A program made the translations under genes and the position numbers. A DNA stretch of 32,000 bases. Source: Candidatus Electrothrix sp. GW3-4 (GTDB taxonomy: Bacteria; Desulfobacterota; Desulfobulbia; Desulfobulbales; Desulfobulbaceae). Each line of letters opens with the position of its first letter. Positions within the stretch are counted from its first letter, which is position 1. The notes beneath the pieces were generated by a model. The model did not search any database. It was given only the letters and a program-made list of their open reading frames with translations, and had not been told where the DNA came from. The stretch is from NCBI RefSeq assembly GCF_037902255.1, contig NZ_CP147990.1, positions 3,030,001 through 3,062,000 on the forward strand, written 5' to 3'. This document shows positions 1-32,000 of the stretch, one piece after another.

Positions 1-88
1 CATAAAGGCAACGCAGTCTTTTGGTCAGCAGCTTCTCGATATTATTCGACCGACAATGAAAGCTCCCCCGACGCAGTGAGAGAGAAGG

Positions 89-106
89 GGCGATCAGCAG
101 ATCGCC
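89..106 (-). terminator. Hairpin downstream of clpB, a possible terminator
   Basis: Perfect 7-bp stem GGCGATC-AGCA-GATCGCC lies about 25 nt past the clpB stop. No clear U-tract follows, so this is weak. Confidence 0.3.
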
Positions 107-131
107 GCCCTGAATTCCCAGCAAGATCCTC

Positions 132-2723
132 TTATTTTCCAAACATCAACCTGTTTTCCTCCCCCCGATCAATCCGTACCGTATCCCCTTCACTGAACCT
201 GCCTTCCAGGATCTCCAGGGCTAGCGGGTCTTCAATATAGCGCTGGATGGCCCGCTTCAGGGGCCGGGCACCAAAGCTGGGATCGTAACCAATCTCCACC
301 AGGAAGTGCTTGGCCGCCTCAGTGAGCTCAATGGCGTACTTGCGCTCGGCCAGCCGCTTGCTCATGCGGGCGATCTGGATATCCACGATCTGGAGCAGAT
401 CCTCACGGGTTAGGCCGTGGAAGGTGATGATCTCATCCACCCGGTTGAGGAACTCTGGTCGGAACTGGCGATGCAGGAGTTCATCCACCTGTTGTCGCAT
501 CTCTTCCGGATTATCCTGGCCCAGTTCCATGATCAGATGACTGCCCAGGTTGGAGGTCATAATCATGATGGTGTTCTTAAAGGAGACGGTCCGACCCTTT
601 CCATCGGTCATCCGCCCATCGTCCAGGACCTGGAGCAGGACGTTGAAGACATCCGGGTGAGCCTTCTCAATCTCGTCCAGGAGAATCACCGAGTAAGGTC
701 GACGCCGCACCGCCTCGGTAAGCATCCCCCCCTCGTCATAGCCCACATAGCCAGGAGGTGCTCCGATGAGGCGGGCTACAGAATGCTTCTCCATGTACTC
801 AGACATATCAATACGGATCATGGCCTGTTCCGAGTCAAAGAGGAAGTCGGCCAGGCTGCGGGCCAGCTCGGTCTTGCCCACCCCGGTGGGGCCGAGAAAG
901 ATAAAGGAGCCCAAGGGCCGATCCGGGTCCTGGAGACCTGCCCTGGCCCGACGCACTGCATTAGCCACCGAAGTAATGGCCTCTTGCTGGCCGATGACCC
1001 GGCGCGCCAACGCGGACTCCGCCTGCACCAGCTTCTCCTTTTCCCCTTCCAGGAGTTTATCCACCGGCACACCGGTCCATTTGGCCACCACAGCAGCAAT
1101 ATCTTCCGCACCTACCTCTTCCTTGAGCATCTGGTGATTCTGCTGCACCTCGGCCAATTTACGATTTTCTGCCTCCAGCTCCTTTTCCAGCTCCACGATC
1201 TTGCTGTAACGAATCTCTGCCACCCGGCTCAGGTCACCGGCCCGCTCGGCCCGCTGCTCCTCAATATGGGCCTCATCAATCCGGGCCTTGGTATCGCGGA
1301 TGCGTTGAATCACGTCTTTTTCCAGCTGCCACTGACCCTTCATGGCATTGAGCTGCTCGTTGAGCTCGGCCAAGTCCTTTTTCAGGCGCTCCAGCTGTTC
1401 CTTGGAGGCCTTGTCCTTTTCCTTTTTCAGGGCCTCCTGCTCAATCTCCATCTTGATCCGCCTGCGATCCAGCTCATCAATCTCAGTGGGCATGGAGTCA
1501 ATCTCAATGCGCAAGCGGGAGGCGGCCTCATCAATTAGGTCAATGGCCTTGTCCGGCAGAAAGCGATCCGAGATGTAGCGATTGGATAAGGTGACCGCAG
1601 CCACGGTGGCCGCATCCTGAATCCGTACCCCATGGTGGACCTCGTACTTCTCCTTGATGCCGCGCAGGATGGCCACGGTATCCTCTTCACTGGGTTCCTG
1701 GATCAGGACTGGCTGGAAGCGGCGTTCCAAGGCGGCATCCTTCTCGATATATTTACGATACTCATCCAGAGTGGTGGCACCAACGCAATGGAGCTCACCC
1801 CGGGCCAGGGCCGGTTTGAGCATATTGGAGGCATCCATCGACCCTTCCGAGGCCCCTGCCCCCACCAGGGTATGGATCTCGTCGATAAAGAGGATGATCT
1901 CGCCCGCCTTCTTCTCCACCTCTTTCAGTACGGCCTTGAGCCGATCTTCAAACTCACCCCGGTACTTGGCCCCGGCAATGAGCAGGCCCAGGTCCAGGGA
2001 GATGACCTGCTTGCCCTCCAGGGTGGCCGGGATATCGCCATTGACGATGCGCTGGGCCAGCCCTTCCACGATGGCGGTCTTACCCACCCCTGGTTCTCCG
2101 ATGAGCACCGGGTTATTCTTGGTCCGGCGACTGAGGACCTGGATGATCCGCCGCACCTCTTCGTCCCGGCCGATGACCGGATCCAGCTTACCGCGCCGGG
2201 CCACGTCGGTGAGGTTACGGGCATACTTCTCCAGGGCCTGGTACTTGTCCTCTGGATAGGGATCCGTGACCCGCTGATTACCGCGGATAGTGGTCAGGGC
2301 CTGGAGAAAGGTCACCGGGTTGATACCCATGCGCTGGAGCATCTGCACCACCGGGGCCAGGGTGTCACTCTTGAGAATGCCAAGGAAAAGATGCTCCTGG
2401 CTGACATACTCATCCTGCATGGAGGAGGCCTCCTTGGCTGCCTGATCAACCACCTTGCTAAAGGCCTTGGACATATAGGACTGCCCCACGCCGGAGCCAG
2501 AGACCTTGGGTAACTTGGCAATCAGCTGGTCGGTCTCACTGAGCACCACGGCCGGAGTGACCCCCAGCTTCTGAAGGACCGGTACCACCACCCCTTCGGG
2601 CTGCTCCAACAGGGCCTTGAGCAGATGCTCAGGCTGCATCTCTGTGTTGCCAAACTGCTCAGCCAGACTGTGGGCGGCCTGGATTGCTTCCTGGGATTTC
2701 ACGGTGAACTTATCAAGCTGCAT
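132..2723 (-). CDS. clpB: ATP-dependent chaperone/disaggregase ClpB
   Basis: 863-aa ORF with two AAA+ modules (Walker A GEPGVGKT and GPTGVGKT). A long coiled-coil middle domain separates them and an N-terminal Clp repeat is present. SD GAGGAGGAG lies just upstream of the ATG. Confidence 0.97.
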
Positions 2724-2796
2724 AGCTCCTCCTCTCTTCTTTGTATTCCCTTCTCCCTGTAAAACAGGGGGTTAGTCTTTAGTGTTCTGAAGAAAG

Positions 2797-2824
2797 ACGA
2801 TAAGAATGATTTGCAGGCTGTCAA
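2797..2824 (-). promoter_or_regulatory. Candidate sigma70-type promoter for clpB
   Basis: On the minus strand: TTGACA, 16-nt spacer, TATCGT, about 70 nt upstream of the clpB ATG. The -10 hexamer is imperfect. Confidence 0.3.
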
Positions 2825-2846
2825 GGGGTGGGGATGGTGCTCTATC

Positions 2847-3182
2847 CTACATGATGATCTTTACTGCAATCCAGGGCACAACAAGAAAGAAGAAGGTAAA
2901 GAACTTGTAGAGACTGAGGAAGGCATGGATCGCCTTGATAAGATAGTCTTCAGGTACGGCAAATATCCTGCTGTGGATCTTGAGGACCAGGGGACGGAAC
3001 AGGGTGACCAGGCAGAAGCTGAGCATGAGCAGGCCGAGGTTGATCAGCATGCACCAGAAGAGGAACGATTCAAGGATATTGGGGAGCATATTGTGTTGGA
3101 ACCTCTCTCTTGAGCAGATAGCTGGGCACCATACGACCCAGAATGGGATAGCATGCAAGGTGCGCAAGAACGCACCCTGCAT
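2847..3182 (-). CDS. Small hydrophobic membrane protein, about 3 predicted TM segments (hypothetical)
   Basis: 111-aa ORF with hydrophobic stretches (FLFWCMLINLGLLMLSFCLVTLF, FFTFFFLVVPWIAV). The overlapping plus-strand ORF 2811..3113 is acidic and low-complexity, typical of an antisense shadow. No family recognised. Confidence 0.35.
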   Translation of the reverse strand: MQGAFLRTLHAIPFWVVWCPAICSRERFQHNMLPNILESFLFWCMLINLGLLMLSFCLVTLFRPLVLKIHSRIFAVPEDYLIKAIHAFLSLYKFFTFFFLVVPWIAVKIIM

Positions 3183-3241
3183 ACCTCTATTTCGCTTCTC
3201 TCCTTGCTTTTACAACGACGTAAACAAGAACCCTGATCTCC

Positions 3242-3940
3242 TTACTTCCATGTTGTATAACCCAGGGATAAGATCTTGGACCTGCCATTCGATATGTTAT
3301 TAACCCGAAACTGGCTGATCCGTCCTTCATTGGTGCGCGCACAGACGTATGAGCCCACCGGGATATCCCGGAGGGAGACGCGATCATTGCTAAAGCGTGC
3401 CCTTGAACATCCGGCATAGCCACGATTTGAGCGATCACCAACTGCTATGCGGGCGCCATTCCGTGGCACAAGATACAAACGATCACGGGTCTCGGCCTGG
3501 AACCAGATGTCGATATTATTCCCATCGCTGATTCGTCCTCGATCAAGATCAAAGGTATAGGTTTGCTGAACATCGAGTTGGCCAGTGGAAAAGGTTTCTG
3601 GTCTCGGTCCAGGACCCGGCCCTGGACCTGGGTGCCTAGGCCTGCACCGAAAGCCTCGGTTTGTGGCCCTGCAGGTATGACCTTCCGGCGCATAACGTTG
3701 AATTGATCCAGAGGAGCCATAAACGCAAAGTAAGGCCGAACGACCGCCGATTTGGGATACCTCAGTTTTGGAGAGTCGATTAACCATTGGGGTTGTCCAC
3801 CAGTCATTAGGTAGGTTGTCGGTAATCGTCCGCCGGGCTTGATTGAGCGGGCATCTGATTGTCATGTCAGCAAAGACATTGCCAACATGAAAGGAAAGAA
3901 CGGCTAGGAAAAGAACGGCTGTCACTGCAAAGGTACGCAT
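3242..3940 (-). CDS. Secreted two-domain protein with a (PG)n linker (hypothetical)
   Basis: I chose the internal ATG at 3940 because it is preceded by GGAGGA. It opens a signal peptide MRTFAVTAVLFLAVLSFHVGNVFA. Two Cys-containing domains are joined by HPGPGPGPGPRP. Confidence 0.65.
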   Translation of the reverse strand: MRTFAVTAVLFLAVLSFHVGNVFADMTIRCPLNQARRTITDNLPNDWWTTPMVNRLSKTEVSQIGGRSALLCVYGSSGSIQRYAPEGHTCRATNRGFRCRPRHPGPGPGPGPRPETFSTGQLDVQQTYTFDLDRGRISDGNNIDIWFQAETRDRLYLVPRNGARIAVGDRSNRGYAGCSRARFSNDRVSLRDIPVGSYVCARTNEGRISQFRVNNISNGRSKILSLGYTTWK

Positions 3941-4088
3941 TTTATTGTCCTCCATGAGATGATGAACAGATATTGACAAACATGAAGCTTAGGAAAGATA
4001 TCTAACCGTGTCAAGAGGAAAACTTCAACGCCGCAGCTCATAATTAGCGCAGAGATACGGTTCCCGCCCCAAATGCCAGCGGTGCGGA

Positions 4089-4502
4089 TTACTCCGGCTC
4101 CAAACGAAGCTGCATATCCCGGTAGGTGTTCAGAGAGGGGTGCATAAAGGCCTTGCCATCAGGTTGATAGCCTGCTTTACGATAATGCACCTCTGGCCAT
4201 TCCTTGATATAGCCAGTCAGTGGCCCCCAGCCACCCCATAACCTGATCTCTTCAGAAGGGAGAAGAAACCGGCCCATGCTGTCTGTGTGAACAGGGGTGC
4301 CGTCCTTGCTATGGACCCCAAAATTACTCTGGGCAAGATAGCGTAGGAAGACCTCAGCACCCTCTAATGGTCGGCCAGTCCGGGCATCTGCTACGGTTCC
4401 GTTGACCACAATGCCTCCTCCTACGATCTTGGTGGTCATACAACTGCAGAGCGAGAGACAGAGCAACACCCATAGAACTTGTTTCACTATAATCACCTCC
4501 AT
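4089..4502 (-). CDS. Lipoprotein with a carboxypeptidase-regulatory-like (CarboxypepD_reg-type) beta-sandwich
   Basis: Lipobox-like LSLCSC follows a hydrophobic leader. The GTVADARTGRPLEGAEVFL motif is typical of CarboxypepD_reg folds. Start is ATG 4502, or GTG 4487 which has GGAGGTG upstream; the ORF-track start at 4619 is probably too long. Confidence 0.6.
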   Translation of the reverse strand: MEVIIVKQVLWVLLCLSLCSCMTTKIVGGGIVVNGTVADARTGRPLEGAEVFLRYLAQSNFGVHSKDGTPVHTDSMGRFLLPSEEIRLWGGWGPLTGYIKEWPEVHYRKAGYQPDGKAFMHPSLNTYRDMQLRLEPE

Positions 4503-4664
4503 TCTAAGAGGAAGCAGAGGCCCAGGCCCATTGAGAGCCAACAACGGAGGCTTGCCTGGCAGCGTGCTCTTCCCAGGGGGCTCACAACAGGCCCTGTCTG
4601 CTTTTTCACCATATTTCATAAGAGGTTAGCATAGTTCATCAGAGGTACCTGGGACCGCTCTTGC

Positions 4665-5930
4665 TTACCAGCCTACCTCTCTCACCTTCTCCTGCCGCTG
4701 ATACATCTCAAGATGCTCTTGGAGAGCGGCCCTGATCGCAGCATCCTCATCCCTGAGCCGCTCAAGGGCCTGCTGCTGGGTGGCAATGGCCTCCTCCCAT
4801 CTCCCTGCTTCTGCATAGGCAGCAGCCAGAGTATCTATATACGTTGCCTCATTCCATCCATCCTTTTCGCAGGCGCGTAAAGCCAACTCAACAGCCTTGG
4901 CACCATTGCGGACCGCAGGGTCTGGGTTGGTTGCCAAGGTCCAGGCCACTGCATTGATGGCAGGGACATATCCCTGGCCTGCTGATGTTCTTATCAATGA
5001 TCGCCCCTCCTCCTTGTGCTCCTCATATTGCAGAAAAAAATCACCGTACAGGTACTGTGCTTCAGGGTTGCCTGCCTCGGCCTGTTCTTGTAACTGGACA
5101 AATTCAACAACCTCATGCCGTGCGCGCCATTGTTCAGACCAGGGCATATAGGTCACTGAGAGGATGGTCATGGCGACCAGGAGAACCAACACCGTACTCC
5201 AGGCCAGCACAGAGGAACGGACAACAAAGACCATGCCCACACAGAGCCCGAAGAGCAGGCCAGCAATATGGGCCCCATTGGCGATGTTCAACACCTTAAA
5301 GAAGGTCAGGACAAGGCAGAGCACCAGCCAGCCCAGCAGCCATTGCATTATCCTTGTATTAAAGATGGTCCGGTACTGCGGGTCTACGCGCCGGGCCACT
5401 ATCCCGAACCCGAACATGGCATAGACCACCCCGGAGAAGCCAATACCTGTCTGGCCGGAGAACAAGAGCTGCCCCCCAGAGCTAACAATAGCAGCAGCCA
5501 GGATAAAAAGCAGGTACTTCCTGCGCCCCATACCTGGTTCGAGTATGCCTCCGAAGTCCTTTGTCCACCACATATTAAAGAGGATATGCCAAAAGTCAAA
5601 ATGGACAAAGGCGGCCGTGACCAACCCCCAGACAGCCCCGGTCCAGATCCGGAATCCTCTGGGAGCCACGGTCGTCACGACGGCTGTGTACTGTGGCCAG
5701 TCCTTGGCAAGGTTCAGGTAGACCCACAGGCCTGTGCAGAGGCAAATCACTGCATAGGTTATCCATGGCCGTCCCTGGTGCTCGGGAGCAGCCCCTGCTG
5801 GTGCAGGGACGGAAAAAGGGGGGAGGGCAGTGCGTGATGATGGGGTGATGGCCATAGCAAGGATGTTTTGATAAGTATGGGTCGTGTTGCTGCATGATGC
5901 TGCTGTGCAGGATAAGGACAGGGTCTGCAA
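4665..5930 (-). CDS. Rhomboid-family intramembrane serine protease with C-terminal Sel1/TPR-like repeats
   Basis: Rhomboid motifs are WHILFNMWW (H..N), GFSGVVYAMFG (GxSG catalytic Ser) and AHIAGLLFG (catalytic His). The C-terminal soluble region has GNPEAQYLYG and AAAYAEAGRWEEA repeat signatures. The start is uncertain; an alternative ATG lies at 5855. Confidence 0.85.
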   Translation of the reverse strand: MQTLSLSCTAASCSNTTHTYQNILAMAITPSSRTALPPFSVPAPAGAAPEHQGRPWITYAVICLCTGLWVYLNLAKDWPQYTAVVTTVAPRGFRIWTGAVWGLVTAAFVHFDFWHILFNMWWTKDFGGILEPGMGRRKYLLFILAAAIVSSGGQLLFSGQTGIGFSGVVYAMFGFGIVARRVDPQYRTIFNTRIMQWLLGWLVLCLVLTFFKVLNIANGAHIAGLLFGLCVGMVFVVRSSVLAWSTVLVLLVAMTILSVTYMPWSEQWRARHEVVEFVQLQEQAEAGNPEAQYLYGDFFLQYEEHKEEGRSLIRTSAGQGYVPAINAVAWTLATNPDPAVRNGAKAVELALRACEKDGWNEATYIDTLAAAYAEAGRWEEAIATQQQALERLRDEDAAIRAALQEHLEMYQRQEKVREVGW

Positions 5931-6210
5931 AAGATACCTCCCTTTTCAGGTACCTGCAAGGAGTTTAGCTGTCCAGGATAAAAGGGCAGCAAGGGCGAAC
6001 AGAGAGAAATACGCTCCTTATCACTCATCGTCCTTACCGGGTATCAGGTATTATCTGTAATGAGCAACCAAGGTCGCTCGTATTGAGGGACCAGTGTCCC
6101 TCCCTCTGAGCAACCAGGGTTACTCATCCAGAGATACCAGGGTTGCTCTGGTAAAGCCACTATCGTGGCCCTGTCTCTCCCTCTCTCCTGCCAGCAGGGC
6201 AATAATTCTG

Positions 6211-6239
6211 TTGACAAGGAAGAAACAGCTCTTTAATCT
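6211..6239 (+). promoter_or_regulatory. Candidate promoter upstream of the HU-like gene
   Basis: TTGACA at 6211-6216 is followed by TTTAAT (15-nt spacer) or TAATCT (17-nt spacer). Confidence 0.3.
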
Positions 6240-6292
6240 GGATAAAAAGCACTCTTGTTCCTCCTCTCTTATCCCACCCTTCATACAGGAGA

Positions 6293-7378
6293 ATGCGCAT
6301 GGCTACTATCCAATGGCGCCCACAGGTCAACGCCCTGACCACCCCCTTGTCCTACCGCATCCAGTACGTGCCACGCAATACTGCGGGCTACAGCGAGATG
6401 GCCACAGACATCTCCTCGACCCACCCGTTCTACAGCGCTGATCTGATCCTTAGCCTGGCGCCCCTGATCATGGAATGGATACAGGGACGCCTGCTCAATG
6501 GTGACCAGGTCACCCTGAAAGATGCCTTTAACTTCCGCACCCCCTTGAGCGGTAAGTTAACCAAACCCAATGACCCTCTGCCCAAGGGCACAGACCATCT
6601 GCATGTCCGGGTCACACCCTCCCGCAACTTTGTTAAGAAGATACGGCAGAAGGCCCGCCTGGAACGCCTGCCCATGGATGAGAAGCTGCCCCTGATCACC
6701 TCCTGCCAAGACACCACCCTCCAGCTCAGGAACGTGCTCAACCCGGACGGTATCCTCCAGCTTAGCGGGACGAACCTCTTCTTTGCCGGGGATGATCCCA
6801 AGCTGGGCTGCTGGCTCAGGGGCACCCGGAGCGGCGAGCGCCGCCAGTCCACCTATGGTCCCATCGCCAACACAGCAACCCTGTTGATCCCTGACATCCC
6901 GCCCCAGAAGGCAGCGTGGAATAATGAGTACCTCCTGAACCTGCGCACCCAGTACACCAAACACGGCACCCTGCGTACCGGTATCTACCAGCGCCGCTTG
7001 CGTACCCCCCTCAAGGTCCCTGGCCTCGGGCAGGCCCATCCACCTGAGACCGGCATCCTCAGTGGCAGCAGCCCAAGCCCCCTGGTGGTTATCATTGGCG
7101 GTACGGTCAGCGCAGCTGAGCAGCTCCGTATCCAGGCCGTTCTTGACCTGCGCCAAGACCAGCTCCTGCTCAGCCTGCTGGATATGGAGGAGATGGGTCG
7201 GAAGGGAACCGAGGTACCGGTGCTGGACAACGGGGACACTCCCCTGCCCGGCTTCACTGATTCTGCGGTGAGTAGCCTGACTATCAGGGTCCAGGATTAC
7301 CTGGCCCTGAAAAAGTTGATCCACGACCATTATCAGGGCAGGCTGGTGGATATCCTCAATGTACAGTATGCTGCTTAA
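6293..7378 (+). CDS. HU-like DNA-binding domain protein with a DUF4469-like middle domain
   Basis: 361-aa ORF. The N-terminal roughly 95 aa resembles the Bacteroidota-type 'HU family DNA-binding protein' N-domain (GDQVTLKDAFNFRTPLSGKL). It is followed by an ITSCQDTT...LNPDGILQLSGTNLFF...GCWL segment resembling DUF4469. The second ATG at 6299 has better SD spacing (AGGAGA). Confidence 0.65.
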   Translation: MRMATIQWRPQVNALTTPLSYRIQYVPRNTAGYSEMATDISSTHPFYSADLILSLAPLIMEWIQGRLLNGDQVTLKDAFNFRTPLSGKLTKPNDPLPKGTDHLHVRVTPSRNFVKKIRQKARLERLPMDEKLPLITSCQDTTLQLRNVLNPDGILQLSGTNLFFAGDDPKLGCWLRGTRSGERRQSTYGPIANTATLLIPDIPPQKAAWNNEYLLNLRTQYTKHGTLRTGIYQRRLRTPLKVPGLGQAHPPETGILSGSSPSPLVVIIGGTVSAAEQLRIQAVLDLRQDQLLLSLLDMEEMGRKGTEVPVLDNGDTPLPGFTDSAVSSLTIRVQDYLALKKLIHDHYQGRLVDILNVQYAA

Positions 7379-7395
7379 AAGCTTATGAAGTCGTG

Positions 7396-7512
7396 ATGAC
7401 TGTCTTCTATGTATTGAGCCAACAGCCAGCACCACGCCTGTGGATCTGGCGTGATCATCAGACAAGGTCCTCCCAGGGACGGGCCATAGATCAACCCAAC
7501 AACAAGGAGTAG
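7396..7512 (+). pseudogene. 38-codon relic or duplicate of the GH13 gene 5' end
   Basis: It translates as MTVFYVLSQQPAPRLWIWRDHQ..., against MTLFHILSQQPAPRLWVWRDRQ at 8959. At the DNA level there is a 23-nt identical core, TTGAGCCAACAGCCAGCACCACG. It stops 3 nt before the lipase ATG. Confidence 0.45.
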
Positions 7513-7515
7513 ATA

Positions 7516-8775
7516 ATGAGAAAAGCAACAAGAAAGACCCTAAGGCGACTCTTGACCATGGCCTGTCTCGGCCTGCTTGCCTGGCAGCAGACCGCCTGTG
7601 CCAAGAACCCTGACAACCAGCTAGAGCGCCCGACCTGCGATATGTCCTCTTTCATGGTCCTGGGCGACTCCATCGCCTTCGGCTATATGGCTGGCTACAC
7701 CGGAGCGGATGGCGACCCACTGCCCCAGGTCAGTCCAGAATTGGTCGTCCACGCCTGGCCCAAGCTGGTTGCTGACCAAGCCGGGGTGGAGATGGGCCTG
7801 ACCTTTTACACGAACACACCAGACAACCTGTCCGTGCCCGGGTACGCCTTAAACGATATGACAGTCCCCTACTCCAGCCTGCTGGCCGCGAATGAGGTTA
7901 CCAAATATGTCCTGGGCGGCTATGCTGCCATCTCTGGAGAGGACCCATCGCCACTCCAGGTCCTCTTGACAGAGAACCCCAGTACCGCAGCAGTCATGAT
8001 CGGCAATAACGATATCCTGGGTGCAGCCATCTATGCCAACTCGGCCTTAAAAACACCGGTGAACGCCTTCACGGCCATGTACAGCAATCTGGTTGCAGAG
8101 CTGGCCGCTGCTCCAGACAGAGCAGTGGTGACGGCAACCATCCCTGATGTCTCTGCTATCCCCTTTCTGCTCTCTGCACCCCAGGCCTTTGACGGGGAGG
8201 AGATCCCGGCAGGCATAGCCAGCAATGAAGACGGGACAGCCTATGCCATCCAGGAGAGCGACTATATCACCCTGCAAGGGATGGAGAAACTCAAGCACAG
8301 TCTCCCCCTGATCAAATGCCCTGGTTCAGCAACACCTTCACTGGCCTGTGTTGGCGATATCCTGACGGAGGATGAGCTTGAGGAGATCAGTGCCCACACA
8401 GAGGCCTTTAATAACGCCATCAGAGCGATTGCTGACCACTATGATAATGTCGCGATTATGGCCTTTGACAAACTCTTTCGCCAACTGAGCAGGCATGGGA
8501 TTGTTATTCAGGGCAGGAAGTATACCCTGGAATATGATGGCGGTCTGATCAGCAAAGACGGTATCCACCCAACCAAATTGGGGCATGGCGTGATCGCCAA
8601 CAAGATCATCCAGACCCTGAACAGCAGGTTTGGCGCTGACATCCCTAAGCTGGTACTCAATACCCTGGCTGCTGAGGAGGAACTGGCAGAAGGGAGTCTT
8701 CCCCTGCCCGCCTCATTCGACAGCCAGGCCTTTGAACATGCCCGCAAGATGTTCCGTAAGAATGACAGAGAATAA
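7516..8775 (+). CDS. SGNH/GDSL-family hydrolase lipoprotein
   Basis: SD AAGGAG precedes the start. The signal peptide has a lipobox (WQQTAC). Block I is VLGDSIAFGY (GDS) and block V is DGIHPTKLGH (DxxH). Confidence 0.85.
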   Translation: MRKATRKTLRRLLTMACLGLLAWQQTACAKNPDNQLERPTCDMSSFMVLGDSIAFGYMAGYTGADGDPLPQVSPELVVHAWPKLVADQAGVEMGLTFYTNTPDNLSVPGYALNDMTVPYSSLLAANEVTKYVLGGYAAISGEDPSPLQVLLTENPSTAAVMIGNNDILGAAIYANSALKTPVNAFTAMYSNLVAELAAAPDRAVVTATIPDVSAIPFLLSAPQAFDGEEIPAGIASNEDGTAYAIQESDYITLQGMEKLKHSLPLIKCPGSATPSLACVGDILTEDELEEISAHTEAFNNAIRAIADHYDNVAIMAFDKLFRQLSRHGIVIQGRKYTLEYDGGLISKDGIHPTKLGHGVIANKIIQTLNSRFGADIPKLVLNTLAAEEELAEGSLPLPASFDSQAFEHARKMFRKNDRE

Positions 8776-8857
8776 CCGGAGATAAGGCCTGTCACCAGGA
8801 CCGCCCCTTGGGGCAGGCTGGTGGATACCCTGGCCCTGCAAGATACTGGATAAATAC

Positions 8858-8945
8858 CCCCCTACCCCTCTGGGGAGGGCCAACAAAGCATGCAAGGTAA
8901 TCGGACGACTCCAAGGAGCCGTTGCTCCCCTGCATATAAAACACC
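8858..8945 (+). repeat. Intergenic repeat family, copy 1 (GC hairpin + GGGGAGGG + ACAAAGCATG + TCCAAGGAGCC + CATATAAAA)
   Basis: Aligns without gaps to copies at 16765-16850 and 27378-27462, all in the same orientation. Confidence 0.7.
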
Positions 8946-11900
8946 TTGTAGGGAAGCTATGACCCTCTTCCACATCTTGAGCCAACAGCCAGCACCACGT
9001 CTGTGGGTCTGGCGTGATCGTCAGGCAGGAGCTCCCCACGAACTGGCCTATGACGCCCAGGCCCGTGGAAACGATGACCAGGGCTTCCGGATCTTCCACG
9101 CCCTGCTTGATCACCAGCTCCACCAGCCCGCCCATATGCAACTGTACAGCGATAACTGGGCCTGGCAGGACTGCCGCAGGGACCTCCCCCGGGGCAAGGA
9201 CTATCGTTTCCCCCAGCAGGTCTGGATGGCCGAAGGGGCGGCACGGGTGCTTACCAACAACCCCTTTGCCGACAGGGGCCACAAGCAGGTTCGCATCCAC
9301 CTCATCACAGCAGAGAAATACAAGGAGGGGCAACTATATATCTGGCTTCCAGGCAAGGAGGGGCGCTCTGTGCCACCCACAGGACGAGACAGACACGGCC
9401 CTATCTACTCGCTTGAGCTGCAGCAAGAGGAACAACAGATGTTCCTCTTTAAGTTTATGGACAGGCAGGGCAGATATGAACCTGATTATGCCAATCGTCT
9501 CTGGGTCACCCAGGACGGGCAAGAGATCTGGGTCCATAGCCAGGCCGCTGCCATCAGCAGGGCAGCGCCGGTCAAGAAGCCCCTGGTCATCCATGTCCTG
9601 CAACAGGACCTGCTCGCCCCTGCCCAGCTCCATCTCTGGCAGGCGGACTCAGACTTTGTCACCACCATTGCAGAGGGCAGAGAACAAGCGGACGGCTGGG
9701 TCCGCTTTGAACACCCTGTCTACAGCGGCCGCCCCTACCGCTTCATGCTCTACAACCCAGGCATGCAGGATCCCTGGGAGGATAAAGAGGCAAGACGTAC
9801 GGTCCTGTTGGCAGAGGATGGGGTGGCCTGGGCCCTTCATGGCGACGGCAGCAGGACTGCGCTGGGCAAAGAGGGCGTCTGGACCCTGGAAGGTGATCAC
9901 GAGCTCTTTGCCAGCCTCCCTCGTCCAGATAAGGAGATCTGCCTGGAGATAGCGGCCCAGGCCCCAGACTCACCCCAGGGAGGGTCCCTGACCCTGGATG
10001 TCTGGGTCAACAGAGCACGATCGCCCTTGTTGACCAACCTTCAGCCAGCTGCGGACGGTCGCTTTCGCTTCCCCACCTATCCCGAGGTGGTGACCTCGTT
10101 TCGCTTCTCTTCAGGAGAGGAGAGCGAGGCCCTTGAGCGGCACTGCATCAAGGTGAGCAGGGATGCAGGCCCTCCCTCCTCTTATTCTGTGGTCCTGGGT
10201 CGGGCCGATATCCTTGCAGCGCCGCCGGTGAGCGATCTCTTCCGTGACCCACCCTTCCCTATCGAGCGACCAGGCGCCTGGGTGACTGACGGCCAGCTCC
10301 GCTTTGCCCTCCACTGCCCCAGCGCGGCCTGCGTCGAGGTCATCGGCCAATGGACCGACTGGGAGGCAGAACCGCTCCCCATGCGTTCCACCCTGGACGG
10401 GACCTATTGGTGGACCGAGATATCGCAGACAGAACTGACCGGAGCAGGGAGCAGTCCCCTGCACGGTATGCTCTATAAGTTTCGCCTCAATCAGGTCAGG
10501 GAGGTACAAGACCCGGCAGCCGACTGGGTGGAAAACTCACATCCAGACAGTGCCTCCAAGCTGGTAGATCATCAGCACTTCTCCTGGAGCACGGACGCAT
10601 GGCAACGACCGGGTTGGCAATACCTCAATATCTACCAGCTCCACCCCTCGCTCTTCAGTCAACGGGCCGGGGCCCGAGGGCTGGCCGCAGTGACCCGAGA
10701 GCTCACAGACCCGGACGGCTACCTCCGTAAGATCAAGGCAACGGCCCTGCTCCTCATGCCCACCTGCGAGTTTGCTGGCGATTATGGCTGGGGCTATAAC
10801 CCCTCCTTTTTCTACTCCGTGGAATCTGCCTATGGCGGCCCAGACGCTCTCAAGGGCCTGGTCGATGCCTGCCACCAACAGAGCAAGGCGGTGTTGCTGG
10901 ATGTGGTCTTTAACCATGCCGGGGCCTCGGATAATGTCCTCTGGAGCGTGGCTGACCAGAGCTTCTTTGACGGCGATACAGACTGGGGCCCGATGATCAA
11001 CTTTGACCATCCCCAGGTCCTGCATTTCTTTGAGCGTAACCTGGTCCACTTCATGGAAAACTACCGGATTGATGGCTTTCGCTTTGACTTTACCCGGATT
11101 ATCCGCTTTGGCCACCAGTGGGGCTCCCACGTCAAAAGTCCGGGCTCAGGTGGGGGCTGGGAATTCCTCCAAAGACTGCGCAAGGCCGTTCACGCCATGG
11201 ATAGCCGCTGCCTGCTCATGGCAGAGAACCTGCCCAATGACTGGGATCTCAGCCATCCCGGAGGGCCTATGGACACGCAATGGTGCGATGCCTTTCATGA
11301 CCGGCTTGTTGAGGCCTGCCGGGGCTGGCAGGTCATGGGAAGCCTGGCCGATACCATAAAGCTCAGCCATACGGCCTGCGCACGTTGGCACGAGGCCACT
11401 ATCTATGCGGAAAGTCACGACGAGGTGGGCAATGAACCCAACCGGATAAGCCATGTGGCTGGCCTTGGGCAAGGGATGCGGCGAAGCAAGGTGGCAGCAG
11501 CAGCAACCCTGCTGGGCCGGGGGATCCCGCTTGCCTTTATGGGGGCAGAGGTGGGCGAATGGCGCCAATTCCCCAAAGGAGATGGCCCGGCTCTGGACCT
11601 TGATCAGTATGAAAACAACCAAACAGCCTGCTGCCTGCGCAACTGGTGGAACCGCCTTGCAGAGATCCGTCGCCACAACCCGCGCCTGGAAGGGCCTTCA
11701 CCGCTCCGGGTCACCTTTGCCCAGGCGGGCATGCTGGCCTTTACCCGCGGCGAGGGCAACGACCTCTTCATCCTGCTCAACTTCAGCCCTTGGGCAGGAT
11801 GGCGTCCCCTGGTGGAGCTGCACCTGCCAGAGGGCCTATATAAAGAACTGGTCAACTCAACCTGGGCTCCCTATCGGGTCCATAGCGAGGGAGAGGACGA

Positions 11901-11991
11901 ACAGGACAATGGCGGCTGGGATGCGCAGCTCGATCGAGGAAAATGGCTCCATATCCCTGACTACGCTGTTGTGGTGTTGGAGCGACATTAA
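8890..11991 (+). CDS. GH13 alpha-amylase-family glucan enzyme with a CBM48-like domain and a long N-terminal extension (branching/debranching or TreZ-like)
   Basis: GH13 conserved regions are LLDVVFNHAG (I), IDGFRFDFTR (II), LMAENLP (III) and YAESHDEVGN (IV). An upstream CBM48-like segment reads RFALHCPSAACVEVIGQWTDWE...DGTYWW. Start is ambiguous: ATG 8890 (strong SD inside the repeat) or ATG 8959 (the duplicated conserved N-terminus). Confidence 0.9.
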   Translation: MQGNRTTPRSRCSPAYKTPCREAMTLFHILSQQPAPRLWVWRDRQAGAPHELAYDAQARGNDDQGFRIFHALLDHQLHQPAHMQLYSDNWAWQDCRRDLPRGKDYRFPQQVWMAEGAARVLTNNPFADRGHKQVRIHLITAEKYKEGQLYIWLPGKEGRSVPPTGRDRHGPIYSLELQQEEQQMFLFKFMDRQGRYEPDYANRLWVTQDGQEIWVHSQAAAISRAAPVKKPLVIHVLQQDLLAPAQLHLWQADSDFVTTIAEGREQADGWVRFEHPVYSGRPYRFMLYNPGMQDPWEDKEARRTVLLAEDGVAWALHGDGSRTALGKEGVWTLEGDHELFASLPRPDKEICLEIAAQAPDSPQGGSLTLDVWVNRARSPLLTNLQPAADGRFRFPTYPEVVTSFRFSSGEESEALERHCIKVSRDAGPPSSYSVVLGRADILAAPPVSDLFRDPPFPIERPGAWVTDGQLRFALHCPSAACVEVIGQWTDWEAEPLPMRSTLDGTYWWTEISQTELTGAGSSPLHGMLYKFRLNQVREVQDPAADWVENSHPDSASKLVDHQHFSWSTDAWQRPGWQYLNIYQLHPSLFSQRAGARGLAAVTRELTDPDGYLRKIKATALLLMPTCEFAGDYGWGYNPSFFYSVESAYGGPDALKGLVDACHQQSKAVLLDVVFNHAGASDNVLWSVADQSFFDGDTDWGPMINFDHPQVLHFFERNLVHFMENYRIDGFRFDFTRIIRFGHQWGSHVKSPGSGGGWEFLQRLRKAVHAMDSRCLLMAENLPNDWDLSHPGGPMDTQWCDAFHDRLVEACRGWQVMGSLADTIKLSHTACARWHEATIYAESHDEVGNEPNRISHVAGLGQGMRRSKVAAAATLLGRGIPLAFMGAEVGEWRQFPKGDGPALDLDQYENNQTACCLRNWWNRLAEIRRHNPRLEGPSPLRVTFAQAGMLAFTRGEGNDLFILLNFSPWAGWRPLVELHLPEGLYKELVNSTWAPYRVHSEGEDEQDNGGWDAQLDRGKWLHIPDYAVVVLERH

Positions 11992-12085
11992 GCAAAACAG
12001 GTTCATTGGCCAAAGCGCTTGCCTTCTTCCCTTCCGCTATGATAGAAAGCACTTAAGGTCGTCAATAAAAAAAAGGAGGAGAGAC

Positions 12086-12268
12086 ATGCTGGAAATAAAG
12101 ATAGATAAGGATAAATGCACCCAATGTATGGAGTGCATAGAGGTGTGCCCGGAAGGGGTGCTGGAGCTGGTTGGGAGTTGGCCGTCCCATGTCTACACCG
12201 ACAAATGCAAGGGCTGTGCAACCTGCCTCAACATGTGCCCGGAAGACGCAATCAGTGTTGTTGGATAA
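12086..12268 (+). CDS. 2x[4Fe-4S] ferredoxin (60 aa)
   Basis: SD AAGGAGGAG precedes the ATG. Two CxxCxxCxxxCP motifs are present (CTQCMECIEVCP, CKGCATCLNMCP). Only the last 183 nt of ORF-track ORF 11453..12268 is used. Confidence 0.85.
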   Translation: MLEIKIDKDKCTQCMECIEVCPEGVLELVGSWPSHVYTDKCKGCATCLNMCPEDAISVVG

Positions 12269-12284
12269 CTGTGCCCCAAAGAGA

Positions 12285-12324
12285 GCTCGCCCTGTGTAGG
12301 TTCTGTAGACTATACAGGGCGAGC
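12285..12324. terminator. Strong hairpin between convergent genes, likely a bidirectional terminator
   Basis: Perfect 11-bp stem GCTCGCCCTGT...ACAGGGCGAGC with an 18-nt loop, between the ferredoxin (+) and amidohydrolase (-) stops. Confidence 0.55.
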
Positions 12325-12376
12325 AGGACGCGAGCAATCAGAGATTCCCAGGGCATATTTACCGCAGATATCCTGA

Positions 12377-12406
12377 CTTACCTTACTTACACCTTACCTT
12401 ACTTAC
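12377..12406. repeat. Tandem direct repeat CTTACCTTACTTAC x2 (16-nt period)
   Basis: Read directly: copies at 12377-12390 and 12393-12406. The second copy overlaps the amidohydrolase stop codon. Confidence 0.8.
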
Positions 12407-13547
12407 TATAGGCGGCACTGGGCATCCCGTCAATATAGACCCCCTCCAGATAAGAGAGCTTTCTCGGCAACTGTCCTACCGTGCCCCTGGTAAGGAGAAA
12501 GGTGGCCCTTTGGCCGACACCAAGCTGGCCCAGCTCCTCCATCCCAAAGAATGCCGCGCCATTTGTTGAGGCGCATTGGATGCTCTCTTCCAGTGAAAAG
12601 CCTGCCTTGAGCAACAGCTTTATCTCTTCAACCACAGACTCACCATGGAGGATGCCGATGCTGCCTGCACCAGTACCCACAGCAATCTGCACCCCCAGCT
12701 CTCGGGCAAGGCGCAGCTGGGCCAGTTGGTCGGCAAGGACCTTTTTCCAAAAGGCCTCTGCGCCGGGAACCGGCTCGCCTGGCGCCACATAACGGGTGGA
12801 GAATCGGCAACAGACCGAGCCACCGCTACTGGAGGCATCCAGGGCATTCTTGGCCCGCACCACATTAGGGATCCACAGCACATCCTCTGCCGCCATCCTT
12901 ATCAGGTTGGTCTCGCCCATTCCATAGCCCTGCTCAAGAGCATCGCAGCCTGCCTCCAGGGCCTGGGCCACCTGCTGCGGGCCATTGGCCACCACAATCG
13001 CCTTTTTCTCCCCTCGTTTGCTCAAAATGCGACAGAGATGGTCGTGGTCCAGCTGGAGGGAGACACTGGCCGCCTCTTCAATATCGGCGGAATAGCTAAT
13101 CCTAAGGAAATCAGCATCTGCACCAGCATGGGCTGTTCGAAGCACGATCCCGTCTGCCTGCTCGCTTCTTCTTTGACACTCTTGCACAAGCCCACTCTTG
13201 TCCTGGGCAACCACCCCCAGGACCCCGTGGGCAAAGCAGTATTGGATGTGCCGTCCCAACATATCCTTTGGGATATCCCCCTGCTCCTCAATCCTGTTTT
13301 CCGCTAAAGAGAGACTTCTCTCGCCCACAGAGGGGGATTGCAACAGGGCAACCGTACAATCCACCAAGGCAGGCACAAGGGTACAATGGGAGAGGTCATC
13401 GCCGACGGCATCACCAGGGAAAGCTGTTGCCGGTTGACAAGAGATAATAATACCGTCCTGAATCTCCAGCAGGATATTCCGACGTACGGGCGCGCCGCTG
13501 CCATCGATCAAACGTCCTGCAAGGATGTATCTTCTTTTATCCATCAT
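12399..13547 (-). CDS. Amidohydrolase-superfamily protein (COG1228-like) with degenerate metal/catalytic motifs
   Basis: Typical N-terminal beta-sandwich (ILAGRLIDGSGAPV...ILLEIQDGII) and C-terminal ASTNGAAFFGMEELGQLGVGQRATFLL. The expected PGxxDxHxH position reads PALVDCTVAL, and the GTD position reads GTGAG. Confidence 0.8.
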   Translation of the reverse strand: MMDKRRYILAGRLIDGSGAPVRRNILLEIQDGIIISCQPATAFPGDAVGDDLSHCTLVPALVDCTVALLQSPSVGERSLSLAENRIEEQGDIPKDMLGRHIQYCFAHGVLGVVAQDKSGLVQECQRRSEQADGIVLRTAHAGADADFLRISYSADIEEAASVSLQLDHDHLCRILSKRGEKKAIVVANGPQQVAQALEAGCDALEQGYGMGETNLIRMAAEDVLWIPNVVRAKNALDASSSGGSVCCRFSTRYVAPGEPVPGAEAFWKKVLADQLAQLRLARELGVQIAVGTGAGSIGILHGESVVEEIKLLLKAGFSLEESIQCASTNGAAFFGMEELGQLGVGQRATFLLTRGTVGQLPRKLSYLEGVYIDGMPSAAYSK

Positions 13548-13622
13548 ACCTTCCTGCTGACGAGCCTGTCTCTGATCCGCTCTTCACCATGTACTGTTTA
13601 CGGAGGCCCTCACCTCTGATCG

Positions 13623-14675
13623 TTATTTAGGCAGGGAAACAAAAAAGGAACACCCCTTACCAGGAACACTCTGCAGCCAGACCGAGCCTGCATGGGCCTC
13701 AACAATGGCCTTCACCGCTGCCAGCCCCAGACCACTCCCTTTGGCCTGCTGGCAGCAATGCCGGGCAGGACGATAATAATGATCAAAAATATGGGGCTGA
13801 TTATGCAAAGAAATCCCTGGCCCCTGATCCCTGACCTCAAAGATAACATGCCGTTCCGTCTGACGAACCAGCACCTGGACCAGGGTCTCGCCCTGGGAAT
13901 ACTTAATCGCATTATCGAGCAGATTGGAAATCACCCGACCAAAATGCAATTTATCAAGATAGGTTTGCCCCAGTTCCTGCGGGAGCTCTAGCTCAATATC
14001 GATCCGTTTCAAGGAGGCCTGCACCTTAAAACCCGTGACAATATCCTTGAGCAGACGCCCAAGGTCGCAGGGTTGCAGCTCCAACTCTATCCGACCAGAC
14101 TCAATTCTGGAGGTATCAAGAAAGGATTGGATATACTCTTCCTGGAGTTTGAGTTCCTTTTGGATAATCTGGAGATAACCAACCTGTTTGTCATTCAGCG
14201 GCCCAGCCTTGCCCTCTAAGAGACGATTTATAAAACCGCCGGTGATCATGACCGGAGCCTTAAGATCATGGGTAAAGAGAGAGATCAGGTTGCGTTTATG
14301 GGCAGCGAGCTCCTTGGTGTCCGTTGCATCCCGAAATATCTCTATGCAGCAGAGCAGTTCTCCCAGGTTATCTTTGATGGCACGACCAGACAAGATAATA
14401 GGAATTTCTTCCCCGCTGCGGGTCCGAATAATCGCCTCCCTGCCGAGACAGGGTTCCCCGGCAAGCATGCTTTCCTGGAGCGGACAGTGATATTTACAGA
14501 GATCAGAGGAGAGCACCTCGGAACAGGAGCAGCCCAGGACCTCCTGCCGCTGCACCCCGATGATCCTCTCAGCAGCGGGATTGAATTCAATGATCTTATA
14601 CGCACCATCCACAACAAAAAGAGCAAGCGGCAACTCAGCAATAATAAAACTGTTCAGCTGATCTTGATTCATCAT
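13623..14675 (-). CDS. Cytoplasmic PAS-domain sensor histidine kinase
   Basis: H-box is FTHDLKAPV, N-box LLDNAIKYS, G1 DQGPGI and G2 GSGLGLAAVK. An N-terminal PAS-like region is present and no TM segment is seen. Start is ATGATG at 14675/14672 after GGGGAG; the ORF-track start at 14720 would overlap mutL. Confidence 0.9.
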   Translation of the reverse strand: MMNQDQLNSFIIAELPLALFVVDGAYKIIEFNPAAERIIGVQRQEVLGCSCSEVLSSDLCKYHCPLQESMLAGEPCLGREAIIRTRSGEEIPIILSGRAIKDNLGELLCCIEIFRDATDTKELAAHKRNLISLFTHDLKAPVMITGGFINRLLEGKAGPLNDKQVGYLQIIQKELKLQEEYIQSFLDTSRIESGRIELELQPCDLGRLLKDIVTGFKVQASLKRIDIELELPQELGQTYLDKLHFGRVISNLLDNAIKYSQGETLVQVLVRQTERHVIFEVRDQGPGISLHNQPHIFDHYYRPARHCCQQAKGSGLGLAAVKAIVEAHAGSVWLQSVPGKGCSFFVSLPK

Positions 14676-14716
14676 GTCTCCCCTTGCATAGCATCCATTC
14701 CCCGGTCCTGGTTGTC

Positions 14717-16660
14717 TCAACTCCTTCTAAACCATTTTTCCACATCAGCGCGGGAAAAGGTCTTCAGAACCGGCCTCCCATGAGGACAGTGAGAAAAGAA
14801 CGCGCTCCCTTCCATCTGACGAAGAAGGGCCAACATCTCCTCGGGCTGCAAGGGATTCCCTGATTTGATTGCCGCCTTACAAGCCATAGAGGCCAACAGC
14901 TTATCGACACATTCCGGCACCGTCTCCAAGCGAGAAGACCCCGAACGGTCCGCCAGTCCGTCAAGGATATCAAACAGCACTTCCTGGGGTGCGACCTTGC
15001 CCACCATCGCCGGGACCCCTTTGACGACCCAGGTGGTATCACCGAAGAAGGCAACTCTGAGCCCTAAGGAAGCGACCGCCTCTGCTTCCTGCTCCAAGAT
15101 CTCAGCATGATCAGGCCCCAACTCTACGGTCACCGGGAAGAGCAGATGCTGCACCGCAACGGCTCGTTGCTCATAGGCTGTACGGAGCTGCTGGTACAGG
15201 ATACGCTCATGGGCTGCATGTTGATCAATCACCACGAGCTGTTCATCATGCTCACAGAGAAGATAGAGGTTAAGGAACTGGCCGATCAATCTCAGGCCAC
15301 TATACCCGAGCGATTGCTCGGCCTGTAGATTAATCTGCGGGTCGCCTGCTTGGTCAGACTGCTGGCCAGACTGTTTGCTTATCAAAGCATCCTGTTCTTC
15401 TCTTTCCCCTCCCCGACCATACCTTTCGCGTTCTTTCCCGCCACCATCGGCGACCGATAAAAAAGACAAGGGCTCAGCACGGTATGTCTGTTGCTCTGCT
15501 TGGCGTCCCTGGCTGGAGGAGGAGAGAGGCCTGCCTTGCCCTTTCTCTCCACCCTGCCCTTGGGATTCAGACGAGAAAGAAGAGAAAGATGGCCCCTGTC
15601 CCTGCTCATCCGGTTGGACAAAGGTCGAGGCGCTGGAGACTGTTGTTGCCGGGCTAAAGAGCTCGGAACGCCTCGCCTCCTGATATCGCAACACGGCCTC
15701 AGAAACCGTACGCACGAGAAAGCGCCGCACCTCATTGGGCCTGCGGAAGCGAATCTCCCGCTTGGCCGGGTGGACATTGATGTCAACCTGCTGTGGATCA
15801 AGCCCCAGCAACAAGGCACCAGCAGGTTGTTGCCCCTTCATGAGCAGGCCTTTCAGCCCTTCGGCAACCGCATAGCGAATCATACGGTCCTGCACCGGAC
15901 GATTATTTACCAGGATACGGAGGCGTGCCGTGGACAGCGTATCAGGAAGGAGAAGAAAGCCGTTGAGCGCGAGGGCGTTCTGTTGCTCAGTAGAGGCAAT
16001 ATCAAGCATTCTCCCAGAGTAACGAAAAACATCACGGACGCGCTGCTCTTGCTCTGCTGCTGCAAAGGCAATGGTCTTGCGTCCGTCCACCTCAAGGGAA
16101 AAGGCGCAATCAGGATGGGCAAGGGCCTGGTTACGAATAACCTCTTCAATATGAAAGAGCTCTGTTCGCTTGCTCTTTAAGAATTTCTTGCGGGCAGGCA
16201 GATTGCCAAAGAGATTGCGGACCTCAATGATGGTGCCGCAGGCACAGCCGTCCTCATGAAGATCATGCAGGGTACCGTAACGAACCTCTGCCCTGGTACC
16301 AATATCAGCTGTGTGGAGACGGGAGAGGAGAGACATTCGGGAGACCGAACCGATACTGGGCAGGGCCTCTCCCCGGAAGCCCAAGGTCGTAATTGCTGCC
16401 AGTTGCCCTTCTTCGCTCAACTTTGAGGTCGCATGGCGCTCAAGACAGAGCAGCACATCGTCCTGATCCATGCCAACCCCGTTATCCATAACCCGGATAA
16501 GCCGGGTACCATCGCCTTCCACCTGCATATTGACGCGATCAGCCCCCGCATCAAGGGCATTTTCCAGGAGTTCCTTGGCCACTGAGGCCGGTCGTTCGAC
16601 AACCTCACCAGCAGCGATCTGGTTCGCAAGATGATCGGAGAGAACGCGTATTTTGGACAT
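14717..16660 (-). CDS. mutL: DNA mismatch repair protein MutL
   Basis: N-terminal GHKL ATPase (IAAGEVVERPASVAKELLENALDAG). A long low-complexity linker follows. The C-terminal domain has DQHAAHERILY, ACKAAIK and CPHGRP, which are endonuclease-type MutL motifs. Confidence 0.95.
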   Translation of the reverse strand: MSKIRVLSDHLANQIAAGEVVERPASVAKELLENALDAGADRVNMQVEGDGTRLIRVMDNGVGMDQDDVLLCLERHATSKLSEEGQLAAITTLGFRGEALPSIGSVSRMSLLSRLHTADIGTRAEVRYGTLHDLHEDGCACGTIIEVRNLFGNLPARKKFLKSKRTELFHIEEVIRNQALAHPDCAFSLEVDGRKTIAFAAAEQEQRVRDVFRYSGRMLDIASTEQQNALALNGFLLLPDTLSTARLRILVNNRPVQDRMIRYAVAEGLKGLLMKGQQPAGALLLGLDPQQVDINVHPAKREIRFRRPNEVRRFLVRTVSEAVLRYQEARRSELFSPATTVSSASTFVQPDEQGQGPSFSSFSSESQGQGGEKGQGRPLSSSSQGRQAEQQTYRAEPLSFLSVADGGGKERERYGRGGEREEQDALISKQSGQQSDQAGDPQINLQAEQSLGYSGLRLIGQFLNLYLLCEHDEQLVVIDQHAAHERILYQQLRTAYEQRAVAVQHLLFPVTVELGPDHAEILEQEAEAVASLGLRVAFFGDTTWVVKGVPAMVGKVAPQEVLFDILDGLADRSGSSRLETVPECVDKLLASMACKAAIKSGNPLQPEEMLALLRQMEGSAFFSHCPHGRPVLKTFSRADVEKWFRRS

Positions 16661-16764
16661 ACTTACTTTTTATAACTTCCGGCCTGGCCCAACGAGTCAG
16701 GAAACAAAACAGGAAAAAAGGGAAACCGGGTCGATTCACCAGCCCCTTTCATATATATACACAC

Positions 16765-16850
16765 CATCCCTTCCTCTCTGGGGAGGGACAACAAAGCATG
16801 AAAGCTGATCGCATCACTCCAAGAATTCGTCGCTACTTTCAGATAAAAAA
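16765..16850 (+). repeat. Intergenic repeat family, copy 2
   Basis: CCCTTCCTCTCTGGGGAGGGACAACAAAGCATGAAAG...ACTCCAAGAATTCG...CAGATAAAAAA. The ATG at 16798 opens a 45-codon ORF ending at 16935. Confidence 0.65.
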
Positions 16851-17230
16851 ATTCAAAAACCCAGACCTGTTTTTTTCAGTGTTTCATATCACTCCGCACA
16901 GGGAATACTTTGACAGTGGCGTGTTCATAGAGTAATATGTCAACGGATTGAGTCAGCTATAAAGGGGTTTAATCGGCGAATATTTATCGGGCAGATAATC
17001 TTTCTACGAGCTATTGCATATTATCGCTCTTTCTCAAAAAACAACAGGAAGTATTTCGCCCGGTTTCAACATAGCACAGGAAAAAATATGAAAAAGCTTT
17101 TTCTGAAAACTACGTCCTTTTTTTATCGTCACCTTTTCCCGGCAGCATGACTTTCTCTTCTTGCTCACCGACCTTACGCTGTCAAACATATCCAGCAGAC
17201 GCCTTTCCTGGCCTCAGGAGATAAATTATC

Positions 17231-18256
17231 ATGAATGCATCAGGAACTGCAAAAAAATGGACAAAGGAACTTGTTCAACAACATGCTCAAGTCGCCGTCG
17301 CTGTGGAATTGTACACCTTGCCCTTGTACATTACGGCAATGGGTTCCATCAAAGAAGAGCATTGCGAAGCCGTGCAAATTATCCGCAGTGTTATTATTGA
17401 GGAGATACTGCACCTGCAACTGGCAGCCAATCTCTGCCTTGCCCTGGACACCTCTCCCAATTTCAGCCCTCCTCAGTACGGGTCAGACATCCCGTATCTC
17501 TGTCCGTATAATCCAGAAACCGGGGAATGCGGTTTCCTCAATGCGACCTTGGGGCCCTTGGACGATACAACCCTTGACACGATGTTGGATATTGAGACCC
17601 CTGAGCAGGCACAGCTCCGTCAGGATGTAGACCATACCCAGCCCAAATATCCCTACCACTCCATTGGTGAAATGTACGATGCCCTGATCATCGGCATCAA
17701 CAGGGTCGGTATAAAACAATTCAGCTGGCAGACCAACCACCAGCAGCGCCATTGGGGAAAACAAAATTTTTGTCAAATTATCGACAGCTATTCCAAAGCC
17801 CAGGATGCGGTTCAGGCTATTATTAATCAGGGTGAAGGGCATATCTTCAGTGAAGACATAGCGCCTCCTCCCTGGACAGAAAAGGACTTCCCGGTTCCTC
17901 CTTACTACCGTTTTGAGCCTTATCCCGAAGCACCCAATCCGTATAACGGTTACTCTCATTTTGGCCGTTTTATCAAAATAAAAAACAACGGTCTTCCCGA
18001 CATCTACTCTGGAACCGAGCAGCCAGATCATCCGATCAATAAACCGTTGCAAAAAAATTTCTTACAACTGATCCTTATGCTTGAGACTCTCTGGAGAGAC
18101 GGCGGCGTGCATATCGGCGGCGCTGATGCCTTACGAACAGTCATCACTAAGGTTATGCAAGAGATCTTTGCCAATACCCAGGCATGTTGGCAGGCCGGAG
18201 TCATTCCCCACTGGTTTGATCTTCCGCTTGGCGACGTACAGCAAAAAAGCGTATAA
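17231..18256 (+). CDS. Ferritin-like domain protein (PF12902-type)
   Basis: SD GGAG precedes the ATG. N-terminal AVELYTLPLYITA...EEILHLQLAANLCLAL is characteristic of the 'Ferritin-like' family, which is also seen in the VioB N-terminal region. Confidence 0.7.
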   Translation: MNASGTAKKWTKELVQQHAQVAVAVELYTLPLYITAMGSIKEEHCEAVQIIRSVIIEEILHLQLAANLCLALDTSPNFSPPQYGSDIPYLCPYNPETGECGFLNATLGPLDDTTLDTMLDIETPEQAQLRQDVDHTQPKYPYHSIGEMYDALIIGINRVGIKQFSWQTNHQQRHWGKQNFCQIIDSYSKAQDAVQAIINQGEGHIFSEDIAPPPWTEKDFPVPPYYRFEPYPEAPNPYNGYSHFGRFIKIKNNGLPDIYSGTEQPDHPINKPLQKNFLQLILMLETLWRDGGVHIGGADALRTVITKVMQEIFANTQACWQAGVIPHWFDLPLGDVQQKSV

Positions 18257-18435
18257 CATCCTTCCCTCCCTCCGGGCAGGGAAAGACAACACAGCAGGAA
18301 AAAGTACACCCGGCCTTGAAGCCCGGACATTTCGTCAACACAGCTCTCCGCACCCAGATGTACTGCGTAGAGTTAGAAATAAGAGTTATAAACAAAAGTT
18401 ATAAACGATACTACATTGATCTAGGAGAATACATC

Positions 18436-19233
18436 ATGACAAAGGGTTATATTCCAGCAGCCTTGGCCTTGACCTTGCTGTTGACTGGCCCCACATTCGC
18501 AGAGGAGGCAAAATCTACCCCGATAACTATGGAAGCAGCAGCAGATCTTGCTGGCAAGCCTCTTAAAGGCAAGGTCCTGGAGGTCCAGTCTGCTGGGGGC
18601 TACACCTATCTACTGATAAAAAATGAACAGGGCGAAATCTGGACAGCACTCCCAGAGAGCAAGGTAGAGGCCGGGCAAGAGGTCATTGTTGCCCCGGGCA
18701 TGATGATGAAGGCTTTTGAGTCAAAGGCCTTGGGCAAGACCTTTGATGTTATCATCTTTTCCTCTGGCCTTGCGGACGCAGGTGACATGCAGCAGGCAGT
18801 GACAGGACAAGACCCGCATGCCCCTGAAGGGCCGAAAAAGCCGGTCAGTGAAGCTGAGCTGGCAAAACTTTCCGGTGGTTCTGCCCGGGCTGTTGTTCCT
18901 GCCAATGAGATCAAGGTGGAAAAGGCAGAAGGGAAAAACGCGCAGACAGTTGAGGAGTGCTTTGCCAACGCCGGACAACTCAACAACAAAAAAGTTCGGG
19001 TTCGCGGCAAGGTGGTAAAATTTTCCAGCATGATTATGGGCAAGAACTGGATCCATCTCCAGGATGGCACTGGTGACCCTGCGCAAAAGACCCATGACCT
19101 CGTGGTCACCAGCTCAGGCGAGAGCAAAAAAGGCGCGGTTATCACGATTGAAGGAATCTTGCATAAGGACAAGGACTTTGGCGCTGGTTATCGGTATGCG
19201 GCCATCGTTGAGGAGGCAAAGATCCTGGAATAA
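18436..19233 (+). CDS. Secreted protein with tandem OB-fold-like domains (hypothetical)
   Basis: SD AGGAGA precedes ATG 18436. The signal peptide is MTKGYIPAALALTLLLTGPTFAEE. The C-terminal VRVRGKVVKF...IHLQDGTG...VITIEGIL resembles periplasmic BOF/tRNA_anti-type OB folds. The ORF-track start at 18316 is probably too long. Confidence 0.7.
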   Translation: MTKGYIPAALALTLLLTGPTFAEEAKSTPITMEAAADLAGKPLKGKVLEVQSAGGYTYLLIKNEQGEIWTALPESKVEAGQEVIVAPGMMMKAFESKALGKTFDVIIFSSGLADAGDMQQAVTGQDPHAPEGPKKPVSEAELAKLSGGSARAVVPANEIKVEKAEGKNAQTVEECFANAGQLNNKKVRVRGKVVKFSSMIMGKNWIHLQDGTGDPAQKTHDLVVTSSGESKKGAVITIEGILHKDKDFGAGYRYAAIVEEAKILE

Positions 19234-19405
19234 GCAACATCCTCTGTGATACATCCCCTGCTTTCCCCTGTAGGGGCAAGGCCTGCGTTTCTTCCCTAGA
19301 GAACAGGGCAGATACACAAGTTTCCCCCTACGGTGTCTGGTAGAACAGCTCAAATCTTTTTTGTTGGATACCTCACAGGAGGAGCAAAAGGAACAGGAAA
19401 AGGGC

Positions 19406-19594
19406 ATGACCTTTCATTGCAAAAACTATAATCTTGAAAACGGACAATGTAAACGCTTGTCCGGTGAATGTGTGCCTGCTCGTAAAGGATGCGTTCTTGA
19501 AGGGCGGATAGCCGTAACAGAGGAATTAGCAGAGAGAATTGAAAGGATTAACCAAGAAACCCTGCAGAGATCCCGGAAAAAACAAAAAAAATAA
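19406..19594 (+). CDS. Small Cys-rich protein with a basic tail (hypothetical, 62 aa)
   Basis: MTFHCKNYNLENGQCKRLSGECVPARKGC carries four Cys, followed by a helical segment and RSRKKQKK. The SD is weak. No family recognised. Confidence 0.4.
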   Translation: MTFHCKNYNLENGQCKRLSGECVPARKGCVLEGRIAVTEELAERIERINQETLQRSRKKQKK

Positions 19595-20174
19595 TTTGGC
19601 AAAAGCAAAAATTGATCCAGCCTTGCTTGGTTTTGATTTTGACGGGGTTATCGCTGATACCGCAGAAGTTTTTCTGCGACTGGCCTGTGAAGACTATGGC
19701 CTCTGCGACCTTACCAGCGCAGATATTGTCAATTTCGAGGTGGAGCAATGTCTCGGCCTGACACGGACGCAGGCTGATACCATTTTCACCAAAATCCTTT
19801 TGGATTCCGTGGGAACTGGCTTACAGCCGATGAAAGATGCCATCGAGGTCCTCGGTGAATTAGCAGAGTTGAGCACCATTTCCGTGATCACGGCCCGCCC
19901 TCTTGCAGCTCCGGTACATGATTGGTTGACCGACTTTTTCCCTGCATCCACCTGCAAGGCTATCCGGGTGATTGCCATGGGCGCCCATGATGGCAAACCA
20001 CAATATATTCATGAACAAGGACTCCGCTTTTTTATTGATGATCGCGCTGAAACCTGTGTCCAGTTAAGCAGGGCTGGCGTTCAACCCTTTGTTTTCCATC
20101 AACCCTGGAACCATAATCGTCACCAGCTCCCAGTGGTCGGTTCCTGGCAGGATATCAGGGAGCTCATATCGTAG
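19539..20174 (+). CDS. HAD-superfamily hydrolase, 5'(3')-deoxyribonucleotidase (NT5C)-like
   Basis: HAD motif I is GFDFDGVIADT, motif II VITARP, and the Asp motif FIDDR. There is no in-frame ATG before motif I, so the start is either TTG 19539 or, more likely, TTG 19596 just after the upstream stop. Confidence 0.75.
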   Translation: MKGLTKKPCRDPGKNKKNNLAKAKIDPALLGFDFDGVIADTAEVFLRLACEDYGLCDLTSADIVNFEVEQCLGLTRTQADTIFTKILLDSVGTGLQPMKDAIEVLGELAELSTISVITARPLAAPVHDWLTDFFPASTCKAIRVIAMGAHDGKPQYIHEQGLRFFIDDRAETCVQLSRAGVQPFVFHQPWNHNRHQLPVVGSWQDIRELIS

Positions 20175-20270
20175 CACAGGATTGATATCTCCTGGTAAAT
20201 AGCGAAAAATCCCAGCTGCCCTGTACGCAAGATATAGCCAAAGATATATTTTTTCTTTCCCAAAGAAGAG

Positions 20271-20294
20271 GCAATATATCTCCAGATATATTGC
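20271..20294. promoter_or_regulatory. Perfect palindrome GCAATATATCT-CC-AGATATATTGC, operator-like
   Basis: 11-bp arms read directly, within the AT-rich 310-bp intergenic region upstream of 20484. Confidence 0.5.
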
Positions 20295-20327
20295 AATGAC
20301 AAAAAGATCTCTTTTTTTGTTCTCCAG

Positions 20328-20363
20328 GTATATTTTTTCTCCCTTTTCAGAGAAAAAATATAC
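20328..20363. promoter_or_regulatory. Perfect 13-bp inverted repeat GTATATTTTTTCT-N10-AGAAAAAATATAC
   Basis: Read directly. It shares the ATATAT core with the neighbouring palindrome and with direct copies at 20231 and 20243. Confidence 0.5.
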
Positions 20364-20483
20364 TTCCTCCCACTTTCTTTCTACCTCCAAACCGACCAAG
20401 AATACTTCTTTTTTATCCTTGACAGGTCGGCAACAGAGCAATACCTTGCGATGATTCTTTAAAATTCATACAAGGAGGCCGCC

Positions 20484-20939
20484 ATGCCCGAGCAGACGTT
20501 GATGGAACAGCTTGCTGCAGTACTGAATGTAGAAATCATCTCCCCGATGGAGGGCAACGAAGCCCAGGGACTGCATAAGGCGTTGCCCGGTTATCAGGCA
20601 ATTGTGGATGATGCGGCCCGTTTCGTTCAGGAGCACGGCGAGGCCCTTCATCTGGCCCCTTCTGTCCTTGCCAATCTTGTGGAAGGGTTAGCTGAGGTCA
20701 AGCGGCTTGAACCGGCTGACCGCGCGTTGGAAAAATTACAGCAGTCGGTCTATCACCAACGCCTGCGGGCCACGGACAGGTGCATGGAGGGGCTTTACGA
20801 CACCACCCGTCGTATCCGGGACTTTTCCGAGGCGTATCCTGAGCTTGCTGAGAAAGGGAAGTTTCTTCTTGATTTCATGAAGGTGTTTAAGCCGGGAAGG
20901 AAGAAGGAGAAGAGTGGGGTTGGGGAGAGTAAAGGATAG
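20484..20939 (+). CDS. Hypothetical protein (151 aa, helical, Lys-rich C-terminus)
   Basis: Strong SD AAGGAGG 6 nt upstream of the ATG. Composition resembles the core genome. No family recognised. Confidence 0.7.
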   Translation: MPEQTLMEQLAAVLNVEIISPMEGNEAQGLHKALPGYQAIVDDAARFVQEHGEALHLAPSVLANLVEGLAEVKRLEPADRALEKLQQSVYHQRLRATDRCMEGLYDTTRRIRDFSEAYPELAEKGKFLLDFMKVFKPGRKKEKSGVGESKG

Positions 20940-20964
20940 GGACGGAAAGTACGGTGAATTATCT

Positions 20965-20996
20965 CCGGCAATAATTCCTTGGGGAATTGTTGCCGG
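20965..20996 (+). terminator. Hairpin after gene 20484..20939
   Basis: CCGGCAATAATTCC-TTGG-GGAATTGTTGCCGG forms a 14-bp stem with one mismatch. Only a short T run follows. Confidence 0.45.
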
Positions 20997-21292
20997 GGAG
21001 GTTTGGATCAGTAACCACGGTCTGTAGTCCGCATGACTGTGCGCTTTGAAAAAGAAATGCGATACCGGTGGATTTTCTTTCAATGTTATTCTATAGTTTA
21101 CTTTTTGTCTTTAGCACGATCTAACGTTCTTACCGTTTAAATGTTAATTCAATAGTATAGGAATTTTCATTTTTTCACCTTGATATCATTCATGTTTTTT
21201 TGAAGCCTTGGGCATTCGCTGTTTCAAGTCGTGAGCATGTCGGGGGACTAAAAACCCGCCCGTAGGGCGCTAAGTTCAGCTTTAAGAAGTAT

Positions 21293-21405
21293 GGTAGTCC
21301 TGCAACGAGGCGATGACGCACGATTCCGAATCTCTGGTCTTATACGGTTTTTGGAGTTTGGAACCCATTGTGAAAAATCCACCATCATCTCAATGCAGGA
21401 CTACC
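21293..21405. repeat. 113-bp element with 12-bp terminal inverted repeats and 8-bp direct flanks (MITE-like, or a structured RNA)
   Basis: AGAAGTAT|GGTAGTCCTGCA ... TGCAGGACTACC|AGAAGTAT, read directly. It ends 39 nt upstream of the DUF262 start. Confidence 0.5.
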
Positions 21406-21444
21406 AGAAGTATAACTATGAATATTGATACTAGGGGTTGATTG

Positions 21445-21746
21445 ATGAACGAATTTAAATCACTTGTTGTTGGTACAACGAATACTGAAACTGTAGATAT
21501 TGAGGGCCTTCTAAAAAGATTTGATAGGAATGAGTATAATATTCCTGATTATCAGCGTGACTCAGAGCAATGGGACGAAGTAAAAAAATCTCTTTTTATT
21601 GAATCAATAATAAATAATTTTACGGTTCCCCCTATAATTGTATGTCCTGATTATACAGATGGTGATGAAAAATTTGAACTTGTTGATGGGCAGCAGAGAT
21701 TAACAACATTACTTGATTTTAAAAATGATAATTTTCGACTATGCAA
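21445..21746 (+). pseudogene. DUF262 (ParB-like nuclease, GmrSD N-domain type) protein, 5' fragment, interrupted by an IS
   Basis: IPDYQRDSEQWDEVKKSLFIESI and the ELVDGQQRLTTL (DGQQR) motifs are present. The true reading frame is broken at 21746 by the IS end. The ORF-track tail (NPHSAYPLSISRI) is IS-derived sequence. Confidence 0.85.
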
Positions 21747-21765
21747 CCCACATTCAGCATACCCT

Positions 21766-22380
21766 CTATCCATTTCCAGAATATAATTTTTCATATCTCC
21801 CACCCAACAGCTTCAGCAGACGCAAATGATGTTCATTTAAATTCAGGACCAGCTGTTGCATTCCGCCGACAAGCAGCAGGTGAATTCCTGAAAAAAACTG
21901 AAATACCCAACGAGCAGTAGGGTTAGGGGCAGGTTTTCCTTTCTGGTTGGGAAATGTTTCATTATTTATTTCGAGCGCTTGTCTGATGCGATATTCCAAC
22001 GCGGCGTACACCAGGAGGCAAAGCGTCATAACCATCATCAGGGCCATGATACGTTTTCGGGATTTTAAAAAAAGCGTTGAAGCCATAAACATAGGATCTT
22101 TGAGGAAACGAAAACCCCGTTCAACCTTTTGCTGATCTTTGTACACTTTCAAGAGTTCCTCGTCGGACAATTCTTCGCAGTCCAACTGATTCGTTGCAAG
22201 AATAAAACAGCTTTTTCGTTCCAACAATCGGGTTCTCTCCTGAAGCAGGGAGGCTGGGTTGCCTTCAATGCGGTAAACATAAAAGTCCGGTTTCTTGCCC
22301 TTGGCTGGCCGTCCTTTGCCCTTATGGCGAGGTAAAGCAACAACACGAGCGTCATGAATTGAGAGTATTTTCAGCTTTTT
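21766..22380 (-). CDS. IS1634-family DDE transposase, C-terminal part (the -1 frame)
   Basis: This frame is open from 22380 and reads KKLKILSIHDARVVALPRHKGKGRPAKGKK...FILATNQLD...YKDQQKVERGFRFLKDP. It is contiguous in sense with frame A if one A is skipped. ORF-track ORF 21766..22227 is its TTG-initiated tail. Confidence 0.8.
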   Translation of the reverse strand, partial: KKLKILSIHDARVVALPRHKGKGRPAKGKKPDFYVYRIEGNPASLLQERTRLLERKSCFILATNQLDCEELSDEELLKVYKDQQKVERGFRFLKDPMFMASTLFLKSRKRIMALMMVMTLCLLVYAALEYRIRQALEINNETFPNQKGKPAPNPTARWVFQFFSGIHLLLVGGMQQLVLNLNEHHLRLLKLLGGRYEKLYSGNG

Positions 22381-23408
22381 TCAAAACGGGACAGTGCTTT
22401 CAATGCATCGGCCTCGCAGGCAAAATCCTGTTTGCACAATTTATCGAATTGCTTGGATTCATTTGTGCTCAGCTTGAGGCATTTTTTGTTTACGGTCTTG
22501 CGTCCCCGTTGATATGCTTCAGGCGAATAGACAACCAACCAGCGCTGCCTGACATCGCCATAAACTACCCCGAGACTGCGAGATGCTGCTTTTTCAGGAT
22601 CCTGCATCAGATTTGAAGCTACTTCATGGATGATCTCCTGGGACAGATTCAATGTCTCCGGTACACGGGAAATCCACAATATCATGCTCAGTTCTTTTAA
22701 TGTTTGCGCTGTATAGAGCGCACTATCCGCAACCAGATATTCCAGGCTGAAATCGTTTTTCATCTGATCAATATGCGCTTGCACTGTTTTCCGAAAATCT
22801 GTTTTATCGCTACTGTTACCACTTAACGGCTTCATCAGAAGCGGGATGCCAGCCTGTCGTTCGCAAATGAGCTGCAACACGATCTGGTTCAGATCCGGAC
22901 GATGATCACGGCTGTAGCCTTTTGTGATCCGAATAACACCTTCTTCCTCTTCTGATCCGTTGGCTGGATAGCGACCGTCGGTATGAAAACTCGTTGAATC
23001 CAAGTGACCAAAACGTGCCAGCAGCCCTAGACGACCAATTGCCCTAGCTGCAAGCTGCGAATATAACTCTTCGGGATTATGCTCGTAAATCACTTCTAAG
23101 GCCCGGCCCAAAACAGTATCGTTCAGGTGCTGGGCCTCAATGCCTTCTCCGATGAGTCGATCTACCGGTTTATCCTGGAAAAAATGCGGGGTCAGATACA
23201 ATGCCCGATTCGCAAAGCCCAACCCGTTAAGAACCATTGCCTTAACTGCCTGACCAACTGAGACAACTCGCTTTTCTTTATCCTGATGAATCAGACTGTC
23301 AATCAGCTCCCCAAGTCCGAGTTCGTCATACATACCCGCGACTAGGCCCAAGTGATTGAGGAGTTTACTTGAGCATTCCTGTGGTAAAATCGTTGTGTTG
23401 TTTTCCAT
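22371..23408 (-). CDS. IS1634-family DDE transposase, N-terminal part (frame A)
   Basis: 345 aa. N-terminal LNHLGLVAGMYDELGLGELID (DUF4277-like), then HLDSTSF...GYSRDHRPDLNQIVL, typical of IS1634/IS4 transposases. It stops at a TGA immediately after an A6G run. Confidence 0.85.
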   Translation of the reverse strand: MENNTTILPQECSSKLLNHLGLVAGMYDELGLGELIDSLIHQDKEKRVVSVGQAVKAMVLNGLGFANRALYLTPHFFQDKPVDRLIGEGIEAQHLNDTVLGRALEVIYEHNPEELYSQLAARAIGRLGLLARFGHLDSTSFHTDGRYPANGSEEEEGVIRITKGYSRDHRPDLNQIVLQLICERQAGIPLLMKPLSGNSSDKTDFRKTVQAHIDQMKNDFSLEYLVADSALYTAQTLKELSMILWISRVPETLNLSQEIIHEVASNLMQDPEKAASRSLGVVYGDVRQRWLVVYSPEAYQRGRKTVNKKCLKLSTNESKQFDKLCKQDFACEADALKALSRFEKS

Positions 23409-23495
23409 ACCTGCTGCCTGGTTGATTTATTAAATGTCTTTTTGAGGCAGCAGGTTATAAAATATTTTTTTATGTGTCAACGTGCGGAATGTGGG

Positions 23496-24432
23496 ATGCA
23501 AAGAAGAACTACTCGAATATGCCGACAATGTCAGAGAATTAATACAAAATAAAAAATTCAGTGATTTGCATGATAACATTAAAGATAAAATATTAAATTA
23601 CAAAATAAATATTATAAAGCTACCTCATTCTTTATTTAAAAATCTCGACTTGAAGCTGGAGATTTTCAGAAGAATAAATGAAACTGGCGTTCCATTAAGT
23701 GCTCAAGATTTACGTTTAGCTACTTTTTCTGACTCTAATAGAGTTACCTTTTTAAGGCTTGCTGGGATCTACGATCCTAAAAAGAAAGGTCCAACTCGAA
23801 TGATAAATAATGCTAAAGAAAAACGTAATATTGATTATCCATGGAGTAAAGATTTTAGAAAAAGTTGGCATTCATGGTGGAAAGAGTCTGTATACGCTAC
23901 AGGCCAAAACGCCTCAGAGATGTTTTTGTTTTTTGTTATAGCTAAAGATATCAATTCCATTGAAAATATTCTGGATTCCGAGAAGTCAGTCAAAGAACTA
24001 AAGTTAAAATACAATAAAACTATCGATTCGGTTCTGAATATTTATTGCGCCAGACTACAGGCTGAAGATAGGGCAAATCTTGTTAAGGTTAAAACTCTTC
24101 CATCATTAGATAATTTTAAATCTTGGTTTGATCAGTTTCAGAGATGGTTTCATTTTATTAAAAGCAGCAAAGTTCCTTTGATACAAGCAAAATCAAGGAT
24201 CAAGATTGCTTTGTTTATTGCCGCTGCTTCTGATATTTGGAAATCACCGGACGATGTTACTGATTCTCAGTGGAATCACATCGAGATCCTTCTTCTTCAA
24301 GGTCAATCAAGGATCAAATCATATTTTAATGGTTTTGTTTTAGCCACACCGAGAGGGAAATGGCCTGCACAAGCAAAACAAACAACTGATATTAAAAGAT
24401 TATGTGAGTTGATAAAAGACGATGAATTTTAA
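23496..24432 (+). pseudogene. DUF262 protein, 3' fragment
   Basis: It continues the interrupted frame (..FRL|CKEELLEYADNV..) and contains EIFRRINETGVPLSAQDLRLA, typical of DUF262. Removing the IS and one TSD copy gives one in-frame ORF of about 411 aa. Confidence 0.85.
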
Positions 24433-24451
24433 TTAAAGCAGACTGAATATT

Positions 24452-24832
24452 ATGGCTGATGCCCTTATGACTCGAACATTTCCAACCATATGGAAATGTT
24501 CTTTTTTTCGTCAATCCCTTTCTAAAACTGGTAGAAATTATTATGAATGCCCGATATGTAAAAAACATTTTGACCATACTCAGCTAGATTGTTTGTTTGG
24601 TGATCACATCTGGCCATATTCGCTAATGGGTGAGACGTCGAAGGAGAACTACCAGTTGTTGTGTGGGGCGTGTAATTCAAGAAAAAAAGATTTTGTTAAT
24701 AATGAGGTAAGGAAAATTTTAGGAGATGGCTCTTTCCGTGGAATGGTCCTTCAATACCTAACGAATCATATAGACAGGATCAATGTACCTCATGATATGA
24801 AATTGGAGGATTATATATCTCGCAAACAATAA
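24452..24832 (+). CDS. Small HNH (His-Me finger) endonuclease
   Basis: CPICKK...GDHIWPYSLMGETSKENYQLLCGACNSRKKD gives a Cys pair, a DH catalytic His, N...N, and a second Cys pair. It starts 20 nt after the DUF262 stop and is AT-rich like its neighbour. Confidence 0.8.
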   Translation: MADALMTRTFPTIWKCSFFRQSLSKTGRNYYECPICKKHFDHTQLDCLFGDHIWPYSLMGETSKENYQLLCGACNSRKKDFVNNEVRKILGDGSFRGMVLQYLTNHIDRINVPHDMKLEDYISRKQ

Positions 24833-24919
24833 GGGACGGTCCCTTGATTTCCTTTTACAAACATCCACCCAACAAAAATAGGGGACGTTCCCCGTTAAAA
24901 AATCAAGATAGAAGACAGC

Positions 24920-25363
24920 ATGAAAAGAAAAAAGCAACGATCGAAAAAGAAAAATACTGCTCAAGCGAAGCTTATAAAAAAAATGCGGGCTTCTGGCAAA
25001 AAGGTTGCTGTAAATCCAAAAGGTATAGAAAGGATGTCAGAGGTAATAGAAAATTTTGCAGAACCTCTTTTAGCAGATTGTAGAAGCGATGATGATATTA
25101 AAAAAGCCATACAATTTGCGGTGATAGTATGGAATCTGTCAATGCTCCCTAAAGACCAGCAAGACAAGAAAATCCAGGAGCTTGTCGATACTTTATCCAC
25201 GCCCAGTAATACTGATCAAAGCAATCAGGCAAAACTTTATATTAACTCGTTAATCACTCGAAAAAAGGAGATGTTTCCACACATTCAAAGAACTGTCATT
25301 GATTATCAATTTTCAGGAGCTGGTTCAAATCTTCGTCTTGATATTGCGTCTAAAGATCGATAA
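24920..25363 (+). CDS. Hypothetical protein with a highly basic N-terminus (147 aa)
   Basis: MKRKKQRSKKKN leader, then MSEVIENFAEPLL...AIQFAVIVWNLSMLP. AT-rich island composition. No family assigned with confidence. Confidence 0.6.
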   Translation: MKRKKQRSKKKNTAQAKLIKKMRASGKKVAVNPKGIERMSEVIENFAEPLLADCRSDDDIKKAIQFAVIVWNLSMLPKDQQDKKIQELVDTLSTPSNTDQSNQAKLYINSLITRKKEMFPHIQRTVIDYQFSGAGSNLRLDIASKDR

Positions 25364-25437
25364 GATACCCAAAAAATAAGCAACGTGATTACTTACCCAT
25401 CCGTCCCAGCTCATCTATTAATACATAAAAAAATAAC

Positions 25438-26145
25438 ATGTTGTCCCAAAAACACCTTTTAAACCAGCACCCACCTCAGGGCAAACTTGAAGTAAAGGAA
25501 CTCAATATCACATATGAAGGTATTGAGACAAAATGGACAAGAATGACACCGAAGTCATTAAGAAAAAAAGTTACACAAATTCATGAATACACGAAGAGTG
25601 ATCCCAAAAGAGCAATAAATGAAATAGCAAAAATATACCTGCGACACAGAGAGCTACCAGTTCTTAATAATTATTTGTGTTTAAGTTATGAAGCACTAGG
25701 CGACATCGATAGTGTTGAAAAAATAGCAGTTAGAAATTACAGATCATTTCCAAGGTATCTCCTTGCAAAAACAAATTACGCTTCCATTTGTCTGCGCAAA
25801 GGAGAACTTGATAAAATCAAAGAAATATTTGAACATAAATCAGACCTTCAGTCACTTTACCCTGAGAGAAAAGTCTTTCATTATACAGAGTTTCTCGCCT
25901 TCATGAATATCTGGGCCGTATATTTTTATAAAACCGGAGAGAAAAAGGCGGCAATAGCCTGTTATAACTCCATGAAAATAGTGGATGCAGAACACCCTAT
26001 TACCCGGTCTACAAAAATCTTAATACGCCACACCTGGTTATTTTGGCTCATGGGAAAAATCTTTGGCAAAGAACGATTTGATAAAAAAATTGATGAAGCT
26101 TTACAAGCAAAACAAACGCCTTCGAACCATCAAGAAAAACCCTGA
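25438..26145 (+). CDS. Hypothetical helical-repeat (TPR-like) protein (235 aa)
   Basis: Repeated helix-pair pattern (LNNYLCLSYEALGDIDSVEKIA, AKTNYASICLRKGELDKIKEIF, NIWAVYFYKTGEKKAAIACYNSM). AT-rich island composition. Confidence 0.6.
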   Translation: MLSQKHLLNQHPPQGKLEVKELNITYEGIETKWTRMTPKSLRKKVTQIHEYTKSDPKRAINEIAKIYLRHRELPVLNNYLCLSYEALGDIDSVEKIAVRNYRSFPRYLLAKTNYASICLRKGELDKIKEIFEHKSDLQSLYPERKVFHYTEFLAFMNIWAVYFYKTGEKKAAIACYNSMKIVDAEHPITRSTKILIRHTWLFWLMGKIFGKERFDKKIDEALQAKQTPSNHQEKP

Positions 26146-26178
26146 CAAATCGTTTCTTTATTTTATTTATACGCCGTT

Positions 26179-26208
26179 GTAAGCGGTGTCCCTCTCCGAC
26201 CCGCTTAC
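26179..26208 (+). terminator. Hairpin at the right edge of the island
   Basis: GTAAGCGG-N14-CCGCTTAC forms an 8-bp stem, 34 nt after the stop at 26145. No U-tract follows. Confidence 0.3.
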
Positions 26209-26261
26209 TCCTCCCACAGCATCCCCTCCCCCACTCTTTCCGAGCAGTGAAAATTATCCTT

Positions 26262-26289
26262 TTGCAGAAAAAGACATTACAAGTATAAT
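26262..26289 (+). promoter_or_regulatory. Sigma70-type promoter for fabD
   Basis: TTGCAG, 16-nt spacer, TATAAT (a perfect -10), about 115 nt upstream of the fabD ATG. Confidence 0.55.
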
Positions 26290-26402
26290 CGCCCATGGAC
26301 GGCAGGCTCCTAGGAATTATACCCAAGGAGTTTACGCCAAATACTTACCGATACCCAGAAAAACAGCTCATTAAACCACGTAACACCGCATAGAAACAAT
26401 CC

Positions 26403-27353
26403 ATGAAAAAAACAGCAATTCTCTTTCCCGGCCAGGGATCACAATATATAGGCATGGGCCAGGCCTTGATCGAAGCAGATCAGGACGCGGCCGCATTACT
26501 GGAAATGGCCGAAGAAGTTTCCGGCTTCCCCCTGAAAAAGCTCTGCCTTGAAGGCCCAATGGAGGACCTGACCAGGGTCCTGCACCTCCAACCCACCATG
26601 ACGGCCATCAACCTGATCTGCTGGCAGCAGCTTAAAAAGGCCCTGCCTGACTTGGTCCCAGCCTATACTGGCGGACATTCCCTGGGTGAATACTCCGCCC
26701 TGCAGGCCGCAGGCGTATTATCTGCCCAAGACACCATGACCCTGGTGACCAAACGTGGTGAATTTATGGAGCGCGAGGGCGCAGCCAACCCTGGTGGTAT
26801 GCTTGCCGTCCTTGGCCTGACCATTGAGGCAATTGATAACCTGCTCAAGGCCTACACCGGGCCTGGAATCGTTGTCGTGGCTAATCATAATGCAGAGCAA
26901 CAAATCATCATCTCTGGAGACCAGGAAGGACTGGATGGTTTCAGCGCGGTGTGCAAAGAAAACGGTGCAAAAAAAATTATCCCTCTGAAGGTGTCTGTGG
27001 CCAACCATAGTCCTCTGGTTGCTGGTGCTGTGGAAGATTTTTCTGCCTGCATGGCAGCTGTTGCCTTTCATACTCCGCAGATCCCTGTCCTCTTTAATGT
27101 CACCGCGTCCCAGGAAAGCCAGCCAGATACCATCCGGGAGATCATGGGCCGCCAGATTGCCTCACGGGTGCGCTGGTATGAATCCATGAACCGCATGATT
27201 GAGAATGGGGTTGAGGTCTTCCTCGAACTCGGGCCCAAAACAGTGCTCACCGGGATGATGCGCAAAATCCTGCCCCGAAAAAGTCCTGTGACCTGTATCC
27301 AGGCGGATACCCCTGAATTACTGGAGAAGGCAGCTGAAATTATTGCAGGATAA
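26403..27353 (+). CDS. fabD: Malonyl-CoA:ACP transacylase
   Basis: FPGQGSQYIGMG and the GHSLGEYSAL active-site Ser motif; 316 aa, typical length. Confidence 0.95.
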   Translation: MKKTAILFPGQGSQYIGMGQALIEADQDAAALLEMAEEVSGFPLKKLCLEGPMEDLTRVLHLQPTMTAINLICWQQLKKALPDLVPAYTGGHSLGEYSALQAAGVLSAQDTMTLVTKRGEFMEREGAANPGGMLAVLGLTIEAIDNLLKAYTGPGIVVVANHNAEQQIIISGDQEGLDGFSAVCKENGAKKIIPLKVSVANHSPLVAGAVEDFSACMAAVAFHTPQIPVLFNVTASQESQPDTIREIMGRQIASRVRWYESMNRMIENGVEVFLELGPKTVLTGMMRKILPRKSPVTCIQADTPELLEKAAEIIAG

Positions 27354-27377
27354 TCCTTTTTTATTCTGTATAATTTC

Positions 27378-27462
27378 CATCCCTCCCCTTGGGGAGGGGT
27401 AACAAATCATGAAAGTTATTCAAGCGATTCCAAGGAGCCAGCCGCTCCTTTCATATAAAAAT
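27378..27462 (+). repeat. Intergenic repeat family, copy 3
   Basis: CCCTCCCCTTGGGGAGGGGTAACAAATCATGAAAG...TTCCAAGGAGCCAGCCGCTCC...CATATAAAAA. The ATG at 27409 opens a 56-codon ORF ending at 27579. Confidence 0.7.
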
Positions 27463-27575
27463 ATGAGGTCTGACAGCAACCGGACCTCCCTGCAAAAAGA
27501 GCCAGAAAAGGCCTTTCCCGTAACCCTCCTGATTTCCAATATTCTTGTCTGGCGTCGATTGTTTCTGGTTCCTGC

Positions 27576-27604
27576 TTGACATAATTGCATGCATGGGGTA
27601 AATA
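27576..27604 (+). promoter_or_regulatory. Sigma70-type promoter for the ffh operon
   Basis: TTGACA, 17-nt spacer, TAAATA, about 120 nt upstream of the ffh ATG. Confidence 0.5.
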
Positions 27605-27722
27605 ATTCTGCTTTGTTCGTGGTATTTTTGCATTGCGGGCAAACTGCGAGCAATGTATCCGCACCTTGCATGAAGAATAATGAATATGCGTTAGGAAGCG
27701 ATTACTCTAATTTCAGTGGATC

Positions 27723-29075
27723 ATGTTTGAAAATTTAACAGATCGCCTTGAGGGCGTGTTTAAAAAACTGCGCGGGCACGGCAGACTGACAGAAGAGAAT
27801 ATTGAAGAGTCCATGCGCGAAGTGCGTACGGCTCTGCTTGAAGCCGATGTCAACCTCCAGGTCGTTAAGGAGTTTATCGCTTCAGTGACCGAAAAGGCTA
27901 TCGGCAAAGAGGTGCTGTCGAGTCTGGCACCAGGGCAGCAGGTCATCAAGGTTGTCTACGAAGAGCTGGTCACCTTACTGGGAAGTGAGGCAGAACCCTT
28001 ACGTCTCGACGGGGCACAGCCTGTTATTATTATGATGGCTGGCCTGCAAGGCTCTGGTAAGACAACAACATCAGCGAAGATTGCCCGGCAACTCAAAGAA
28101 AAAGGCCGCAAGCCTTTCTTGGTGCCAGCAGATGTCTATCGCCCAGCGGCTATTGAGCAGTTGCATGTCCTGGGTGAACAGCTTGAGGTCCCGGTTTTTG
28201 CCTCCTCTGCTGACCAGAGTCCGGTGGATATTGCCCGGCAAGCCGTAGCTGAGGCAGAAAAAGCGGGTCATGATACGGTGATTATCGACACCGCAGGCCG
28301 TCTCCATGTTGATGAGCAACTCATGGGCGAGCTGCAGGAGATCTCTTCTGCCGTACGTCTCTCTGAGGTCCTGTTTGTGGCAGATGCCATGACAGGCCAG
28401 GACGCGGTCACAGTCGCAGGCAAATTTAATACCGATCTGGAGATCACCGGTGTTGTCCTGACCAAGATGGAAGGCGATGCCCGAGGTGGTGCAGCCCTTT
28501 CGGTCAAAAAGATCACAGGCAAGCCCATCAAATTTGTCGGTGTTGGTGAGGCCCTTGATGCCCTTGAGATCTTTCATCCTGATCGAACCGCCTCCCGTAT
28601 CCTGGGCATGGGTGATGTCTTATCACTCATAGAAAAGGCCGAGCAGGTTGTTGATGAAAAAGAGGCAAAAAAGCTTGCCAAAAAAATTCGAAAAAACATC
28701 TTCACCCTTCAGGATTTCCTTGAGCAGCTACAGAATATCAAGAAGATGGGAAGCATGGAACAGCTCATGGGCATGGTTCCTGGTATTAACAAGCTCAAGC
28801 AGCTGCAAAATGCCCCAGCACCCGACGAAAAAGAGCTGTTCAAGACCGAAGCCATTGTCTTGTCCATGACCAAGAAGGAACGGGCAAATTACAAGATAAT
28901 TAATGCCAGCCGTCGACAGCGGATAGCAAAGGGCTCGGGCACCTCACTTCAGGAGGTCAACCGCGTGCTGAAAAGCTACACCATGATGCTGAAGATGATG
29001 AAAAAAATGCAGGGTAAGGCCGTGGTTACCACAGGTGGAAAACGGCGAAAAAGACCTAAGGGATTACGACGCTAG
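27723..29075 (+). CDS. ffh: Signal recognition particle protein Ffh
   Basis: N and G domains with GLQGSGKTT, DTAGR and TKMEGDARGG. Met-rich M domain with a basic C-terminus. Confidence 0.97.
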   Translation: MFENLTDRLEGVFKKLRGHGRLTEENIEESMREVRTALLEADVNLQVVKEFIASVTEKAIGKEVLSSLAPGQQVIKVVYEELVTLLGSEAEPLRLDGAQPVIIMMAGLQGSGKTTTSAKIARQLKEKGRKPFLVPADVYRPAAIEQLHVLGEQLEVPVFASSADQSPVDIARQAVAEAEKAGHDTVIIDTAGRLHVDEQLMGELQEISSAVRLSEVLFVADAMTGQDAVTVAGKFNTDLEITGVVLTKMEGDARGGAALSVKKITGKPIKFVGVGEALDALEIFHPDRTASRILGMGDVLSLIEKAEQVVDEKEAKKLAKKIRKNIFTLQDFLEQLQNIKKMGSMEQLMGMVPGINKLKQLQNAPAPDEKELFKTEAIVLSMTKKERANYKIINASRRQRIAKGSGTSLQEVNRVLKSYTMMLKMMKKMQGKAVVTTGGKRRKRPKGLRR

Positions 29076-29147
29076 CCCAAACAACACATTGATAATAAGT
29101 AAAATATCTTCAAGAAACAGAAAGCTTCCACAGGAGAGATCAAAATC

Positions 29148-29405
29148 ATGGCAGTACGAATTCGTTTAACCAGAAAGGGACGTAAGAAACAACCATTTTA
29201 CCGCATAATCGTTGCCGACTCACAGGCACCGCGCGATGGAAAATTTCTGGATATTGTCGGCACCTATGATCCTATGCAGGACCCTGCCGTCATCAAGCTG
29301 GACACGGAAAAACTCCAGGAATGGATGGGCAAAGGAGCAATCCCGACAGGAACGGTCAAGACCCTGATCAATAAATATGAAGCTCCTGCTGTTGAGGCAG
29401 CATAA
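29148..29405 (+). CDS. rpsP: 30S ribosomal protein S16
   Basis: [24 protein letters not shown]; SD AGGAGAG; conserved position after ffh. Confidence 0.96.
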
Positions 29406-29419
29406 CAAGGAGTTGCCAA

Positions 29420-29650
29420 ATGAAAGAGCTTATCTCTTTTATTGCAACCCGGCTTGTTGATGAACCGAACGAGGTCCTAACCGAGCAGCATGAGGAAGAC
29501 GGAACAGTTACTGTTGAGCTTCGTGTTGCCAAGGATGACCTTGGCAAGGTAATCGGCAAGCAGGGACGTACGGCCCGGGCAATGCGAACCGTTCTTGCCG
29601 CAATGGCGGCAAAAGATGAAAAGCGCTCACGACTTGAGATCGTCGAGTAA
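29420..29650 (+). CDS. KH-domain RNA-binding protein (YlqC/KhpA-type, UPF0109)
   Basis: 76 aa; LGKVIGKQGRTARAMRTVL carries the GxxG KH motif; conserved rpsP-KH-rimM synteny. Confidence 0.9.
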   Translation: MKELISFIATRLVDEPNEVLTEQHEEDGTVTVELRVAKDDLGKVIGKQGRTARAMRTVLAAMAAKDEKRSRLEIVE

Positions 29651-29652
29651 CC

Positions 29653-30183
29653 ATGCCTGATGCCAACTCTCAGGACCTTATCCCTCTGGGAAAGGTAACC
29701 AAGGCCCACTCCATTCGGGGAGAGATCAAGGTGCATCCTTTTTCCGGCTCCCCTGAAACAATGCTGCAGTATGCGGAGATCTTCCTTGGTTCGGAGGATG
29801 GCGTCACGCCGACCACCTACCAGGTTAAGCGAGCAAGGGTACAAAAAAATGCCGTGCTGCTCCAGCTTGAAGGATGTAGTGATCGCAACGCGGCGGAAAA
29901 GCTGGTTGGGTTCCAGGTCCATGTTCATAAAGATGCGCTGCCAGAGCCAGACCCGGATGAATTTTACCTCAGGGAGCTGGAGGGGAAACTCTTAAAAACT
30001 ACCGAGGGAAGAGCTGTTGGACGTGTTATCGGTTTCCTTGTCAACAGCGCTCAGGATATTCTCCGCGTCAAGGGAGATGGAGAGGAGTATCTGATACCGT
30101 TGATACCGGAATTTCTTCATGCTGTTCATGAAGATGAGGTGACGGTCTCTTTGCCTCCTGGTCTGCTTGAGATCAACAGCTGA
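29653..30183 (+). CDS. rimM: 16S rRNA processing protein RimM
   Basis: LGKVTKAHSIRGEIKV N-terminal motif, PRC-barrel C-terminus, conserved synteny. Confidence 0.93.
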   Translation: MPDANSQDLIPLGKVTKAHSIRGEIKVHPFSGSPETMLQYAEIFLGSEDGVTPTTYQVKRARVQKNAVLLQLEGCSDRNAAEKLVGFQVHVHKDALPEPDPDEFYLRELEGKLLKTTEGRAVGRVIGFLVNSAQDILRVKGDGEEYLIPLIPEFLHAVHEDEVTVSLPPGLLEINS

Positions 30184-30190
30184 TGCCCTG

Positions 30191-30958
30191 ATGCGTTTTG
30201 AGGTCCTGACAATTTTTCCGGATCTGTTTACCTCTCCTTTACAGGAAGGCATTCTGAAAAGGGCCTTATTGGCTGATCAAATCAGAGTGAACCTCCATAA
30301 TATACGGGAGTGGGCCACAGATAAACATGCCATGACCGATGATCGCCCCTTTGGCGGCGGCGAAGGCATGGTAATGAAACCGGAACCATTGGCTGCCTGC
30401 CTGAAAGATGTTCAGGCAGACGGCAAAGGAACCGTGGTGCTGCTTTCTCCGCGCGGTGCTGTGTATTCCCAGGAGACGGCAGAACGTTTAGCAGGCCTTG
30501 ATAAGCTCATCCTGGTTTGCGGACGGTATGAAGGGGTGGATGAACGCTTCCGACGTCTCTATGTTGACGAGGAGCTGTCCATCGGCGATTATATCCTTAC
30601 CGGTGGAGAACTGGCCGCCATGGTGGTGATTGACTCTGTCACCCGGGTGCTGCCAGGTGTCTTGGGTTGTGCAGATTCTGCGGCCAGAGACACCTTCAGT
30701 TGCGGGCTCCTGAAACACGGGCAATACACGCGACCTCGTGAGTTTTCTGGACTCAGCGTGCCAGAGGTCTTGCTGAACGGTGATCATGCCCGGATAGAAG
30801 AGTACCGCTTTCTCGAATCTGTCCGCGAAACCCTGCATCGTCGACCTGACCTGCTGGGCAAGGTTACGTTTTCAAAGGCGGAAAAAAAACAACTGCGTCG
30901 AGCTGGCCTTTTAAATCAGGTCCAGCAGGCCGCAAGCGGACAGCCGCAACAGAACTGA
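30191..30958 (+). CDS. trmD: tRNA (guanine37-N1)-methyltransferase TrmD
   Basis: MRFEVLTIFPDLF start; GRYEGVDER and GDYILTGGELAAMVVIDS motifs. 30191 is the first in-frame ATG; the ORF-track TTG at 30167 overlaps rimM. Confidence 0.95.
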   Translation: MRFEVLTIFPDLFTSPLQEGILKRALLADQIRVNLHNIREWATDKHAMTDDRPFGGGEGMVMKPEPLAACLKDVQADGKGTVVLLSPRGAVYSQETAERLAGLDKLILVCGRYEGVDERFRRLYVDEELSIGDYILTGGELAAMVVIDSVTRVLPGVLGCADSAARDTFSCGLLKHGQYTRPREFSGLSVPEVLLNGDHARIEEYRFLESVRETLHRRPDLLGKVTFSKAEKKQLRRAGLLNQVQQAASGQPQQN

Positions 30959-30962
30959 GATA

Positions 30963-31541
30963 ATGAAGAGAGCTTTTCGTCTTGACATAGCGCTTATCCA
31001 TTATCCGGTTGTGAACAAAAAACAGGAGGTGGTTGGCTCTGCGGTCACCAATCTGGATCTGCATGATATCGCCCGAGCAGGCAGAACTTTTGGGGTCGGA
31101 AGATACTGGGTAGTGACCCCCTATAGGCAGCAACAGGAATTAGCTGCCAGTATTGCGGGCCATTGGACTGAAGGGTATGGCGGCACCGTCAACCCTGATC
31201 GAGCCAATGCCCTGTCTATCATTCAAATCCGAGCGAGCCTTGAGCAGGTTCTTGCAGATATAAATGAGCAAGACGGGACAGCGCCTCTGGTGGTGGCCAC
31301 CAGCGCCAGTCCACTGTGTAAAAAAATAAGTTTTCAAGGAGTACGGAGCACGTTGCAAGCAGGAAAATCAGTGCTCCTTCTGCTCGGAACCGCTTGGGGC
31401 CTGGCACCTGAGGTGCTTGAGCGAACTGATGCAGCCTTACCCCCGATCACAGGACCGGGGACCTATAATCATCTCTCGGTACGTTCAGCGGCCTCGATTT
31501 GCTTAGATCGGCTGTGCGGGAATTGGGAAGAGGTTGGTTGA
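30963..31541 (+). CDS. Predicted SPOUT-like SAM-dependent RNA methyltransferase (PF09936/DUF2168-like)
   Basis: [36 protein letters not shown] and LLLGTAWGL...[17 protein letters not shown]. It sits between trmD and rplS, as in several lineages. The family call is from memory. Confidence 0.6.
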
Positions 31542-31591
31542 ACAGTTCAAGCCAAATTGAAGAGAAAAAGAAAAATTCGTTAGTAGATAGA

Positions 31592-31597
31592 TATAAT
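31592..31597 (+). promoter_or_regulatory. Possible internal -10 element upstream of rplS
   Basis: Perfect TATAAT 64 nt upstream of the rplS ATG. No convincing -35 hexamer. Confidence 0.25.
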
Positions 31598-31660
31598 CTG
31601 GGGTGGAACGGAGGCATCCATTGGATGTTGCGAGAACAATATCCGCAAAAAAATAAGACT

Positions 31661-32000
31661 ATGAATATTATTGATAAGATTGATCAGGAGCAGATGCGTT
31701 TTGACCTGCCGGATTTTCGTCCGGGAGATACGGTAAAAGTGCATATACGCATTATTGAGGGAAATAAAGAACGCGTTCAGATCTTTCAGGGTGTTGTCCT
31801 GAAAAGAAAACGTGGTATGATGGATGCCACCTTTACGGTGCGCAAAATTTCACATGGTGGCATTGGCGTTGAAAAGACCTTTGCCCTTCATTCTCCTCGT
31901 CTTGAAACCATTGAAATTGTTTCCGAAGGCCGGGTACGTCGTTCTCGTCTGTACTACTTGCGTGACCGTCGGGGTAAAGCAGCTCGTATTCGCGAGCGCG
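31661..32000 (+). CDS. rplS: 50S ribosomal protein L19 (3' end beyond the window)
   Basis: [46 protein letters not shown]... is a classic L19 N-terminus. The frame is open to the window edge, so it is absent from the ORF track. Confidence 0.93.

Follow-up and report, generated by a model that had tools for sequence, protein, structure and literature searches.

Organization of the locus

The window, which is the whole stretch of 32,000 nucleotides that was analysed, comes from a cable bacterium (Candidatus Electrothrix) and contains a DUF262 gene (gene A) split by an insertion sequence (IS), a stand-alone HNH endonuclease gene (gene B) directly 3' of it, and two further open reading frames, ORF3 and ORF4, the second of which lies directly 5' of fabD (Table 1).

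Table 1. Features of the locus, in window coordinates
Feature	Position	Strand	Description
Left junction	20940..21421		AT-rich non-coding, GC 0.42
Cassette start	21422..21444	+	23 nt before the DUF262 start codon; nucleotide homology to the L130/L131 cassettes begins
Gene A, 5' fragment	21445..21744	+	DUF262 gene, codons 1-100, with YQRDSEQW (QR...W motif) and DGQQR
IS	21745..23499	-	IS1634 family, 1755 bp; transposase profile, terminal inverted repeats
Transposase, C-terminal part	21766..22227	-	153 aa, DDE_Tnp_1, IS1634 profile positions 359-480, different frame
Transposase, N-terminal part	22371..23408	-	345 aa, DUF4277, IS1634 profile positions 4-318
Gene A, 3' fragment	23500..24432	+	DUF262 gene, codons 101-410, with FRRIN and predicted all-helical C-terminal NsnA-like (ParBDB-type) domain
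Gene B	24452..24832	+	stand-alone HNH endonuclease gene, 126 aa
Hairpin	24830..24846	+	terminator-like, overlaps the HNH stop codon; the two-gene unit ends here
ORF3	24920..25363	+	147 aa, basic N-terminus; lineage-conserved Electrothrix gene, outside the module
ORF4	25438..26145	+	235 aa, conserved across Candidatus Electrothrix directly 5' of fabD, outside the module

The two fragments of gene A rejoin in frame to encode 410 aa, or 411 aa if the TTG at 21442 is taken as the start, in agreement with the DUF262 gene of about 411 aa with DGQQR that an earlier note on this DNA had proposed after removal of the IS. The product is a ParB/Srx-like NTPase (Pfam GmrSD_N, E = 5.7e-28). In a 30-sequence family alignment, Q37/R38/W43, D81-R85 and F156...N160 were invariant, and all three DUF262 motifs fell in invariant columns. 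Some members of the family (P0032, P0054) carry wHTH-like N-terminal extensions.

Among the PADLOC models, NsnA gave the best match to gene A (2.1e-37), with residues 13-347 of 410 aligned to profile positions 47-323 of 385. PD-T4-2_A matched residues 27-177 only (2.9e-15), and the GmrSD-type models HEC-06 and Orf5 covered just the first 80-110 residues or so, at about 1e-5. The AF2 model of gene A (pLDDT 92.5) has an all-helical C-terminal domain, and its best PDB match was BrxU (7p9k; E = 5.9e-4, prob 0.98), with ParB N-domains next. Solved GmrSD-family enzymes are only weakly similar to gene A: for 7p9k, the profile comparison gave E = 0.0038 and the fold comparison a TM of about 0.2. The C-terminal region, described in the earlier note as being of unknown fold, aligns to the NsnA model through residue 347 and is a predicted NsnA-type helical domain, ParBDB.

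The IS is bounded by 18 bp terminal inverted repeats, TGCAACCCACATTCAGCA and TGCATCCCACATTCCGCA, which within the window occur only at its ends. It resembles the IS1634 family in these repeats, in the combination of DUF4277 with DDE_Tnp_1, and in the NF033559 matches across both transposase fragments (4.1e-66 and 2.5e-32). It differs in that the transposase is frameshifted, with a stop just past an A6 run (22376-22381, minus strand) that one added A would mend, and in that the target duplication, TGC (21742-21744 / 23497-23499) or TGCA, apparently measures only 3-4 bp. The insertion is clean and falls at codon 100/101 of gene A; its removal restores the homologue sequence, the rejoined junction, FRLCKEELLEY, being identical to the one in L134, where the homologue is intact. 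Because of this insertion, the DUF262-HNH system is almost certainly non-functional in this Electrothrix genome.

Gene B starts 19 nt past the stop codon of gene A. The earlier note had described a separate small HNH protein with two Cys pairs, 20 nt downstream, and the protein is as described. Pfam matched it to HNH (PF01844, 1.2e-10) and HNH_5 (PF14279, 7.8e-10), so that the search which the note had proposed for the DUF262 and HNH domains confirmed both, and at E <= 0.1 no match to DUF1524 was found in gene A or in the HNH protein. The protein opens with an R-x-F-P-x-x-W-K...F-R peptide at the N-terminus, continues with C33xxC36 ... D51-H52 ... N66 ... C71xxC74-N75 and closes with a helical tail. 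C33, C36, D51, H52, N66, C71, C74 and N75 are invariant, and the N-terminal peptide is conserved. The protein has the features of a His-Me finger (PF01844) nuclease: a beta-beta-alpha-Me core, the catalytic His, an Asn and, as zinc ligands, two CxxC pairs. The best matches of its AF2 model were the Gme HNH nickase (4h9d), Cas9 HNH, Hpy99I and Cap5.

Base composition and limits of the acquired unit

Computed over 500-nt windows, GC was 0.31-0.39 across 21001-26000 compared with 0.50-0.60 in the flanks, and the IS lifted it to 0.45-0.48 at 22001-23500, inside the AT-rich stretch. By gene, the values were 0.31 and 0.33 for the two DUF262 fragments, 0.37 for the HNH gene and 0.36 for both ORF3 and ORF4, as against 0.54 for fabD, 0.51 for ffh and 0.55 for the 151-aa gene on the left. 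The compositional step claimed earlier is thus borne out by the windowed GC plot, which had been named beforehand as a check that could refute it.

Low GC is uniform over all four genes, which would fit the earlier proposal that the whole 21.0-26.15 kb stretch is one four-gene accessory island. We rejected this candidate, and regard it as scarcely tenable. ORF3 and ORF4 were missing from all other loci with the DUF262-HNH pair, and both are found 5' of fabD, AT-rich there too, in Electrothrix genomes without the pair; in L136/L137, ORF3 has 69% amino-acid identity and lies 5' of ORF4-fabD. Nucleotide homology also splits between the genes, with the other cassettes stopping at 24813 and the Electrothrix ORF3 region beginning at 24876, and the terminator-like hairpin follows the HNH gene. 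On this evidence the "two- to four-gene" architecture of the earlier note is reduced to two genes. As for its basic ORF3 and TPR-like ORF4, both ORFs exist, but ORF4 gave no Pfam TPR match; NCBI names one ORF4 orthologue "tetratricopeptide repeat protein".

The acquired unit comprises two genes in 1.64 kb (21422..24813, IS removed). With the IS left out, this span shares 81% identity with the L130/L131 cassettes (blastn), and homology is confined to it. These cassettes lie in genomic contexts different from that of the Electrothrix cassette, and the DUF262 proteins have about 83-84% amino-acid identity. The pair is missing from the syntenic site in three other Electrothrix genomes, and deviant composition and syntenic absence coincide for 21422..24813 only, not for ORF3/ORF4. 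The cassette is a horizontally acquired, self-contained two-gene unit. Neither tRNA, integrase nor flanking repeats were found around it as island hallmarks, and none of the related loci contains a counterpart of the left junction. The annotation of this genome should be corrected to two genes plus an IS, with the candidate defence gene as a pseudogene and ORF3/ORF4 as genes of the Electrothrix lineage.

Pairing, distribution and fused relatives

Eighty metagenome loci were fetched with the C-terminal-domain profile. An HNH homologue was present in 70 of them and lay directly 3' of the DUF262 gene, with an overlap or a short gap, in all 66 loci in which both ORFs were called; of the ten loci lacking it, six are contig ends. 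The pair was also found in L001, L130/131 and L134 and on plasmid pDRET01. Divergence of the partners is correlated (pairwise identities, r = 0.885), and none of 500 permutations reached this r. Co-occurrence across genomes, a check proposed in the earlier note, is therefore evident, and the pair very probably constitutes a functional two-gene unit.

The neighbourhood of the pair is variable. In 36 loci, 145 neighbouring ORFs matched 111 Pfam families, none of them in more than three ORFs, and no recurring third partner was found among these ORFs. A methyltransferase (N6_N4_Mtase) was found once among the 145, and none lies beside the pair in the window. Many neighbours are housekeeping genes; defence genes near the pair are only sporadic, with no strong defence enrichment. 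Neither the 2.9 M contigs of IMG/VR nor a set of 50,697 phage genomes contained the split pair.

As a whole the pair matches no PADLOC v2 system, the detection being a partial NsnA match only. RefSeq names the proteins "DUF262 domain-containing" and "HNH endonuclease signature motif containing", and no description of DUF262 with a separate small HNH was found in the literature. The pair recurs widely in environmental bacteria and carries no name yet. The earlier note rightly called it uncharacterised, and also rightly set it apart from canonical GmrSD/BrxU: the two-gene architecture, in which DUF262 is joined by a small classical HNH encoded separately, is conserved and has no DUF1524.

Judged by sequence, the closest fused counterparts are the DUF262-HNH(PF01844) proteins of PADLOC-DB PDLC03418 ("REase_II"), not DUF262-DUF1524 proteins. 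They share the same DUF262 motifs and end in a classical CxxC...CxxC HNH. The proteins of the window touch both ends of this model, at positions 16-160 (7.8e-9) and 326-369 (5.5e-4), and are not end-to-end members. Among 1.84 billion representatives, the best long matches of the HNH profile were single-chain DUF262-HNH proteins, four of them full-length members of PDLC03418 (1e-93 to 1e-108), and the profile aligns to the fusions with the R-x-F segment before the zinc finger included. The fusions differ in being single chains of about 370-400 aa whose middle region is shorter, the Electrothrix form being two genes. The NsnA-like helical domain of gene A is longer (residues about 180-410), and only the DUF262 part of gene A (about 20-180) aligns to the fusions. 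An example fused locus has no methyltransferase nearby. Fused DUF262-HNH proteins also occur in a few phages, such as Flavobacterium phage vB_FspS_laban6-1, while no split pair turned up in the phage collections searched.

Proposed function and alternative explanations

A defence role is probable for the pair from its domain content, patchy distribution and analogy to other systems. Our overall reading, which by the same analogy is reasonably likely, is that of an NTP-regulated, restriction-like nuclease module for defence against phages or plasmids; that it should specifically be modification-dependent restriction is a more doubtful proposal. By comparison with GmrSD, BrxU, SspE and the role proposed for NsnA, gene A would bind DNA and sense some feature that marks it as foreign, most probably a modified base absent from host DNA, and NTP binding and hydrolysis by gene A would act as the switch. 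Gene B, a zinc-finger HNH (beta-beta-alpha-Me), would be the effector nuclease. Its N-terminal R-x-F-P-x-x-W-K...F-R peptide, which corresponds to the segment before the HNH in single-chain DUF262-HNH proteins, probably docks gene B on gene A, whereby cutting or nicking would be licensed. Since no methyltransferase accompanies the pair, self-protection would rest on the absence of the recognised mark from host DNA, following type IV logic. The defence role, NTP regulation, physical interaction of the two proteins and modification dependence are what we infer. The lack of strong defence enrichment in the neighbourhoods and the weak likeness to solved GmrSD enzymes count against the defence reading.

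The pair could alternatively be a minimal Menshen-like sensor and effector of abortive infection, in which a phage DNA or protein cue makes the HNH cut any DNA, including that of the host, and the infected cell is killed or arrested in place of a selective restriction of modified DNA. NsnA is the strongest defence-model match of gene A, the wHTH-like N-terminal extensions recall the sensor domains described for NsnA-N (PMC12065111), and no methyltransferase belongs to the pair. Menshen has been proposed to rely on an ATPase as transducer and a toxin as effector, not on simple restriction (PMC12065111), and kinship with NsnA counts to that extent against a restriction reading. However, neither an NsnB-type ABC ATPase nor an NsnC-type inPIN effector stands beside the pair in the 36 loci, and the fused relatives resemble restriction enzymes; targeted and indiscriminate cleavage look alike from sequence. 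We consider this explanation unlikely. The pair might instead supply the restriction activity of a conventional, Type II-like restriction-modification system, with the methyltransferase gene lying elsewhere. The fused relatives do match the PADLOC "Type II restriction enzyme" model, a label that counts against a type IV reading and, taken literally, implies modification-independent cleavage and a methyltransferase. Yet a DNA methylase made up only one of the 145 neighbouring ORFs, the example fused locus has none nearby, and a lone methylation-sensitive nuclease would kill the cell to which it is transferred, yet the cassette moves as two genes; the Type II-like explanation is highly improbable.

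The sharp limits of the 1.64-kb unit, and its unrelated contexts even at about 83-84% DUF262 amino-acid identity, could also suit a selfish mobile cassette, homing-endonuclease-like or addictive, in which the HNH would aid its own spread or upkeep, the DUF262 protein would be a targeting or immunity factor and any defence would be incidental. Homing endonucleases commonly contain HNH domains (PHROG matches), and seemingly decayed or truncated copies away from contig ends are frequent (e.g. L065, L078, L099, L120, L121 and L129). But neither flanking repeats nor a conserved insertion site was seen, the module is missing from the viral collections searched, and two co-evolving proteins including an NTPase are atypical of homing endonucleases. 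Strict toxin-antitoxin dependence is countered by the disruption of gene A beside an intact HNH gene, although polarity could silence the latter. This explanation is improbable, and the defence nuclease module remains our preferred reading.

DUF262 proteins recur as sensors across bacterial immune systems (GmrSD, BrxU, SspE, Menshen, Dazbog, PD-T4-2), and their coupling to varied effectors is poorly understood. The DUF262-HNH pair is about the simplest natural case, with one sensor protein and one HNH of 90-150 aa. Its fused and split forms, strong pairing and co-divergence therefore make it tractable for the study of how a ParB-like NTPase licenses a nuclease in trans, and it is an added candidate for defence-system catalogues.

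Comparison with known systems

DUF262 has been described as a sensor/NTPase governing a His-Me nuclease (PMC12065111, PMC10952713, PMC11411939, PMC12137116). The GmrSD family (Eco94GmrSD, BrxU and SspE, and the two-protein TgvAB, GrwAB and GmrS1/GmrSD2) shares with the pair a DUF262 sensor/NTPase, a His-Me-finger nuclease and the lack of a methyltransferase. Gene A has the N-terminal DUF262 of this family with its QR, DGQQR and FxxxN motifs, and BrxU is its best solved-structure match. The nuclease is where they part. In the GmrSD family it is a DUF1524 (DHIYP-type) domain in the same chain as DUF262, whereas here it is a zinc-finger HNH (PF01844/PF14279) in a separate protein of 126 aa. Two-protein versions of the family are known (PMC11411939, PMC12137116, PMC12373910). 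The name "split GmrSD-like" given in the earlier note is only loosely apt: the closest sensor match is NsnA (2e-37) and the closest fusions belong to PDLC03418.

PD-T4-2 likewise has two genes with the DUF262 protein first, and only the DUF262 core aligns. Its partner is a HEPN protein (PMC10952713), not an HNH, and no match to PD-T4-2_B or HEPN was found in any neighbouring protein of the window.

On the profile matches, the closest sensor family of gene A is Menshen NsnA, not GmrSD. In NsnA, as in gene A, a helical domain of the ParBDB type comes after ParB-DUF262, the name ParBDB having been given to the C-terminal domain in the work that also described the NsnA-N sensor domains (PMC12065111), and like some relatives of gene A, NsnA can bear N-terminal DNA-binding-like extensions. 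Unlike Menshen (NsnABC), the pair has neither the NsnB ABC ATPase nor the NsnC inPIN-toxin. The gene directly 3' of gene A encodes the small HNH, both in the window and in 66 loci; no ATPase recurred in the 145 neighbouring ORFs, and no third gene was conserved in the 36 loci. We regard it as a serious possibility that the pair is a distinct and widespread two-component immune system, minimally built as a "sensor plus detachable nuclease" and related to both Menshen and GmrSD, in which the conserved N-terminal peptide would serve to recruit the HNH and recognition would have a specificity other than the sensing of cytosine modifications by known GmrSD enzymes.

Boundaries of the DUF262-HNH pair

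The earlier note had described an AT-rich island of four genes between GC-normal flanks. Our analysis confirmed the drop in composition: in 500-nt windows, GC was 0.31-0.39 over 21001-26000 and 0.50-0.60 in the flanks, the insertion sequence (IS) raising it to 0.45-0.48 at 22001-23500. Per-gene GC was 0.31/0.33 for the DUF262 gene, 0.37 for the HNH gene and 0.36 for both ORF3 and ORF4, and 0.54, 0.51 and 0.55 for fabD, ffh and the upstream 151-aa gene, respectively; fabD and ffh are followed downstream in the window by rpsP, rimM and trmD. Scanning the window for tRNA genes and Rfam families gave no match, so a tRNA-linked integration site is absent. Between the 151-aa gene and the cassette lie 480 nt of AT-rich, non-coding DNA with a terminator-like hairpin; this stretch was unmatched in every fetched locus, and may be leftover island DNA or the promoter region of the cassette.

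Nucleotide homology to the closest cassettes (81% in loci L130/L131 and 78% in L134) is limited to the two genes, and the match to the ORF3-ORF4-fabD block of other Electrothrix genomes starts beyond them, with a terminator-like hairpin between the two homology blocks. Homologues of ORF3 and ORF4 were absent from about 85 other loci with the pair. ORF4 orthologues are present throughout Candidatus Electrothrix: in two genomes (L136 and L137), ORF3 (69% amino acid identity) and ORF4 (84%) are found immediately 5′ of fabD-ffh-rpsP without the pair, and in E. scaldis (L135) ORF4 is likewise directly upstream of fabD without it. Both ORFs are equally AT-rich (0.36) in those genomes. Being conserved in Electrothrix without the pair and missing beside it elsewhere, ORF3 and ORF4 were ruled out as system components. 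Thus absence elsewhere, synteny and the limits of nucleotide homology reduce the proposed four genes to two, and the suggested co-occurrence of ORF3 and ORF4 with this DUF262 subfamily was not found. Neither ORF gave anything significant in Pfam, PADLOC, NCBIfam or PHROG.

The region upstream of ORF3/ORF4 varies among Electrothrix genomes. It holds a DDE transposase, ORF4 paralogues and unknown genes in L135 (upstream of ORF4), a 2061-aa helicase with DEAD/ResIII/Cas3-like_C and AAA_11/AAA_12 domains in L136, and an rve integrase with an FtsK/DndE-like gene in L137. This region, where the cassette sits in the window, therefore behaves as a hot spot of variation in Electrothrix.

Between the HNH stop codon and ORF3 there are two short hairpins rich in GC, AAGGGACGGTCCCTT and GGGGACGTTCCCC. 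The stretch holding the second is found twice in L135 at 88-90% identity and is possibly a small intergenic repeat element. L135 (CP138355.1) also has partial extra copies of ORF4 beside its DDE transposase. One of these is 96% identical in nucleotides to ORF4 of the window, versus 80% for the syntenic copy upstream of fabD. This points to recent exchange or gene conversion among Electrothrix species within the gene family, which is AT-rich and annotated as TPR.

Positions of the features in the window and in related sequences
Feature	Sequence	Position	Strand
151-aa gene	window	20484..20939	
AT-rich non-coding stretch	window	20940-21421	
Terminator-like hairpin	window	21257-21269	minus
Homology to other cassettes	window	21422..24813	
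DUF262 gene, first part	window	21445..21744	
IS	window	21745..23499	
A6 run (region 22371-22385)	window	22376-22381	minus
DUF262 gene, second part	window	23500..24432	
HNH gene	window	24452..24832	
Inverted repeat and T7 run	window	24474-24501	plus
Terminator-like hairpin, AAGGGACGGTCCCTT	window	24830-24846	
Start of match to ORF3-ORF4-fabD block	window	24876	
Putative repeated element	window	24876-24916	
Second hairpin, GGGGACGTTCCCC	window	24881-24893	
ORF3	window	24920..25363	
ORF4	window	25438..26145	
Part of ORF4 matched by extra copies	window	25445-26073	
Extra ORF4 copies	L135	5261-5673, 3467-3689	
Region upstream of ORF4	L135	2194-7692	
Region upstream of ORF3/ORF4	L136	609-6794	
Region upstream of ORF3/ORF4	L137	79-3923	
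HNH as called	L130	8001-8210	
HNH by tblastn	L130	7845-8195	
Fusion (H4/H5)	Flavobacterium phage vB_FspS_laban6-1	11442-12578	
Fusion (H2)	gut phage MT835503.1	1711-2823	

Conservation of the pairing and fused relatives

The full-length-family patterns [VI]DGQQRL[TSA]T and FRRINE[GA]G[VT] were too generic, as genome contigs gave only distant DUF262 proteins with 25-40% N-domain identity, and 80 metagenome loci were fetched with a profile for the C-terminal domain that is specific to this DUF262 family. An HNH homologue adjoins the 3′ side of the DUF262 gene in 66 of these 80 loci (ORF/HMM; overlap or gap below about 40 nt) and is detectable in 70 by tblastn, in agreement with the co-occurrence expected in the earlier note. 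In six of the remaining ten loci (L075, L077, L086, L111, L127 and L128), less than 300 nt is available downstream; in L125 the DUF262 gene is degraded, and the last three are seemingly genuine exceptions. Pairwise identities of the partners correlate (r = 0.885 over 33 pairs, reached by 0 of 500 label permutations); DUF262 relatives above 42% identity are paired with HNHs of 125-150 aa, and those of 30-38% with HNHs of about 90 aa. At E ≤ 1e-5 the family is broad, with 614 clusters spread over Thermodesulfobacteriota, Proteobacteria, Cyanobacteria and Planctomycetota.

In L106, one of these three exceptions, an integrase gene abuts the DUF262 gene where the HNH would be. Truncated DUF262 genes (51-280 aa) that do not lie at contig ends, many of them accompanied by no more than an HNH fragment, are found in L065, L078, L099, L120, L121, L125 and L129; the cassette seems to decay frequently, metagenome assembly errors being possible. 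The HNH of L130 was called as a 69-aa C-terminal piece, and tblastn aligns residues 7-123 unbroken. Its start was probably mis-called, so small HNH partners are possibly under-annotated in public data.

No fusion to an HNH was found among the 120 closest DUF262 homologues, whose long members have N-terminal extensions. A search with the HNH profile against 1.84 billion representatives gave 1501 matches at E ≤ 1e-3, and seven of the ten longest top matches tested were single-chain DUF262-linker-HNH proteins of 367-465 aa. Four of these were full-length members (1e-93 to 1e-108) of PDLC03418, labelled 'Type II restriction enzyme' in PADLOC, a model whose opposite ends are matched by the two proteins of the window. 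The fusions are Rosetta-stone evidence for joint action of the two proteins. In several of them, the HNH alignment continues into the R-x-F segment that lies ahead of the zinc finger, which suggests that the N-terminal peptide of the HNH protein is what remains of an interdomain linker or interface. Fusions related to PDLC03418, annotated 'HNH endonuclease' or 'DUF262 domain-containing protein', are present in a few phages, and the split pair was not found in 2.9 M IMG/VR viral contigs or 50,697 INPHARED phage genomes.

Domains of the two proteins

Both domains assigned in the earlier note were upheld by HMM searches (Pfam) and motif columns. All three DUF262 motifs fall in invariant alignment columns, and in the confident AF2 model (pLDDT 92.5) a ParB/Srx-like alpha/beta N-domain extends to about residue 175 and is followed by an all-helical C-domain. 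The best solved structure was BrxU (7p9k, E = 5.9e-4, probability 0.98), followed by ParB N-domains; the PDB sequence search was marginal (BrxU, 0.0038). By far the best defence model was NsnA of Menshen (2.1e-37, residues 13-347), the others matching the N-domain only (PD-T4-2_A, 2.9e-15; the GmrSD-type HEC-06 and Orf5, about 1e-5). Since the NsnA match covers much of the helical domain, the C-terminal region, previously considered to be of unknown fold, is an NsnA-type ParBDB domain. ParBDB is a DNA-binding domain common to DndB, GmrSD and SspE (Li et al., PMC12065111). In some family members, among them P0032 (504 aa, Methylobacter) and P0054 (500 aa), the N-terminus is extended by about 100 aa (residues ~1-110) that resemble a winged-helix (wHTH-like) DNA-binding module (…LRESLGWGEEKYFRVRQHLIEKGLV…).

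The HNH gene starts 19 nt past the DUF262 stop codon, and its product is a classical HNH with both CxxC pairs (Pfam HNH, 1.2e-10; HNH_5, 7.8e-10). C33, C36, D51, H52, N66, C71, C74 and N75 are invariant in the family, and a peptide R-x-F-P-x-x-W-K-x-x-x-F-R before the zinc finger is conserved family-wide. The structure model resembles the Gme HNH nickase 4h9d, the Cas9 HNH, Hpy99I and Cap5; the PDB sequence search was marginal (eukaryotic C2H2 fingers; 4h9d at 0.09). The first 17 codons contain a perfect inverted repeat of 11 bp with a T7 run after it (predicted −14.7 kcal/mol). As this hairpin is not shared by the closest homologues (L130 and L134), it was rejected as an attenuator and is probably incidental.

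Insertion sequence in the DUF262 gene

The DUF262 gene is cut in two by a 1755-bp element with 18-bp terminal inverted repeats, TGCAACCCACATTCAGCA and TGCATCCCACATTCCGCA, unique to these two sites within the window. Removal of the IS with one copy of the duplicated TGC restored a continuous 410-aa ORF, as foreseen in the earlier reconstruction. The junction peptide FRLCKEELLEY is the same as in the intact L134 homologue, which indicates a clean insertion; the insertion is probably recent. The transposase belongs to the IS1634 family (NF033559, 4.1e-66 and 2.5e-32; DUF4277 and DDE_Tnp_1 domains) and is frameshifted at an A6 run into ORFs of 345 aa and 153 aa. One added A makes the frame continuous (…RFEKKLKILSIHDARVV…), and the frameshift could reflect slippage, an error in sequencing the homopolymer or a true inactivating mutation. 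The IS is also where short-read contigs of this organism break off, which suggests that it is multicopy. In the cable bacterium Electrothrix GW3-4, the pair is inactivated by the IS and present as a pseudogenised copy; the HNH ORF is intact, yet probably silenced by polarity.

Proposed function and comparison with known systems

The DUF262 protein would bind DNA through its DUF262 and ParBDB domains, recognise a mark on foreign DNA and cycle NTP; the HNH, docked by its N-terminal peptide, would then be licensed to cut or nick. Self DNA would be spared because it lacks the mark, a methyltransferase being absent. Very probably the two genes form a functional unit, and we favour a defence nuclease as its role; that this nuclease is specifically modification-dependent is a tentative proposal.

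The 145 ORFs neighbouring the pair in 36 loci matched 111 Pfam families, each found in at most three ORFs, and included one DNA methylase; PADLOC matches were sporadic (type I and II R-M, IetAS, reverse transcriptase). This indicates that there is neither a third component nor a cognate methyltransferase, and no methyltransferase was found near the one fused example locus examined. A Type II enzyme served by a methylase encoded elsewhere, as the PADLOC label would have it, is therefore highly improbable. The nearest cassettes lie in unrelated surroundings: one is next to genes for an ABC substrate-binding protein and RadA, another next to MoxR/DUF58. The pair is also found on the RefSeq plasmid pDRET01 of Desulfohalobium retbaense, where its annotation is limited to 'DUF262 domain-containing protein' and 'HNH endonuclease signature motif containing protein'. 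We consider a selfish nuclease cassette improbable beside a role in defence. An abortive sensor-effector like Menshen is less remote, though unlikely: the wHTH-like extensions recall NsnA-N, an optional sensor domain in type II Menshen; in Menshen, the partners of NsnA are an ABC ATPase and a polymorphic toxin (PMC12065111), whereas the pair has neither NsnB nor NsnC.

In all DUF262 restriction systems with experimental characterisation found in the literature, the nuclease is a DUF1524 that shares its polypeptide with a DUF262; these are Eco94GmrSD, BrxU, SspE and HEC-06, and the two-protein TgvAB, GrwAB and GmrS1/GmrSD2 (PMC11411939, PMC12137116, PMC12373910). In PD-T4-2, the DUF262 is coupled to HEPN (PMC10952713). 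Our literature search gave no paper on a DUF262/ParBDB protein with a small stand-alone PF01844 HNH. The pair lacks the DUF1524 required in GmrSD and the HEPN partner of PD-T4-2, and consists of two chains instead of the single one of PDLC03418; with NsnB and NsnC also missing, it belongs to none of these four systems. The earlier view of an uncharacterised architecture distinct from canonical GmrSD therefore stands, but its four-gene extension does not; the observation was largely correct and the interpretation partly right. The pair is clearly of the same functional kind as GmrSD, Menshen, PD-T4-2 and PDLC03418, and its placement as an unnamed split variant within the DUF262-nuclease class is well supported. 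It brings no conceptual surprise, and is a useful addition to the catalogue and a tractable minimal model.
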